A DNA stretch of 64,000 nt. Origin: Candidatus Oxydemutator sp. (GTDB taxonomy: Bacteria; Pseudomonadota; Gammaproteobacteria; Poriferisulfidales; Oxydemutatoraceae). How positions within the stretch are numbered: position 1 is the stretch's first letter; each line of letters starts with the position of its first letter. The notes under the pieces were generated by a model. The model saw nothing but the letters and a program-made list of their open reading frames with translations. It had not been told where the DNA came from and made no database searches. Positions 1 to 64,000 of the stretch are shown piece by piece. The position numbers were made by a program, and so were the translations under genes. The DNA lies in assembly GCA_965203445.1 (NCBI GenBank), contig OZ241883.1:1504001-1568000 (forward strand). The letters are read 5' to 3'.

Positions 1-1
1 G

Positions 2-400
2 TGCCGGCTGCTGCGCGCCGAGACGCTGAAGGTCAAGGAGATGGACTACGTGGCCGCGGCCAAGGTCCTGGGCACGCCGCGCGCGTTGATCCTGCTGCGC
101 CACGTGCTGCCGAACGTGATGCACATCGTCGTCATCACGGTGGCCCTCGATTTCAGCGGTCTGGTGCTGGCCGAGGCGGTGTTGTCCTACATCAACATCG
201 GCGTGGATCCGACGATGCACAGCTGGGGCAACATGATCAACGGCGCGCGCCTCGAGATGGCGCGCGAACCGGTGGTGTGGTGGCCGCTCGCGGCCGCGAT
301 GCTGTTCTTGTTCGGCCTCGTGTTGTGCGCCAACCTGCTGGCCGACGGCGTGCGCAACGCGTTCGACCCGCGCACCGAGACCGCGGGCGCAAACGATTGA
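2..400 (+). CDS. ABC peptide transporter permease (DppC/OppC-like), 5'-truncated by the window edge
   Basis: EAA-like loop (DYVAAAKVLG...HVLPN), LAEAVLSYINIG, and C-terminal NLLADGVRNAFDPR typical of DppC/OppC. Confidence 0.88.
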   Translation, partial: CRLLRAETLKVKEMDYVAAAKVLGTPRALILLRHVLPNVMHIVVITVALDFSGLVLAEAVLSYINIGVDPTMHSWGNMINGARLEMAREPVVWWPLAAAMLFLFGLVLCANLLADGVRNAFDPRTETAGAND

Positions 401-2073
401 TCGTGCCGGGCGCTTCCCGAAAACGGGATGAACCGCTGCTGAGCGTGCGCGGTTTGTGCGTCGAGACGGCGCGCCCCGGTGCGCGCGCGACGTTGCTCGA
501 TAACGTCTCCTTCGACGTTGTCCGCGGCGAAAGTTTCGCGTTGCTCGGCGAGTCCGGTTCCGGCAAGTCGTTGACGGCGCTGTCCATTTTGCGCCTGCTG
601 CCGGACGGGTTGCGCGTGCGTGCCGGCGCGGTGCGGCTGCACGGCCTCGATCTGTTACGCCAGCCGGCGGCCGCGCTGCGCGGCGTGCGCGGCGGCAGCG
701 TCGGCATGATCTTTCAAGAGCCGATGACGTCGTTGAACCCGGTGTTGAGCGCCGAGCGCCAGCTGACCGAGGCGCTCGCGCTGCACCGAGGCGAGCGCGG
801 CGCGCGCGCGCGGCGTTCGGCGTTGCGCCTTCTGGACGAGGTCGGCATCGCCGACGCCGGGCGCGTCCTCTCCAGTTATCCGCACGAGTTGTCGGGCGGC
901 ATGAAGCAGCGCGTGATGATCGCGACGGCGCTGGCCGGCGAACCCGAACTGTTGATCGCCGACGAGCCGACCACGGCGCTCGACGTCACGATACAGGCGC
1001 AGGTGCTCGAGTTGTTGCGGCGCTTGCAGCGCGACCGCGGCATGGCGATGTTGTTCATCTCGCACGATCTCGGCGTGGTCTCGAGCGTCGCCGGGCGCAT
1101 CGCGGTGATACGCGGCGGGCGCGTGCTCGAGCAGGCCTCCAGCCGGGGTTTCTTCCGCACCGCGCGCCACGACTACAGCCGTCGCCTGCGGGAAATGCTG
1201 CCCGGCCTCGACAAACGCGGGCGCTCGCTGTCGGACGGGACGCCGCTGCGCCCGGCGGCGTCCGCGGGCGCCGCGCTGATCGCCATAACCGATCTGGCGG
1301 TTCATTTTCCGATCAGGAAGGGCCCGTTCAAGCGCGTCGTCGCCCACGTCAAGGCGGTGGACGGCGTGTCGTTCACGTTGCGGCGCGGGCGCACCCTGGC
1401 TCTGGTCGGCGAGTCCGGCAGCGGCAAGACGACAATCGCCAGGGCGCTGCTCGGCCTGGTGCGGCCGAGCGCGGGCGACGCGCGCCTCGCCGGCGCCTGC
1501 GCCGGCGACGGCCAGGCTGAGGCCGGCGCGTGGGATTGGTTGCGGCGCAAGGCGCAGATCGTTTTTCAGGACCCGTTTTCGTCGCTGAACCCCAAAATGC
1601 AAGTCGAGCAACTGGTCGGCGAGGGCCTGCGGGCAAGACGCTTGGCGCACGGCGGCGCGTTGCGCGAGCGCGTCGCGTCGCTGCTGGTGCAGGTCGGCCT
1701 GTCGCCGGACCACATGCGCCGCCACCCGCATCAGTTTTCCGGCGGCCAGCGCCAGCGCATCTGCATCGCGCGCGCGCTGGCGGTGGAGCCGGAGCTGATC
1801 ATCTGGGACGAGCCGACCAGCGCCCTCGACGTCACGGTACAGGCGCGCATCCTCGACTTGTTTCAGAGTCTTCAGGCCGAGTTCGGGTTGAGCTACCTGT
1901 TCATCACGCACGACGTCTCGGTCGTGGCCTACATGGCGCACGAGATCGCGGTCATGCGCCGCGGACGCATTCTCGAGCACGCGCCCGCGACGTCGCTGCT
2001 CGAACGGCCGGCGCATGAATACACCAGGGAATTGTTGGCCGCGGTGCCGCCGCCGCCGGCGGGCGTGGCGTGA
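397..2073 (+). CDS. ABC peptide transporter ATP-binding protein with two fused ATPase domains
   Basis: Two Walker A motifs (GESGSGKS, GESGSGKT), signatures LSGGMKQR and FSGGQRQR, DEPT twice. Start is TTG 397 (overlapping the upstream TGA) or GTG 403. Confidence 0.9.
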   Translation: MIVPGASRKRDEPLLSVRGLCVETARPGARATLLDNVSFDVVRGESFALLGESGSGKSLTALSILRLLPDGLRVRAGAVRLHGLDLLRQPAAALRGVRGGSVGMIFQEPMTSLNPVLSAERQLTEALALHRGERGARARRSALRLLDEVGIADAGRVLSSYPHELSGGMKQRVMIATALAGEPELLIADEPTTALDVTIQAQVLELLRRLQRDRGMAMLFISHDLGVVSSVAGRIAVIRGGRVLEQASSRGFFRTARHDYSRRLREMLPGLDKRGRSLSDGTPLRPAASAGAALIAITDLAVHFPIRKGPFKRVVAHVKAVDGVSFTLRRGRTLALVGESGSGKTTIARALLGLVRPSAGDARLAGACAGDGQAEAGAWDWLRRKAQIVFQDPFSSLNPKMQVEQLVGEGLRARRLAHGGALRERVASLLVQVGLSPDHMRRHPHQFSGGQRQRICIARALAVEPELIIWDEPTSALDVTVQARILDLFQSLQAEFGLSYLFITHDVSVVAYMAHEIAVMRRGRILEHAPATSLLERPAHEYTRELLAAVPPPPAGVA

Positions 2074-2858
2074 TGAAACGCCCGTTCGGACGCCGCGCCG
2101 CGCCGTGGACGCCGCCGCAGACGTCGGCGCTGTTGTCGCAATGGTATCGCGCGCCGCGCGGCCGGCGCCTGTTGCGCGAGACCGAGGTCGCGCTGGCGCC
2201 GTGGACCGAGCGCGCCGTCGGCTACTACGCGCTCGAGGTTCGCTCGTTTGAATCGAACGCCACGTGGCTGGACGCCAGTCCGGTGCAGGTGCATTTCCCG
2301 CTCAGTCCGGTGCGCCAGAAGGACAGCCGCGTGGTCGGTGATTTCCTGCGTCTGCCGTTCGAGGCCAACAGCCTCGATTTGGTCGTCGCGCACCACGTGC
2401 TTGAGTTCTGCGCCGATCCGCACGAGTTTTTGCGCGAGGTGGATCGCGTGCTGATACCGGAGGGGCGCGTGATCGTCGTCGGCTTCAACCCGTTCGGCGT
2501 GCACGGCCTGCTCCAGTGGTTCAAGTCGCGCGCGGCGGCGCCCTGGGGCGGGCATTTTTACCCGGCGCTGCGCGTGCGCGAATGGTTTTCGGTGCTCGGC
2601 TTCGACCTCGAAAAGACACGTTATTTTGCGTTCCCGTTCGCGCCGCCGCCGGCCGCGGCCGCGTCGGCTCGCGCGCCGCGGGCGACGTCGTGGGCGCGGC
2701 TGTTGCCTTTCTGCGGCGCGTTGTTCGCGCTGCTCGCGGTCAAGCGCGTGTCGCGGGTGGTTGCGGTGGGCGCGTCGTGGGCGCCCAAAAAAGTTCTGGC
2801 CGGCAAGGGAATGCAGCCGACGGCGCGGCTGCGGCAAGGCGCGGTTCCCCGGATATAA
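2070..2858 (+). CDS. Class I SAM-dependent methyltransferase (YafS-like)
   Basis: LPFEANSLDLVVAHHVLEF, LREVDRVLIPEG, GFNP; usual position upstream of rnhA. Confidence 0.8.
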   Translation: MMKRPFGRRAAPWTPPQTSALLSQWYRAPRGRRLLRETEVALAPWTERAVGYYALEVRSFESNATWLDASPVQVHFPLSPVRQKDSRVVGDFLRLPFEANSLDLVVAHHVLEFCADPHEFLREVDRVLIPEGRVIVVGFNPFGVHGLLQWFKSRAAAPWGGHFYPALRVREWFSVLGFDLEKTRYFAFPFAPPPAAAASARAPRATSWARLLPFCGALFALLAVKRVSRVVAVGASWAPKKVLAGKGMQPTARLRQGAVPRI

Positions 2859-2865
2859 TCTCCTC

Positions 2866-3306
2866 GTGCCCGAACTTCCGATCACGATCTACATAGACGG
2901 CGCCTGCCGCAACAACCCAGGGCCGGGAGGATGGGCCGCGCTGCTGAGTTACCGCGGGCGCGAGCGGGAGATCAGCGGCGGCGAGCCGCACACGACCAAC
3001 AACCGCATGGAGCTGCAGGCCGCGATCGGCGCGCTGTCGGCGGTACGCCAACGGCGCCCGTTGCGTATCGTCACCGACTCGCAGTATCTGAAGAACGGCA
3101 TCGAACGGTGGCTGCCGCGCTGGAAGCGCAACGGCTGGAAAACCTCCGCCAAAAAGCCGGTCAAGAACGGCGACCTGTGGCGGCAACTCGACCGCCTGGC
3201 TCGAAACTTCGACGTCGAATGGCGTTGGGTGCGCGGCCACAGCGGCTGCCCCGGCAACGAGCGCGTCGACCGCTTGGCGCGGCGCAGCATTCCCGGGCCG
3301 CGATGA
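2866..3306 (+). CDS. rnhA: Ribonuclease HI
   Basis: IYIDGACRNNPGPGGW, TTNNRMEL, TDSQY, WVRGHSG...NERVD; GTG start at 2866. Confidence 0.96.
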   Translation: MPELPITIYIDGACRNNPGPGGWAALLSYRGREREISGGEPHTTNNRMELQAAIGALSAVRQRRPLRIVTDSQYLKNGIERWLPRWKRNGWKTSAKKPVKNGDLWRQLDRLARNFDVEWRWVRGHSGCPGNERVDRLARRSIPGPR

Positions 3307-4013
3307 GGCAGATCGTCCTCGACACCGAAACGACCGGGCTGGAGGCCGACGCCGGTCACCGTATCATCGAGATCGCGTGCCTCGAGCTGGTGGCGCGCAG
3401 GATTACCGGCGACCACTTCCACCGCTATCTCAACCCCGGGCGCAAGAGCGACCCGCGCGCGTTCGAGGTGCACCGCATCACCGACGAGTTTTTGCTGGAC
3501 AAGCCCTCGTTCGCCGACGTCTGCGACGATTTTTTGCGCTACGTCGAGGGCGCCGAAATCATCATCCACAACGCGGCCTTCGATCTCTCCTTTATCAACG
3601 CCGAATTGCGCCGTGTCGACGCGGCCGCGCCGGCCTTGCTCGAGCGCACCGGCTGCACCTTATGCGACTCGTTGGAACTGGCGCGCACCAAGTTTCCCGG
3701 CTTGCAGAACAACCTGGACGCGCTGAGCGACCGCTACTCGATAGACCGCTCGTCGCGCAACGAACGCCACGGCGCGAGGATAGACGCCGAGCTGCTCGCC
3801 AAGGTCTATCTCGCGCTGACCGGCGGGCAGACGGCGATGTCGTTCGGCGCCGCCGACGCGGCGGTTCTGGCCGAGGCACCCGAACTCGGCGATCTCGGTG
3901 CCGACGATCTGCCGGTGATTCGCGCCGACGCCGACGAAACCGCCCGCCACCGGCGCTTTCTCGAGCGTCTCGCGCGTGAGTCGCGCGGCGGCTGCGTCTG
4001 GCCGCAGGAGTGA
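3303..4013 (+). CDS. dnaQ: DNA polymerase III epsilon subunit
   Basis: MRQIVLDTETTG, HNAAFD, HGARIDAELLAKVYLALTGGQ; ATGA overlap with rnhA. Confidence 0.96.
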   Translation: MRQIVLDTETTGLEADAGHRIIEIACLELVARRITGDHFHRYLNPGRKSDPRAFEVHRITDEFLLDKPSFADVCDDFLRYVEGAEIIIHNAAFDLSFINAELRRVDAAAPALLERTGCTLCDSLELARTKFPGLQNNLDALSDRYSIDRSSRNERHGARIDAELLAKVYLALTGGQTAMSFGAADAAVLAEAPELGDLGADDLPVIRADADETARHRRFLERLARESRGGCVWPQE

Positions 4014-4126
4014 CCGGGCCGCGGCTGTCGCGCCGATACGAGCGGCCAGGCGCCGCCCGAGGCCGTTCGCCAGGAATCCGCCCGCGCTGTTATAATCCCC
4101 GTCCATTCAACCCGCAGGGAGACCTA

Positions 4127-4372
4127 ATGATGACGAGAATGTACACGCTCATTGCCGCGGCGCCGCTGGCCCTGATGGCGCTTTTCGGTTGTGCCGGCGA
4201 AGAAAGCGCGCACAAATGGCAAGCCACGATCTATGCGACTGGCGGCGACGAGGGTCAGATGCTGGGCCCGTTTGCCTCGCGCGAAGAATGTACCGAGGCT
4301 TCGATGCAGCATTTGGGCGCCGGCGACGGCCATGATCAGCCGATGGCCTTCGGTTGCGCGATGATGAAATAG
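4127..4372 (+). CDS. Small hypothetical lipoprotein (81 aa)
   Basis: TATAAT at 4091, AGGGAG SD, hydrophobic signal ending in lipobox-like LFGC, two further Cys. Confidence 0.6.
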   Translation: MMTRMYTLIAAAPLALMALFGCAGEESAHKWQATIYATGGDEGQMLGPFASREECTEASMQHLGAGDGHDQPMAFGCAMMK

Positions 4373-4415
4373 GCGCTCGTCGGCGACGCTCGTCGCCGTA
4401 CCTGATCGCCGGCCG

Positions 4416-5291
4416 TCAGCCGCGCAGGTTTCGGCGCACGCTTCTGGCGAGCGCCGACGAGTCCAGATCGGGGCCGTCTTCTTCCACCGCCTGGCGCATG
4501 CAGCTCTCGGCCAGCGCCAGGCCGTGCAGACGTATGCCCAGGGCCGTCGCCGTCGCCGTCGCGATGCGCAAGTCCTTCAGGTGCAGCCCCGACTTGAAGC
4601 CGGGGCGATAATCCTCGTCCAACATGCGTTTGCCGTGCACCTCGAGGATTTTGCTGTTGGCGAACCCGCCCAACAGCGCCTCGCGCACGCGCCGCGCGTC
4701 GACGCCGGCGGCGGCGGCGAACTCGAACGCCTCGGCGCACGCCAGCATCGTCTGCGCGACCAGCAGTTGGTTACAGGCTTTTGCGACCTGCCCGGCGCCG
4801 TTGCCGCCTACGTGCGTGACGTTGCGCCCCATCACCCGCAGCAGCGGCAGCGCGCGCGCGAACGCCCGTTGCCGGCCGCCGACCATGATCGAGAGCGTGC
4901 CGGCCACCGCGCCGCTCTCGCCGCCCGACACCGGCGCGTCCAACATCTCGATTTCCCGGCGCGCCAAGCGCGCCGCGATCGCGCGCGTCGCCTCGGGCGA
5001 GATCGTGCTCAGGTCCACGACCATGCTGCCGCGCGCGGCGCCCTCGATGACGCCGCCGGCGCCCAACACGACCTGCTCGACGTCGGGGGTGTCGGACACC
5101 ATCGTGAAGCATATCCCGGCGCGGCTCGCGGCCCGTGCCGGGTCGTCGCAGGCGATGGCGCCGCGCGCGACGAGCGCCGCCAGCGCCTGCTTGCGGCGCG
5201 CGTGGACGAACAGCGTGTGCCCGGCGTCCAGCAGATTGCAGGCCATCGGCCGCCCCATGATGCCGAGGCCGATAAAAGCGATTTTTTCCAT
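4416..5291 (-). CDS. NAD(P)-dependent beta-hydroxyacid dehydrogenase (2-hydroxy-3-oxopropionate reductase GarR/GlxR-like)
   Basis: FIGLGIMG, DAPVSGG, LSIMVGG, GAGQVAKACNQ, KDL. Confidence 0.88.
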   Translation of the reverse strand: MEKIAFIGLGIMGRPMACNLLDAGHTLFVHARRKQALAALVARGAIACDDPARAASRAGICFTMVSDTPDVEQVVLGAGGVIEGAARGSMVVDLSTISPEATRAIAARLARREIEMLDAPVSGGESGAVAGTLSIMVGGRQRAFARALPLLRVMGRNVTHVGGNGAGQVAKACNQLLVAQTMLACAEAFEFAAAAGVDARRVREALLGGFANSKILEVHGKRMLDEDYRPGFKSGLHLKDLRIATATATALGIRLHGLALAESCMRQAVEEDGPDLDSSALARSVRRNLRG

Positions 5292-5319
5292 TGTCCGATA
5301 TTCCGATATGATAAGGGTA

Positions 5320-6330
5320 GTGAAAGCCTATTGTAATCAACTGCCGCGCCTGCTCGACCGGGGACTGGCGCCGTTCTACCTGGTGTCGGGCGAGGAACCG
5401 CTGCAACAAATGGAGGCGGCCGATTTGATTCGCGCGCGCGCGCGCGCCGCGGGCTACGGCCACCGCGAGTTTTTTTTCGCGGGAGCCGACTTCGACTGGG
5501 AGCGTCTCGATCTTGCCGCCGACAATCCGTCGTTGTTCTGCGAGCGGCGTTTCATCGAGGTGCGCGTTTTGGCGGACAAGCCGCCGGCGCGCGCCGCCGC
5601 GTTTTTCAACGGCGTGCTCGAGGCGCCGCCGCAAGGAACGTTGTTCCTGGTGCAGGCGCGCAAGGTGGACGGGCGCGCGGCGTGGGTCAGGCGCGTCGTC
5701 GAACGCGGCGTCTGGATACAGGTATACGAAAAGAGCCTGGCCGAACTGAGAAGCTGGCTGGGCGAGCGCATGTTGCGCCGCGGCCTGGTCGCGGGCGACG
5801 GCGTCGTCGAGTTCCTGGCCGCGCGCGTCGAGGGCAATCTGCCGGCGGCGGCGCAGGAGGTCGAGAAACTGAGGCTGGTTTGTGGCGAAGGCCGCGTCGG
5901 TATCGAAGACGTCGAGCGCGTCATTGCCGACGGCGCGCATTACAACGTCTATGACCTGGCCGACGCCGCCGTCGCCGGCGAGCGTCTGCGGGCGGTGCGC
6001 GTGTTGCAGGGATTGCGCGCCGAAGCCGCGCCCGAACCGCTGGTGCTGTGGGCTTTGGCCGACCAGCTGCGCCGTCTGATCGCGCTCGAGCGGCGCGTGG
6101 CCGAAGGCGTCGGCGTCGAATCGCTGCTGCGCACGGTGTGGAAGAAGAAACAGCCGGTGTACCGCAAGGCATTGTCGCGCGGCCTCGGGCGGCGCTGGTG
6201 GATGTTGCTGCACGCTTGCCACGAGGCCGACAAGGCGATCAAGGGCCATGCCGACGACGGCGCCTGGCACGAACTGCTGCGCCTGGTGCTGCGCATGGCC
6301 GGCGCCGGCGCCCTGCGCCGCGCCGCGTGA
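5320..6330 (+). CDS. holA: DNA polymerase III delta subunit
   Basis: [37 protein letters not shown]; start GTG 5320 (or ATG 5308). Confidence 0.9.
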
Positions 6331-6358
6331 CGGCGGTGCTGCGACCCGCCGCGGTTTT

Positions 6359-7624
6359 ATGGCCGACGCGAACGTAGGGGCGCGCTTGCGGGAGGTCGGC
6401 GAGGCCGCGAGGACTTGCGCCGCGATTATCGGCGCCGCCGACACCGCGCTCAAGAACCGCGCGCTGGACGAGATCGTCAAGCAGTTGCAGATGGCGCGCG
6501 CGCGCCTGCTCGGCGAAAACGAGAAGGACGTGCGCGCCGGGCGCAAGCGCGGCCTCGACGACGCGCTGCTCGACCGGCTCGAGCTGAACGACGCGCGCGT
6601 GGACGCGATGATGGACGGCGTGCGCCAGATAGCCGCGCTGCCCGATCCGGTCGGCGAGATCAGCGACGTGCGACCGCGGCCTTCGGGCATACACGTCGGG
6701 CACATGCGCGTGCCGCTGGGCGTGATCGGCGTCATCTACGAGGCGCGCCCCAACGTCACGGTGGACGCCGCGGCCTTGTGCCTGAAGTCGGGCAACGCGG
6801 CCGTTTTGCGCGGTGGTTCCGAGGCGATACACTCCAACCGCGCGATTGCCGCGTGCATAGAAAGCGGCCTCGAGCGGGCCGGGTTGCCGGCGGCCTGCGT
6901 GCAGGTCGTCAAGATCGCCGGGCGCGAGGCCGTCGGTGCGCTGCTGGCGTTAGACGAGTATATCGACGTCATCATCCCGAGGGGCGGCAAGGGACTGCTG
7001 CGGCGCGTCAAGGCCGAGTCGGCGATTCCGGTCATCCAGCACCTGGACGGCGTCTGCCACGTCTACGTGGACGACCGCGCCGATCGCGACATGGCGCTGG
7101 CCGTCGCCGAGAACGCAAAAGCGCAGCGCTTCGGCGTATGCAACGCGATGGAGACCTTGCTGGTCGCGGAGCGCGTCGCCGCCGATTTCCTGCCGCGTTT
7201 CGCCGCGCGCATGGAACGCCGCGGCGTCGCACTCAGGGGGTGCGAGCAGACGTGCCGCCTGCTGCCGGAGGCCGCGGCCGCCGGCGAGGATGACTGGGGC
7301 GCGGAATACCTGGCGCCGATCCTGGCCGTCAAGATAGTCGCCGGCCTCGACGAGGCCGTCGCCCACGTCGAACGCTATGGTTCGGGGCACACCGACGCGA
7401 TTGTCACCGGCGATTACGCGCGCGCGATGTATTTTTTGCGGCGCGTCAATTCGAGCTCGGTGCTGGTCAACGCCTCGACTCGCTTTTCCGACGGCTACGA
7501 GTACGGCCTGGGCGCGGAGATCGGCATCAGCACCGGCGTTTTGCACGTGCGCGGCCCGGTCGGGCTCGACGGGCTGACTACGCGCAAGTTCGTCGTTTTT
7601 GGCGACGGCCACGTGCGTGAATAG
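6359..7624 (+). CDS. proA: Gamma-glutamyl phosphate reductase
   Basis: [53 protein letters not shown]. Confidence 0.96.
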
Positions 7625-7650
7625 GGCGGCGCGGGAACCGGAGGTGCCTG

Positions 7651-8292
7651 GTGATCGCGGTCATGGGGGGCGTTTTCGACCCGGTCCATTTCGGCCACCT
7701 CAGGCCGGCCCTCGAACTGCTGGCGTGTCCGGAAGTCGCGCAGCTGCGTCTGGTGCCGTGTCGCGTGCACGCGGACAAGGCGCCGGCCGCGGCCGCGCCC
7801 GGTCATCGCTTGCGGATGCTCGAGCTGGTCGCGGGCGGCGGTCTGGCGGTGGATGCGCGCGAACTTGCGCGCGACGGCACGTCCTACACCGCCGACACGC
7901 TCGATCACCTGCGCGCCGAGGTCGGCGACGGGCAATCGCTGGCTTTCGTCGCGGGCCGCGACGTCGCGGCGCAGATCGCGGACTGGGAGCGCGCCGCGCG
8001 CTTGCCGCGCTTAAGCCATCTGATAGTGTTGGCGCGCCCGCGGTGCGGACGCGCCGCCGCGACGCGCGCGCCGTCGTTGCCGTGGCGCAACGCCCGCGAC
8101 TTGCGGGCGCTGGCGGCGCGCCCCGCCGGACTCGTGTATTTCATGCCCAATCGTTCGCTCGATATTTCCTCGACGACGATACGCGCGATGATCGGGCGTC
8201 GGCGCGAGCCGCGCTATCTGCTGCCGGGGGCGGTGTGGAATTACATCCGCCGCCACCGTCTTTACGGCTGGAACGACGCCGGTGAAGGCTGA
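7651..8292 (+). CDS. nadD: Nicotinate-nucleotide adenylyltransferase
   Basis: GGVFDPVHFGH, SYTADTL, ISSTTIR; lies between proA and rsfS. Confidence 0.92.
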   Translation: MIAVMGGVFDPVHFGHLRPALELLACPEVAQLRLVPCRVHADKAPAAAAPGHRLRMLELVAGGGLAVDARELARDGTSYTADTLDHLRAEVGDGQSLAFVAGRDVAAQIADWERAARLPRLSHLIVLARPRCGRAAATRAPSLPWRNARDLRALAARPAGLVYFMPNRSLDISSTTIRAMIGRRREPRYLLPGAVWNYIRRHRLYGWNDAGEG

Positions 8293-8608
8293 TCAACTGT
8301 GCCGCCTGGTGCTCGATTGCCTGGGTGACATGAAGGCGCGCGACGTGCTCGATCTCGACGTGCGCGGCAGAACGACGATCACCGACCACTTCATCATCGC
8401 CACCGGCACCTCGAGCCGCCACGCGCAGGCCGTGTCCGACCGCATCGTCGAGACCGCGCGCGAGCACGGCGTGCGCCCGCTGGGCGTCGAGGGCCGCGAC
8501 GCCGCCGACTGGATCCTGATCGACCTGGGCGACGTCGTCGTGCACGTGATGCAGGACGCCGCGCGCGGGTTTTACGATCTGGAGGAATTGTGGCGCGCCG
8601 CGATTTGA
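8282..8608 (+). CDS. rsfS: Ribosome silencing factor
   Basis: DMKARDV...IATGTSSRH, WILIDLGDVVVHVM, FYDLEELW. Confidence 0.95.
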   Translation: MKADQLCRLVLDCLGDMKARDVLDLDVRGRTTITDHFIIATGTSSRHAQAVSDRIVETAREHGVRPLGVEGRDAADWILIDLGDVVVHVMQDAARGFYDLEELWRAAI

Positions 8609-11600
8609 TCGCGGCGGCGCGCAAGGCGGCGTATCCGGCGCTGTGCGCGCTCGCCGCGGCACTGGTGCTGCTCGCCGCGCTGAGCGTCGCCGCGCGCTGG
8701 CTGCTGGCCGACGCCGACGACTACCGCGACGAATTCGCCGCCATCGTCGGCGACGCGCTCGGCGTCGAGCTCGAGGTCGCGGGGCTGCGCGCGCGTCCGC
8801 GCGGCCGCGGTTTGACGGTGACGGCGTCGGGGCTGGTGCTGCGCTCGGCGCCGCTGCCGATGTCAATGCGCGAGGCGACGGTCGAATTCGACCTGCTGCG
8901 GTCGCTGTTTTCGATGCGACCGCGGATCTCCGCGGTGCGCGCCGCGGGCGCCACTCTCGATCTCGCGGCCCCCGACGCGCGCCTGAGCGGCGCTCTGGTC
9001 GCCGCTCTGTTCGGCGACGACGGCGCCGGCGTCACGCCGCCGGACTTGTACATAGAGGACGCGCTCGTCCGCTGGCGCGATACCGTAACGGGCGAGACTC
9101 GCCGCTTTGAGAACGCGCGCTTTGCGCTGCACCGTACGGGATTCTCCGGCGGCGGTCTGCGCGCGCTCATCGAGACCGATCTGCCGCCCGCGCTTGGACG
9201 GCGGCTGCGCCTGGTCTTCGACGTCCCCGACGTCGCGGTCTCCGCTTCGGCGAGTTTTCACGCCGACCTCGACGCCGTCGAGATCGGCGGCGGCTGCGAA
9301 CTGGCGACGGGCGAGCGTTGCTGGGAGGGCCGGGTTTCCGGCAAGCTGTGGGGTGCCGTGGACCGCGGCGACGTGCGCCTCGGATGGTCCGAGGCGCTGC
9401 TGCAACCGGGCGCCGCGGACGCGCCGGCGTTTCCGCTCGGCGGCAACGCGCGGTGGTCCGGCGCGGGCCGACGCTCGTCGTTCGTATTGACGCTCGCGGA
9501 TTTGCCGCTGGCGCACGTTCCCGCCTGGTTGCCCGCGGAAACGCTGCCGCCGCGCTTTGCCGCGTGGCTGCGCCGTGCGCTGCGCGCCGGGCGCGTTGCG
9601 CGAGCGCGGGTGAGCTTTGCCGGGGCGCCGGCGGACTTTTCGTTCGTCGAAGACGTGCGCGTAAGCGCCGATATCACCGGCGCCGAGGTGGACTACCGCA
9701 AGGGTCGTCCGTCGTTGCGCGACGTCGACGCGAGGGTCGTTTTCGAGGGCGGCGCCTTGCGGGTGAGCGCCTCGCGCGTGCAAATCCTCGATACGCGTTC
9801 GGACCATGCGGTCGTCACTATCGCCGACGTGCGGCGGCCGTTGTTGTCGGTGGACGCGCGCGCGCGCGGGCCGCTGGCCGACGTGCTTTCGTATCTGCGC
9901 GTGATCGGGCTGTTCGATGCATACGGCGTGACCACCGCGCATCTGACCGCGAGTGGTGACAGCCGCTTGCGGCTGATCGTAAAAACCCCTCTCGACCGCG
10001 AGGTCGAGCACGCCACGCTGGTCGAGGGCACGCTCGATTTTGAAGGTTCGGGTCTGTCTTTTCCGGCGCTTCGATTCGGCTTCGACGACGTGCGCGGCAG
10101 CCTGGCGTTCGACCGCGACGGTGGCCGTGCCGACGAGATCGAGGCCGAATGGAGGAGCCACCCCGTCGCAATTCGCGCGCGCACCACGGACGGCGGCACC
10201 CTGGTCGCCGTCGGCGCGAAGTTCGCGCCGTACCCGGCGTTTGCCGACTTGGCGCCCGCGTTCGCGGATTTCGTCAGCGGCGAGGCGCGATGGAACGCCG
10301 AGGTGTTCATTCCGAATCCGGGCCGGCGCCCGGCGCCCGCGGGCGGCGCGACGTTCGGCGTGCGCCTGACGTCGGATCTGCGCGGCCTCGCCGTGGACCT
10401 GCCGTCGCCCCTCGGCAAGGGCGGCGGCGAGACGAGACCCCTTTTGTTCGAGACCGGTCTGGGGGCGTCGTCGTGGCGCGCCGCCTACGGCGGCCTGCAC
10501 GTGGCCTCGTCGGGCGTCGGCGCCGCGCGGCGGGGCGCGCTCGAACCGGCGGCGACGCTGAACGTGCGCGGCGTCGTCGAAGAGCGCACCGACTTCGGCG
10601 AGTGGATGCGGTGGTGGCGCATGCACGGGGACGACGTCGGCGACGGCGGGTTTGCGCCGCCCGAGGCATTGCACCTCGTCTTCCGACGCGCCGCCGTCGG
10701 CGGGGAGGCGCTCGGCACGATGGAGTTGAAGACCATGCGCGCGCGCGACGGGCAGTTGAAGTTGCACCTGGATTCGGCACCGATCCGGGGCGAAATGGCG
10801 TTTGCGAAGGCGGGCGCGACGGCGCCGCGCGTCTACGTGGATTTGGCGCGTCTGCACCTGACGGGAGCCATGTTCGAGGGGCCATCGTCCGAGTTGCCCG
10901 ATCCCGCGGCCCTGCCGCCGTTGGCGCTCAAGATCGGGGAGTTTCGGATGGACGGGATCGCGGCCGACGACTTGCGCGTGGTGACCAACCCGGCGGGGCC
11001 GGGCATGGAAATCTCGAAGGCGAGTTTTCGCAGTCTCGAAGACGGGCGGGCGATCACCGACGTCAGTCTCGCCGGCAGTTGGATCGGCGGCGACAATCCG
11101 CGCAGCGACGTCGAATTCAGTCTGGCGAGCGAGGATTACGGCAGCCTGTTGAGGCTGTGGGGTTTTCGCACCGGCCTGCGAGGGGGGCGCGGCGAGGTGC
11201 GCGGGCGCGTCGCCTGGAACGACGATCTGCCGCGTTTCGGCCTGGACAAGATCGAGGGCGACGTGGCCATCGCCCTGCGCGACGGCACCGTCGAGACGGT
11301 CGAGCCCGGCGTCGGCAAGCTGCTCGGTTTGTTGAACATCTCGGAGATCGCGCAGCGCTTCACGCTCGACTTCAGGGACGTCTTTAACAAGGGTCTCGTG
11401 TTCGAGGATCTGCGCGGCGACCTGTCCTTCGGCGGCGGCAACATGACGACCGACAATTTCACCGTCGAAAGCTCATCGCTCGACATGACCATCCGCGGGC
11501 GCACCGGCATCGCCGCGCGCGATTACGACCAGCGCATCGAGGTCGTGCCCCACGTCAGCACGGCCGTGCCGCTGCTGTCGGCGCTGGTCGCCGGCCCGGT

Positions 11601-11751
11601 CTATGCGGCCGTGGTGTACGTAGTCGGCAAGACCACGCGCCTCGACGAGGCGGTGGACAGGAGCGTCGCGCTGAACTATACGCTGACCGGCACCTGGGAA
11701 GACCCCAAGGTGGATTTCGTCGGCGTGCCGGGGGCACCCCCGGCGCCGTAA
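8590..11751 (+). CDS. yhdP: YhdP-like AsmA-family phospholipid bridge protein (shortened; start uncertain, 8590-8605)
   Basis: N-terminal TM anchor, WLRRALRAG motif, LAVDLPSPLGK, C-terminal LLGLLN...LDFRDVFNKG...YTLTGTWEDP. Confidence 0.82.
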   Translation: MARRDLIAAARKAAYPALCALAAALVLLAALSVAARWLLADADDYRDEFAAIVGDALGVELEVAGLRARPRGRGLTVTASGLVLRSAPLPMSMREATVEFDLLRSLFSMRPRISAVRAAGATLDLAAPDARLSGALVAALFGDDGAGVTPPDLYIEDALVRWRDTVTGETRRFENARFALHRTGFSGGGLRALIETDLPPALGRRLRLVFDVPDVAVSASASFHADLDAVEIGGGCELATGERCWEGRVSGKLWGAVDRGDVRLGWSEALLQPGAADAPAFPLGGNARWSGAGRRSSFVLTLADLPLAHVPAWLPAETLPPRFAAWLRRALRAGRVARARVSFAGAPADFSFVEDVRVSADITGAEVDYRKGRPSLRDVDARVVFEGGALRVSASRVQILDTRSDHAVVTIADVRRPLLSVDARARGPLADVLSYLRVIGLFDAYGVTTAHLTASGDSRLRLIVKTPLDREVEHATLVEGTLDFEGSGLSFPALRFGFDDVRGSLAFDRDGGRADEIEAEWRSHPVAIRARTTDGGTLVAVGAKFAPYPAFADLAPAFADFVSGEARWNAEVFIPNPGRRPAPAGGATFGVRLTSDLRGLAVDLPSPLGKGGGETRPLLFETGLGASSWRAAYGGLHVASSGVGAARRGALEPAATLNVRGVVEERTDFGEWMRWWRMHGDDVGDGGFAPPEALHLVFRRAAVGGEALGTMELKTMRARDGQLKLHLDSAPIRGEMAFAKAGATAPRVYVDLARLHLTGAMFEGPSSELPDPAALPPLALKIGEFRMDGIAADDLRVVTNPAGPGMEISKASFRSLEDGRAITDVSLAGSWIGGDNPRSDVEFSLASEDYGSLLRLWGFRTGLRGGRGEVRGRVAWNDDLPRFGLDKIEGDVAIALRDGTVETVEPGVGKLLGLLNISEIAQRFTLDFRDVFNKGLVFEDLRGDLSFGGGNMTTDNFTVESSSLDMTIRGRTGIAARDYDQRIEVVPHVSTAVPLLSALVAGPVYAAVVYVVGKTTRLDEAVDRSVALNYTLTGTWEDPKVDFVGVPGAPPAP

Positions 11752-11762
11752 GGACTCTGGTC

Positions 11763-11900
11763 GGGAACGCCGTGGGGGCGTTCCCTTACCGGTCGCCCCG
11801 CCATGTAGCCCTCTCCGGTTGGGAGGCGCAGCAACCGGCCAAGCGTCAGGGTTCCCCTACTGGTCGCCCCGCCATGTAGCCCTCTCCCCCTAGGAGAGGG
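11763..11900. repeat. REP-like cluster: GGGAACGCC-GTGGG-GGCGTTCCC hairpin, a ~36-bp direct repeat and a CCCTCTCC..GGAGAGGG hairpin
   Basis: Hairpin at 11763-11785; TTCCCYTACYGGTCGCCCCGCCATGTAGCCCTCTCC at 11781 and 11852; lies between convergent genes. Confidence 0.85.
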
Positions 11901-11905
11901 CGGGC

Positions 11906-12568
11906 CTACTCCCTGTGCATCGCCGAGAACAGGTTCAGCAGGTGCACGAACAGCACGTAGATGTTGGCGTACAGCGACACCGTCATGACCACGTAGTTGG
12001 TCTCGCCGCCGTGCACCATGCGGCTGGTGTCGAACAGAATCATGCCCGACATCAGGATCACCGCGACCGCCGAAATCGTCAGCGACAGCGCCGGTATCGC
12101 AAGGAACAAGTTGGCGACGATGGCCAGCAGCACGACGATCAGGCCGACGAACAGGAAGCCGCGCATAAAGCTGAAATCGCGCTGCGTCGCCAGCGCGTAG
12201 AGCGACAGCCCGGTGAACATCACCGCGGTCGTTGCGAACGCCGAGGCCACGATCTGCGGCCCATTGGACAGCCCCAGATACAGCGTCAGAATCGGCCCCA
12301 GCACGTAGCCCATGAAGCCGGTGAACAGAAAAGTCAGCGGCAGCGCCCAGACGCCGTTGCGCAGGCGGTGTATCACGAACGGCATGCCGATGAAGACCGC
12401 AAGCATGATGAACCAGTTGACTGGACGGGCGCCGCTGGCCATCGCAAAGCCGGCGGTCGCGGCGCTGGTCAGCAGCGTCAGCGTCAGCAGCAGGTAGGCG
12501 TTGCGTATGACCCGGTTGGTCGCCAGCGCCGGGAATTGCGCGCGTGAACGTGAAATGGCTTGTTCCAT
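11906..12568 (-). CDS. yccA: Bax inhibitor-1/YccA family membrane protein
   Basis: ATNRVIRNAYLLL, DFSFM, ILFDTS...GGETNYV...LY; about 7 TM segments; SD GAGGA before ATG 12568. Confidence 0.9.
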   Translation of the reverse strand: MEQAISRSRAQFPALATNRVIRNAYLLLTLTLLTSAATAGFAMASGARPVNWFIMLAVFIGMPFVIHRLRNGVWALPLTFLFTGFMGYVLGPILTLYLGLSNGPQIVASAFATTAVMFTGLSLYALATQRDFSFMRGFLFVGLIVVLLAIVANLFLAIPALSLTISAVAVILMSGMILFDTSRMVHGGETNYVVMTVSLYANIYVLFVHLLNLFSAMHRE

Positions 12569-12909
12569 CGGGGATTCCTCCATTGTGTCCAGATTGCGAC
12601 CCTATTATAGCCTATCCCGCGCCTCACGTTCGGCGCGGGCGCTGCGGCTTGCGCGCCACGGCTGACGGGTGCCGGCCTGATCGGCGCGACCCGTCTTTTG
12701 ACGACGCCCTGGCGCGCTCTGCAAAAGCGCTACGTCGCTTGCAGGGATAGTCGGCGCATAGCAAAGGGTATCGCGACCTTCGCCAATGGCAGCGATTGAA
12801 ATTCCCAATGACACGCGCTACTGCCTGATCGCTCGGGTGATGGTCTTATGTTGTTGATATTCATTATTATTCGGTTCTCGTCGCCGAGAGCGGCAGGATA
12901 TTTTGTTGC

Positions 12910-12937
12910 TTGACATGGTCTGCTGTACGTATAGCAT
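12910..12937 (+). promoter_or_regulatory. Putative sigma70 promoter of xoxF
   Basis: TTGACA (12910-12915)-N16-TAGCAT (12932-12937) in an AT-rich intergenic region. Confidence 0.5.
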
Positions 12938-13034
12938 TGCGTGTATCTGAAGATCGTCTTGGCAAAGCGAGAGACAACGCTTGCCTTCCCTGACGACCGA
13001 CGGATTTTACATTTTCAACCTGGGAGGAAATGGA

Positions 13035-14840
13035 ATGCAAGGGAAATCAACTTTTGCCTTGGTTTCAGCATTGGCGGCCATGGTCGCGTTTTCAACCGCG
13101 CAGGCAAACAGCAAACTGATGAGGATGTCCGAGGACGCCAATCAGTGGGTGATGCCGACGGGGAACTACGCCAACCACCGCTACTCGGAACTGAAGCAAA
13201 TCGATACCAAAAACGTCAAGAATCTGAAAGTCGCATGGACTTTCTCGACGGGCGTGCTTCGCGGACACGAGGGCAATCCTCTGGTCGTCGGAGACATGAT
13301 GTACGTTCATACACCGTTCCCGAACAAAGTGTTCGCGTTGGATCTTAGCAAAGACGCGAGCATAGTCTGGGAGTATCATCCGAAGCAGGACCCGGCGACG
13401 ATTCCGGTCATGTGCTGTGACACCGTCAACCGCGGCGTCGCCTATGCCGACGGCAAGATCTTCTTGTATCAGGCGGATGCGACGTTGGTCGCGTTGGACG
13501 CCAAGAGCGGCAAGAAGGTTTGGAGCGCCAGCAACGGCGACATCTCCAAGGGCCAAACCGGCACTTCGGCGCCTATGGTCGTCGCGGACAAAGTCTACGT
13601 CGGCATCAGCGGCGGCGAATTTGGCGTTCGCGGCCATTTGACCGCGTACGACACCAAAACCGGCAAGCAAGTCTGGCGCGGCTATTCGATGGGCCCCGAC
13701 TCCGATACCCTGATGGGAGCGGACACCACGCACCTCGGCAAGTCCGTGGGCAAGGATTCCGGTCTTACCACCTGGGAAGGAGATCAGTGGAAGATCGGCG
13801 GCGGCACGACCTGGGGCTGGTATTCGTACGACCCCGACCTGAACCTGGTGTACTACGGCACGGGCAACCCGAGCACGTGGAACCCGGTGCAGCGTCCCGG
13901 CGACAACCGCTGGTCCATGACCATCTTTGCGCGCGACGCCGACACCGGCCACGCCAAGTGGGTCTATCAGATGACGCCCCACGACGAGTGGGACTACGAC
14001 GGCATCAACGAGATGATCCTGGCCGACATCAAGGTGCGCGGCAAGGATCGCAAGGTGCTGGTGCACTTTGACCGCAACGGCTTCGCCTACACGATGGATC
14101 GGGTCTCCGGCGAACTGCTGGTCGCCGAGAAGTTCGACGACGTGGTCAACTGGGCGACCGGCATAGACATGAAGACCGGGCGTCCGATGATGGTCAACAA
14201 GTACCGCACCGAGTTCAACGGCGAGGACGTGCTGTCCACCGACATCTGCCCGGCCGCGCTGGGGACGAAAGACCAGCAGCCGGCGGCGTTTTCACCGATG
14301 ACCGGCCTGTTCTACGTGCCCACCAACCACGTGTGCATGAACTACGAGCCGTTCCGCGTCAGCTACACGGCGGGCCAGCCGTACGTGGGCGCCAACCTGG
14401 ACATGTTCCCGGCGCCGACCAAGCCCGGCGCCACTGATCGCGGCCCCCACATGGGCCGGTTCATCGCCTGGGACGCCGACAAAGGCAAGGAAGTGTGGGC
14501 GATAGACGAGAAGTTCTCGGTCTGGAGCGGCGCGCTTGCGACCGCCGGAGGCGTGGTCTTCTACGGTACGTTGGAGGGTCATCTGAAGGCGGTGGACGCG
14601 AACAGCGGCAAAGAGCTGTACAGCTTCAAGACCCCTTCCGGCATTATCGGCAACGTCATGACCTACATGCACGGCGGCAAGCAATACGTCGGTATCTATT
14701 CGGGTATCGGCGGTTGGGCCGGGATCGGCATGGCCGCGGGTCTGACCGGCGACCGCGACGGACTGGGTGCCGTGGGTGGCTACCGTCACCTGCAGAACTA
14801 CACCCGTCTGGGTGGTACTTTGATGGTCTTTTCGCTGTAA
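13035..14840 (+). CDS. xoxF: Lanthanide-dependent PQQ methanol dehydrogenase XoxF (probably XoxF5-type)
   Basis: Signal peptide, MCCDTVNRG vicinal disulfide, [21 protein letters not shown] with the extra Asp; no mxaI; SD GGGAGG. Confidence 0.96.
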
Positions 14841-14868
14841 GCTTGTAACTTGTAGCGTTGTGGTTAAC

Positions 14869-14908
14869 CAGCCCCCGGAGCGCTTGCGGTTCGGGGGCTG
14901 AATTTTTT
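14869..14908 (+). terminator. Rho-independent terminator/attenuator between xoxF and the cytochrome gene
   Basis: CAGCCCCCG...CGGGGGCTG stem followed by AATTTTTT. Confidence 0.75.
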
Positions 14909-14916
14909 GGAGACCG

Positions 14917-15396
14917 GTGTTTTCGAGGATACAGCAGGGCGTGTTGCGCACGCTTGCGGTGATCGCCTTCGCGGTTTTGCCGGCGGCGGCCGTGGGCGCC
15001 GATGCCGAGCAGCAGAAACCGTACCTGGTGCACGCCGACGGCAAGGTGAATTGGCCTACGTTCAGCGGCTACCGGCGCTATCACGCGGAGTGCCACGTCT
15101 GTCACGGGCCCGGCGGTCTGGGCAGTTCGTTTGCGCCCAATCTGCTGGATTCGATGAAAAATCTGAGTTACGAACAATATCTGGAAGTGGTCGTCAACGG
15201 CAGGGTCAACGTGGGCACCGCGGTACAAAACGTGATGCCGGGGTTTGCGACCAACTTGAACGTCATGTGTTTCGTGGACGACATCTACGCGTATCTGATG
15301 GCGCGCGCGGACGGCGCCATCGGCATGGATCGTCCAAAGCATACCGGCAAGCCGCCGCAGGCGAGGGAGCGCGAAAAAGCCTGTTTTGGCGATTGA
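14917..15396 (+). CDS. xoxG: Methanol-oxidation c-type cytochrome (XoxG/c553i-like, four-Cys type)
   Basis: Signal peptide, CHVCH heme motif, VMPGF, two extra Cys (MCFVDDIY, KACFG); lies between xoxF and xoxJ. Confidence 0.82.
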   Translation: MFSRIQQGVLRTLAVIAFAVLPAAAVGADAEQQKPYLVHADGKVNWPTFSGYRRYHAECHVCHGPGGLGSSFAPNLLDSMKNLSYEQYLEVVVNGRVNVGTAVQNVMPGFATNLNVMCFVDDIYAYLMARADGAIGMDRPKHTGKPPQAREREKACFGD

Positions 15397-16223
15397 TGAG
15401 AACGTCCGTTGCGCCGGCGTGTCTGTTCGTCGGTTTTGCGATTCTGACGAGTAGTGCGCCGACGGCGCATGCCGCCGACGGCGGCACCGAAGTGGAGGAA
15501 CGCACGGTGCTGCGGGTTTGCGCCGACCCCAACGGCCTGCCTTATTCGAGCAGGGTCGAGGCCGGGTTCGAGAACAAAATAGCCGAATGGATCGCCGCGG
15601 ATCTCGGTATTCCGCTTTCCTATTACTGGTTTCCGCAAAGCATGGGCTTTGTGCGCACGACGCTTACCGCCAGGCGTTGTGATCTCGTCGTCGGCGTCTC
15701 GGCGGCCAATGAATTGTTGCTGAATACCAACCCCTACTACTCCTCGGCCTTTGCGCTGGTCTATCCGGCAAACGCGGGCCACAAGATGGTCTCGCTGGCG
15801 GACGCCAAATGGAAGAACCGGAAACTGCGCATCGGCTTGATCGCGGGCACGCCGCCGACCGGCCTGCTGCTCGAACACGGATTGATGGAACAGGTCGCCC
15901 CCTACCACCTGGTCGTGGACACGCGCGTGGATTCGCCGTCGGAGCAGATCGTCAAGGACCTGCTGGCCGGGAAATTGGACGCCGCCGTTTTGTGGGGGCC
16001 GCTCGCGGGCTATCTCGACAAACGCCACGGTTCGCGTCTGCGGATCGTGCCCCTGATCGCGGATCACTCGGAGAAACACCGCATGATCTACCGCATCACG
16101 ATGGGCGTCAGGGCCGGCGAGATACGCTGGAAGCGCAGGCTGAACCGGTTCATCCGCAAGAATCGGGAGAAGATGCACGCGCTCATGCGCGAATACGGCG
16201 TGCCCCTGGTCGAGGGGCCATGA
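15396..16223 (+). CDS. xoxJ: XoxJ/MxaJ-family periplasmic binding protein
   Basis: LRVCADPNGLPYS, GFENKIA, GFVRTTL..RRCD, TNPYY, LWGPLAGY, ITMGVR; TGATG coupling. Confidence 0.92.
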   Translation: MRTSVAPACLFVGFAILTSSAPTAHAADGGTEVEERTVLRVCADPNGLPYSSRVEAGFENKIAEWIAADLGIPLSYYWFPQSMGFVRTTLTARRCDLVVGVSAANELLLNTNPYYSSAFALVYPANAGHKMVSLADAKWKNRKLRIGLIAGTPPTGLLLEHGLMEQVAPYHLVVDTRVDSPSEQIVKDLLAGKLDAAVLWGPLAGYLDKRHGSRLRIVPLIADHSEKHRMIYRITMGVRAGEIRWKRRLNRFIRKNREKMHALMREYGVPLVEGP

Positions 16224-16792
16224 TCGCCGCGCCCGTCGCCGTCGTCGTCGCCGCGAGCATGGCCGCGCTTCAAGTCGCGGCGGCGTCCGGCGTCGTCGCG
16301 GAACCGGACGGCTACCGCATGGGCGATTACCGCTCGCCGGTGCCCGCGACCCTGCGCGGTGCCACCGTGGTCGACGCCGAGTCCTTGCGCGCGCTGATCG
16401 AGGGCGGCGCCGACGTCGCGCTGATCGACGTCCTGCCGCGCGACCGCAGGCCCGACGATTTCCCCGCCGACCGTCTGTGGCGCCCGCCGACGCGCCACCA
16501 TCTGCCGAACAGCGTGTGGCTGCCGAACGTCGGCTACGGCAGGCTGTCGGAGGCGTACGAGCGTTATTTCATGGACAACCTCGAGAAATTGACCAACCAT
16601 CGCGCCGGGAGAATCCTCGTCTTTTATTGCGACGCCGACTGCTGGATGTCGTGGAACGCGGCCAAGAGAGCGGTCGAGTTCGGTTTTCGCGAAGTCCACT
16701 GGTTTCCGGGCGGGGTGGATGAATGGGGGCGGATGGGTTATAAATTGATTGCCGGCAGCGCCGTCGAGATGCCCGCGGCCGTCGAGGAATAA
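16220..16792 (+). CDS. PQQ-catabolism-associated CxxCW rhodanese-like protein (XoxI-like)
   Basis: EPDGYRMGDYRSPVPATL, WLPNVGYG, FYCDADCWMSWNAAKRA. Confidence 0.88.
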   Translation: MIAAPVAVVVAASMAALQVAAASGVVAEPDGYRMGDYRSPVPATLRGATVVDAESLRALIEGGADVALIDVLPRDRRPDDFPADRLWRPPTRHHLPNSVWLPNVGYGRLSEAYERYFMDNLEKLTNHRAGRILVFYCDADCWMSWNAAKRAVEFGFREVHWFPGGVDEWGRMGYKLIAGSAVEMPAAVEE

Positions 16793-16804
16793 CGGGGAAT
16801 CGCC

Positions 16805-17527
16805 GTGACAAAACTCCCGCCGTTGCGCGCGCTCGCGCTCGCGCTCGCGCTCGTGCTCGCGCCGGGCGCGCCGGCGCAGGACGACGCGGGCGGCTACACC
16901 CGCGAGCAGCGCTTGTTGTTCGACACGCCGCACCTGGACAACGTGCGCGCGCGCGCCTCGCTGTATTATGATTTTCACCAGCACGGCAGCACCGCCGAGG
17001 TCATCGAGGATCGGGAAATCCTGCTGGAGATCACCGATGTGTCCGAGCGCGGCATGAATCTCGAAACGGCTTTTTTGGACGCCGCCGGAAACAGAACCTA
17101 CGCGGTCGAGAATTTTCGCGGCAACCCGATACTGATGTTTTTCCTCGAATGGGACGTGGGCAAGATGGATGACGCCAGCGTCGTCAGCCGCCACCACTTC
17201 CGCCACTTGCTGCGCAACGCGTTCCGCGACGCCGGAAGCGAGAAAGTCACGTTCGCCTACGGCGGGCGCGACGTTAACGGGCACAAGGTGTCGTTTGACC
17301 CGCTGGCCTCGAAGAAGGGCGACCCGAAATACAAAAATTATCCGGCCAAACGCTATGAGTTCATCATAGCCGACGACGTCCCCGGCGGCGTCTATAGCAT
17401 CGCCACGCGGATACCGGCGCCGACGGCGAAAGGCGAGGTGCTGGAATATACCGAGATGAAGTTCAACCGCATCGAACCGGCGGCGGCGTTCGCCGGCCCC
17501 CAATCGGGCGCGGCGCGCCCGCGGTGA
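16805..17527 (+). CDS. Hypothetical exported protein of the xox cluster
   Basis: Signal peptide, LLFDTPHL and GNPILMFFLE blocks, host-like codon usage. Confidence 0.7.
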   Translation: MTKLPPLRALALALALVLAPGAPAQDDAGGYTREQRLLFDTPHLDNVRARASLYYDFHQHGSTAEVIEDREILLEITDVSERGMNLETAFLDAAGNRTYAVENFRGNPILMFFLEWDVGKMDDASVVSRHHFRHLLRNAFRDAGSEKVTFAYGGRDVNGHKVSFDPLASKKGDPKYKNYPAKRYEFIIADDVPGGVYSIATRIPAPTAKGEVLEYTEMKFNRIEPAAAFAGPQSGAARPR

Positions 17528-17531
17528 TCGC

Positions 17532-17894
17532 GTGACGGCGTCTTGCACAAACCGTCTCGCGCGTGCGCCGCGCACGGCCGTTCTGATAGTCGCTCTCGCG
17601 CTGGGCGCGCCCGCCGCGGCCAACGACTTTCCGACCAGGGCGCGCGCCGAGTACGTGTTCGCCTGCATGAGCGCCAACGGCCAGTCCATGGAGATCCTGG
17701 ACAAGTGTTCGTGCAGCATAGACGTGATCGCCGGGCAGATGAAATACGAAGACTACGTGGACGCGGAGACCGCGATCAGGATGCGCCAGTTGCGCGGCGA
17801 CCGCGCGGGCATATTTCGCAGCGCCGAGTGGGCCAGGCGGGCCGTGGACAGGTTCCAGGCGGCACAGGTCGAAGCGGAGGTGCGCTGCTTTTGA
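17532..17894 (+). CDS. Hypothetical exported four-Cys protein (NDFPT...CM...CSCSID...RCF)
   Basis: Signal peptide ending AAA; the Cys pattern resembles one recalled from methylotroph xox/ped neighbourhoods. Confidence 0.72.
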   Translation: MTASCTNRLARAPRTAVLIVALALGAPAAANDFPTRARAEYVFACMSANGQSMEILDKCSCSIDVIAGQMKYEDYVDAETAIRMRQLRGDRAGIFRSAEWARRAVDRFQAAQVEAEVRCF

Positions 17895-18073
17895 GAGGGA
17901 CACGCACAAACGCCTGATTCGCATGGTATTTTGGCAGTATCCCATTGCCAAATCGGAAGGTATAGATTGGAAATTCCAATATATTTTTTGCTTGACACGT
18001 GATAATATGGCGGCGTGCTTGGGCACAAAAGCTAATTAGCAAAACCTTTATCGTATTCAGGAGGTATCTACTG

Positions 18074-18157
18074 ATGAAAGAATGGAAAACACCTTTGATC
18101 AGGGAAGTTTCAGTAGGCATGGAAATCAACTGCTATGCCTGCGCGGAAATTTCCTGA
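18074..18157 (+). CDS. pqqA: PQQ precursor peptide PqqA (MKEWKTPLIREVSVGMEINCYACAEIS)
   Basis: Read manually: SD CAGGAGG, W-x-x-P, E-x-x-x-Y core (EINCY); directly upstream of pqqB. Confidence 0.93.
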   Translation: MKEWKTPLIREVSVGMEINCYACAEIS

Positions 18158-18242
18158 TATACATAGATAGAAAATCAATACTTGGGTTTTCCCCCTTTCG
18201 GCACGCTGAACTTTGGGATAGAAACGGTGACTTTCGGATCTG

Positions 18243-19172
18243 ATGCGTATCATCGTTCTAGGTTCCGCGGCCGGGGGGGGATTCCCGCAATGGAACTGCA
18301 ATTCTGAATACTGCCGCCTCGCGCGAAGCGGCAGCCCCCAAGCCCCCCAACGAACCCAATCCTCGCTCGCCGTCACCGCCGACGGGGAGCGCTACGTCCT
18401 GCTCAACTGCTCGCCCGACCTGCGCCAGCAGCTGACTCAGACCGAGGCGCTGCATCCGCGCGCCGGCTTGCGCGACAGCCCGGTCAAGGCCGTGGTCCTG
18501 ACCAACGGCGACGTCGACCACGTGGCCGGCCTGCTGACGATGCGCGAGAGCGAGCCTTTCAGTATCTACGCTTCCGACCGGGTGCGGCAGATCCTGAACA
18601 CCAACTCGATATTCAACGTGCTGAACCCGGAGTACGTGCGCCGCCACACGTTCGCGCTGTCGCGCCCGTTTCGCCCGGCCGATGCCGCCGGCCGCGACCT
18701 GGGGCTTACCGTCGAGGCTTTTGCGGTGCCGGGCAAGGTCGCGCTGTTTTTGGAGGACGCGAGCGGCGGCGACAACTTCGGCACGCGCGAGGGCGACACG
18801 GTCGGCCTGCACGTCCAGGATTCCGAGCAAGGCGCATCCTTTTACTATATTCCCGGCTGCGCGCGCCTGGACGACGCGCTGCGCCGGCGCCTTGACGGCG
18901 CCGGCCTGCTGTTTTTCGACGGCACGCTGTTTCGAGACGACGAGATGATCACGATGGGCGTCGGCAAAAAAACCGGGGCGCGCATGGGGCACATCAGCAT
19001 GGACGGCGACGCCGGTTCGCTGGCGGCGTTTCGCAACCTGCGCGTCGCGCGCAAAATCTACGTCCACGTCAACAACACCAACCCGGTGCTGCTCGAGAAC
19101 TCGCGCGAACGCAGGACGGTCGAGGACGCCGGCTGGAGCGTCGCCCGCGACGGGCAGGTGATAGAACCGTGA
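18243..19172 (+). CDS. pqqB: PQQ biosynthesis protein PqqB
   Basis: LGSAAGGGFPQWNC, RTQSS, LTNGDVDHVAGLLTMRE, MGH, HVNNTNP. Confidence 0.97.
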   Translation: MRIIVLGSAAGGGFPQWNCNSEYCRLARSGSPQAPQRTQSSLAVTADGERYVLLNCSPDLRQQLTQTEALHPRAGLRDSPVKAVVLTNGDVDHVAGLLTMRESEPFSIYASDRVRQILNTNSIFNVLNPEYVRRHTFALSRPFRPADAAGRDLGLTVEAFAVPGKVALFLEDASGGDNFGTREGDTVGLHVQDSEQGASFYYIPGCARLDDALRRRLDGAGLLFFDGTLFRDDEMITMGVGKKTGARMGHISMDGDAGSLAAFRNLRVARKIYVHVNNTNPVLLENSRERRTVEDAGWSVARDGQVIEP

Positions 19173-19915
19173 GCGGGCTTCCCGGCGAAATGCTTGCGCG
19201 CGCCGAACTCGAGCGGCGCCTGCGCGCGATCGGCGAATCCTACTATCACGACAAACATCCGTTTCATCGTCTGCTGCACGCGGGCAAACTCGAGCGCGGG
19301 CAGGTGCAGGCGTGGGCCCTGAACCGCTACTGTTATCAGGCGGCGATCCCGATCAAGGACGCGCGCCTGATGGCGCGTCTGCCGCACCAGGATTTGCGCC
19401 GCGAGTGGCGCCGGCGCATCAGCGATCACGACGGCGACGAACCGGGCGCCGGCGGCATCGAGCGCTGGCTCAGACTGACCGACGGCTTGGGCCTTGCGCG
19501 CGATTACGTGACGTCGCGCGCCGGCGCGCTGCCGGCGACGAAGTTCGCGGTCGACGCCTACGTGCACTTCGTCTCGGAAATGCCGCTGATCGAGGCCGTG
19601 GCCTCGTCGCTGACCGAGATATTCTCGCCCGTGATCATCGCCGAAAGAATGTCCGGAATGCTCGCCAATTACGATTTCATCACCGAGGAGACCATGGCCT
19701 ATTTCAAGCCGCGCCTGACGCAGGCGCGCCGCGACGTTGATTTCGCGCTGGCCTACGTCCTCGACCACGCGCAAACGCCGGAGCGACAGCGCGGCGTGCT
19801 GCGCGCGCTGCGCTTCAAGTGCGACGTGTTGTGGAGCCAGCTGGACGCGCTGTATTTCGCGTACGTCGAGCCGCGCCTGGTGCCGCCGGATTGTTTTGTT
19901 CCCGATGGACGCTGA
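19169..19915 (+). CDS. pqqC: PQQ synthase PqqC
   Basis: YHDKHPFH, WALNRYCYQ, IPIKDA, RISDHDG, SSLTE, FKCDVLWSQLDAL. Confidence 0.97.
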   Translation: MSGLPGEMLARAELERRLRAIGESYYHDKHPFHRLLHAGKLERGQVQAWALNRYCYQAAIPIKDARLMARLPHQDLRREWRRRISDHDGDEPGAGGIERWLRLTDGLGLARDYVTSRAGALPATKFAVDAYVHFVSEMPLIEAVASSLTEIFSPVIIAERMSGMLANYDFITEETMAYFKPRLTQARRDVDFALAYVLDHAQTPERQRGVLRALRFKCDVLWSQLDALYFAYVEPRLVPPDCFVPDGR

Positions 19916-19917
19916 AA

Positions 19918-20223
19918 ATGGACACTGAAAAGCCGGCCCGCAAACGCGCGCTCGTATCGCCCGAGTCTATGCCGTCGCTGCCGCCGCACGTCAGGCTGCA
20001 CCACGACAAGACGCGCGACCGCTGGGTGCTGCTGGCGCCGGAGCGCCTGCTGGAACCGGACGAGGCGGCGCTTGCGATCCTGCGCCTGTGCGACGGCGAG
20101 AAGACGCTGCGCACCATCGCGCGCGCCCTGGCCCAGTCCTATAATGCGTCCGAGGATCTGATATTGGACGACGTCAAGTCGCTGATCCAGGATCTCGCCG
20201 ACAAGGACTTCATACGGATATGA
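19918..20223 (+). CDS. pqqD: PqqA chaperone PqqD
   Basis: WVLLAPER, ILRLCDGEKT; lies between pqqC and pqqE. Confidence 0.93.
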   Translation: MDTEKPARKRALVSPESMPSLPPHVRLHHDKTRDRWVLLAPERLLEPDEAALAILRLCDGEKTLRTIARALAQSYNASEDLILDDVKSLIQDLADKDFIRI

Positions 20224-21347
20224 GCGCGCGCGACAAAAGCATAGGCCTGCCGGTCTCGATCCTGTTCGAGCTGACGCACCGCTGCCCGTTGCAATGCCCG
20301 TATTGCTCGAACCCGCTGCAACTGGAGCAGGCGGCCAACGAACTGACCACCGCGCAATGGTCGGAGGTGATGGAGCAGGCCGTGGCCATGGGCATTTTGC
20401 AGGTGCATTTCTCGGGCGGCGAGCCGGCGTTGCGGCGCGACCTCGAGGACCTGGTCGAGAAAGCCGAAAGCCTGGGCCTGTACAGCAACCTGATTACGTC
20501 CGGCGTCGGCATAGACGACAAGCGCGTGGAGCGCCTGGCCGCGCGCGGCCTCAAGCACGTGCAGATCAGCGTGCAGGACAGCGTCGAGGACAACGCCAAC
20601 CGTATCGGCGGCCACCGCGACGGCTTCGCGCGCAAGATGGCGGCCGCCAACGCGGTGCGCGCGCACGGCCTGCCGCTGACCATAAACGCGCCGATCCACA
20701 AGATGAACGTCGAGCATCTGCCGTCCATCATTGATCTCGCGGTGGCCATGGGGGCCTCGCGCATGGAGGTCGCGCACGTGCAGTACTACGGCTGGGCCTA
20801 CCACAACCGGGCGGCGTTGATGCCGAAACGCGAGCAGCTGGAATGGGCCACCGGCGTGGTCGAGGACGCGCGCCGGCGCCTGCAGGGCGTGATGGTCATT
20901 GATTACGTGGTGCCGGACTATTACGCGCGCCGGCCCAAGGCGTGCATGGGCGGCTGGGCGCGTCAGTTTCTGAACGTGACGCCGTCGGGCAAGGTGCTGC
21001 CGTGCCACGCCGCCGAGAGCATCACGTCGCTGCGCTTCGACAACGTCAAGGAGCGCAGCCTGAAGGACATCTGGCACCACTCGGAGGCGTTCGAGAAATA
21101 CCGCGGCAGCGACTGGATGCCGGCAAGATGCCGCTCGTGCGAGCGCCGCGAAATAGACTGGGGCGGTTGCCGCTGCCAGGCGTTTGCGATAACCGGCGAC
21201 GCCGCCAACATGGATCCGGCGTGCGAGTTTTCCGATCACCACGAGCATCTCGTCAACGTCGCGCTGCTCGAATCCGACCGCAAAGACGCGGATTTCGATT
21301 ACCGCACGCTGCGGGGTATTCCCGTCGTGCAGCAGGCGCGTGCCTGA
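20220..21347 (+). CDS. pqqE: Radical SAM PqqA cyclase PqqE
   Basis: ELTHRCPLQCPYCSNP, QYYGWA, PKACMGGW, SPASM cysteines, GGCRCQA. Confidence 0.97.
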   Translation: MSARDKSIGLPVSILFELTHRCPLQCPYCSNPLQLEQAANELTTAQWSEVMEQAVAMGILQVHFSGGEPALRRDLEDLVEKAESLGLYSNLITSGVGIDDKRVERLAARGLKHVQISVQDSVEDNANRIGGHRDGFARKMAAANAVRAHGLPLTINAPIHKMNVEHLPSIIDLAVAMGASRMEVAHVQYYGWAYHNRAALMPKREQLEWATGVVEDARRRLQGVMVIDYVVPDYYARRPKACMGGWARQFLNVTPSGKVLPCHAAESITSLRFDNVKERSLKDIWHHSEAFEKYRGSDWMPARCRSCERREIDWGGCRCQAFAITGDAANMDPACEFSDHHEHLVNVALLESDRKDADFDYRTLRGIPVVQQARA

Positions 21348-21349
21348 AC

Positions 21350-22396
21350 GTGCCTGATCTCTCCGCACCCGCCGCCTCGCGCTCCCGCAAAGGGGCCGCC
21401 GGCGATCCACCGACGCGCGCGCCCGCGGCCGATACGCGGCACCGACCTCGCCGTCGGCGCTTGCAGGCCGGCCCGGTCCACAATCTGTCGGTGGCGGAAT
21501 ACGGCCCTGCGCGCGGCGTTCCGGCGTTGTTCCTGCACGGCGGGCCGGGCAGCGGCTGCCGCGCCGCGCTGTGCCGTCTGTTTCCGGCGGATCGGTTTCG
21601 CATCGTCGCTCCCGATCAGCGCGGCGCCGGGGCCAGCCTGCCGCACGGCTGCCTTACGGAAAACACCACGCAAGATCTTGTCAATGACCTGGAGATGATT
21701 CGGCGCGAATTGGGAATCGGGCGCTGGCTCGTGGTCGGCGGTTCCTGGGGAGCGCTGCTTGCGGTCGCCTACGCCGAGGCGCATCCCGAGGCCGTGGCCG
21801 GCCTTGTCGTGCGCTCGCTGTTTCTCGGTACGGAAGAGGAGTTGCAGTGGGCTTTTATAACCGCGCCGCGCGCTTTCTATCCGGCGATGTACGAACGATT
21901 TATCGCGCTGCTGGCGCCGGGCGAACGTCGCGCGCCGTTGCCGGCGTGGTACGCGCGTCTGCTGCACGCCGACCCGGCCGTGGCGGTGCCCGCGAGTTTC
22001 GCGTGGCACGATTACGAGCGCGCGTTGTCGCAGTTGCGCCCGTGCGCGCCGGCTTTTGCGCAGGATTCCACCACTGCTCCCGCCACCCCCGCCGCCGAGA
22101 CGAGGGCGATGCCGTCCACGCCGCGCATGGAGGCGCATTATTTTGCCAACGGCTGTTTTCTCGAACGCGGCCAGTTGCTTGACGACGCGCACCGCCTTGC
22201 GGATATTCCCGGCGCCATCGTGCAGTCGCGCTACGATCTGTTGTGTCCGCCGCGCACCTCGCACGCGCTGGCGCGGCGCTGGCCGGCGGGCCGCATCGTC
22301 AACGTTGAGGCCGCCGGACACGACCAGTCCGAGGCCGGCGTCGCGCGCGCCGTGGCGCGCGCGGTCGCCGAGGTCGCCGCCGAGGCCGGCTTATGA
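21350..22396 (+). CDS. Prolyl aminopeptidase (Pip, family S33)-like alpha/beta hydrolase
   Basis: LHGGPGSG, DQRGAGAS, GGSWG nucleophile, RYDLLCP (Asp), AGH (His); starts 2 nt after the pqqE stop. Confidence 0.85.
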   Translation: MPDLSAPAASRSRKGAAGDPPTRAPAADTRHRPRRRRLQAGPVHNLSVAEYGPARGVPALFLHGGPGSGCRAALCRLFPADRFRIVAPDQRGAGASLPHGCLTENTTQDLVNDLEMIRRELGIGRWLVVGGSWGALLAVAYAEAHPEAVAGLVVRSLFLGTEEELQWAFITAPRAFYPAMYERFIALLAPGERRAPLPAWYARLLHADPAVAVPASFAWHDYERALSQLRPCAPAFAQDSTTAPATPAAETRAMPSTPRMEAHYFANGCFLERGQLLDDAHRLADIPGAIVQSRYDLLCPPRTSHALARRWPAGRIVNVEAAGHDQSEAGVARAVARAVAEVAAEAGL

Positions 22397-23679
22397 CGTC
22401 GCCCGTCGCCCGCCCCGTCGTCTGCCCCGTCGTCTGCCGATGGGCCGCGCGCTCGGCCGTGAGATCGGCCATGCTTGGGGCCGTGCTTGCGGCCGTGCTT
22501 GCGTGCTCGCTCGCCGCGTTGCCGGGCGCGAACCTTGCGCGCGCGCAGGCGCACGTCGTGCACGAGGAGCAGACGTTCAGCGCGGACGGTTCTTCGTGGG
22601 TCTTGTCGGTGCCGGCCGGCTACCGCCTCGAATGGGTCGCCGAGATGGATCGTCCGCGCATGTTGACGCGCGCCGCGGACGGCGCGTTGCTGGCGGGTTC
22701 GGCGTCGCAATACGTCTATCGGCTGGAGCCGCCGTACGACGGGGCCCGGGTGCTGGCCGAGGTCAGCGGTTTTGCGCACGGGGTCGCGGTGCGCGGCGAC
22801 GATCTGTGGGTCGCCGCGAGCAACGGACTCTACCGCGCGCCGTACAACCCCGGCGCGCGCCCGGGCAAACTGTCCAGGAAGGATTTCCAAAAAGTCATGC
22901 CGCTGCCGACCGGCGGCCACCCAAGCCGCACCGTCGCCGTCGGCCCGGATGCGAGGCTCTACCTGAGCCTTGGCATCAGCGGCAATTGCAGCGACGAATA
23001 CTTAGGCCCGGGCTATGATTTCGACGACTACCGCGGCGGCGTGCTGGTGCTGATCGAGGACGCGGGTGCTACGCGCTGGCGCGTGTACGCGTCGGGCCTG
23101 CGCAACCCGGTGGGCTTCGACTGGCATCCGGACACGGGCGTGCTCTACGCCTCCAACCACGGCCCCGACCATCACGGCTACGAGTTGCCGCCGGAGTATT
23201 TCAGCCGCCTCGACGCCGGGTCGTTTCACGGCATGCCGTGGTTCCAGTTCGACGGGCGCGCGATAGAGGCGGACGACTGCATAGCCGGAAAACCGCCGCG
23301 CACCGACGCGGTGCCTCCGGTGGCCACGTTTCCCGCGCGCAACGGGCCGATGGGCGTCGCTTTCGTGCCGCGCGGCGGCGATGCGATGGATGCGGCGTGG
23401 GCCGGCGACGCCGTGGTCGCGCTGCATGGTTCGTGGGCGACCAGGCCGCACGGCGGCTGGATCGGCCCCAGGGCCAGCCGCAGGCCGCCGTGGCTCGCGC
23501 TGGTGCGCTTTGAAGACGGCCGCGCGGAGCGCGTCGAACCGCTGATCGAAGGTTTTCAGAATGCTTCCGGCGCCCGCCTGGCCAGGCCCGTCGGTATCGT
23601 TTTCGGTGCCGACGGCGCGCTCTATTTCAGCAGCGACGGCGGCGCCGTCGAGGGCCTGTTCCGGCTTGCGAAGAAGTAG
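22393..23679 (+). CDS. Soluble PQQ-dependent sugar/sorbosone dehydrogenase family beta-propeller (alternative start 22471)
   Basis: Signal peptide, GISGNC, ASGLRNPVGFDWHP, GMPW, ALHGSW, RPVGIVFGADGALYFSSD. Confidence 0.82.
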   Translation: MTSPVARPVVCPVVCRWAARSAVRSAMLGAVLAAVLACSLAALPGANLARAQAHVVHEEQTFSADGSSWVLSVPAGYRLEWVAEMDRPRMLTRAADGALLAGSASQYVYRLEPPYDGARVLAEVSGFAHGVAVRGDDLWVAASNGLYRAPYNPGARPGKLSRKDFQKVMPLPTGGHPSRTVAVGPDARLYLSLGISGNCSDEYLGPGYDFDDYRGGVLVLIEDAGATRWRVYASGLRNPVGFDWHPDTGVLYASNHGPDHHGYELPPEYFSRLDAGSFHGMPWFQFDGRAIEADDCIAGKPPRTDAVPPVATFPARNGPMGVAFVPRGGDAMDAAWAGDAVVALHGSWATRPHGGWIGPRASRRPPWLALVRFEDGRAERVEPLIEGFQNASGARLARPVGIVFGADGALYFSSDGGAVEGLFRLAKK

Positions 23680-23685
23680 GCGTCA

Positions 23686-23792
23686 CCCTCTCCCATGGGG
23701 GAGAAGGTTTGTCAAGGCGTTGAAACGGGGCATGCGCCACCCGCTCCCTCTGGGAGAGGGTTGGGGTGAGGGCCGCACATCCCTCACCCCAG
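23686..23792. repeat. CCCTCTCCC..GGGAGAGGG / CCCTCACCCC REP-like hairpins
   Basis: Several degenerate copies between convergent genes. Confidence 0.7.
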
Positions 23793-23798
23793 CCTGGT

Positions 23799-24842
23799 TC
23801 AGCTTGCCAGCAGGTCGCCGAGGATCGCGTTCATGCGCTTGAAGTCATCCTCGAACAGGCCGAGCGTCGTGAAGTGGCCCCACGGACTGTCGAGCACTTC
23901 GAGCTTGCTGCCCGGCACCATTTCCTGTTCGGCGCGGCAGTCGCGCAGCGGCACGAACATGTCCTCGGAAAACGCGATCACGGTCGTCCTGGCCTGGATC
24001 TTCGACAGCGCCTGGCGCAGATCGCCGCCGGCCAACGCGCCGACGTCGCCGTTTTTCCATTTGTCGGCCATGCACAGCAGCGCGTTCGGATCCATCGGCA
24101 GGAACCATTTTTCCCAGAAGCCGGAAAGAAAGTCGTCGACCGACGCAACGTCTATGCGCCGCCACAATTCCTGCTTGTAGAACTCGGTGCACACGCCCAT
24201 CAGCGCGAACACGCGCGCCAGGCGGCGCAGCCCGGTCTCGACCGCGTGCGCCTCGGTGTATTCGCCGCCGTTCCACGCCGGATCGGACTTCAGCGCGTCG
24301 CAGAAGGTGTCCACGTAGAGCGCGTCGTGCGGCGTGCACCGCGCGGTGCCGGCAATCGGCGCGGCGCGGCGCACCACGTCGGGATAGCGCGCCGCCCATT
24401 CGTAGGTCTGCTGCGCGCCCATGGACCAGCCGAGCACCAGTTGCAGTTCGCTTATGCCGAAATGCTCGGTCATCAGGCGGTGTTGGGCGCGCACGTCGTC
24501 GGCAACGTCGAGCGCCGGAAACGACGACATGCCGTGCGGCGCCGGCGTGTTGTGCGGCGAGCTCGAAAGGCCGTTGCCCAGCTGATTCGGAAAGACGATG
24601 AAATAGCGCGACGGATCGAGCGCCAGTCCCTCGCCGACGTAGTGCGCGAGGCTGCCGCTGGTGCCGGAGAACATGATCGGAAACAGGATCGCGTTGTCCT
24701 TGGCCGCGTTCAGTTCACCGTGCGTCGCGTAGGCCAGTTTGCAGTCGGGCAGCGAACCGCCGCGCTGCAACGGAAAATCGCCAAGCGCGAAGGTCTCGAA
24801 CGCGCCGTGGTTGGCGACGCTGTAAAAATCGTTGTCTAACAT
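23799..24842 (-). CDS. Homoserine-acetyltransferase-fold esterase (MekB/AcmB/CgHle-like acetyl ester hydrolase)
   Basis: NHG..E, G.LNA.K.NAIL, SGTS, GEGLALDPSRY, NQLGNGLSSS, GWSMGAQQTYEWA, PMDPN, GDL.QAL..I, WGH; lacks the MetX HALTG/GSTGP pattern. Confidence 0.78.
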   Translation of the reverse strand: MLDNDFYSVANHGAFETFALGDFPLQRGGSLPDCKLAYATHGELNAAKDNAILFPIMFSGTSGSLAHYVGEGLALDPSRYFIVFPNQLGNGLSSSPHNTPAPHGMSSFPALDVADDVRAQHRLMTEHFGISELQLVLGWSMGAQQTYEWAARYPDVVRRAAPIAGTARCTPHDALYVDTFCDALKSDPAWNGGEYTEAHAVETGLRRLARVFALMGVCTEFYKQELWRRIDVASVDDFLSGFWEKWFLPMDPNALLCMADKWKNGDVGALAGGDLRQALSKIQARTTVIAFSEDMFVPLRDCRAEQEMVPGSKLEVLDSPWGHFTTLGLFEDDFKRMNAILGDLLAS

Positions 24843-24957
24843 GGTTTCCTCCTTTGTCAGAGACTGGTATACATCAAGTATATCATTGCGCCCGAACCCT
24901 TAATGTAACCCCCGCTTCAACGCCATAACAAACCCTCTCCCCCTAGGAGAGGGTGAC

Positions 24958-25854
24958 TCAGATCTCGTCTAATATGTCGCGTACTTTGTCGCGGTAATCC
25001 TTCTCCGAGATCAGGCCGTCGCGGCGCAGTTTTTTCAGGCGCCTAAGGCGATCCTCAAGGGGGCGCTCCCCGAGCGAGCGTTCGGCCGCGCGCGCGGCGC
25101 GCGCGCGCGGCGTCGCCGGCGCCTCCAACGCTTCGCTCATCGCGATGTCGGGGTCTATCACAATCCAGTCGGCGCGCTTCTTGCCGCCGCGCGTCCTCGC
25201 GTAGCGCACGCCCTGCGTCAGCGCTACGCGATAGTCGGAGCGGGCGATTGCGCCGCGCGCGGCCTGCGCAGGCGGATTGACGACGCCGGTTTTGCGCCCC
25301 ATCACCATGCGTTTGACGATGCCCTTGTGGACGGGGCCGAAGATGACGTGCAGCAGCCCGTTGTTCCAGAACACGCGCCCGGTGGTATGCACCGGTTGGC
25401 TGATGAAACCGATCAGCGAGGCGTTGTCGCGGATTTGAAAGACCGCGTCCTGGTGCGGTTTTGCGTTGCGCAGCGCAATCGCCAGCGCGTTGGCCAGGCG
25501 GCTCGCCGCGGCTTGTGAAAACAGCGGGATCGCGTCGCTCAATTCGGCCGCGGCCACGACGTCGCTTTTCGTTCTCTTTGCCGGCGTCGCCATCAGGCCG
25601 GCTATGATAGCGGTCAGCGTTTGCGGTGCGATCCTGACCGGGTGGTCGTTGCGCGCGCCGCGCGCGCCGTCGCGCGCAACCAGGCGCACGTATTCGTCGT
25701 TGTTCTCCCAGATGGTACGGGTCGCCGGCGCGGCCTGGGTCTGGGCCGGTGTCGCCAGCACCAACGCCGCCGCCAGCGGCAACGCGAACCATAGTTGTCT
25801 ATGGGGGCGGGCGTGGGGCCGGACGTGGGGTCGGGGGTGAGACCGCGTGCTCAT
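24958..25854 (-). CDS. Exported protein with C-terminal SHOCT domain
   Basis: Signal peptide, NDHPVRI block, C-terminal RLRRLKKLRRDGLISEKDYRDK...ILDEI. Confidence 0.75.
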   Translation of the reverse strand: MSTRSHPRPHVRPHARPHRQLWFALPLAAALVLATPAQTQAAPATRTIWENNDEYVRLVARDGARGARNDHPVRIAPQTLTAIIAGLMATPAKRTKSDVVAAAELSDAIPLFSQAAASRLANALAIALRNAKPHQDAVFQIRDNASLIGFISQPVHTTGRVFWNNGLLHVIFGPVHKGIVKRMVMGRKTGVVNPPAQAARGAIARSDYRVALTQGVRYARTRGGKKRADWIVIDPDIAMSEALEAPATPRARAARAAERSLGERPLEDRLRRLKKLRRDGLISEKDYRDKVRDILDEI

Positions 25855-25898
25855 GCCCGCCATTCTAAGGCATCGGGCGGGGCACCGGGCGCAATCGC

Positions 25899-25931
25899 AA
25901 AAAAGGCGGGTGGTTTGCACCACCCGCCTTT
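25899..25931 (-). terminator. Rho-independent terminator of the porin gene
   Basis: 13-bp perfect stem AAAGGCGGGTGGT/ACCACCCGCCTTT with a U-tract on the minus strand. Confidence 0.85.
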
Positions 25932-25960
25932 CGATTTGCCAAATGTCGTGAAGGAGAAAA

Positions 25961-27331
25961 TCAGAAGAACATGATCGCGCCGAAGGCGATCACTTCCTCG
26001 TCCGAGTCGTTGCCGTTGTGCGCCTCGGCCTCGGTCTCGGTGTACTCGAGCACCAGGTTCAGCGCCTCGCCGACTGGATGGTAGAGGCCGACGACCACGG
26101 ATTCGTTGGAATCGAGAATATCGTAGTTCGCCCTATCATCCGCAAGCCGCGCCTGGTCGTAACTGCTGTCGTCCAGGTTGCTTTCGCCGTAACTCAGGCC
26201 GAGTACCGTACCGGTCGGCATCTTATAACGCCCTTGCAGGTACCAGCCGTCCGAATCGCGCTCGTCCCCGGTCACGTCAAAGCCATCCCACAGAAAACCG
26301 GTCGTGCCGATGCCTTCGCCGTCGTAGTAATAGCCGACCAGATCGAAGCCGTGATACGCGAACTTGAAACCGACGTCAAAACCAGTGGCCTCGCCGCTGT
26401 CGTCGCCTGCAAAAGTAGCTCCACCCACGATTTGGTTATCGGGCGCTGCTCTAAAGTCCACTTCCTGGAGGATGTAACTCGCCCACAGCAAACCGGACGT
26501 GCCGGCACCGTTGTCGAACGCATAGTTGACTTTGGCCTCGACGCCGAAGTTGTCGCCATGTTGGGCGCCGGTGGCGCTGTAGGCAATGTCATCATCTGTG
26601 TTGTTTGGGGTGTCGTTGTTATACGAACCCGTATTAGGCGGACTGCCCGCCCCCCAGGTATCCACCAGCGCGGCGGTCAACGTAAGGCCGCCCATGTTCG
26701 GCGACGTGTATTGCAGCTGGGACTTCCAGTCGGCGTACAGATAGCCGACGCCGATGCGCCCGAGCGTCGTGTTGCCGCCTTTCGACGCCAGATCGGACAC
26801 CGTGCCGACGCCGAGCAGCGTCATGTCGTTCAAAATCGCGTCGCTCGCGAACACGCCGAGATCGCGACCGATCTTGAACGTGCCCATGCTGTCGGTGCCG
26901 AACGTCAGAAACACCTGCCGGAAGTTCGAGGAGTTCAGACCCAACGCCCCGTCGTTTCCGCCGAAGTTGCTGCTGCTGTCAACACCGGGCTGGAAACTGA
27001 CGTGCACGCCGGTCCTGATGCCACCGGGGGCATCGGTTGCGGCACTCATGTTGAACCAGGACGGCAGCAGGCCGGTCTGAATGTTGTGGTGGTCGCTGTC
27101 TTTGCCGTCCGAACCGCACGCGAGGCCGCCGGCGACCTTATCCCTGTCAGGGTTAGTGCCGCCGGGATCGCAGTCTATCGCGGTGACAAACGCATTGACG
27201 TTGCCGCTGAAGTCCACTTCCCAGGCACCCATGCGCATCATGGACAGACCCTCGAAAGCGGCGAACACCGGCGCGGTCGTCAGCATGCCGCCGAGCACGA
27301 CGGCCGCTGCAATACTTTTTGAGTGTTTCAT
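25961..27331 (-). CDS. Gram-negative general porin
   Basis: Signal peptide, RQVFLTFG...GTFKIGRDLG, QYTSP, amphipathic beta strands, terminal Phe; strong SD GAGGAG. Confidence 0.85.
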   Translation of the reverse strand: MKHSKSIAAAVVLGGMLTTAPVFAAFEGLSMMRMGAWEVDFSGNVNAFVTAIDCDPGGTNPDRDKVAGGLACGSDGKDSDHHNIQTGLLPSWFNMSAATDAPGGIRTGVHVSFQPGVDSSSNFGGNDGALGLNSSNFRQVFLTFGTDSMGTFKIGRDLGVFASDAILNDMTLLGVGTVSDLASKGGNTTLGRIGVGYLYADWKSQLQYTSPNMGGLTLTAALVDTWGAGSPPNTGSYNNDTPNNTDDDIAYSATGAQHGDNFGVEAKVNYAFDNGAGTSGLLWASYILQEVDFRAAPDNQIVGGATFAGDDSGEATGFDVGFKFAYHGFDLVGYYYDGEGIGTTGFLWDGFDVTGDERDSDGWYLQGRYKMPTGTVLGLSYGESNLDDSSYDQARLADDRANYDILDSNESVVVGLYHPVGEALNLVLEYTETEAEAHNGNDSDEEVIAFGAIMFF

Positions 27332-27491
27332 GAGTTTCTCCTCATAAGCTATCTGGTAAATCAAGTTCGGGTTCCCCAAACTATGGCCGCCAATTATATA
27401 TGCAACGATTCATATTGCAATTTTTTGGTGTTTTTTCGGCATCGCCACCGCCTGATATGTAAGATACTGATATTGCATGGGAAAACGCTTC

Positions 27492-28256
27492 TCAGCCGAG
27501 TATTTCCGGAAACTTGCCGACAATTTCCCGATGCAGACGCTCGATTTCCGTGGCCTCGCGCCCCCGTTTTGGAAGCGCCGCCGCCAGCGGCAGGTCGGCC
27601 ACCAGCGTCGTCGGACGCCCCGAGAGAATCAACAGACGGTCGCCCAGAAACAGCGCCTCGCGCAGATTGTGCGTTACGAACAACACCGCGCGCGGCGTTT
27701 CTTCAAGTTGCGACAACAGCAGTTTGCGCAGGCGCGTCGCGGTGCGTTCATCAATCGAGGCGAACGGTTCGTCGAGCAGCAACAGCGGCGCCGCCACGGC
27801 GAAGCCGCGCGCCAGCGCCGCACGCCGCGACATGCCGAGCGACAGCGTCTGCGGGTAGGCGTCGGCGGCGTCGCTCAGGTTCATTTTCTCGAGCAGCCAC
27901 GCGATGCGCTCGTCGGCGCGCACGCCCGCCGGCAACGCCAGGCGAACGTTTTCGCGCACCGTGCGCCACGGCAGCAGGCACGGTTCCTGAAACACGTACG
28001 ACAGCGGCAGTTCGTCGTCGCCTCGCCGCGGGCGCGCGACTTCGCCGTCGAAGTCGTCGTCGAGGCCGGCGATCAGGTTCAGCAACGTGGTCTTGCCGCA
28101 GCCGGACGGCCCGGTCAGCGTCACCAGCTCGCGTTCGCCGAGCGCAAACCGCACGTCGCGCAAAACCCGCGTCGCCTGGCCGTCGTGGCGCGCGAAACTT
28201 TTGTCGTGAACGGCGACGCGCAACGCGACCGCCGCCGGCAGCGGCGTCGCGCTCAC
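27492..28256 (-). CDS. NitT/TauT-type ABC ATP-binding protein
   Basis: GPSGCGKTT, VFQEPCLLPW, LSLGMSRR, LLLDEPF, VTH; GTG start overlapping the permease stop. Confidence 0.88.
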   Translation of the reverse strand: MSATPLPAAVALRVAVHDKSFARHDGQATRVLRDVRFALGERELVTLTGPSGCGKTTLLNLIAGLDDDFDGEVARPRRGDDELPLSYVFQEPCLLPWRTVRENVRLALPAGVRADERIAWLLEKMNLSDAADAYPQTLSLGMSRRAALARGFAVAAPLLLLDEPFASIDERTATRLRKLLLSQLEETPRAVLFVTHNLREALFLGDRLLILSGRPTTLVADLPLAAALPKRGREATEIERLHREIVGKFPEILG

Positions 28257-29011
28257 GGTTTGCGCCAGCGGTTGACGTAGGCCTCGAACGGCTGCAACAG
28301 CGTCAGCTCGACGATCTGCATGATGATGATAAAGGTCAGCCCCCAGGCCATGATGGCCGCGACGTCGAACAGCTGGAAATACAGGTGCAGTTGAAAACCG
28401 ACGCCGTTGCCGCGCCCGAGCAGTTCGACCACGAGCACGATTTTCCAGATCAGCGCTATGCCCGAGCGCGTCGCGGCCGCGATGTACGGCGCCAGTTCGG
28501 GCACGATGACGTGGCGCAGCCTCTTCCACCAGCCGAAGCGGAACACCGTGGCCATCTGTTGCAGGCCGCGATCGGTCGCGCGCGCTCCTTCGCGTATCGT
28601 GACGACGACGTTCGGTATCTTGTTGACGGCGACTGCGGCGATGGCCGCGATTTCGGTCAGCCCCATCCAGATATAGGCGAGGATGATCACGACCAGCGCC
28701 GGCAGATTCAGAAAGAACAACAGCCATGGATCGAAGATCGCGTCGACCTTGCGAAAGCCGCCCATCAGAAAACCGATGGTGATGCCGGCGACCATCGAGA
28801 TCGTGAAGCTGGCGACGACGCGCCACAACGTGACGCCGGTATGAAAGAACAACTCGCCGGTGGCGGCCTCGGCGGCGATGACGCCGGCGACGCTGGCCGG
28901 CGACGGCAGCGTATCCTCGCCGGCGAGCCGCGAACCGAACCACCACAGCAGGATCAGCACGCCGATGGAAGCGACGGCCGTGAGCGGGAATTTTTTCTTG
29001 GTCGCCGCCAT
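28253..29011 (-). CDS. NitT/TauT-type ABC permease
   Basis: LPSP, TLWRV, LNLPAL, EGARA (EAA-like), WKIVLVVELLG. Confidence 0.88.
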   Translation of the reverse strand: MAATKKKFPLTAVASIGVLILLWWFGSRLAGEDTLPSPASVAGVIAAEAATGELFFHTGVTLWRVVASFTISMVAGITIGFLMGGFRKVDAIFDPWLLFFLNLPALVVIILAYIWMGLTEIAAIAAVAVNKIPNVVVTIREGARATDRGLQQMATVFRFGWWKRLRHVIVPELAPYIAAATRSGIALIWKIVLVVELLGRGNGVGFQLHLYFQLFDVAAIMAWGLTFIIIMQIVELTLLQPFEAYVNRWRKP

Positions 29012-29021
29012 TCGCGCGCGT

Positions 29022-29981
29022 TCAGAAGCGCACTTCGTTCCAGAAGGTTCCGGGTGCCAGGCGTGCGCCGCCGGTCGCCTTGACGCCGCCGAATTGCGTC
29101 AGCAGTTCCATCAGGCGCGCCGCATCAGTGCGTTCGCGCGCGCCCCAGCGCTTCGGTATCCCTTCGCGGTAGCGCTCGCGCAGCGTCGTGAAAGTGGCGT
29201 CGTCGTCGGCGCGCATCAACGGCCGCAGGCGCCGCCACTCGGCGTCGTCGGCGAGCAGCCTGGCGCGCGCGGCGCGCGCGGCGGCGTTGAAGCGCCGGAC
29301 GATGCCGGCGTTTGCGCGCGCCCAATCCTCGCCGAAGACGTAGCCGACCATCGGCGTCGCGTCGGTGCCGAGTCCGGTGATGACGTCGCCGATCTCGACA
29401 AGCCGCCGGTAGCCGACGGCTTCGAGGCGCGCGCAGTAATGCCAGAAATTCAGCACCGCGTCGAGTTTCCCGCGTTCGATCTGTCCGTTCAGCAGCGGCG
29501 GCGCCGCGTATTGCGCGTCGAACGCGGACAGCGGATCGAAGGCGTGCCGTTTTTGCGCCCACGCGCGCAGCAGCAGCCAGCTTTTGTCGAAGGCGCCGCC
29601 GGCGACGCCGACGCGCAAATCGCGCAAATCGCGCAGGTCGCGCGCGTCGCTTGCGGCGGGCACCATGAGCGCGCCTAGCGCCGACGAGTAGGGGATGAAA
29701 CTGAAGCGTTTGCCGCGCGCGCGTTCGCGTGACACCCACACCCAGTCGGTTACAATCACGTCGACCTCGCCGCTCTGAAACACGACGTGCGCGGCCTGCT
29801 TGCTGGCGAACTCCCGCACCTTCAGGGCGAAGCCCTGCTCGCGGTCGAGGCCATGGTGGCGGACGGTGTCGAGTTCCCAGTTGACGGTGCCGAATTTGAG
29901 CGTGCCGATGCGCACGACGTCGTCGGCCGAGGTCGTCGCGGCCAGCAACAGCAAGGGTAGAAACAGGCTTTTGTAAGACAT
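29022..29981 (-). CDS. ABC substrate-binding protein, PqqT-like (putative PQQ-binding)
   Basis: GTLKFGTVNWE, DWVWVSR, GG..DKSW, APPLL, LNFWHY; xox/pqq context. Confidence 0.7.
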   Translation of the reverse strand: MSYKSLFLPLLLLAATTSADDVVRIGTLKFGTVNWELDTVRHHGLDREQGFALKVREFASKQAAHVVFQSGEVDVIVTDWVWVSRERARGKRFSFIPYSSALGALMVPAASDARDLRDLRDLRVGVAGGAFDKSWLLLRAWAQKRHAFDPLSAFDAQYAAPPLLNGQIERGKLDAVLNFWHYCARLEAVGYRRLVEIGDVITGLGTDATPMVGYVFGEDWARANAGIVRRFNAAARAARARLLADDAEWRRLRPLMRADDDATFTTLRERYREGIPKRWGARERTDAARLMELLTQFGGVKATGGARLAPGTFWNEVRF

Positions 29982-30036
29982 GTCGGAATTATACGGGGAT
30001 TATATACACGGCTGCACAAAGACTTGACAATAGTTG

Positions 30037-30092
30037 GGTGAGGACCGTTCCGGCCTCATACACCAGCAAGGGAACGCCCCCACGGCGTTCCC
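30037..30092 (-). repeat. REP-like composite element (inverted copy)
   Basis: Reverse complement reads GGGAACGCCGTGGGGGCGTTCCCTTGCTGGTGTATGAGGCCGGAACGGTCCTCACCC. Confidence 0.85.
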
Positions 30093-30122
30093 GAAAAAAC
30101 CCCTGCTATCATAACCGCTGTC

Positions 30123-30761
30123 ATGACTAGGCCGTATCCACTATCGTCCCGCGTCGGCGCCGCCATCGGCGTGCTGCTTGCCGCGCTCGTCGCGCACGTC
30201 GCGGCGCAACCGCGGCACGCCGCGCCCGAGGGTTGGCCGTGCGTGCAGAGTTACGTGCCGAGTGTTTCGGCCGGCAGATTCTGGCAGGGGGAACTGCCGC
30301 GGGAGGAACGCTGGCGCGACGACGCGCGCGTAACGCGCCTCGCCGACGAGTTGCTGAGTCGCGCGTCGGGGCTGGAGGAGAGCCTCGACAAAGTCCGACA
30401 ATTCTTCGCGGCACCGGAAAACGCGACGCGCGCCACGGCCGAGCTGCTGGTCGGTGCGCTGACCGCGGCCGTGAACCGCGAGCGCGGCAGGGTGCTAGAC
30501 GGCATCGGGCGTTTCGGCGCGCGTCAGCGGATGCTGGTCAAGCGCATAGAAAGTCAGGCCAAAAGCATCGAGAAACTGCAAGACGCCGGCGGCGACGCGG
30601 TCGAATTGGAGGACCTGCAGACGCGGCAGCGGTGGGACATCCGCGTGTTCGAGGAGCGCGAGCGCATGGCCGACCATCTGTGCGAGCAGCCGGTGTTATT
30701 AGAGCAGCGGTTTTTTGCGATCGGGCGCGTCGTCGCGTCGCTGTTCGCGCCCGGCGACTGA
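30123..30761 (+). CDS. Exported WPCxQ...CExP protein found in PQQ-ADH/lanthanide clusters (possibly LutG-like)
   Basis: Signal peptide, WPCVQ, W..RVFEER, LCEQPVLLEQR. Confidence 0.7.
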   Translation: MTRPYPLSSRVGAAIGVLLAALVAHVAAQPRHAAPEGWPCVQSYVPSVSAGRFWQGELPREERWRDDARVTRLADELLSRASGLEESLDKVRQFFAAPENATRATAELLVGALTAAVNRERGRVLDGIGRFGARQRMLVKRIESQAKSIEKLQDAGGDAVELEDLQTRQRWDIRVFEERERMADHLCEQPVLLEQRFFAIGRVVASLFAPGD

Positions 30762-30773
30762 GCGCTCTCCCCG

Positions 30774-31250
30774 TTAATTTCTTGCGGCGCGCGCCTCGAC
30801 CTTGCCGGCCGGGCAACGCACGTTCTCGTAGTTGATCAATACGCTGTTGAAAGACGGCGTGGGCGTGCGCACGCGGTGGTGGCGCAGCCACGCGTACTGG
30901 ATGTCGTAGGCCTGCAACTCGCGCGCCTTCCACGTCAGGCAGTCGTTGACCATCTTCAGCGCCTGGAACCGATCCTGGGCATAGTGGACGAGTTCGTGCA
31001 GCAGCACGCTGCGCGCGTGCAGATCGTTGACGAAGTCCTGGTTGTCGGACATATAGACGATTTTGTCGACGTTGGAAAACCAGCCGTAGACGTCGCATTC
31101 CCGATTGCCACAGGCCTTTTGCGCCAGCTCGCGCTGCGGCAGGACGCGGATTTCGGGCGCCGGCAGCTCGATGCCGACGGTGCCGGTCATGGACTGGATG
31201 AACAGCATCAGCGCGCCGACGATCTGGTTTTGCGCCGCGACTAGTTCCAC
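30774..31250 (-). CDS. Hypothetical zincin-like protein (HELVH motif; DUF6647-like)
   Basis: SVLLHELVHYAQ followed by RELQAYDIQ; four Cys. Confidence 0.68.
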   Translation of the reverse strand: MELVAAQNQIVGALMLFIQSMTGTVGIELPAPEIRVLPQRELAQKACGNRECDVYGWFSNVDKIVYMSDNQDFVNDLHARSVLLHELVHYAQDRFQALKMVNDCLTWKARELQAYDIQYAWLRHHRVRTPTPSFNSVLINYENVRCPAGKVEARAARN

Positions 31251-31313
31251 GGTGGCCTCGCGGTTTTCAGGAGCCCCTCGCGTCCGGGTGCACGCTCCGG
31301 TGGATGCCGAAGT

Positions 31314-32126
31314 TCAGGTGGCGGTCACCGGCCACGTCGCCGTGTAGGTCTTATTGCGCGAGTCGACCGCCTTTGCGTGCAGCACGTCGCCGCCCGGCCT
31401 GGGCTTGTAGAAGAAGTCGAAGCTCGGGTTGTGGCTGAACGTGATGTCGCCCTTGGCCGCAAACACCGTCTCGCCGTCGTCGTTCATGACCTCGACGGTC
31501 TCGACGTAGTGCGGCGGGATGAACAGCGTCGTTACCTGATCCATCTGCATGCCCGAGTTGTTGGGATGCAGCAGCGACAGCTGGAAGCCGCGCGCGTCTT
31601 CGCGCGCCGCGGTGTGCGCCAATTCCATCTTGCCCATCGTCAGCTGCGCCATCGGGTCGTCGTTCGGCGGCGGCGCCGAGCAGCCGCCGGACGCCTTGAC
31701 AAACGCCGAGTTCATATAGAGTTCGCCGCGGTTGGTCTCGGCGATCACGCGCACGTGGCTGTATTCGTTGACGCGAATGCGGGTGCCGATCTCGGCCGTG
31801 CCGTTTTTCGGCGACAAGGTGAACACGCCGGCCACCGGCGACGGGTTCTTATCCACGACCAGGTAGTGCTTGCGGATGTAGTGATCGGCTTGTTGCGGCG
31901 TCGCCGGGATGATCCGCACCGAGACGTCGGCGCCGTTGGCCGGGCGCACCGGGGCTTCCAGGCGTATGCGTCCGGCGCCGTCCGCCACCGGCCGATCCTG
32001 AAAAAGAAATTCGCGCACTTCGCGCCAAGCCTGCTCGTCGTCGGCAAAGGCGCGTCCCAAAGTAAGCGACGTCGCCGCCGCGATTGCCGAGCCCAGAAAG
32101 CCACGGCGCGTGAGGGTAATAGACAT
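31314..32126 (-). CDS. Quinoprotein dehydrogenase-associated fused SoxYZ-like carrier (Tat-exported)
   Basis: TRRGFLG, LVVDKNPSP, TRIRVNEYS, VKASGGCSAP, HPNNSGMQMDQ. Confidence 0.88.
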   Translation of the reverse strand: MSITLTRRGFLGSAIAAATSLTLGRAFADDEQAWREVREFLFQDRPVADGAGRIRLEAPVRPANGADVSVRIIPATPQQADHYIRKHYLVVDKNPSPVAGVFTLSPKNGTAEIGTRIRVNEYSHVRVIAETNRGELYMNSAFVKASGGCSAPPPNDDPMAQLTMGKMELAHTAAREDARGFQLSLLHPNNSGMQMDQVTTLFIPPHYVETVEVMNDDGETVFAAKGDITFSHNPSFDFFYKPRPGGDVLHAKAVDSRNKTYTATWPVTAT

Positions 32127-32185
32127 AAGATCCGCCTCCAGAATCGAGATTGATGTCCGGCATTATACAACAGCTGTACAACTTC

Positions 32186-32338
32186 GGGAACGCCGTGGGG
32201 GCGTTCCCTTACTGGTGTATAAGACCGGAACGGCCCTCACCCCCGTCCTCTCCCAGGGGGAGAGGGAGAAGTCCTTGGTCGGGAACGCCGTGGGGGCGTT
32301 CCCTTACTGATGTATAAGGCCGGAACAGCCCTCACCCC
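32186..32338 (+). repeat. Tandem pair of REP-like composite elements (95-bp spacing)
   Basis: GGGAACGCCGTGGGGGCGTTCCCTTACTG.TGTATAAG.CCGGAAC.GCCCTCACCCC at 32186 and 32281. Confidence 0.88.
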
Positions 32339-32412
32339 TCATTGGGCTGACGGGGGCGCTTGATTTGTGCGATACTCGTTTTTATTGCAACTACCTTGCG
32401 AGGAACAAACCG

Positions 32413-32817
32413 ATGCAGAAAAGCACACTTGGAATCATGGTCGCGGCCGTCCTTGCGCTGGCGCTGCCCGCCGGCTGCATGATGGACGCCGGCGAGCCGC
32501 CGAACCTGGTCGGCGAATGGCACGGAATGAACCACACGGTGTCCGAACTCAAGGGCTACCAGGAGTGGCAGAAGACCGTGCATATCACCGAGCAGCGCGA
32601 CCGGCGTTTTCGCGGCTACTTCGAGTACACCGAGGGGCGCATAGATTTCTTCGGCGTCGTGTTTCCCGACGACTCCTCGTTCGCGTGGGTGTCGGGCGCG
32701 AGCAAGGGCTACAACCTCGGCCGCATCTTGGGGCGCGACCGCATCAGCGCGTGCTACGTCGAGGCCGGCGAGCAGGCGAGCGCCGGTTGCGCCGAACTGA
32801 CGCGCAAGCACGACTGA
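32413..32817 (+). CDS. Hypothetical small exported/lipo-protein (beta-rich, C-terminal Cys pair)
   Basis: SD GAGGA, signal peptide with PAGC, LVGEW, SACY...GCA. Confidence 0.68.
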   Translation: MQKSTLGIMVAAVLALALPAGCMMDAGEPPNLVGEWHGMNHTVSELKGYQEWQKTVHITEQRDRRFRGYFEYTEGRIDFFGVVFPDDSSFAWVSGASKGYNLGRILGRDRISACYVEAGEQASAGCAELTRKHD

Positions 32818-32854
32818 GGGTGAGGGCGCGGCGCCGCGCCGCGCCCGCCGTTCG

Positions 32855-33424
32855 TCATGGGCGCATGCTTGTGATATAGGCCGAGACCGCCCTGAGGTCG
32901 TCGTCGCCGAAGGTTTTTATCAGCGAGTTCTTGGCCGGCGAATTGGTGCGCACGCCGTTCTTGAAGTCGAACATGGTCTTCTCGATATAGGCGTTGTGCT
33001 GCCCGGCCACCCGCGGCACCCCGCTGGCGCCCTCGAAGCGTCCGAGGTGGCATTGCACGCACTGCCCCTGCGTGACTACCCTCTTGCCGGCGGCGCTCTG
33101 GGCCGCGTCGGCTTTGGCTGCACCGCGCGGCCATTGTTGCTCGGAGAAGTACTTGGCGATCAGCAGCATCTGCTCTTTCGTAAGCGCCATGACCATCGGC
33201 TGCATGATTTCGTTCTTGCGGAAACCGCGCTTGAAGTCCTTGAGCTGGGTGTAGGTATAGTGCAGATGCTGACCGGCGAGTATCGGGTTTTGCGGTATCG
33301 TCGAGACGCCGCGCTCGCCGTGGCACGGGATGCAGGTCGCAAGCTGCGCGCGCACCGACGCATATTCGTCGGCGCCCGCCGCCGCCATCAGCAGCAGCGT
33401 GCCTGCTATCAGATAACGTCGCAT
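32855..33424 (-). CDS. Diheme cytochrome c4-like protein
   Basis: CIPCH and CVQCH, P.LAGQH twice, signal peptide. Confidence 0.9.
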   Translation of the reverse strand: MRRYLIAGTLLLMAAAGADEYASVRAQLATCIPCHGERGVSTIPQNPILAGQHLHYTYTQLKDFKRGFRKNEIMQPMVMALTKEQMLLIAKYFSEQQWPRGAAKADAAQSAAGKRVVTQGQCVQCHLGRFEGASGVPRVAGQHNAYIEKTMFDFKNGVRTNSPAKNSLIKTFGDDDLRAVSAYITSMRP

Positions 33425-33466
33425 GACGGTCTCTCCCGTACCAATATGATCGAAGTCGGATGGAAG

Positions 33467-33502
33467 AAAACCGCCGCGCCCGGTCATGGGCGCGGCGGTT
33501 TT
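33467..33502. terminator. GC-rich hairpin between the PQQ dehydrogenase and cytochrome genes
   Basis: AAAACCGCCGCGCCC-GGTCAT-GGGCGCGGCGGTTTT. Confidence 0.7.
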
Positions 33503-33558
33503 CGGTTTTGGCGGTTTTGTGCCGGGCGCGGGCGCGAACCCGCGGGACTACGGCCGCG

Positions 33559-35265
33559 TCAAGACCTCTTCAGCTTATACGCGATAATCTCGTTACCGCG
33601 TTTGTAGTCGAGCTGGACGTTGCCGCCGGCGCCGACGACGATGTACTGCTCGCCGTCGACGCTATACGAGGCGGGCGGTGCGTTGACGCCGGCCTTGGCT
33701 TTGTCCTGCCAGACCATCTGGCCGGTGGCCGAGTCGTAGGCGCGGAACATGCCGTTGCCCTCGCCGGTGAACACCAGGCCGCCGCCGGTGGCCAGGATGC
33801 CGCCGATCATCGGCTGCTCGGTCTTGACCTTCCACTTGATCTTGCCGGTGTTGTAGTCCACCGCGGTGACGTTGCCCCACTGCTGTTCCGACGGGATCAC
33901 CTTGAACGCGCCGCCCAGCCACAACTTGCCGCCGGGGTAGGGCGTCTCCTCGACGTGGTAGGTCATCGGCTGGTGCAGGTTGATCGCGTAGGTCAGTTGC
34001 AGGTGCGGGTCTATCGCCATCGGCGACCATTCGACGCCGCCGTTGGCGCCCGGCAGCATGCGCGCGCCTTCCTTGGTCGGCAGCACCCAGCGGTTTTCCT
34101 GCGACACCATCGGCTCCGAGAACCGGATCAGCGAGCAGTCGCTTGCGCGGTGGACGTAGACGTAGCCGGTCTTGCCCGCGTGCAGCACGCCCTTGACCAT
34201 GCGCCCGTCGTTGTCCTTGACCATCGTCAGGATCGGCGGGCTGACCGCGTCGAGATCCCAGACGTCATGGGCGATGTACTGAAAGTGGCACTGGTAACCG
34301 CCGCTGTCCAGGTCGACCGCGACCAGCGAGTTGGTGTACAGGTTGTCGCCCGGACGAATCGCGCCGTAGAGATCCGGCGACGGGTTGCCGACGACGAAAT
34401 AGACCATGTCGTTGGAACGATCCACGGCCATGTTCTGCCACACGCCGCCGCCGAGCGTCTTGTACGGGTCGCCGTTTTTCTCGAGCGTGGCTTTCTCGGC
34501 CTCGATGTCGCGGTGCATGTATTTGCCGGTGGCGTCGTGGGTCTCCCAGGTGCCGACCGAGTTCTCCGGCACCGTGTAAAACGTCCACAACAGGTCGCCG
34601 CTTTCGGCGTCGTAGGCCTTGACGAAGCCGCGGATCCCGTACTCGCCGCCGTTGGTGCCGATCAGCACCTTGCCGTCAACGACGGTGGGCGCCATCGTCT
34701 CGCTGTAGCCGAGTTCGGGGTCGGCGATCTGCGTCTCCCACACTTTCTTGCCGGTCTTGGCGTTGAGCGCCACCATTTTGGCGTCCAGCGTCCCCATGTA
34801 GAGCATGTCGCCGTAGGCGAACACGCCGCGGTTGTTGGGGCCGCAGCAGTAGGTCGTAACCGGCCCCATCTTGTGTTTGTAGTGCCAGAGCCTCTTGCCG
34901 GTCTTGGCGTCGAGCGCATAGACGTGGTTGTACGAGGTCGTTATATACATCACGCCGTCTATGATGATCGGCGTCGTCTCCAGCGACTCGACGACCTCGG
35001 TCCTGAAGACCCAGGCGCGCGCCAGACGGTGGACGTTGTCGCGGTTTATCTGGCGCGCCGGATAGTAGCGGGTTTGATCGTAGTTGCCGTTGGTGTGCAG
35101 AAAATTATTGGCGTCGCCGGCGGCGTGGTCCAACATGTCCTGGGTTACCGTGTGCATGTCGCCGTAGAGGGTGCCTTTGCCGGTCTCCTGGGCGAACGTC
35201 GCCGACGTCGCCAGCGCCGCCAGCGACGCGCCGAGCGCAAGCGCCTGGATGTGTTTTGTATTCAT
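33559..35265 (-). CDS. Second PQQ-dependent alcohol dehydrogenase family protein with a lanthanide-type D-x-D motif
   Basis: Signal peptide, [43 protein letters not shown]; SD AAGGAG. Confidence 0.9.
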
Positions 35266-35458
35266 CTTGTTGCTCCTTAAGAGTAAGTCATGAGTATGTC
35301 GTTTGTCGTGGTAGGCTTGCGGGCCGTAGTGGCAGACTTGCAGGCCATAAGACACATGATAGCAAATTGCGTCGGGTGGTAGGGAACCGTTCGCGGGAAC
35401 GGTGGAGCGGGGCGTGTTTGCCCAGCCCCATGCCATGCCCGTATTATGTTTGGGGACG

Positions 35459-36442
35459 ATGAGGCGCAGGCGGTTTCTGGCGATGACGATAAGCTCGATG
35501 GCGGCGCTGGTCGGCGCCGGCCGTGGTCGCGCGCCGGGAGCGCGACCACGGCTGGCGGTCGTGCACGATCCGTTGTTCGCCGAGCATAGGCTTGAGGAAG
35601 GCCATCCCGAGTCGCCGGCGCGCTACCACGCGGTCATGGATGCTCTCGAGGAAAACGGCCTGCTGGGAAAAGTGGCGTTGCCGCCGCCGATTGCGGCCGA
35701 ACCGGCGGTGTTCGCGGTGCACACGCGACGCCATTTTGCGCAAATCCGCGACACCTACGGGCGCTCGCACGTGGTCGCGTTGCGCGCCGCGGGCGCCGGC
35801 CTGGCCGGCGTGCGCGCGGTATGCGAGGGCCAGGCCGTGCGCGCGTTCTGCGCGACCCGCCCGCCCGGGCATCACGCGCTGAACAGCGGCCGCGAGGAAG
35901 GTTTTTGTTTCTACAACACGGTGGCGATTGCCGCGCGCTACGCGCAACGCACCTGTGGCCTCGCCAGAGTGCTGATAGTGGATTGGGACTACCACCACGG
36001 CAACGGCACCGAGGCCGCGTTCTACGACGATCCTTCGGTGCTGTTTTTCTCGACCCACGATTACCGCGCCTATCCCGGCACCGGCGATCCGGCGCGCCGC
36101 GGCGCGGGGAAGGGGCGCGGCTACAACGTCAACGTCCATCTCGATTGCGGTAGCGACGACGCCGCTATCGTCGCCGCTTTCGAGGACGTGCTGGTGCCGG
36201 CGGCGCGTCGCTTCCGGCCCGATCTGGTGTTGGTGTCGGCCGGGTTCGACGGCCGCCGCGACGACCCGCTTGGTTGTTTCGACGTAAGCGACGCGGGCTT
36301 CACGCGCCTTACCCAAATCGTCTGCACGCTGGCGGACACCTACTGCGACGGCCGCCTGGTGTCGGTGCTGGAGGGAGGCTATAACCTGGCGGGGCTGGCC
36401 AGCGCGGCCAGCGCCCACGTCGCGGCCTTGGCCGCGGCCTGA
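35459..36442 (+). CDS. Zn-dependent histone deacetylase family amidohydrolase with N-terminal twin-arginine-like signal
   Basis: [40 protein letters not shown]; N-terminus [17 protein letters not shown]. Confidence 0.9.
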
Positions 36443-36470
36443 GGGCCGGGAGCGACAAGCGCGCCCGGAA

Positions 36471-36501
36471 CGAACCGCCCCGTGTTTTTCGGAGACTTCC
36501 A
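36471..36501 (+). mobile_element. Solo IS3-family-like terminal repeat (copy 1)
   Basis: CGAACCGCCCCGTGTTTTTCGGAGACTTCCA; 30 of 31 nt identical to 59243-59273; resembles IS6110/IS629 ends. Confidence 0.65.
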
Positions 36502-36557
36502 AATGGGGGAAGGGAAAATGTAACCTTCTCCCCCTGAGGGTGGGCCGATTCTCGCCT

Positions 36558-36965
36558 TCAGCCGCCGGCGGGCATGCCAAAAAAGGCCGCGAACAGCGCC
36601 GCGATGATGGCGACCGTCGAAAAACCCGTGGAAAGCGCCATATACTTCATGCTCGTGCCTATCTTCTCGGTGAGCTCACCCCTGAGAAGCGCTATTTGCG
36701 CGTCGGTATGTTCCGCTTGCGCTTTATGGGCAGTTTTGAGTTCGACCAGCCCGGCCTTGACTTCCAAAACCTGCGCCCCAAGTTCGGCCAGTTCGGCCCT
36801 GATCGCCAGAAGCTGCGCGTCGACTTCATCCTTGGTTGCCAGATGCTGTACGGCCTCGGTGATCGAAGCGCGCAGCAGTTCCGTCAGGGCCTCGGCCTGC
36901 TCTCGGCTCATGCCGGTGCGCTCCAGGCTGTGGACGCTGTCTATCATGCTGGTTGTCTGGCGCAT
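36558..36965 (-). CDS. DUF1640/CCDC90-like coiled-coil protein with C-terminal TM segment
   Basis: L..TGMSREQAEAL, LATKDEV, heptad repeats, hydrophobic C-terminus; SD AAGGAGG. Confidence 0.75.
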   Translation of the reverse strand: MRQTTSMIDSVHSLERTGMSREQAEALTELLRASITEAVQHLATKDEVDAQLLAIRAELAELGAQVLEVKAGLVELKTAHKAQAEHTDAQIALLRGELTEKIGTSMKYMALSTGFSTVAIIAALFAAFFGMPAGG

Positions 36966-37249
36966 GGTCGTTCCTCCTTTCGGCTGAAAAGGAACGTTGT
37001 AACGCGCATGCGGACCATAGCATGGAAGATCAGATAAACGGTGCGATACGGCCGACGAATGACTTTTTCCGACGAACGGTATTCATGGAAATCTCCATCG
37101 CGTGATTGGGAGAGGGCGCAGGGGACGAGGGGGGCGCAGGGGCGTTTGCGCAAAATCTGCTTCGGGTTGACACGGTTGCCATCATGGGTGCAATCCGGCG
37201 ATAAGATATAATCCGATTTCGGATTTCCATTTCCGATTTGCGCGAGAAC

Positions 37250-38113
37250 GTGCTGACCAGATTTCTTTTTGTGGCGTCGTGCCTGATGATCGCCGCGGCG
37301 TCGGCGGACAACGTGCGTACGTTGAACTTCGAGTTGTTCGATGCGGCGCGGCAAGGCGACGCCGAGCGCGTGCGCGAACTGCTCGACGCCGGCGCGTTGA
37401 TCTCGGCGCGCAATCGTTTCGGCAATAGCGCGCTGATATACGCGGCGCGCGGCGGCCACGTCGAAGTCCTCGCGCTGCTCGTCGCGCGCGGCGCCGACGT
37501 GAACCGCCCGAACGTGAACCGCGAGAGCGCGCTGTTCGGCGCGGTCAAGAACAATCACGCGCAAGCGACGCGCTGGCTGCTCGACAACGGCGCGCGCGCC
37601 GGCGACGCCACGCTCGCGCGCCTGACTCCGCTGATGACCGCGACCTTCAACGACAACCGCGAACTCGTCGAATTGCTGCTGGCGCGCGACGCGCCGGTGG
37701 ACGTGGTGGACGACACCGGCAAGTCGGCGCTGGTCTATGCCGCCGCGCGTTGCCGCCCCGAGGTCTTCGACCTGCTGGCGGCGCGCCTGGAAGAAGTGGA
37801 TCGCCGCTATCGCAACGGCCTGACGCTGCTGATGTGGGCGGCACCGGCCGAGAGCGGCCATTGCGTCGCGCAACTATTGAAGGCGGGCGCCGCCCCCGAT
37901 CTCAAGGACAACCGCGGACGCAGCGCGCTGATGATCGCGGCCGCGGCCGGTGCGACCGCGACCGTTGAGGTGTTGCTTTTGCATCGGGCCGACGCCGCGG
38001 CCGTGGACAACGAGGGGCAGACCGCGGCGACGCTCGCCGCCGGCGCCGGCCACCCCGAGTTGTCACAGCTGCTCGGCGCGGCACAATCGAACCCTCTCCC
38101 AGAGGGAGAATAA
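37250..38113 (+). CDS. Exported ankyrin-repeat protein
   Basis: Signal peptide and about 7 ankyrin repeats (GNSALIYAA, TPLMTA, GKSALVYAA, GRSALMIAA). Confidence 0.9.
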   Translation: MLTRFLFVASCLMIAAASADNVRTLNFELFDAARQGDAERVRELLDAGALISARNRFGNSALIYAARGGHVEVLALLVARGADVNRPNVNRESALFGAVKNNHAQATRWLLDNGARAGDATLARLTPLMTATFNDNRELVELLLARDAPVDVVDDTGKSALVYAAARCRPEVFDLLAARLEEVDRRYRNGLTLLMWAAPAESGHCVAQLLKAGAAPDLKDNRGRSALMIAAAAGATATVEVLLLHRADAAAVDNEGQTAATLAAGAGHPELSQLLGAAQSNPLPEGE

Positions 38114-38126
38114 AGAAGGGTATCCA

Positions 38127-39836
38127 ATGAGCGGGTTTTTCTCAAAGGAAAGCATCATCGCGCCGCCCGGCTTCAACCGCTGGCGCGTGCCTCCGGCCTC
38201 GATCGGGATCCACCTGTGCATCGGTTCGGTCTATGCGTGGAGCATCTACAACCCGGCGCTGACGAAGGTCCTGGGCGTCGTCTCCTCGAGCGCCGACGAT
38301 TGGACTCTGGGCGAGGTCGTCTGGATCTTCACGGTCTCGATTCTGTTTCTCGGGCTGGCCGCGGCGTTCGCCGGCAAATGGCTCGAGGAAGTCGGGCCGC
38401 GCACCGTCGGCATCGTCGCCGCCAGTTGCTGGGGCGGCGGCTACCTGGTCGGCAGCCTCGGCATCATGACGCACCAGTTGTGGCTGGTCTATCTCGGTTA
38501 CGGCGTCATCGGCGGCTGCGGCCTGGGGCTGGGCTACGTGTCGCCGGTAAGCACGCTGATCCGCTGGTTCCCCGACCGCCGCGGCATGGCCACCGGCATG
38601 GCCATCATGGGTTTCGGCGGCGGCGCGATGTTGGCCACGCCGCTGAAGGAATATCTGCTGCAAACGTTCTACCGCGCGCCCGAATACATGGGGGCGGTCG
38701 CCGACGTCGAACTGGTCACCGAGGCCGGGCGGCGCTTCGTCGACATCGGCGGCCAGCTGAAGGAGGTCGTCGTCGTCGGCGCCGGCGAGGTCGCCGACAT
38801 GATCGTGCCCGGCGATCCCGGCGTGTATCTGGTCGGCACCGGTTCGGTCGGCGCCGGCGCCACCTTTTTCGTCATCGGTCTGATTTATTTCGTGGTCATG
38901 ATGGTGGCCGCGTTCAGCTACCGCCTGCCCGCGCCCGGCTGGAAACCCGCAGGCTGGACGCCGCCCTCGGCCGAGGTCGCGGCCAAAAAAATGATGACCC
39001 GGGAAAACGTCGACATCGATCAGGCGCTGAAGACGCCGCAGTTCTACCAGTTGTGGATCGTCCTGTGCTTCAACGTCACCGCGGGCATCGGCGTCATCGG
39101 CGTCGCCAAGACGATGATGGTCGAGATTTTCGGCACCACGCTGCCCGGTATCGTGGACGGCGTTTTCGCCGCCACCTACGTGCTGATGATCAGCGTGTTC
39201 AACATGATCGGGCGCGTGTTGTGGGCCGGTTCGTCCGACTTCATCGGGCGCAAGAACACCTACTGGATCTTTTTCGTCGGCGGCATCCTGCTCTATCTGT
39301 CGGTGCCGTTCACCGCGCAGCAGGTGAGCGTCAACCCGGCGGTGTTCTGGCTGGTGTTTTTCTACGCCGCGACGATGATCATCTTCACGTTTTACGGCGG
39401 TGGTTTTGCGACGATACCGGCCTACCTTGCCGACGTCTTCGGCACCCACCACGTCGGCGGCATCCACGGGCGGCTTTTGACCGCGTGGAGCGTCGCCGGT
39501 ATTCTCGGGCCGCTTGCGATCACGACGCTGCGCCGGCATTCGCTCGGCGACGCGATCCGCGAGGTCGCGGCCACGGTCGACCCCGGGCGCTTTGCCGAGA
39601 CCTTCGGCGCCGGGCTCGGGCAACTCGACCTGCTGATGGAGAAAAAGACCGTAACCCTCGCCAAATTGCTCGAAATCGCGCCACCGGGTACAATAGACCC
39701 GACACCGAGTCTGTACAACAGCACGATGTATTTGATGGCGTTCCTGCTGCTTCTGGCGCTGATCTCGAACGCGCTGATGAAGCCGGTTCACGCCAGCCAT
39801 CACATGACAAGACAACGACAACGGGAGCAATCCTGA
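38127..39836 (+). CDS. OFA-family (oxalate/formate or monocarboxylate) MFS transporter
   Basis: IG.VYAWS, YGVIGGCGLGLGYVSPVSTLIRWFPDRRG, YGGGFATIPAYLAD.FG. Confidence 0.88.
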   Translation: MSGFFSKESIIAPPGFNRWRVPPASIGIHLCIGSVYAWSIYNPALTKVLGVVSSSADDWTLGEVVWIFTVSILFLGLAAAFAGKWLEEVGPRTVGIVAASCWGGGYLVGSLGIMTHQLWLVYLGYGVIGGCGLGLGYVSPVSTLIRWFPDRRGMATGMAIMGFGGGAMLATPLKEYLLQTFYRAPEYMGAVADVELVTEAGRRFVDIGGQLKEVVVVGAGEVADMIVPGDPGVYLVGTGSVGAGATFFVIGLIYFVVMMVAAFSYRLPAPGWKPAGWTPPSAEVAAKKMMTRENVDIDQALKTPQFYQLWIVLCFNVTAGIGVIGVAKTMMVEIFGTTLPGIVDGVFAATYVLMISVFNMIGRVLWAGSSDFIGRKNTYWIFFVGGILLYLSVPFTAQQVSVNPAVFWLVFFYAATMIIFTFYGGGFATIPAYLADVFGTHHVGGIHGRLLTAWSVAGILGPLAITTLRRHSLGDAIREVAATVDPGRFAETFGAGLGQLDLLMEKKTVTLAKLLEIAPPGTIDPTPSLYNSTMYLMAFLLLLALISNALMKPVHASHHMTRQRQREQS

Positions 39837-39863
39837 CGCAACAACCATAAGGAGGAGAACCAT

Positions 39864-41375
39864 ATGAGTGCGACAGCCGAAGCTATTACCATGGAAAGAT
39901 TCACGCACCGCTTCTTAAGCGAGCCCAAAAAGATGCTGATCGGCGGCCGTTGGACGCCGGCGGCGTCGGGCAAGACTTTCGAGGTGGTCAACCCGGCCAC
40001 CGAGGAGGTGGTGGGCCACGTCGCCGAGGGCGAGGCCGAGGACATAGACCGCGCCGTGGCCGCGGCCAGGAAGGCGTTCGAATCCGGCGCGTGGCCGCGG
40101 ATGACGCCGTCGGCGCGCGGGCGCCTGGTGTCGCGCATCGGCGATTTGATCCTCGATAATCTCGACGAGTTCGCCGAGCTGGAGGCGCTCGACAACGGCA
40201 AGCCGATTACCGTCGCGCGCGTCGCCGACGTGCCGCTGGCGGCGGACATGTTCCACTACATGTCGGGCTGGACGACGAAGATGCACGGCCAGACGATACC
40301 GCTGTCGGTGCTCTACACGCCGGGCGTCCGCTACCATTCGTACACGACCCCGGAACCGGTCGGCGTCGTCGGCCAGATCATCCCGTGGAACTTCCCGCTG
40401 CTGATGGCGGCGTGGAAGCTGGCGCCGGCGCTTGCGACCGGGTGCACCGTGGTGCTCAAGGTCGCCGAGGAGACGCCGTTGTCGGCGCTGCGCTTGGGCG
40501 AGATCCTGCAGGAGGCGGGCCTGCCCGACGGCGTCGTCAACGTCGTCACCGGTTTCGGCGAGACCGCGGGGGCCGCGTTGGCGGCGCATCCCGGGGTGGA
40601 CAAGGTCGCCTTCACCGGTTCGACCGAGGTCGGGCGCCTGATCGTAAAGGCCGCGGCCAACGATCTGAAGAAGGTGTCGCTTGAGCTGGGCGGCAAGTCG
40701 CCGAACATCGTGCTCGAAGACGCCGATCTCGAGGTCGCCGTCCCGGGCGCGGCCAACGCGATCTTCTTCAACCACGGCCAATGTTGCTGCGCCGGTTCGC
40801 GTCTCTACGCCGCCGAGGGCATCTTCGACAAGGTCGTCGAGGGGGTGTCGGAGGCGGCGTCCAAGATCAAGCTGGGGCCGGGTCTCGATCCCGACACCGA
40901 GATGGGGCCGATGGTGTCCAAGATACAGCACGAGCGCGTCTCGGGTTATCTCGACTCGGGCTTCAGCGAAGGCGCGCACGCCGCCGTCGGCGGGCGCAAG
41001 AAAGAGGGCGCCGGCTACTTCATCGAGCCGACGGTGCTGGTGGACACGCACCAGGACATGAAGGTCAACCAGGAGGAGATCTTCGGCCCGGTGGTCACGG
41101 CGATGCCGTTCAAGGGTCTGGACGAAGATCTGGTGCGGCGCGCCAACGACACCGTCTATGGTCTGGCCGCCGGCTTGTGGACGCGCGACGTCGGCAAGGC
41201 GCACGCGCTCGCCGCCGAGCTGCGCGCCGGCACGGTGTGGATCAACTGCTACAACATCTTCGACTCGGCGCTGCCGTTCGGCGGCTACAAGCAGTCCGGC
41301 TGGGGCCGCGAGATGGGCGAGGCGGTGCTCGACAACTATACCGAGACCAAGGCCGTTACCATCAACCTTTCCTGA
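39864..41375 (+). CDS. NAD-dependent aldehyde dehydrogenase
   Basis: [46 protein letters not shown]. Confidence 0.96.
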
Positions 41376-41388
41376 ACGACGTTCCAAC

Positions 41389-41423
41389 AAAGCCCCCCGC
41401 GCCGCCACGGCGCGGGGGGCTTT
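41389..41423 (+). terminator. Hairpin terminator after the aldehyde dehydrogenase gene
   Basis: AAAGCCCCCCGCGCCG-CCA-CGGCGCGGGGGGCTTT. Confidence 0.75.
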
Positions 41424-41440
41424 GTCGTCCGCATCTACCG

Positions 41441-43396
<1,956 letters not shown>

Positions 43397-43403
43397 TCTG
43401 GTC

Positions 43404-43485
43404 GGGAACGCCGTGGGGGCGTTCCCTTACTGGTGTATAAGGCCAAAACGGCCCTCACCCCGGCCCTCTCCCCGAGGGAGAGGGG
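43404..43485 (+). repeat. Full-length REP-like composite element
   Basis: Hairpin 1, then TTACTGGTGTATAAGGCC...CCCTCACCCC, then CCCTCTCCCCGAGGGAGAGGG. Confidence 0.88.
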
Positions 43486-43517
43486 TTATTATCGTCAGAG
43501 TGTATAATTGTGGGATT

Positions 43518-43943
43518 ATGAATTTCCGTACCAAAGTTTTTGCTGCATCGCTGGCGTTGTCCGGCGCCGCAGTCGGCCCGGCGTTTGCCGGCGACGCCGA
43601 AGCGCTTGCCGGCGACGTCGAGGCCGGCAAAAAAGTCTTCATCAAGTGCCAGGTGTGCCACTCGCTGGAGAAGGACGTCCCCAAGGTCGGCCCCAGTCTC
43701 TACGGCGTGTTCGGGCGCAAGGCCGGAACGCTTGCCAGCTACCCGCTGTACACCGACGCGATGAAGGAGTCCGGCGTGGTCTGGAACGAGGACACCATCC
43801 GCGAGCTGGTCCAGGCGCCGCGCACGTTCATCAAAGGCACGCGCATGATTTTTTTAGGCCTGAAAGACGAAAAGGAAATCGCCGACATGCTGGCTTACCT
43901 GAAGTCCGCCACGCCGCCCGCCGAACCGCCACCGGCGCAGTAG
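43518..43943 (+). CDS. Cytochrome c2-like monoheme cytochrome
   Basis: GKKVF.KCQVCH, VGPSLYGV.GR.AG, GTRM; signal peptide. Confidence 0.92.
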   Translation: MNFRTKVFAASLALSGAAVGPAFAGDAEALAGDVEAGKKVFIKCQVCHSLEKDVPKVGPSLYGVFGRKAGTLASYPLYTDAMKESGVVWNEDTIRELVQAPRTFIKGTRMIFLGLKDEKEIADMLAYLKSATPPAEPPPAQ

Positions 43944-43961
43944 CGCCGCCGGCGTATCCGT

Positions 43962-44810
43962 CTACCCTCGCCTGCGGCGCGTCCCGAGCAGCCCGCGCGA
44001 CGGATCGTAGCCGTAGATCGCAAGCGCGATGAACAGCGCGGCCGTCGCCGTGACCACGACGAAGGCCTCGGCGCTGAACTCGGCGTAGAGGGAAAAGCGG
44101 ATCAACTCGACCGCGTGCGTGAACGGGTTGTACTGGCACACGTGGTAGAGCGCCACGCTCGACTCGCGGATGCGCCACAGCGGGTAGAGCGCCGACGACG
44201 TGAAGAACATCGGGAAGATGACGAAGTTCATGATGCCCGCGAAGTTTTCCAGCTGCTTGATGACCGACGACAGAAACAGTCCGAGCGAACCCAACATCAG
44301 CCCGGTCAAAAACAGCGCCGGCAGCAGCGCGACGTAGCCGGCCGGCGGCGGGCGCACGTCCCAGAACCACGCCACCAGCAGAAACACGTAGACTTGCAGC
44401 ACCGAGATCGAGGCGCCCGCAAACAGTTTGCTGAGCAGCAGATACCAGCGCGGCGCCGGACTCGTGAGCAGGATTCTCATGCTGCCCATCTCGCGGTCAT
44501 AGACCATGGACAGCGAAGTCTGCATGCCGCTGAACAACTGGATCATGCCGATCAGCCCGGGCGTGATGTATTCCTCGTAGAGCACGTAGGTCTGGTACGG
44601 CGGGGTGATCGAGACGCCGAGCACCGAGCGGAAACCGGCGGCGAAGATGAACAGCCACACCAGCGGGCGCACCAGCGCCGCGACGAAGCGCTCGCGCTGC
44701 TGGAGGAAACGCAGCAGCTCGCGCTGCATGATCCCCGCCGTGAAGTGGAAGAACGCGGCGGCCCCGTTGCGATGGCGCCCGCCGCGGCGTTCGGCGCCGC
44801 TCGTCGCCAC
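43962..44810 (-). CDS. PQQ-ADH-associated ABC permease (PedC/LutF-like)
   Basis: LVRPLVWLFIFAAGF, PPYQTY, SMVYDREMGSMR, QLENFAG.MNFVIFP. Confidence 0.9.
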   Translation of the reverse strand: MATSGAERRGGRHRNGAAAFFHFTAGIMQRELLRFLQQRERFVAALVRPLVWLFIFAAGFRSVLGVSITPPYQTYVLYEEYITPGLIGMIQLFSGMQTSLSMVYDREMGSMRILLTSPAPRWYLLLSKLFAGASISVLQVYVFLLVAWFWDVRPPPAGYVALLPALFLTGLMLGSLGLFLSSVIKQLENFAGIMNFVIFPMFFTSSALYPLWRIRESSVALYHVCQYNPFTHAVELIRFSLYAEFSAEAFVVVTATAALFIALAIYGYDPSRGLLGTRRRRG

Positions 44811-44811
44811 G

Positions 44812-45534
44812 CTACAGCAGCTGCGCCAGTTTGCGCCGCATCGGCGCCGCGTCGTCGTCGCCGGCGACGGCGCCGGCCCTGCCGGCCTTCGTCAGGCGCC
44901 CGCTTTTGAGCACCAGCAGCGCGTCGTCGGGGCCTACTTCGTCGAGCAGGTGCGTCGTCCACAACGCCGACAGGCCACGCGCGCACAAGCCGCGCACGTG
45001 CTCGATGAGCGCGCCGCGCCCGCCCACGTCGAGGCCGAACGTCGGTTCGTCCAGGATCAGCAGTTCGGGATGGTGCATCAGCGCGCGCGCAATCTCGACG
45101 CGCCGCGCCTGGCCGCCGCTCAGGTTGCGTATCTTGTCGTCCATGCGTTCGCGCACGCCGAGACGCTCGGTTTCCTCCATCGCGCGCGCGCGCGCCGTGC
45201 GCGCCGACATTCCGTAGAGATTCGCCGAGTAGCGCAGGTTCTGCCACACGCTCAGGTCCTGGTCGAGCGAGCGTTGTTGGAATACGACGCCCAGGCACCG
45301 CAGCGCGCGCGCGGGTCTTCTTCTCAGGTCGTGGCCGCAGATGGAGACGCGCCCGGCGTGGCTATGGTAGAGGCCGGTCAGCAGCGAGAACAGCGTCGTC
45401 TTGCCGGCGCCGTTGTTGCCGAGCAGCACCGCGAACGTGCCGCGCGCGACCGTGAAGTCCACCGAGTCGAGTGCGCGGAACTTGCCGTAGCGGTGGCCTA
45501 AGCCGGCGACCGCCAGGGCCGCTTCGTCAGCCAT
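44812..45534 (-). CDS. PQQ-ADH-associated ABC ATPase (PedB/LutE-like)
   Basis: GNNGAGKTTLF, VFQQRSLD, LSGGQARRVEIARA, LWTTH. Confidence 0.9.
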   Translation of the reverse strand: MADEAALAVAGLGHRYGKFRALDSVDFTVARGTFAVLLGNNGAGKTTLFSLLTGLYHSHAGRVSICGHDLRRRPARALRCLGVVFQQRSLDQDLSVWQNLRYSANLYGMSARTARARAMEETERLGVRERMDDKIRNLSGGQARRVEIARALMHHPELLILDEPTFGLDVGGRGALIEHVRGLCARGLSALWTTHLLDEVGPDDALLVLKSGRLTKAGRAGAVAGDDDAAPMRRKLAQLL

Positions 45535-46516
45535 CGGCGCGCGCCACGACGCCCCACGGATAGCGCCCTACCGCCACCGACTTGATGACGCGCAGATTGT
45601 CGGCGTCTATGACCGAGACGTCGTTGCTGACGCCGTTGGTCGTGTACAGCCTCTTCTGGTCCGGGGAGAACGCCAGCTGCCACGTGCGGGCGCCGACCAG
45701 CAGGTATTTCTCGACCTCGAAAGTTTTGGCGTTGATGACCGCGACGCGGCTCGCCGGGCCCAGGGCCACGAAGGCGCGCCGGCCGTCGCCGCTCAGGCGC
45801 ACGCCGACCGGCTGTATGGATTCGGCCTTGACCCCGGGCAGCGCGAACGAGATTGTTTTCGCGACCTTGCGCGTGTGCGTCTCGATCACGCTGACGGTGC
45901 CTCCGACCTCGGCGGTGACCCACACGTGTGCGCCGTCGCGGGTGAACTCGGCGAAACGCGGACGGCTGCCCACCAGCACGTTGTCGAACACCTCGAGCGT
46001 CAGCGTGTTGATGAAGTGCGCCATGTTGGTCGTCTCCGACGTGTTCACCAGGGTCTTGCCGTCGGGGCTGACGGCCATGCCCTCCGGTTCGACGCCGACC
46101 GGAATCTCCTTGACGATGCGCTTGCGCGCGACGTCTATCACCGAGATCATGTTGTCGTCCTCGTTGGCGACGTAGATGATCGAACCGTCCGGCGACAGCG
46201 TCATCAGCTCGGGATCGGGGCCCGACGGCAGCAGGCCCGTGATCCTGCCGCTCTCCAGGTCGAGCACCTGGATCTGGTCGTCGTCGCTGGCGCAGATGTA
46301 GAGCAGCTTGTGGTCCTTGCTGAGGGCGATGCCGCGCGGGCGTTGTCCGACCTTGATCAAGTCCACCGTCTCGAGCGTGTCGCCGTCTATGACGCTGATG
46401 GTGTTGTCCTTCTCGTTCGACACGTACACCGTGTGCGCGGCCGGCGCCGGCACCGCCGCGATCAGTGCCGCGCCGAGCGCGACGCGCAATAGTTTGTCGC
46501 CGTTTCCGATCTTCAC
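45527..46516 (-). CDS. PQQ-catabolism-associated YVTN beta-propeller (PedA2/LutB-like)
   Basis: YVSNEKDN, GQRPRG, LPSGPDPE, ANEDD, GVEPEG, TSETT, YTTNGVSND. Confidence 0.9.
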   Translation of the reverse strand: MKIGNGDKLLRVALGAALIAAVPAPAAHTVYVSNEKDNTISVIDGDTLETVDLIKVGQRPRGIALSKDHKLLYICASDDDQIQVLDLESGRITGLLPSGPDPELMTLSPDGSIIYVANEDDNMISVIDVARKRIVKEIPVGVEPEGMAVSPDGKTLVNTSETTNMAHFINTLTLEVFDNVLVGSRPRFAEFTRDGAHVWVTAEVGGTVSVIETHTRKVAKTISFALPGVKAESIQPVGVRLSGDGRRAFVALGPASRVAVINAKTFEVEKYLLVGARTWQLAFSPDQKRLYTTNGVSNDVSVIDADNLRVIKSVAVGRYPWGVVARADG

Positions 46517-46604
46517 GTTGTCCCCCGTCGTTTGATAATCGGTCGTTTGAAAAGGGAATTATATACATCCTCCCCCGCGCAAGCGGGGGATTATAGGCGT
46601 GCGT

Positions 46605-47792
46605 TTATCTTTCATCGAGTTCGCAGCGCGTTTCCGGGCGGTCGTAGCCCAGCGTGTCGAGCGGCGAGTGCTGATGCAGAAATTGTTGCTGCGGCGACAC
46701 CGATACCAGCGACGTCGGCGACACCAGTAGTAGCGGCTGGCGCAGCTGTAGATTCCATTTGCGAAAGGACATTTTCTGCCCCTTGTAGCCGGCCAGCTCG
46801 AACGCGTCGCCGCGCACGTAGGCCGCGATTTTGCCGTCGTCGGTCGCGCCGGCGCGCGTCACCGCCTCGCCGATGGTGCGCATCGCCGACCACACGCCGT
46901 AGTCTTTCTCCGACATGCGCCGCCCGTAGTTCTTCAGAAAGCGGCTCTGAAGCTGCGCCGCGCCCCATTGCTCGTGGGCGCGGTGCCAGGTCACCGGCGC
47001 CAGCCCCTGGGTGCCGGCCACCGGGCGCGGCTGCCACGTGCGGTAGGCCAGGTATTCGCCGAACTCGCCGACCGCGTCGGCGACGATGAGCACGTCGTAG
47101 TCCGCGTCCTGCGTGAACAGCGGCACCGTCGAGGCCGCGGTGCGCCGTGCGTCGGGTCCGTACTCCCATTGCTTGTCGGCGACGACGTGCCCGCCGAATT
47201 TCTTTGCCGCGCGGCGCACCGCGGCGGCGAAGCCACGGTCGGCGCGACGCCGCCCGACGACCAGGAACCAGCGCCGCCACTTCTTCGCGATCAGGTACTG
47301 CGCCAGCGCGTCGGCGCGCATCGAGTGGCTGGGTACCAGGTGCAGCACGTTGGCGCGACAGTCGCGCGTGCGCAGCGCGTCGTCACCGGAACCGACGTTG
47401 TAGAACCACGATTGCCGCCCGTTCTCCGAATCGGCCAGGGCCAGCAGGTCGGCGGCCGGGACGTCGACGATGAACTGGCGCGTACCGCCCGCGTGCAGCC
47501 CGCGGAACGCCTCCTGCACGTCGTCTTCCTCGTCCAGCACCACGGTCTCGAGTCGGTAGTCGTGGCCGAGAAAGCGCCCGGTGGTGTTGTTGTCTTCGAC
47601 GCCCTGGCGCCCGCCGAGCGCGCCGTCGTCGGCCGGTGGCGGGTCGAGATTCGACAGTTTCGGCAGCTTCTCGACTTCCTTTTTGAGGAACGTGACGCTT
47701 ACCGTGTCGACGCCCGCGGCCATGCCCGCGGCGAGGCACAGCGGTGCCACAAGCCACGGCGCGCGGCGCGTCACGCGGGGCCGCGCCGCCAT
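46605..47792 (-). CDS. PQQ-ADH-associated ABC substrate-binding protein (LutA-like)
   Basis: DNNTTGRFLG, MRADALAQYL..KKW, DAVGEFGEY, RPVAG, HEQWGA.QLQSRF, SPQ..FLH....LDTLG.D.PE..C. Confidence 0.88.
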   Translation of the reverse strand: MAARPRVTRRAPWLVAPLCLAAGMAAGVDTVSVTFLKKEVEKLPKLSNLDPPPADDGALGGRQGVEDNNTTGRFLGHDYRLETVVLDEEDDVQEAFRGLHAGGTRQFIVDVPAADLLALADSENGRQSWFYNVGSGDDALRTRDCRANVLHLVPSHSMRADALAQYLIAKKWRRWFLVVGRRRADRGFAAAVRRAAKKFGGHVVADKQWEYGPDARRTAASTVPLFTQDADYDVLIVADAVGEFGEYLAYRTWQPRPVAGTQGLAPVTWHRAHEQWGAAQLQSRFLKNYGRRMSEKDYGVWSAMRTIGEAVTRAGATDDGKIAAYVRGDAFELAGYKGQKMSFRKWNLQLRQPLLLVSPTSLVSVSPQQQFLHQHSPLDTLGYDRPETRCELDER

Positions 47793-48373
47793 GTTTCCGC
47801 CAGCGGTTTTCTCGGCGACGGCTTTTCACCCGCGGCCAGATCCGCGGCGAGGCGCCCGGGCGGCGCGATTTCGCCGAGCGCAAAGCCGCAGATAACCCGG
47901 TATTTTTCCGCGTCGACGCGGAGCGCCGGACATACCTCATCGCGCTTGATTCCGCCCATGCCGTGGGTGTAAAGGCCAAGACGCCGCGCTTGCAGCGTCA
48001 GCGCCATCCACGCCGCGCCGCAGTCGAACGCCGCGGTCGCGTTCGGCTTGCCGTTGTGTTCGAAGTTTTTGCGCGCGAACACGAAGCCCAGCAGCGACGC
48101 GGTGCGCGCCCACCGCTGGTTGCCTTCGGTCAGCAGGTTCAGAAAAACGTCGAAGTCCGACGCGCCGCTCGAGGTGACGAACAACCACGGCTGATCGTTG
48201 CGGCTCGACGGCGACCAGCGCGCCGCGTCGAAAATCACGCGCAGCGTCTCCTCCGGCAACTCGCGTCTGGTGAACGAGCGCGGCGACCAGCGCCGGTAGA
48301 ACAGCGCGTCGGCGACGGCGTCGCCGACGCGTTCGCCGTAGTCAACCTCATAGGGAGTCGTAAATTTTTTCAT
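47771..48373 (-). CDS. Nitroreductase family protein
   Basis: RRWSPRSF, AARWSPSSRNDQPW, FDCGAAW, HGMGG; 3' end overlaps the LutA-like start. Confidence 0.9.
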   Translation of the reverse strand: MKKFTTPYEVDYGERVGDAVADALFYRRWSPRSFTRRELPEETLRVIFDAARWSPSSRNDQPWLFVTSSGASDFDVFLNLLTEGNQRWARTASLLGFVFARKNFEHNGKPNATAAFDCGAAWMALTLQARRLGLYTHGMGGIKRDEVCPALRVDAEKYRVICGFALGEIAPPGRLAADLAAGEKPSPRKPLAETWRRGPA

Positions 48374-48445
48374 CGGGCGGCTATTATATATGGGCGCGCC
48401 GGCGCCGGTTTGGAGGCGCCCGCTTGTGATAGTATCCGACACGTC

Positions 48446-49216
48446 ATGGAGCGGTCGTTTGATTTCAGCACCGGCGCCGGCGCCGGCGGCGCCTCGTCGT
48501 CGCGCCTGCACGCGCCCGCGCGCGCGCCGTTCCTGCAATGGCTCATTTTCGCCTTCGTGCTCGCGTTCATCACGTGGCTGGCGTGGAAGCACGGGCTGGT
48601 GCAGGAGATTATCCGCACCGACCCGACCAAGCTGTCGGTCGTTATCTCGTTGATCTTTATCGGCGGCACCATCCACTGCGCGTTGCGCAGCGTGTTCCTT
48701 GCGGCGCAGCTCGACGAACTGCGCGAGATCAGCGCGGGCGCGCGGATGCTGGGCTTCGACGGCGCGCGCCTGTCGCTCGCCGGGCGCGTACTCGCGTCGT
48801 CGCCGGTATCCGATTACCTCGCCGGCGTCTTCCGCTGCCGCGAGCACGGCGGCGACGGCGACCGCCGCCAGTGGTCGCGCTTCGACGAGGTGTTCGCCGA
48901 GGAAGTCGCCGGCGCCCACGCCACCGGTTGGTTCTTCGCGCAGCTGCTGGTCAAACTGGGGTTGCTCGGCACCGTCGTCGGCTTCATCCTGATGCTGTCC
49001 TCGATCACCGGCGCGTCGTCGTTCGACCCGGAGCACGCGCACGAGTTGTTCAGCGAGATGACGCGCGGCATGAGGGTCGCGCTCAACACGACGCTGGTCG
49101 GACTGCTCGGCACGATGCTGCTCGGCTTTCAGTACCTGCTGCTCGACCGCGCCGCCGACCGCTTGATCGCCGGCGCCGCGCGTTTCGCCGAGAGCCACTC
49201 GTTCGGCGTTCGGTAG
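48446..49216 (+). CDS. MotA/TolQ/ExbB ion-channel family protein
   Basis: About 4 TM segments with LGLLGTVVGF and GMRVALNTTLVG signature helices. Confidence 0.88.
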   Translation: MERSFDFSTGAGAGGASSSRLHAPARAPFLQWLIFAFVLAFITWLAWKHGLVQEIIRTDPTKLSVVISLIFIGGTIHCALRSVFLAAQLDELREISAGARMLGFDGARLSLAGRVLASSPVSDYLAGVFRCREHGGDGDRRQWSRFDEVFAEEVAGAHATGWFFAQLLVKLGLLGTVVGFILMLSSITGASSFDPEHAHELFSEMTRGMRVALNTTLVGLLGTMLLGFQYLLLDRAADRLIAGAARFAESHSFGVR

Positions 49217-49220
49217 CGAC

Positions 49221-49835
49221 GTGGCGCTCAGACGAAAAACGAGGGCCGACGCGATAGACCCTTTCACCGACCTGCTGTTCAACGTGCTGCTGATCTTTAC
49301 GTTCCTGTTCCTGATCGCGATCGTGTTCATGAACCCGCCGGCCAAGACCGGCGCGGTTGATCTCAAGGCCGAGTACATCGTAACCGTCCAGTGGCCCGAC
49401 CACAGCCCCGACGACGTGGATACCTGGGTGCGCGATCCCGACGGCAGGATCATCTGGTTCCGCAACACCGAGGACGGTTTCATGCACCTGGATCGCGACG
49501 ACCGCGGCGCCTCGAACGACACCATCCGCGTCGACGGCGAGGACGTCGTCAACCCGCTGAACCAGGAGGTCATCACGATACGCCGCCTGGTGCCCGGCGA
49601 GTACACCGTCAACCTGCACTACTACAAGTCGCTGTCGAACCAGCCGGTCACGGCCGAGGTCAGCGTGGCGCGCGTCAACCCGTCGCTCGAGGTCGTGTTC
49701 TACGGCAAGGTGGCGCTCGAGAAAGCGGGCGTCGAGCGCACCGCGGTGCGCTTTCGCGTCGCCAGAGACGGCGACGTAACCGACGTCAACACGCTGCCGA
49801 TGGCGCTCGTCAGCGTCGCGGCCGAGGAGCAATGA
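49221..49835 (+). CDS. Single-pass partner with ExbD/TolR-like Asp helix and a YfaP/DUF2135-like periplasmic domain
   Basis: DPFTDLLFNVLLIF TM helix; DDVDTWVRDPDG, LDRDD, NQEVITIR...GEYTVNLHYY. Confidence 0.75.
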   Translation: MALRRKTRADAIDPFTDLLFNVLLIFTFLFLIAIVFMNPPAKTGAVDLKAEYIVTVQWPDHSPDDVDTWVRDPDGRIIWFRNTEDGFMHLDRDDRGASNDTIRVDGEDVVNPLNQEVITIRRLVPGEYTVNLHYYKSLSNQPVTAEVSVARVNPSLEVVFYGKVALEKAGVERTAVRFRVARDGDVTDVNTLPMALVSVAAEEQ

Positions 49836-50347
49836 GCGCCGGCGTCGTCGGTATCACCGTGGCCTACGTGGCCCTTGCGGTGCTGTTGCTGAGCTTGAAC
49901 GTCTATTCGCGCTGGCCGGCGTGGGTCAAGATCGGCGCGGTGGCGTTGACCGGCGCCTTGTATTACGTAACCTACCTGTCGTTCGGTTCCTTTCTCGGCT
50001 GGCCGGCGCACGCCCAGCTGCCGCAGAAGTTCATGATGCTGGCCGGCAGCATAGACGAACCGAACGAGCAGACCGGCGAGCGCGGCGCCATCTACATCTG
50101 GGCCGTGTCGCTGGAGCGCGACCGCCTGGCCGACGCCCCGCGCGCCTACCGCGCGGCGTATTCGCGGCAGTTGCACGAGCAGGTCGGCGCCGCCAAAAAA
50201 CAGTTGCGCAACGGCATCGTGCAGGTCGGCGAGGTCGAGGAGGTCTCGGCGAAGCGCGCGCGCGGCTTGGCCGGCCTGTGGGCCGACGATAACGTGTCGC
50301 GCATCGTGATATACGACCTGCCCGATCCCGAGCTGCCCGACAAATGA
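49832..50347 (+). CDS. Hypothetical two-TM membrane protein
   Basis: Two hydrophobic helices, GWP, EP, IYIW, PRAY, C-terminal LPDPELPDK; ATGA coupling on both sides. Confidence 0.75.
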   Translation: MSAGVVGITVAYVALAVLLLSLNVYSRWPAWVKIGAVALTGALYYVTYLSFGSFLGWPAHAQLPQKFMMLAGSIDEPNEQTGERGAIYIWAVSLERDRLADAPRAYRAAYSRQLHEQVGAAKKQLRNGIVQVGEVEEVSAKRARGLAGLWADDNVSRIVIYDLPDPELPDK

Positions 50348-51078
50348 CGTCGAATCGCGCGCTGCCCGCGGGCCGGCCCTGGCCGTCGCTGCTGCCGCTG
50401 TTGTTGTTGGTAGGGTGCGTCGCAAGCGCCTGCCGCCCGGAGGCGCCGCGCGGTTATTTCCCGCTCAACGAAGGGCTGGCCTGGAGTTACAAGGTCACGA
50501 AGACGACGCCCTACAAACGCGACGTAAGCGCGTTGCGAATCGAAAACCTCGGCACGCGGCGCGTCGACGGCGAACTCCACCACGTGCGCAAGACCGACAG
50601 CGGCAATTTCTATTACCTGCAACGAATAGACGAGGGCATCGTGCGCACGACCAAGCGCACCCTGATCGAGAAACGCCCGCGGCGCGTCGCGTATGATCGC
50701 TTCGTGCTGAAGTATCCGCTTGCGCCCGGCACGCGCTGGTCGTACCCGGTCAAGCCGTATCTGCTGGCGCGCCCGTTCCCCGAGGAAGTCGAGCTGAAGC
50801 GCGCGTTCGACTACGAGATGGATTGGCGCATCGTCGCCGACGGCGACACCGTCGAGGTGCCGGCGGGGCGCTTCGAGCGCTGCCTGCACGTGCGCGGCGA
50901 GGCGCGCGTAGAGGTCGCGCGCAGCCTGAGCATCGCCCGCGATACGGTCACGTTCAGGACCGATGAGTGGTATGCTCCGGACGTCGGCCTGGTATTGTTG
51001 GAACACGCCGAGATCGTGGATTCCAACCAGGCCTACGGGGGTTCCATCACGATGAGTCTGACCGGGTTTTCCCATTGA
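50344..51078 (+). CDS. Hypothetical lipoprotein (YFPL..G..W.Y / V.VPAG.F..C / WYAP.VG family)
   Basis: Signal peptide with Cys; beta-rich mature region. Confidence 0.75.
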   Translation: MTSNRALPAGRPWPSLLPLLLLVGCVASACRPEAPRGYFPLNEGLAWSYKVTKTTPYKRDVSALRIENLGTRRVDGELHHVRKTDSGNFYYLQRIDEGIVRTTKRTLIEKRPRRVAYDRFVLKYPLAPGTRWSYPVKPYLLARPFPEEVELKRAFDYEMDWRIVADGDTVEVPAGRFERCLHVRGEARVEVARSLSIARDTVTFRTDEWYAPDVGLVLLEHAEIVDSNQAYGGSITMSLTGFSH

Positions 51079-51857
51079 TGCGCCCACTGATGCGCCCATT
51101 GACGCGCCCACTGACGCGCATGGCGGCGCACAAGTTCGCACCGAAGGCGCGCGCGTGGTCGCAGGCGGCGTTGGCGGCCGCGCTTGCGGCCGGTTGCGCG
51201 TCGGAGATGACCGTCGAGCAGGCGCAACAACGCCTGGCGGCGTCGTTTCCGAACGTCCGCGTCGAGCGCGTGCAACCGTCGCCGATGTCCGGAGTCTATG
51301 AGGTCGTAGCCGACGGCAGCGTCTATTACCTGACGCACGACGGCGCCTTCCTGCTTACGGGCACGCTGTATGACCTTACCGCCAACGTCAACCTGACCGA
51401 GCGCTCGAAGAACGAGCTGCGCAGCGCCGCCGCGCGCCGCGTCAGCGCCGACGACGTCATCACCTACGCCCCGACCACCGGGCGTTACACGGTCACCGTG
51501 TTCAGCGACGTCGACTGCCCGTATTGCCGCAAGTTTCACGCCCAGATGGAGCGCGTACACGCGCTCGGCATTCGCGTCCGTTATCTGCTGGCGCCGTATC
51601 GCGGCCAACGGGCGCACCGCAACGCCGTCGCGGTATGGTGTTCCGCCGACCGTCGCGCCGCGTTTGACCGCGCCAAGCAGGGTGTCGCGGTCGCCGCCGA
51701 AGACTGCGACCATCCGGTGGATCGCAACCTGCGCCTGGCCGAGACGCTCGGCGTGCGCGGCACGCCCGCTTTCCTGCTCGAGAACGGCGAGCTGCTGAAC
51801 GGCTATCGCACCCCCGAAAATCTGCTCGAGGAAGTCAAGCGCGCCGCCGCGCGTTGA
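51078..51857 (+). CDS. dsbC: DsbC-family thiol:disulfide isomerase (alternative start 51120)
   Basis: SP..G.YEV dimerisation domain, FSDVDCPYCRK, VWC, GVRGTP, GY. Confidence 0.88.
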   Translation: MRPLMRPLTRPLTRMAAHKFAPKARAWSQAALAAALAAGCASEMTVEQAQQRLAASFPNVRVERVQPSPMSGVYEVVADGSVYYLTHDGAFLLTGTLYDLTANVNLTERSKNELRSAAARRVSADDVITYAPTTGRYTVTVFSDVDCPYCRKFHAQMERVHALGIRVRYLLAPYRGQRAHRNAVAVWCSADRRAAFDRAKQGVAVAAEDCDHPVDRNLRLAETLGVRGTPAFLLENGELLNGYRTPENLLEEVKRAAAR

Positions 51858-51892
51858 CGCGGCGCGGCGCGAGGAGCCTCCGCGGGTATTCG

Positions 51893-53467
51893 TCAGTCGC
51901 CGGGTGCGCGCGCCCCTTCCCTCGGGGCCGCCCATTGCTTGTATTTCTCCGCCAGGCCGTGCGTCGAGGCGTCGCCCGCAACAAAGCCGCCTTCCAGCCG
52001 GCCGAAAATTTCGCGCGCCAGGTTCTTGCCCGCCTCGACCCCCGGTTGATCGAACGGGTTGACGTTCCACACGACGCTTGCGGTGAACACCTTGTGCTCG
52101 TAGAGCGCGATCAGCGCGCCCATGGCGCGCGGCGTCAGGCGGCGCAACACGATCGCGTTGCTCGGACGGTTGCCGGCGTGGCGGCGCCATGCCTCGCGTT
52201 CCCCCACGCCCTGCATCAGAAGCCGCGATTGCGCCAGCAGATTGGCCCACGGCCACGCGCCGGCGTCGGCGCTGATGATGAAGTCCACCGGCACCAGGCG
52301 CGTGCCCTGGTGCAGCAGCTGGTAGAACGCGTGTTGGCCCTCGAGCGCGTCGCCGCCCCAGGTGACCGGCGCGCTGTCGACGGTCAGCGCGCGCCCTTCG
52401 CGGTCGGTGGACTTGCCGTTGCTCTCCATCTCCAGCTGCTGCAAATAAGCCGGCAGCAGCGCCAGTCGGCGCTCGTAGGGAAGCACCGCGCGGCTTTGCG
52501 CGCCGTGAAAATTGACGTACCAGACGTCGAGCAACGCCAGAATCGCCGGCATGTTCGACTCCAGGGGTCGGCGCGCGAAATGCAGGTCCACGTGGTGGGC
52601 GCCGTCCAACAGTTCCTCGAAGGCGTCCATGCCGGCGTGGATCGCAAACGGCAGGCCGGCGGCGGCGCACAGCGAGTACCTGCCGCCGACCGACGGCGGG
52701 ATCGGCAGGTGACATTCGCGCGCGACGCCGAGGCGCGCGACCGCGTCGGCGTTCGCCGAGACCGCGATGAAGTGGCGGCGACGGTCGGTGTTCCCCAACC
52801 ACGCGGCGGCGCGCTCGGCGGCGCCGCGCGTCTCGTGGGTCGTGAACGACTTCGAGATGACGACGAACAACGTGCGCTCGCGGTCGAGCGACGCCAGCAG
52901 GCGTTCCATTTCGTCGCCCGGCGTCGTTACGAAATGCACGCGCGGCGCGCCGCCTCCGGCGAACGCGCGGCACGTCATGCAGGCTCCCAGATGCGAACCT
53001 CCGATGCCGATGCTTACGACGTCGCGCACCGCCTTGCCGGCGGCGCCGCGCCACGCGCCGGCGCGCAGCGCGTCGCTGATCGCGCGCATGCGCGCGCGCA
53101 CGTCCTCGATTTCGCGCGCCACGTCAAGCCCGCCGCCCGCGGGCGGCGCCCCGGACGGACGCCGCAGCGCGGTATGCAGCGCCGGGCGACGTTCGGTGCG
53201 GTTGACTTCGGCGCCCGAGAACAGTCGCTCGCGCCAGTCGTCGAAACCGGCCTCGCGCGCCAGCGCAAAAAGCAGCCGCAGGGTGTCGGCGTTGATCCGG
53301 TTCTTCGAATAGTCGAGGAACAGATCGCGGCATTCGAGCGAGTAATTCTCGAAACGCCGTGCGTCGGCGGCGAACAGATCGTTTATATGGACCTTGCCCA
53401 GTTCGTCGCGATGCGCGCGCAGCGCGCGCCAACAATCGGCGACGTGCGCCGGCGCGTCATTGTTCAT
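51893..53467 (-). CDS. pgi: Glucose-6-phosphate isomerase
   Basis: DYSKN, IGIGGSHLG, SKSFTTHET, VGGRYS, QQLEMESNGK, QHAFYQLLHQG, FDQPGVEAGK. Confidence 0.95.
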   Translation of the reverse strand: MNNDAPAHVADCWRALRAHRDELGKVHINDLFAADARRFENYSLECRDLFLDYSKNRINADTLRLLFALAREAGFDDWRERLFSGAEVNRTERRPALHTALRRPSGAPPAGGGLDVAREIEDVRARMRAISDALRAGAWRGAAGKAVRDVVSIGIGGSHLGACMTCRAFAGGGAPRVHFVTTPGDEMERLLASLDRERTLFVVISKSFTTHETRGAAERAAAWLGNTDRRRHFIAVSANADAVARLGVARECHLPIPPSVGGRYSLCAAAGLPFAIHAGMDAFEELLDGAHHVDLHFARRPLESNMPAILALLDVWYVNFHGAQSRAVLPYERRLALLPAYLQQLEMESNGKSTDREGRALTVDSAPVTWGGDALEGQHAFYQLLHQGTRLVPVDFIISADAGAWPWANLLAQSRLLMQGVGEREAWRRHAGNRPSNAIVLRRLTPRAMGALIALYEHKVFTASVVWNVNPFDQPGVEAGKNLAREIFGRLEGGFVAGDASTHGLAEKYKQWAAPREGARAPGD

Positions 53468-53550
53468 GCGCTTGGCGGGGCTTATCCACTGTTTGGGGGA
53501 CGGTTGGCGCGCGGTTTGATAAAATAGCGCGCTTGCCATTGTACATTGCC

Positions 53551-56388
53551 ATGCGACCGGAACAAAACAAAGCCGATCGCCGCCTGCGCGCGCGCGTCAA
53601 ACTGCTGGGCAGCCTGCTGGGCGACGTCATCGAGGAGCAGAGCGGCGCGCCCGTATTCCGCGCGGTCGAGCACCTGCGGCGCGGCTTCGTGTCGCTCAAG
53701 AGAAGCGAGAACGACGAGAAGCGCCGCCGCCTGCTGCGCTACATAGACAAACTCGACCTGGCGACGGTCGGGCAGGTGATACGGGCGTTTTCCATTTACT
53801 TCAGCCTGGTCAACGTGGCCGAGGAAATCGCGCGTCACCAGCGCTTCAGCCACGCGATGCGCGACCGCGAAAAGAGGCGCAAGGACGGCTCGCTCGAGGG
53901 CGCGCTGGCGACGCTCAAGGAAAACGAAATCGGCGCCGAGGACGTCGCCAAACTGTTCGCCAAACTCTGCTACATACCGGTGTTCACCGCGCACCCGACC
54001 GAGGCCAAGCGGCGCACGATACTGCAACTGCAAAAGCGCATACTGCACACGCTGCTCGAACACGAGACGGCCAGGGATACCGCGACCAAGACGCGCGTCA
54101 CTGAAAAACTGAAGGATCAGATCCAAATCCTGTGGAAGACCGACGAGATGCGGCTTAACAAGCCGACGGTCGAGGCCGAGGTCATCAACGGTCTGCACTA
54201 TTTCAAGACCTCGCTGTTCGAGGCGGTGCCGCGCACCTACCGCAATCTCGAGAGGGCCGCGGCCGAAATCTATCCCGGCGACGACGTCAAGGTGCCCAGT
54301 TTTATCCGCTTCGGTTCGTGGATCGGCGGCGACCGCGACGGCAATCCCTACGTGACGCCCGCGATCACGCGCAAGGCGGTGCAGTTGCAGACGGCGACCA
54401 TGCTCGAGGAGTACGCGGCGCGCCTCGAGGAGCTGATCGGCGTGCTGACCCACTCGAACAGCCTGGCGACGCCGTCGGAGAACTTTATCCTGCTGCAGGA
54501 GAGAGACCGCAATATCGCGCGCGCCACCTTCGCCGACGCCGCCACCGACTTCATGAAGGAACCGTACCGCAGGAAACTCGCGGTCATGCGCTACCGGTTG
54601 TGCGCGCGGCTGGCCGCGTTGGGCGACGGCGCGCCTTCGCCGACGCGAGGGGAACACGCCTACCGCGACGCCGGCGAGTTTCTCGAAGACTTGCGTTCGA
54701 TAGACGAATCGCTGCGCCACCACGGCGACGACCGCATCGCCGACGCCGAACTGAAGGACCTGGTGCGTCTGGTCGAGACCTTCGGTTTTCACCTGGCGCG
54801 GCTCGACGTGCGCGAGGAATCGAGCCGCCACGAGCTGGCCGTAGCCGCGATCGCGCGCCAGTGGGGGTGCGCCGACTACGCCGCTCTGGGGCCCGAGGGC
54901 CAAGCCGCCTTCCTGACCGAGAAGCTTACGGCGCGGACGCTGCCGCCGCTCGACCGCAAAAAGCTCGGCGACGACGCGAGCCGCGTGCTCGACGTGTTTC
55001 ACTGCATAGCCGAGGTGCAGCGGCAATTCGGTCGCGGTGCGATTGGCAGCTACGTGATCTCGATGACGCACGACGCCAGCGACGTACTAGAGGTGATGCT
55101 GCTCGGCAAACTGGCCGGGCTTGTCGGCCAAGACGCCGACGGCGGCGTGATCTGCCGCCTGCGACCGTCGCCGCTGTTCGAGACGATAGACGATCTCGCG
55201 CGCGTCAAGCAGACCCTGGAAGACCTGTTCGGCAACCCCGCCTACAAGGCCTTGTTGCAGGCCTCCGGCAGCATCCAGGAAATCATGCTCGGCTACTCGG
55301 ACTCGTGCAAGGACGGCGGCATCCTGGCCTCGATCTGGGGACTGTACGAGGCCCAGAAGAGCATCACCGCGATGGCCGTCAAGCACAACGTCGTGTGCCG
55401 CCTGTTCCACGGGCGCGGCGGCACCGTCGGGCGCGGCGGCGGCCCGACCTACCGCGCGATCACGTCGCAGCCGCCAGGCACCGTCGGCGGCCAGATAAAA
55501 ATCACCGAACAGGGGGAGGTGCTGTCGTTCAAGTACAGCAACGTCGACACCGCGATCTATGAACTTTCGACCTCGGTGTCCGGCCTGATAGAGGCCAGCC
55601 GCCACCTGGCGATGACGCGCCGCCTGAGCCTCGAGTCGAAGCCCAAGGACGAGCGCGAGAACCTGAAGGCGATGAAGGAACTGGCGCGCTTGGGCGAGCG
55701 CAGTTACCGCGCGCTGATAGACGAGACCGACGGCCTGCTCGATTATTTCTACGAGGCCACACCGGTCGTCGAGATCGGCGAGATGAGCATCGGTTCGCGC
55801 CCGACGCACCGCCGCGGCAGCGACCGCTCGCGCCAGTCCATCCGCGCGATACCGTGGGTGTTCGGGTGGTCGCTGTCGCGCCACACGCTGCCGGCGTGGT
55901 ACGGTCTCGGCAGCGCGCTCGAAACCTACGCCGCCGAGGCCGCCGGCGGCCTTCGGAAACTACAGTCGCTCTACGACGAATGGCCGTTTTTTCACAACCT
56001 GATCGAGAACCTGCACATGGCGCTGTCCAAGGCCAACATGGCGACCGCGCGCGAATACGCCAGACTGTGCGACGACGCCGACGGCGCCGACGCGATTTTC
56101 CGCCGCATAGAGGACGAATACCGCAGGACCGTGGACTACGTGCTGAAAATCAGCCGCTGCGGGCAACTGCTCGAACACCAGCAGGCGTTGATGCTGTCGC
56201 TGCAACGCAGGGAACCGTATCTGGATCCGTTGAACTACATCCAGCTGTCGTTGATCCGGCGTTTTCGACCGGACTACCTGGGGCGGCGGCGCGACGAGGC
56301 CGAGGCCGTGCCGATGGAAGATGAGCACTTGGCGCTGGTGTTGCGTTCGATCAGCGCGATCGCGACCGGTATGCGCAACACCGGCTGA
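53551..56388 (+). CDS. ppc: Phosphoenolpyruvate carboxylase
   Basis: VFTAHPTE, WIGGDRDGNP, PLFET, MLGYSDS.KDGG, FHGRGG, RAIPW, GMRNTG. Confidence 0.97.
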   Translation: MRPEQNKADRRLRARVKLLGSLLGDVIEEQSGAPVFRAVEHLRRGFVSLKRSENDEKRRRLLRYIDKLDLATVGQVIRAFSIYFSLVNVAEEIARHQRFSHAMRDREKRRKDGSLEGALATLKENEIGAEDVAKLFAKLCYIPVFTAHPTEAKRRTILQLQKRILHTLLEHETARDTATKTRVTEKLKDQIQILWKTDEMRLNKPTVEAEVINGLHYFKTSLFEAVPRTYRNLERAAAEIYPGDDVKVPSFIRFGSWIGGDRDGNPYVTPAITRKAVQLQTATMLEEYAARLEELIGVLTHSNSLATPSENFILLQERDRNIARATFADAATDFMKEPYRRKLAVMRYRLCARLAALGDGAPSPTRGEHAYRDAGEFLEDLRSIDESLRHHGDDRIADAELKDLVRLVETFGFHLARLDVREESSRHELAVAAIARQWGCADYAALGPEGQAAFLTEKLTARTLPPLDRKKLGDDASRVLDVFHCIAEVQRQFGRGAIGSYVISMTHDASDVLEVMLLGKLAGLVGQDADGGVICRLRPSPLFETIDDLARVKQTLEDLFGNPAYKALLQASGSIQEIMLGYSDSCKDGGILASIWGLYEAQKSITAMAVKHNVVCRLFHGRGGTVGRGGGPTYRAITSQPPGTVGGQIKITEQGEVLSFKYSNVDTAIYELSTSVSGLIEASRHLAMTRRLSLESKPKDERENLKAMKELARLGERSYRALIDETDGLLDYFYEATPVVEIGEMSIGSRPTHRRGSDRSRQSIRAIPWVFGWSLSRHTLPAWYGLGSALETYAAEAAGGLRKLQSLYDEWPFFHNLIENLHMALSKANMATAREYARLCDDADGADAIFRRIEDEYRRTVDYVLKISRCGQLLEHQQALMLSLQRREPYLDPLNYIQLSLIRRFRPDYLGRRRDEAEAVPMEDEHLALVLRSISAIATGMRNTG

Positions 56389-56418
56389 CGCTCCGCGCGA
56401 ATCGCCGCCGGCGCCCCT

Positions 56419-57306
56419 TCAGTGCAGGCAGCGCGCGAGTTCGGCGCCTAAGTTTTCCATCATGTGGAAGTACAGATCGGGCCCGGGTTCGAGGCCGGCG
56501 CCGAGCACGTCGAGAACGCCGAACCCGACGCCGGTGTCTTCGGCCAACTCGCGCAGCACGTTCTTCATGCGTTCGGGAAACTGTGGTTCGTGGAACACGC
56601 AGACCGCGCCGGTATCGCGGATGGTTTCCTCGATCTCGTGCAGTTCCCGGATCGAGGCGCCGCCGTGCCCGTGCCCATGTCCGTGATCGTGCACGTCCGC
56701 CACTACGGTCGCCGCCAATTCGTAGCGATGTGCGAAGTAGAGGTAGGCGTCGTGGAGGACGACGAAGGGTTTGTCGCGCACCGCGGCCAGGCGTTCCCGC
56801 AGGCTCTGGTCAAGCGCTTCCAGGCGCGCGATCAACGCTTGTGCGTTGGCCTCGTACAGGGCGAGTTTCTGTGGCCACGCCTTGCCGAGTTCGCGCGCAA
56901 CGATGGAGGCGATGCTGGCGGCAAATCGCGGATCCGGCCATACGTGCGGATCGAAGCGGTAGTCTCCGGTTTCATCGCGCGGCGGCAGCACCTCGCGCGC
57001 AAGCGGGACTCGGCGCACCGACTCGGGCAGCGCCTTGAAAATCTTTCGCAGGTAGCTTTCGAGCGTCTCGTCCACGTAGAAGACGACGGCGGCGTCCTGC
57101 AACGCCTGCATCTGCGAGGGCTTCAGCCGCATGCCGTGCGGCGAATGCCGCGCGTCGGACAACAGCCGCACGTCCCCGTCGTCGCCCATCACGCCTTGCA
57201 CCAGCGAGTGCAGCGGTGCGATGGTCGCGACCACCGTCGCCGGGCGCGCGGCGGCCTGCGCCGCAAGCGACAACAAAGCGAATGCTATAATCATGCGTTT
57301 TGCCAT
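56419..57306 (-). CDS. znuA: Zinc ABC transporter substrate-binding protein
   Basis: TIAPLHSL, SPH, DPHVW, HDAY.YF, His-rich HDHGHGHGHG, C.F.EPQF; SD AAGGAG. Confidence 0.88.
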   Translation of the reverse strand: MAKRMIIAFALLSLAAQAAARPATVVATIAPLHSLVQGVMGDDGDVRLLSDARHSPHGMRLKPSQMQALQDAAVVFYVDETLESYLRKIFKALPESVRRVPLAREVLPPRDETGDYRFDPHVWPDPRFAASIASIVARELGKAWPQKLALYEANAQALIARLEALDQSLRERLAAVRDKPFVVLHDAYLYFAHRYELAATVVADVHDHGHGHGHGGASIRELHEIEETIRDTGAVCVFHEPQFPERMKNVLRELAEDTGVGFGVLDVLGAGLEPGPDLYFHMMENLGAELARCLH

Positions 57307-58051
57307 GTCTTCATCTCCTTCATCCTGTTCGTTGATCCGCGCCCGCAATATAAGCGTCAGGCACGGCGGTCGCACCCTGTTGCGCGACGTCTCGTTGCAG
57401 ATCGAGGAGCGCGATTTTATCACGATAGTCGGGCCGAACGGCGCCGGCAAGACGACGCTGCTCAAATGCCTGATGGGTTTCCTCGCGCCCGACGAAGGCG
57501 CGGTCGCGCGCGCGCCGAGATTGCGCATCGGTTACGTTCCGCAGCGCTTTGCCACCGACCCGGCGATGCCGCTGTCGGCGCGCCGCTTCCTGGCGTTGCG
57601 CAAACGCGCCGACGCGCGCGCGATTGCCGAAGTCGCCGCGGAGACCGCGGCCGGCGACGCGCTCGACAAGCCGATGCACGTGCTGTCCGGCGGCGAGTTG
57701 CAGCGCGTGTTGCTGGCGCGCGCGTTGCTCGGCGACCCGCAACTGCTGGTGCTCGACGAAGGCGCGCAAAATCTCGACGTCTCGGGCCAGCTGGCCTTCT
57801 ACAGGCTGCTCGAGCGCATTTACGACGAGCGTCGCCTGGCGATACTGATGGTGTCGCATGATCTGCACCTGGTGATGGCCTCGACGCGGCACGTAGTGTG
57901 CCTGTTTCACCACGTGTGTTGTTCGGGGCGCCCGCGCGAGGTCGCGCAGGACCCCGAGTTCATCTCGTTGTTCGGCGACGACGTGGCGAAGATGATGGCG
58001 GTCTATCACCACGAGCACGATCACGCCCACGACGACGAGCGCCGCGCCTGA
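57305..58051 (+). CDS. znuC: Zinc ABC transporter ATPase
   Basis: GPNGAGKTT, IGYVPQ, LSGGE.QR, SHDLHLVM, HVCCSG.P, His-rich tail. Confidence 0.92.
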   Translation: MSSSPSSCSLIRARNISVRHGGRTLLRDVSLQIEERDFITIVGPNGAGKTTLLKCLMGFLAPDEGAVARAPRLRIGYVPQRFATDPAMPLSARRFLALRKRADARAIAEVAAETAAGDALDKPMHVLSGGELQRVLLARALLGDPQLLVLDEGAQNLDVSGQLAFYRLLERIYDERRLAILMVSHDLHLVMASTRHVVCLFHHVCCSGRPREVAQDPEFISLFGDDVAKMMAVYHHEHDHAHDDERRA

Positions 58052-58056
58052 ACCCC

Positions 58057-58857
58057 GTGCTTGAACCATTCGTGTTGCGCGCGATCACGGCCGGCGTCGG
58101 CGTCGCGCTGATCGCCGGCGTGCTCGGCTGCTTCGTCGTGTGGCGGCGCATGGCCTACTTCGGCGACTCACTCGCGCACAGCGGGCTGCTCGGCGTCGCG
58201 CTCGGGCTGCTCTACGGCTTCAGCGTCAACCTCGGCGTCGTCGTCGTCTGTTCGGGGTTTGCGGTGCTGCTGGCGTGGATGCAGCACGCGCGCGTGCTTG
58301 CGACCGACACGCTGCTCGGAATCCTGGCGCACGCGGCGCTCTCGATCGGCGTCGTCACCGTCAGTTTTGCCGAAGGCCCGCACCTGGACCTGCACGGCTA
58401 CCTGTTCGGCGACATCTTGAGCGTGACGCCGCATGATCTTTACTGGATATATGGCGGCGGCGCGCTGGTGCTCATCGGCCTGTTCGCCAACTGGTCGTCG
58501 TTGACGCTGATGACGGTGCACGAGGACCTGGCGCGCGCCGAGGGCGTCAACACCCTGGCCATGAATCTGCTGTTGATGTTTTCGATGACCATAGTCGTCG
58601 CCGTGCTGCTGCGCATCGTCGGTATTCTGTTGATCACCTCGATGCTGATCATCCCGGCGGCGGCGGCGCGCCAACTGGTGTCCTCGCCGGGCGCGATGGC
58701 GACCGTGGCCGCGACCTTGGGCGTGATCGCGGTCGCCATGGGCATCTTCGGTTCGATACATTTCGACACGCCGTCCGGCCCGTCCATCGTGGTCGCCGCG
58801 GTGCTGCTGTTTGCATTGTTGTTCCCGCCGTCGCTGTGGCGCGCGCGCCGCCGCTGA
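58057..58857 (+). CDS. znuB: Zinc ABC transporter permease
   Basis: WRRMAYFGDSLAH, DTLLGILAH, YLFGDIL, VGILLITSMLIIP, DTPSGPSIV. Confidence 0.94.
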   Translation: MLEPFVLRAITAGVGVALIAGVLGCFVVWRRMAYFGDSLAHSGLLGVALGLLYGFSVNLGVVVVCSGFAVLLAWMQHARVLATDTLLGILAHAALSIGVVTVSFAEGPHLDLHGYLFGDILSVTPHDLYWIYGGGALVLIGLFANWSSLTLMTVHEDLARAEGVNTLAMNLLLMFSMTIVVAVLLRIVGILLITSMLIIPAAAARQLVSSPGAMATVAATLGVIAVAMGIFGSIHFDTPSGPSIVVAAVLLFALLFPPSLWRARRR

Positions 58858-59042
58858 CGGAGTCGGGTTTGCCATCAGACTTCCGCCTCGGGATGAGGGA
58901 AAGAGGCAGAATAACGGAGCGGGTTTGTATAAGACCAGAAACGTACCGGACAATGTCTTAGCCACAAAAAGACAGCCGACGTGAAAAACCCCCTGCGACC
59001 CTCTCCCTCTATAAGAGAGGGTGGGCCGAAAACCTTTGTTGG

Positions 59043-59242
59043 TTAACGTACCAGGATTGTTCGGCGGCGACCGTGGTTCTTTATTATGAAGTGGCGGTCT
59101 TGGGACAGGACTTCGGCGTCGTGGTTGAGGTCGGCGTCGGCTTTGTAGTTGCCGGACTCGTTCGGGGTGCGGTAGTGGGCGGGGGTCAGGGGGATCAGGT
59201 TGGTTGTGCGTATCAGGGCGTAGTCTTGTGCGTCTATGGTGC
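59043..59242 (-). pseudogene. Orphan 3' fragment paralogous to the dockerin-like C-terminus of the surface protein at 62441
   Basis: Manual translation TIDAQDYALIRTTNL...NYKADADLNHDAEVLSQDRHFIIKNHG aligns without gaps, 29/57 identical; no start codon; abuts the IS-like end at 59243. Confidence 0.82.
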
Positions 59243-59273
59243 TGAACCGCCCCGTGTTTTTCGGAGACTTCCA
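59243..59273 (+). mobile_element. Solo IS3-family-like terminal repeat (copy 2)
   Basis: TGAACCGCCCCGTGTTTTTCGGAGACTTCCA; no adjacent transposase. Confidence 0.7.
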
Positions 59274-59293
59274 TAATGAGGGAGAATAGCGGC

Positions 59294-59779
59294 ATGAAAA
59301 ACTTTGCCATCGGCCTGCTGGCCGGCATCATCATCGGCGGCGTCGGCGGCTTTGCCGCCGGCATCTTCGTCTTTCCGTACCTGTTCCCACCGCCGCCGGT
59401 TCACGAGACCGTGGCGAACGAGGAACACCGGCGGGTCGTCGCCAAGGGCAGCTTCATCCACGCCGATCCGTCCGATCCGGTGCACTATGGAAGCGGTGGG
59501 GTAACGGTGTACGATGACCTGCTGCACCTGGAGGACGATTTTCGCGTGGGCCCCGGGCCCAAATACCATGTCTATCTGGTGCCGCAGGAAGACGTCACTC
59601 CGAACACCAGGGTGGAGCAGACGATGTTCGTCGACCTCGGGCGCTTGAAGGCCTTTTCCGGCGGCCAGAACTACGCGGTGCCGGCCGGCACCGACGTGGC
59701 CAATTACCGCTCGGTGGTCATCTGGTGCGAGCAGTTCGACGTGCTGATCTCGCCCGCGGTGCTCGATTTCTCGCGGTAG
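59294..59779 (+). CDS. Membrane-anchored DM13 domain protein
   Basis: N-terminal TM helix, H.GSG, F.VGPGPKYHVYL, DLGRLKAFSG.QNY, SVVIWCEQF. Confidence 0.85.
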   Translation: MKNFAIGLLAGIIIGGVGGFAAGIFVFPYLFPPPPVHETVANEEHRRVVAKGSFIHADPSDPVHYGSGGVTVYDDLLHLEDDFRVGPGPKYHVYLVPQEDVTPNTRVEQTMFVDLGRLKAFSGGQNYAVPAGTDVANYRSVVIWCEQFDVLISPAVLDFSR

Positions 59780-59812
59780 CCGCGGGCGGATTGTTTGCGG
59801 CGCCTTTGCGGG

Positions 59813-60349
59813 ATGAAAGACGCCGCCGCGACGCGCGCCAAAGGCAGGCGGATTTTTTTCGGTCTCCAGCCGGACGCGGCCGCGTGTGCCGCGTTGTCGC
59901 GCGCGCAGTCGGCCATCGGCGCCGCCGGACGCCGGATGGCGGCGGACAACCTGCACGTGACGATAGCCTTCCTCGGTTCCTGCGACGCGGCGCGCGAGGC
60001 CTGCGCGCACCGCGCCGCGCTGGCGGTGCGCGGCGCGCCTTTTCCGCTGCGCCTGAACCTGTGCGGCTACTTCGAGCGTCCGCGCATCGTCCACGTCTAT
60101 CCGGAATCGCCGCCGCCGGAATTGCCGTCGCTGCATCGCGCTTTGTGGGCCGGACTGCGTGCGTGCGCTTTCCGGGCGCCGCGCGCGTTTAAGCCGCACC
60201 TGACGTTGTTTCGCGGCGTTACCCGCCGGCCGACGCCGGGGGAGTTCGCAGCCGCCGAATGGAGCGTGCGCTCCTTTTGCATGGTCGAGTCGCGGTTGCA
60301 CGAGAAAGGCGCACGCTACACGGTGCTGCACGAATACCCGTTGTCCTGA
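59813..60349 (+). CDS. thpR: RNA 2',3'-cyclic phosphodiesterase (2H family)
   Basis: RIFFGL, NLHVTIAFLG, FKPHLTLFR. Confidence 0.88.
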   Translation: MKDAAATRAKGRRIFFGLQPDAAACAALSRAQSAIGAAGRRMAADNLHVTIAFLGSCDAAREACAHRAALAVRGAPFPLRLNLCGYFERPRIVHVYPESPPPELPSLHRALWAGLRACAFRAPRAFKPHLTLFRGVTRRPTPGEFAAAEWSVRSFCMVESRLHEKGARYTVLHEYPLS

Positions 60350-60532
60350 AGCCGGGCGCCTTGCCGCGCCTGCGGCCTGTTTGTCGGTGATTGCGAGAGG
60401 AGTCCTATATCGGCGGCCGCCGTCGGCAAGATCCGGCCGTTCGCACGCGCCTCGTCGAGAACGCGGCAATCCGTTGTCCCGCGAGCGCGGCGCCGCTTGT
60501 CATATCCCGCGCATTCGCTATTATGCGTTGAA

Positions 60533-62377
60533 ATGGCAGATTCGCTTGAGACCACGCACCCCGCCATCGGGCGCACGATGGCGGGGTCGGACATCGTGAT
60601 CGAGACCCTGGCCGACCTCGGCGTGGATACGATATTCGGCTACAGCGGCGGCGCCATTCTGCCCACCTACGACGCTATTTTCCGCTTCAACGACGAGCAC
60701 GGCGGCGGCGACGCGATCAACCTCGTGGTGCCGGCCAACGAGCAGGGCGCGTGCTTCATGGCGTCCGGCTATGCCCGCGCCAGCGGACGTCCCGGCGTGT
60801 GCCTCGTGACCTCGGGGCCGGGCGCGACCAACTGCGTGACGCCGGTGCGCGACTCGCTCGCCGACTCGGTGCCGCTGGTCCTGCTGAGCGGCCAGGTGCC
60901 GACCGGCGCGATGGGCACCGACGCCTTTCAGGAGGCGCCGATCGTGAACATCATGGCGCCGTGCGCCAAGCACGTCTTTCTGGTCAAGGACGTCGCGCGC
61001 CTCGAGGCCACGATCCGCGCCGCCTTCGAGATCGCGTCGAGCGGGCGTCCCGGCCCGGTCGTCGTGGACGTTCCGAAAGACGTGCAGAACTGCGAGTGCG
61101 CATTTCGCGGCGCCGCCCACGTGCTCGACCTGCACGGATACCGCGAGCGCCTGGGGCGCGTGCTAGGCAACCTTCCGAACGCCGAAAAATGCCGCGCTTT
61201 CTTCGATCTGCTAGGCGCCTGCGAGCGTCCGCTGCTGTACGTCGGCGGCGGCGTCATCCATTCCGGCGCGACCGCGCTGCGCGCGTTCGCCGAGCGCTAC
61301 CGCGTCCCGGTCGTGACCACGCTGATGGGCATAGGCGCGGTCGACACGACGCGCGACACCAGCCTGCACATGCTCGGCATGCACGGCACCGCGTACGCGA
61401 ACTACGCGGTCGAGGACTGCGACGTGCTGATCGCGGTCGGCGCGCGTTTCGACGACCGCGTCGCCGGGCGCCCCGACGTGTTCGCGCCGAACGCCAAGGC
61501 GATTCTGCACATAGACATAGACGGCGCCGAGATCAACAAGGTCATGGACACCGCGTGGTCGCACCACGGCGACGCCGACGCGACGTTGCGCGCGCTGATC
61601 GAAAACGACGGCGGTTTCGCCGCCGATTACGCTCCGTGGCTTGCGCACGTCGCGCGCCTGAAGCAGAAATACAGGCTCGATTACCGGCGCGACGGCGACC
61701 TGATCCAGCCGTACTACGTGCTCGAGCTGCTGAACGAACTGATACGGGGCGAGGCCATCGTCACGACCGGCGTCGGCCAGCACCAGATGTGGGCGGCGCA
61801 GTATCTCGACTACAAGCATCCGCGCACCTGGCTTACGTCCGGCTCGATGGGGACGATGGGCTTCGGCCTGCCCGCGGCCATCGGCGCGCAGTTCGCGTGC
61901 CCGCACAAGATGGTTTTCGACATAGACGGCGACGGCAGCCTGCGCATGAACTTCGGCGAGCTTGAGACCGTGACCACCTACAAGCTGCCGCTCAAGGTGC
62001 TGTTGCTGAACAACTTCGGCGACGGCATGGTGCGCCAGTGGCAGAAGACTTTTTTCAAGAGCCGCTACGCCGGTTCCGACAAGTCGCTCTACCGCAAGGA
62101 CTTCGTGCAGGCGGCCAAGGCCGACGGCTACCCCTTCGCCAGGCGCGTGACCGACAAGGCCGAGCTGCCGGGCGTGCTGTCCGCGTTCGTCGCCGCCGAC
62201 ACGCCGGCCTTTCTCGAGGTCGTCATAGACCAGGACGCCGGCGTCTATCCGATGGTCAGCCCCGGCACCGGCTACAAGCAGATGATCACCGGCGATTACA
62301 TTCCGCGCCGCGAGCAGCAGGGCGACGCCGGCGAGGAGCAGAGCGTGGATCCGATCAGCAGTTCGGAGATGTTCTGA
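60533..62377 (+). CDS. ilvB: Acetolactate synthase large subunit
   Basis: FGYSGGAILP, NEQGA, TSGPGATN, GTDAFQE, GMHG, RFDDRV, GVGQHQMW, GTMGFGLP, DGDGS, MVRQWQ. Confidence 0.93.
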   Translation: MADSLETTHPAIGRTMAGSDIVIETLADLGVDTIFGYSGGAILPTYDAIFRFNDEHGGGDAINLVVPANEQGACFMASGYARASGRPGVCLVTSGPGATNCVTPVRDSLADSVPLVLLSGQVPTGAMGTDAFQEAPIVNIMAPCAKHVFLVKDVARLEATIRAAFEIASSGRPGPVVVDVPKDVQNCECAFRGAAHVLDLHGYRERLGRVLGNLPNAEKCRAFFDLLGACERPLLYVGGGVIHSGATALRAFAERYRVPVVTTLMGIGAVDTTRDTSLHMLGMHGTAYANYAVEDCDVLIAVGARFDDRVAGRPDVFAPNAKAILHIDIDGAEINKVMDTAWSHHGDADATLRALIENDGGFAADYAPWLAHVARLKQKYRLDYRRDGDLIQPYYVLELLNELIRGEAIVTTGVGQHQMWAAQYLDYKHPRTWLTSGSMGTMGFGLPAAIGAQFACPHKMVFDIDGDGSLRMNFGELETVTTYKLPLKVLLLNNFGDGMVRQWQKTFFKSRYAGSDKSLYRKDFVQAAKADGYPFARRVTDKAELPGVLSAFVAADTPAFLEVVIDQDAGVYPMVSPGTGYKQMITGDYIPRREQQGDAGEEQSVDPISSSEMF

Positions 62378-62440
62378 GGCGGCCGCTGGGCGGCGGCGCA
62401 TGGATGGCGCGTCCCGTGCGCCGTGCGCTGCCGGCGCGCG

Positions 62441-64000
62441 TTACTCGGGGCGGCACAGGCGGCAGCCGACGGCGCCGTCGTTGCTGATCACAAAAAATCG
62501 GTCCAGCGACAGAACCTCGCCGTCGAAGTCCAGGTCGGCGTCGAACACGTAGTTGCGCGACGCGGCGGCGGGGTCGTAATCGCGGTTGCCGATGACCGTC
62601 AGATTGTTGGCGCGGATCAGGGCCGCGTCGCCCGAATCAATCGTGCCGTCGCGGTTCACGTCGCCGGCGATCATGCCGAACGCGCCGCCCGCCAGTTCGC
62701 GCTGGTTGTTGCCGTGGGACTGCCGCACGGTGAAGTCCACGCAGTAGTCGGCGCCGCAGTTCCCGCTCGTCGCCGGCTGCGCCGACATCACCGGCAGGTG
62801 GTTGCGGTGGTGGAGCAGCACGTAGAGGTCGCGGTCGCGGTGTTCCAGGCCGGTGCCCAGGCGCACGCCCTCGGCGGCGACCGCGGCCGCGGCCGACGAG
62901 GCGCCGTCGTCTATGCCGGCGACGCCGCCGTCTCGCAGCAACAAGCCGGCCTTGCGCTCCACCATCTGCGAAGCATCCGCCGACGGCGGAGCGGCACCGC
63001 GCGCCGAGGTGCGCAACTCCATCAGCATCCAGTCGACGGCGTCGGGAGCGGCGTCGGACAGCCCGAAACCGCCCGCGATGCCGGGCACTCCGACGGTCTG
63101 CGGATGGCCCCACGGCGCCACGCCGTACGGCTGGCGCACGGGCAGGCGGTCTATCACGGCGGTCTTCATCGTCCGGCTGCCCGCGTCGTACGCCCCCTGC
63201 AGGAATACGCGCGCGTGCACCGTAACCTGGGTCACGCCGTTCGCCTCGACGTCGACGTAGAGCGGCCCGGTGTGCGCGGCCACGCGTCCCGCGCTGCGTG
63301 CCGAGGCGTCGTCGAAGACGATCACCATCCGCTCCCGGCCCTCGCCGATGCCGTCTTCCAGCGCGCGTACGACGAAGGTCGGGCTGGTGCCGTCCGCCAC
63401 CGCCGCGGCCGACAACACCGCGGCGGTGCTCGTGAAACGCACGCCGGCCGTGCCTTCGAGCGCATAGTCGGAAGGCGTCACCCGCGTGCCGTGCACCGTG
63501 TACGGCAGCACCACGTCGGCGGTGGGTCTGGCGCCCGCCAGCGCGAACGTCTGCACCGGAGTCTGCCGCCCTTCCGATACGTCTATCGTGCGCCCGGGCA
63601 GGGCGACCGAGATCGCGTCGTCGTCCGCTATCGTCCCGGCAATCGCGCCGCCGGCAAAGAACTGCCCGGAGTCCGGCGCTTGCAGGTATATCGAGTAGCG
63701 TTCGTCGCCTTCGTTTTCGTCGTCGTCGCGCGCCGTCACGGTGAAGGTTTTGGTGGCGCCGCGCGCGTCGCCCGCGGCGAACGCGAGCGTGCCGCTGGCG
63801 GCGATGAAATCCGGCGGCGTCGCAATGCCGACGCCGGCGCCGTCGAAGACCAGGGCCCAGCGCACCGTAACGTTTGCCGCGAGCGTCGTCCCCGCGGCCA
63901 GGCCGAGGACGACCTGATAGTCGCGCGAGTCTCCTTCCGCCAACGGTGCGCGGCTGCCGTCGAGCGCCAGCCAGTGCGCGACCGGCGCCGCCTCTAGGGT
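62441..64000 (-). CDS. C-terminal part of a large surface/secreted protein (Calx-beta-like repeats plus dockerin-like EF-hand C-terminus); 5' end lies outside the window
   Basis: Frame open to the window edge; DF...SGTL.F..G...KT..V...DD..EGDE...TI.DDD, VFLQGAY, VDW..ELR, HRNHL, GDVNRDGTIDSGD, DLDFDGEV. Confidence 0.82.
   Translation of the reverse strand, partial: TLEAAPVAHWLALDGSRAPLAEGDSRDYQVVLGLAAGTTLAANVTVRWALVFDGAGVGIATPPDFIAASGTLAFAAGDARGATKTFTVTARDDDENEGDERYSIYLQAPDSGQFFAGGAIAGTIADDDAISVALPGRTIDVSEGRQTPVQTFALAGARPTADVVLPYTVHGTRVTPSDYALEGTAGVRFTSTAAVLSAAAVADGTSPTFVVRALEDGIGEGRERMVIVFDDASARSAGRVAAHTGPLYVDVEANGVTQVTVHARVFLQGAYDAGSRTMKTAVIDRLPVRQPYGVAPWGHPQTVGVPGIAGGFGLSDAAPDAVDWMLMELRTSARGAAPPSADASQMVERKAGLLLRDGGVAGIDDGASSAAAAVAAEGVRLGTGLEHRDRDLYVLLHHRNHLPVMSAQPATSGNCGADYCVDFTVRQSHGNNQRELAGGAFGMIAGDVNRDGTIDSGDAALIRANNLTVIGNRDYDPAAASRNYVFDADLDFDGEVLSLDRFFVISNDGAVGCRLCRPE

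Follow-up and report, generated by a model that had tools for sequence, protein, structure and literature searches.

A recurrent gene trio pairing a divergent MotA/ExbB-type protein with an Asp-helix partner of predicted TerD-like fold adjoins PQQ alcohol dehydrogenase system genes in Candidatus Oxydemutator

Ion-driven 5:2 motors power flagella, Ton/Tol transport, gliding and type 9 secretion, and Zorya defence. In the ExbB-ExbD(-TonB) and TolQ-TolR(-TolA) systems, a gene of the MotA_ExbB family is followed by one for a small N-in partner with an Asp-bearing helix and then by one for a membrane-anchored third protein, and in MotAB/PomAB and ZorAB a four-helix A subunit is joined by an Asp-helix B subunit. 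The trafficking of lanthanides is still poorly understood. [quoted passage not shown] A TPH-vWA arrangement has been proposed in silico, in which, according to the available part of the source, a TolQ-like gene is accompanied by a non-ExbD partner that has a TolR/ExbD-like trans-pore helix and a conserved Asp (PMC12204202).

The Ton/Tol gene plan recurs in g1-g3, the first three genes of a five-gene set in Candidatus Oxydemutator sp. (GCA_965203445.1, OZ241883.1, positions 1,504,001 to 1,568,000; this whole stretch of 64,000 nt is the window, Table 1). Coordinates and sequence bear out the five genes and the junctions that the sequence-only reading had described, namely a 4-nt gap (CGAC) between g1 and g2, ATGA overlaps at g2/g3 and g3/g4, and a one-base overlap (TGATG) at g4/g5. 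Its 72-bp divergent gap is also exact, but the gene facing g1 is not an ABC gene: it is the nitroreductase-family gene that is first in the PQQ-type ABC operon and overlaps the binding-protein gene, and an orthologue 80% identical holds the same position in a related locus (L001). A simple scan of the gap found no consensus sigma-70 site. The operon falls in the same NCBIfam families as PedA1A2BC and LutAEF with the LutB propeller, as described in the available parts of the sources (PMC6839425, 10.1101/647677). On the 3′ side of the five genes lie pgi, on the minus strand, and ppc.

Table 1. Features of the five-gene set and of the divergent operon, in window coordinates
Feature	Position	Strand	Assignment	Details
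g1	48446-49216	+	MotA/ExbB/TolQ-family channel subunit	256 aa; ATG start, TAG stop
g2	49221-49835	+	Asp-helix partner	204 aa; GTG start
g3	49832-50347	+	third subunit	171 aa; two predicted TM helices
g4	50344-51078	+	lipoprotein, DUF3108-like	244 aa
g5	51078-51857	+	DsbC-type periplasmic disulfide isomerase	
Divergent intergenic region	48374-48445	.	between g1 and the nitroreductase-ABC operon	72 bp; read from sequence
Nitroreductase-family gene	47771-48373	-	PF00881; heads divergent operon	64.6 bits
PQQ-alcohol-dehydrogenase-system ABC transporter set	43962-47792	-		four NCBIfam models above curated cut-offs
ABC binding protein	46605-47792	-	TIGR03863	474.6 bits, cut-off 413.6
YVTN beta-propeller	45527-46516	-	TIGR03866	497.3 bits, cut-off 287.3
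ABC ATPase	44812-45534	-	TIGR03864	304.9 bits, cut-off 302.25
PedC-type permease	43962-44810	-	TIGR03861	401.3 bits, cut-off 241.35

By sequence, g1 is a divergent member of the MotA/ExbB/TolQ family. It matches Pfam PF01618 (MotA_ExbB) over residues 171-241 at 31.6 bits (cut-off 22.9), and orthologues in six other loci score 28-41 bits. Four TM helices are predicted, two N-terminal and two C-terminal, and the latter bear the helix-pair motifs of ExbB and TolQ (LGLLGTVVGF, ALNTTLVGL), as had been noted before; across 21 orthologues G172, L173, G175, G179, F180, A212, L213, T215, T216, G219 and L220 are invariant, and T176 is kept in at least 90% of the orthologues aligned. These Gly/Thr positions presumably line the ion path, as in Ton/Tol/Mot complexes. 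The last two helices pair with TM2-TM3 of the genome's own TolQ (hhalign, E 0.0013). Unlike ExbB and TolQ, g1 has two N-terminal helices, giving a MotA-like four-helix layout, and almost no cytoplasmic domain. Relative to MotAB/PomAB, the trio lacks the OmpA-type peptidoglycan-binding domain, the plug and the FliG-facing cytoplasmic domain.

The g2 protein has a basic, predicted cytoplasmic N-terminus like those of ExbD, TolR and MotB, a single TM helix (residues 14-37) that carries Asp17 in the motif PFTDLL, and a predicted periplasmic beta-sandwich (about residues 50-190) that starts some 12 residues past the helix, almost on the membrane. The likeness to the essential-Asp motif of ExbD and TolR noted earlier is in line with its conservation: at least 90% of 117 diverse homologues retain Asp17, as do all 15 distant ones and the two Rhizobium phage versions that were inspected. 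This residue aligns with the TolR Asp, although the match is weak (E 0.03).

Sequence searches leave the g2 head unnamed: the window protein matched no Pfam, NCBIfam, PADLOC or PHROG family and had no significant match among sequences of solved structures (PDB). ExbD/TolR (PF02472) did not match it and appeared in 4 of the 117 homologues, weakly and below any cut-off (best E 0.001); MotB_plug appeared in two (E 0.055). OmpA families were absent for the window protein and, like any TerD profile, from the best 25 of 50 families for the 117 homologues. DUF2135 (PF09906), also without a match in the window protein, was weakly matched by 10 of the 117 (best E 0.00045), and the PPC family, again weakly, by nine. 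YfaP also occurs as a JGI name and as an Atlas cluster name, once each.

The predicted structure of g2 (pLDDT 91.8) points to a TerD-like fold. The modelled head is an all-beta sandwich whose top five Foldseek matches are all TerD-type (E 1e-4 to 1e-3), and VIA-align placed it on TerD 2qz7_B (Z 9.9, rmsd 3.7, 131 aligned residues) and TerD 2kxt (Z 9.1, 133 aligned), with the next fold at Z 6.1. Identity to TerD structures is 10-15%, and among the 50 structural matches listed TerD came first and ExbD/TolR chains were absent. The earlier view that this domain is neither ExbD-like nor OmpA-like agrees with the matches listed, and the likeness to YfaP/DUF2135 appears as weak matches in some homologues, TerD being the best match by structure. 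TerD proteins are soluble and cytoplasmic, whereas the g2 domain is membrane-anchored, predicted to be periplasmic and, among the families listed and the PDB sequences, without a sequence-level match to them; Asp-rich conserved loops are found in g2 and in the TerD family (2qz7, 2kxt, 2qng, 3ibz) alike, and the PDB title of 2kxt refers to calcium binding by TerD. In the 117 homologues D65, D67, D93 and E116 are invariant and D94 and D100 nearly so, and from the modelled fold and this conservation the acidic cluster most likely binds metal ions of the Ca2+ type. Because it is equally conserved in phage versions, it is not lanthanide-specific.

The third gene product, g3, has two TM helices with a basic loop between them (SRW...K), an invariant GWP after TM2, a small alpha/beta domain and a conserved C-terminal DLPxPxLPxK end, as judged from an alignment of 45 homologues; its predicted structure has a pLDDT of 70.9, and no family in Pfam, NCBIfam, PADLOC or PHROGs matched it. 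It differs from TonB and TolA in its two TM helices and in lacking a proline-rich or long helical periplasm-spanning region. Where the contig reaches the flanking gene, g1 lies directly upstream of g2 in 37 of 37 genome, 49 of 50 metagenome and 75 of 75 viral loci, and g3 downstream of g2 in 37 of 37, 58 of 59 and 77 of 79, respectively. The order recurs in about 200 loci, far above chance, in a set that was collected by use of family motifs and in which kin are not independent. In-frame g1-g2 fusions occur in three proteins (P0312-P0314) and in P0158, and the family comprises 1786 clusters at 50% identity.

A literature search found no description of the trio. [quoted passage not shown] The data support an undescribed combination of a MotA/ExbB-type channel, an Asp-helix partner with a non-canonical, TerD/DUF2135-like head apparently in place of the ExbD/TolR fold, and a conserved third membrane protein.

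The tie to PQQ and lanthanide genes that the sequence-only reading had proposed is real, but specific to one clade. PQQ-system genes lie within 6 kb at 31 of 40 close loci, in three different arrangements, and the linkage is found in alpha-, beta- and gammaproteobacteria. In Ideonella paludis one packed operon runs ATPase-propeller-binding protein-permease-g1-g2-g3-g4, with an ATGA overlap between the PedC-type permease gene and g1. A midpoint-rooted g2 tree, read without support values, places the PQQ-linked loci in one clade nested among phage and metagenome versions; for the clade members L069, L071, L074, L017/L036 and L040, the sequence covered contains no PQQ gene. All 15 strong g2 matches among 401 sampled Pseudomonadota are in genomes positive for PQQ alcohol dehydrogenase (PQQ-ADH), of which the sample has 118. 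The trio is carried by only 15 of these 118 genomes and is thus accessory.

The preferred explanation, given a probability of about 0.55, is that the trio is a motor and a self-contained mobile module of many bacteria and phages, recruited in this clade to the PQQ alcohol dehydrogenase system. The three proteins very probably form a variant of the 5:2-type ion-driven motor, for which we infer both the 5:2 assembly and the ion drive. In such a motor of the inner-membrane MotAB/ExbBD/TolQR kind, g1 would be the ring-forming channel subunit and g2 the axle, with the ion-binding Asp on its single helix and the TerD-like head as a putative metal binder; g3 would be an obligatory membrane subunit whose small domain, periplasmic in the predicted topology, may receive motion or hold the g2 head. 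The roles suggested earlier, transducer for g3 and envelope partner for g4, are conjectural. The trio would cooperate with the ABC transporter of PedABC/LutAEF type and with its beta-propeller, the likely task being a PMF-dependent step, close to the membrane, in supplying metal or cofactor to periplasmic quinoproteins, with the g4 lipoprotein and DsbC as local additions. Service to quinoprotein or lanthanide handling in this clade is plausible, but the core function must be generic. The trio is not confined to lanthanide/PQQ biology: it is frequent in viral contigs and cultured Rhizobium phages and occurs in genomes that lack PQQ-ADH.

The earlier suggestion that the trio acts in place of a TonB-LutH system does not agree with the genome, which has TonB adjoining ExbBD, TolQR(A) and four TonB-dependent receptors, all outside the window (TonB_C matches only at 2179370, beside ExbBD, and at 1172278, in the Tol locus). 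That no TonB/TolA or Zorya effector gene lies nearby was correct: profile searches found no TonB_C, ExbD or second MotA_ExbB match within the window and no ZorC/D-like gene, and, in contrast to Ton/Tol systems, neither a TonB-dependent receptor nor a Pal/TolB partner is close by.

That the trio is a generic module of the envelope or of ion flux, mechanistically unconnected with quinoproteins and adjacent to PQQ genes through co-regulation or island hitch-hiking, is unlikely but far from negligible. It would then have a single housekeeping role at the inner membrane, such as regulating the flow of protons or cations or remodelling membrane or periplasm locally, and would serve both phages and cells. 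This reading is favoured by at least 271 relatives in viral contigs, by relatives in 25 records of cultured Rhizobium phages, where the full mini-trio is present, by phage-type neighbours (T4-type terminase, HNH, sigma factors), by distant trios in two genomes without PQQ-ADH (G161, G260) and by the single one of 80 metagenome loci, 29 of them at least 8 kb long, that has PQQ-system genes. However, linkage in three proteobacterial classes with differing gene orders is hard to obtain by hitch-hiking alone, and the translational coupling in Ideonella and the grouping of PQQ-linked loci in one clade also argue against it.

A further reading, a PMF-driven periplasmic metal-handling motor, is quite unlikely. 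Paired TerD-like g2 heads would bind Ln3+ or Ca2+ and, driven round by the ion current in the g1 ring, would transfer it between the PedABC/LutAEF-type transporter with its propeller and the PQQ dehydrogenases, or would remove it from a carrier; phages would carry the same engine with different cargo. If true, this would be an energy-coupled supply of lanthanide or calcium cofactor needing neither ATP nor TonB. Very unlikely is a metal-gated sensor, in which Ca2+ or Ln3+ on the head gates the channel, and kinases or two-component systems read the flux or movement and control quinoprotein expression. A Ser/Thr kinase adjoins the trio in L069, an FHA protein and a sigma-54 two-component pair accompany it in L074, and histidine kinases and response regulators surround it in L018 and L069, but no regulator is adjacent in the window, the beta/gamma operons or the phage copies, and we know of no precedent for a MotA-type complex feeding a kinase.

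A Zorya-like device in phage-bacterium conflict (defence, superinfection exclusion or counter-defence) is highly improbable. ZorA models are the best named matches of g1, albeit weak, the trio is frequent in phages, and TerD-family genes are part of operons with reported effects on phage and colicin sensitivity. Against this, ZorA (NF033915) scores 17.4 bits with a cut-off of 100, the PADLOC ZorA matches (E 1e-4 to 8e-3) span the MotA core only, g1 lacks the long ZorA tail, g2-g5 have no PADLOC match, no ZorC/D-like or nuclease gene is nearby, and the window locus has the context of a metabolic operon and not of a defence island. That g1 is instead a degenerate MotA-like scaffold, the three proteins forming a membrane complex without motion or a mere channel, is suggested by its low family score, its very small cytoplasmic part and phage versions of only 113-147 aa, yet is highly improbable, as its invariant residues and the partner Asp are exactly those of the ion path in Ton/Tol/Mot.

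As a motor, the trio would add a compact and very widespread member with a new output domain, unnamed in the libraries searched, and its recruitment to PQQ/lanthanide alcohol oxidation in three proteobacterial classes would point to a missing energy-dependent periplasmic step. Ideonella paludis and Caldimonas tepidiphila, both cultured and harmless, carry the trio, as do Rhizobium phages in culture, so that it is directly testable.

The five genes had been read as one unit, of which only g1-g3 proved universal; g4 and DsbC are lineage-specific additions. By tblastn, g5 is seen only in the closest gammaproteobacterial relatives, and g4 is confined to the gamma/beta PQQ-linked branch and missing from alphaproteobacterial loci. 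The g5 protein, with a CPYC motif, exceeds the cut-offs for DsbC_N (PF10411, 71.4 bits) and Thioredoxin_2 (PF13098, 73.1 bits) and scores 159 bits against the NCBIfam DsbC equivalog, below the cut-off of 215. The g4 protein has the lipobox LVGC, falls just short of PF21347 (DUF3108_like; 25.1 bits, cut-off 27) and weakly matches two PDB sequences, 4fvs and 3fzx ('putative lipoprotein').

The trio formed by the first three genes at 48446-51857 (g1, g2 and g3) is best read as a 5:2-type ion-driven motor of the inner membrane, in which we infer both the assembly and the ion drive and in which g3 would be an obligatory third subunit alongside the channel protein g1 and its Asp-helix partner g2. 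The five genes and the junctions between them were confirmed on the sequence as the sequence-only reading had described them (see table). The 72-bp gap to the left of g1 also has exactly the claimed length, but the gene opposite, said to belong to a lanthanide ABC operon, encodes a nitroreductase-family protein and heads a PQQ-type ABC operon. An orthologue of this gene (80% identical) occupies the same position in the closest relative, locus L001, and tblastn gave none in the other loci compared. On the other side of the five genes, 3′ of g5, are pgi, on the opposite strand, and ppc.

Coordinates of features in the window, in related loci and elsewhere in the source genome
Feature	Location	Positions	Strand	Remarks
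g1	window	48446-49216		4-nt gap to g2
g2	window	49221-49835		GTG start; ATGA overlap with g3
g3	window	49832-50347		ATGA overlap with g4
g4	window	50344-51078		one-base TGATG overlap with g5
g5	window	51078-51857
Nitroreductase-family gene	window	47771-48373	-	first gene of the ABC operon; overlaps the second
PQQ alcohol dehydrogenase	window	12981-14840		DEWDYDG (DYD) motif; TIGR03075, 770 bits
The same with its 3′ c-type cytochrome	window	12981-15396
Second PQQ dehydrogenase	window	33559-35436	-	461.6 bits, below the family cut-off of 480
Miniature trio	L160 (RHph_I1_18)	2944-4417
Miniature trio	L161 (RHph_N3_19)	3071-4447
Sel1-repeat gene	L031, L035, L012, L018, L020	about 4480-5310 in each
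Kinase, FHA or two-component neighbours	L069	5246-6685
Kinase, FHA or two-component neighbours	L074	6136-7638
Kinase, FHA or two-component neighbours	L018	2164-4244, 7187-9536
PQQ-type genes and trio	L134	362-4452
Short g2 ORF	L036	6001-6600
Additional MotA_ExbB-family gene	G000:C1 (source genome)	1869263-1869607

The unit is the trio g1-g2-g3. A word-indexed search recovered 3608 relatives of g2 at E <= 0.001, which carry the name "hypothetical" or none, with "YfaP (DUF2135 family)" appearing once; clustered at 50% identity, g2 has 1786 representatives. Neighbours were counted with HMMs from our own alignments, at loci whose contig extended far enough. The gene immediately 5′ of g2 is g1 in 37/37 genome, 49/50 metagenome and 75/75 viral-contig loci, and the corresponding counts for g3 on the 3′ side are 37/37, 58/59 and 77/79. 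The exceptions are one locus that lacks g1 and three in which g3 is shifted by 1-2.4 kb. Three in-frame fusions of g1 to g2 were found, each a singleton (P0312-P0314), in addition to P0158; P0315 was discarded as frameshifted. In Piscinibacter aquaticus KACC 15278 (L036) the g2 ORF as called is merely 113 aa, and since tblastn similarity continues past it to about 6597, at lower identity than in the relative L017, g2 may be frameshifted in that assembly.

The product of g1 matches the Pfam family MotA_ExbB with 31.6 bits, above the cut-off of 22.9, and across 21 orthologues there is next to no variation in its LGLLGTVVGF and ALNTTLVGL helices. Both motif helices map onto TM2-TM3 of the TolQ of the same genome by hhalign (E 0.0013). 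The predicted arrangement is MotA-like, with four helices of which two are extra and N-terminal, a short linker and a minimal cytoplasmic part. A Zorya identity was dismissed, as NCBIfam and PADLOC returned only weak ZorA matches to g1, far below threshold.

Searches of Pfam, NCBIfam, PADLOC and PHROGs place g2 in no family; a PHROGs search with g1-g4 and two metagenome trios gave a single match to a family, one of unknown function (E 0.00018), and a PDB profile search with the g2 alignment gave nothing significant, the best match (0.0015) falling on a 30-residue repeat. The model built from 117 homologues (pLDDT 91.8) has a helix at residues 14-37 and a beta-sandwich at about 50-190. The Asp of the partner helix, Asp17, is conserved in >=90% of these homologues and in 15/15 distant ones, and is aligned, weakly (E 0.03), opposite the Asp of TolR; the N-terminus is basic, a trait common to ExbD, TolR and MotB. 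In the model the sandwich is TerD-like: the best five Foldseek matches to the head are TerD-type chains, and an all-against-representatives fold search placed TerD first, with Z scores of 9.9 and 9.1 for 131-133 aligned residues against 6.1 for the fold ranked second. The earlier view that the domain is neither ExbD-like nor OmpA-like holds by sequence, and its likening to YfaP/DUF2135 agrees with weak DUF2135 matches in 10/117 homologues, alongside weak PPC matches in 9/117. Residues W58, D65, D67, D93, G96 and E116 are invariant, and D94 and D100 nearly so, across the 117-homologue alignment, and the acidic ones among these suggest a putative Ca2+-type site. In the proposed motor g2 would carry a membrane-proximal, TerD-like head capable of binding metal.

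The third subunit, g3, has two helices with a basic loop between them, an invariant GWP and a small alpha/beta domain (45 homologues; model pLDDT 70.9), and by the positive-inside rule the domain is probably periplasmic. In a fold search with the model, all 50 listed matches are confined to the helical hairpin at the N-terminus (residues 1-55). A DLPxPxLPxK motif is conserved at the C-terminus, where a Lys that is invariant in the 45 homologues is the final or penultimate residue; this tail, disordered in the model, looks like a docking peptide. A 1:1:1 complex prediction of g1, g2 and g3, made with our own alignments and without controls, scored 0.00 against a mark of 0.32 and has no bearing on binding either way. 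The remaining genes, g4, for a lipoprotein that matches DUF3108-like below threshold, and g5, for a DsbC-type isomerase, were rejected as core parts because they are missing from most lineages, g4 being confined to gamma- and betaproteobacterial relatives and DsbC to the nearest of the gammaproteobacterial ones.

Trios are also encoded by phages. Distant g2 relatives fetched via the MHLDRDDL motif lie mostly on low-GC contigs, where the trio neighbours a T4-type terminase, HNH and ERCC4 nucleases, sigma factors, phage metallopeptidase, peptide deformylase and amidase. IMG/VR holds at least 271 g2 relatives, and the 25 matching records among cultured phages are all from Rhizobium phages. In RHph_I1_18 and RHph_N3_19 the g2 homologue, which retains the Asp helix, is flanked by a mini-MotA of 113-147 aa that comprises little beyond the helix pairs (HMM E 1e-6 to 1e-10) and by a 2-TM protein with a weak g3 match in one of the two phages; these genes are annotated as hypothetical throughout.

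The window itself is a quinoprotein island. The ABC operon beyond the gap is a "PQQ-dependent alcohol dehydrogenase system" transporter comprising a binding protein (TIGR03863), a YVTN propeller (TIGR03866), an ATPase (TIGR03864) and a PedC permease (TIGR03861), each scoring higher than its curated cut-off. The window also encodes pqqBCDE, a SoxYZ-like quinoprotein carrier, an aldehyde dehydrogenase, cytochrome c550 and two PQQ dehydrogenases. One of these carries a DYD-type motif, which is diagnostic of lanthanide-dependent XoxF/ExaF/PedH enzymes, and has the gene for a "methanol metabolism-related" cytochrome of c type (TIGR03874) after it; a simple pattern search showed no such motif in the other.

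A PQQ-system gene lies within the 6-kb flanks of 31 of the 40 close loci (g2 identity 51-86%), and six of the nine loci without one are contigs shorter than 7 kb. Gammaproteobacterial trios are divergent from the ABC operon, as in the window, and those of Burkholderiales are co-directional with it; the Ideonella paludis locus runs from the ATPase through propeller, binding protein and permease to g1, g2, g3 and g4, with an ATGA overlap between permease and g1. Near the trio in Alphaproteobacteria and Granulosicoccaceae are pqqBCE, the SoxYZ-like carrier, a PQQ dehydrogenase and pentapeptide or YNCE-propeller genes. A Sel1-repeat gene lies immediately 5′ of g1 in these loci, which is not the case in the window. 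Across 401 sampled Pseudomonadota genomes, 17 contain g2 and 118 a PQQ alcohol dehydrogenase; the strong g2 matches, which represent four families only, are all in dehydrogenase-positive genomes (15/15), and two weak, distant matches are in negative ones. In a midpoint-rooted FastTree of 118 distinct g2 domains, leaving out identical duplicates and rows covering <150 profile positions, the PQQ-linked loci all fall into a single clade, with metagenome and phage versions around it. At its base branches L134, a metagenome contig (GC 0.29) and the one low-GC metagenome locus with a PQQ-type binding protein and propeller, the latter 62% identical to that of the window; both are divergent from the trio, as in the window.

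A universal link to PQQ is argued against by the metagenome loci, of which 1/80 has PQQ-system genes (29 of the 80 being >=8 kb), by the low share of dehydrogenase genomes that carry the trio (15/118), and by members of the PQQ clade that instead adjoin signalling genes: the trio is followed by the gene for a Ser/Thr protein kinase or for an FHA-domain protein of 500 aa, or is flanked by histidine kinases and response regulators, hinting that these lineages may use it in signalling. The trio would be a generic mobile engine, which one bacterial clade may have coupled to a PedABC/LutAEF-type transporter and quinoproteins.

Outside subscription journals and supplements, the literature yielded no paper that connects TerD, DUF2135 or PQQ/lanthanide genes to a protein of the MotA/ExbB/TolQ type and no description of the trio in phages. 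An in-silico precedent has been published in the TPH-vWA proteins, Asp-helix partners of TolQ-like rings that are not ExbD (PMC12204202). Various DUF appendages on "generic ion transporters" are mentioned in a survey of MotAB relatives (PMC12505986); the words TerD, DUF2135 and PQQ are absent from both main texts. The motor proposed from sequence is partly supported, in that the trio probably adds a widespread, unnamed variant to a known type of ion-driven machine; its lanthanide/PQQ role would be a clade-specific specialisation.

Nor would the trio stand in place of a TonB-LutH system, as had been proposed, since the complete 2.38-Mb genome has, outside the window, ExbB-ExbD with an adjacent TonB and four TonB-dependent receptors, as well as TolQ-TolR and a TolA-like match. 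An additional MotA_ExbB-family gene (54 bits) also lies outside the window.
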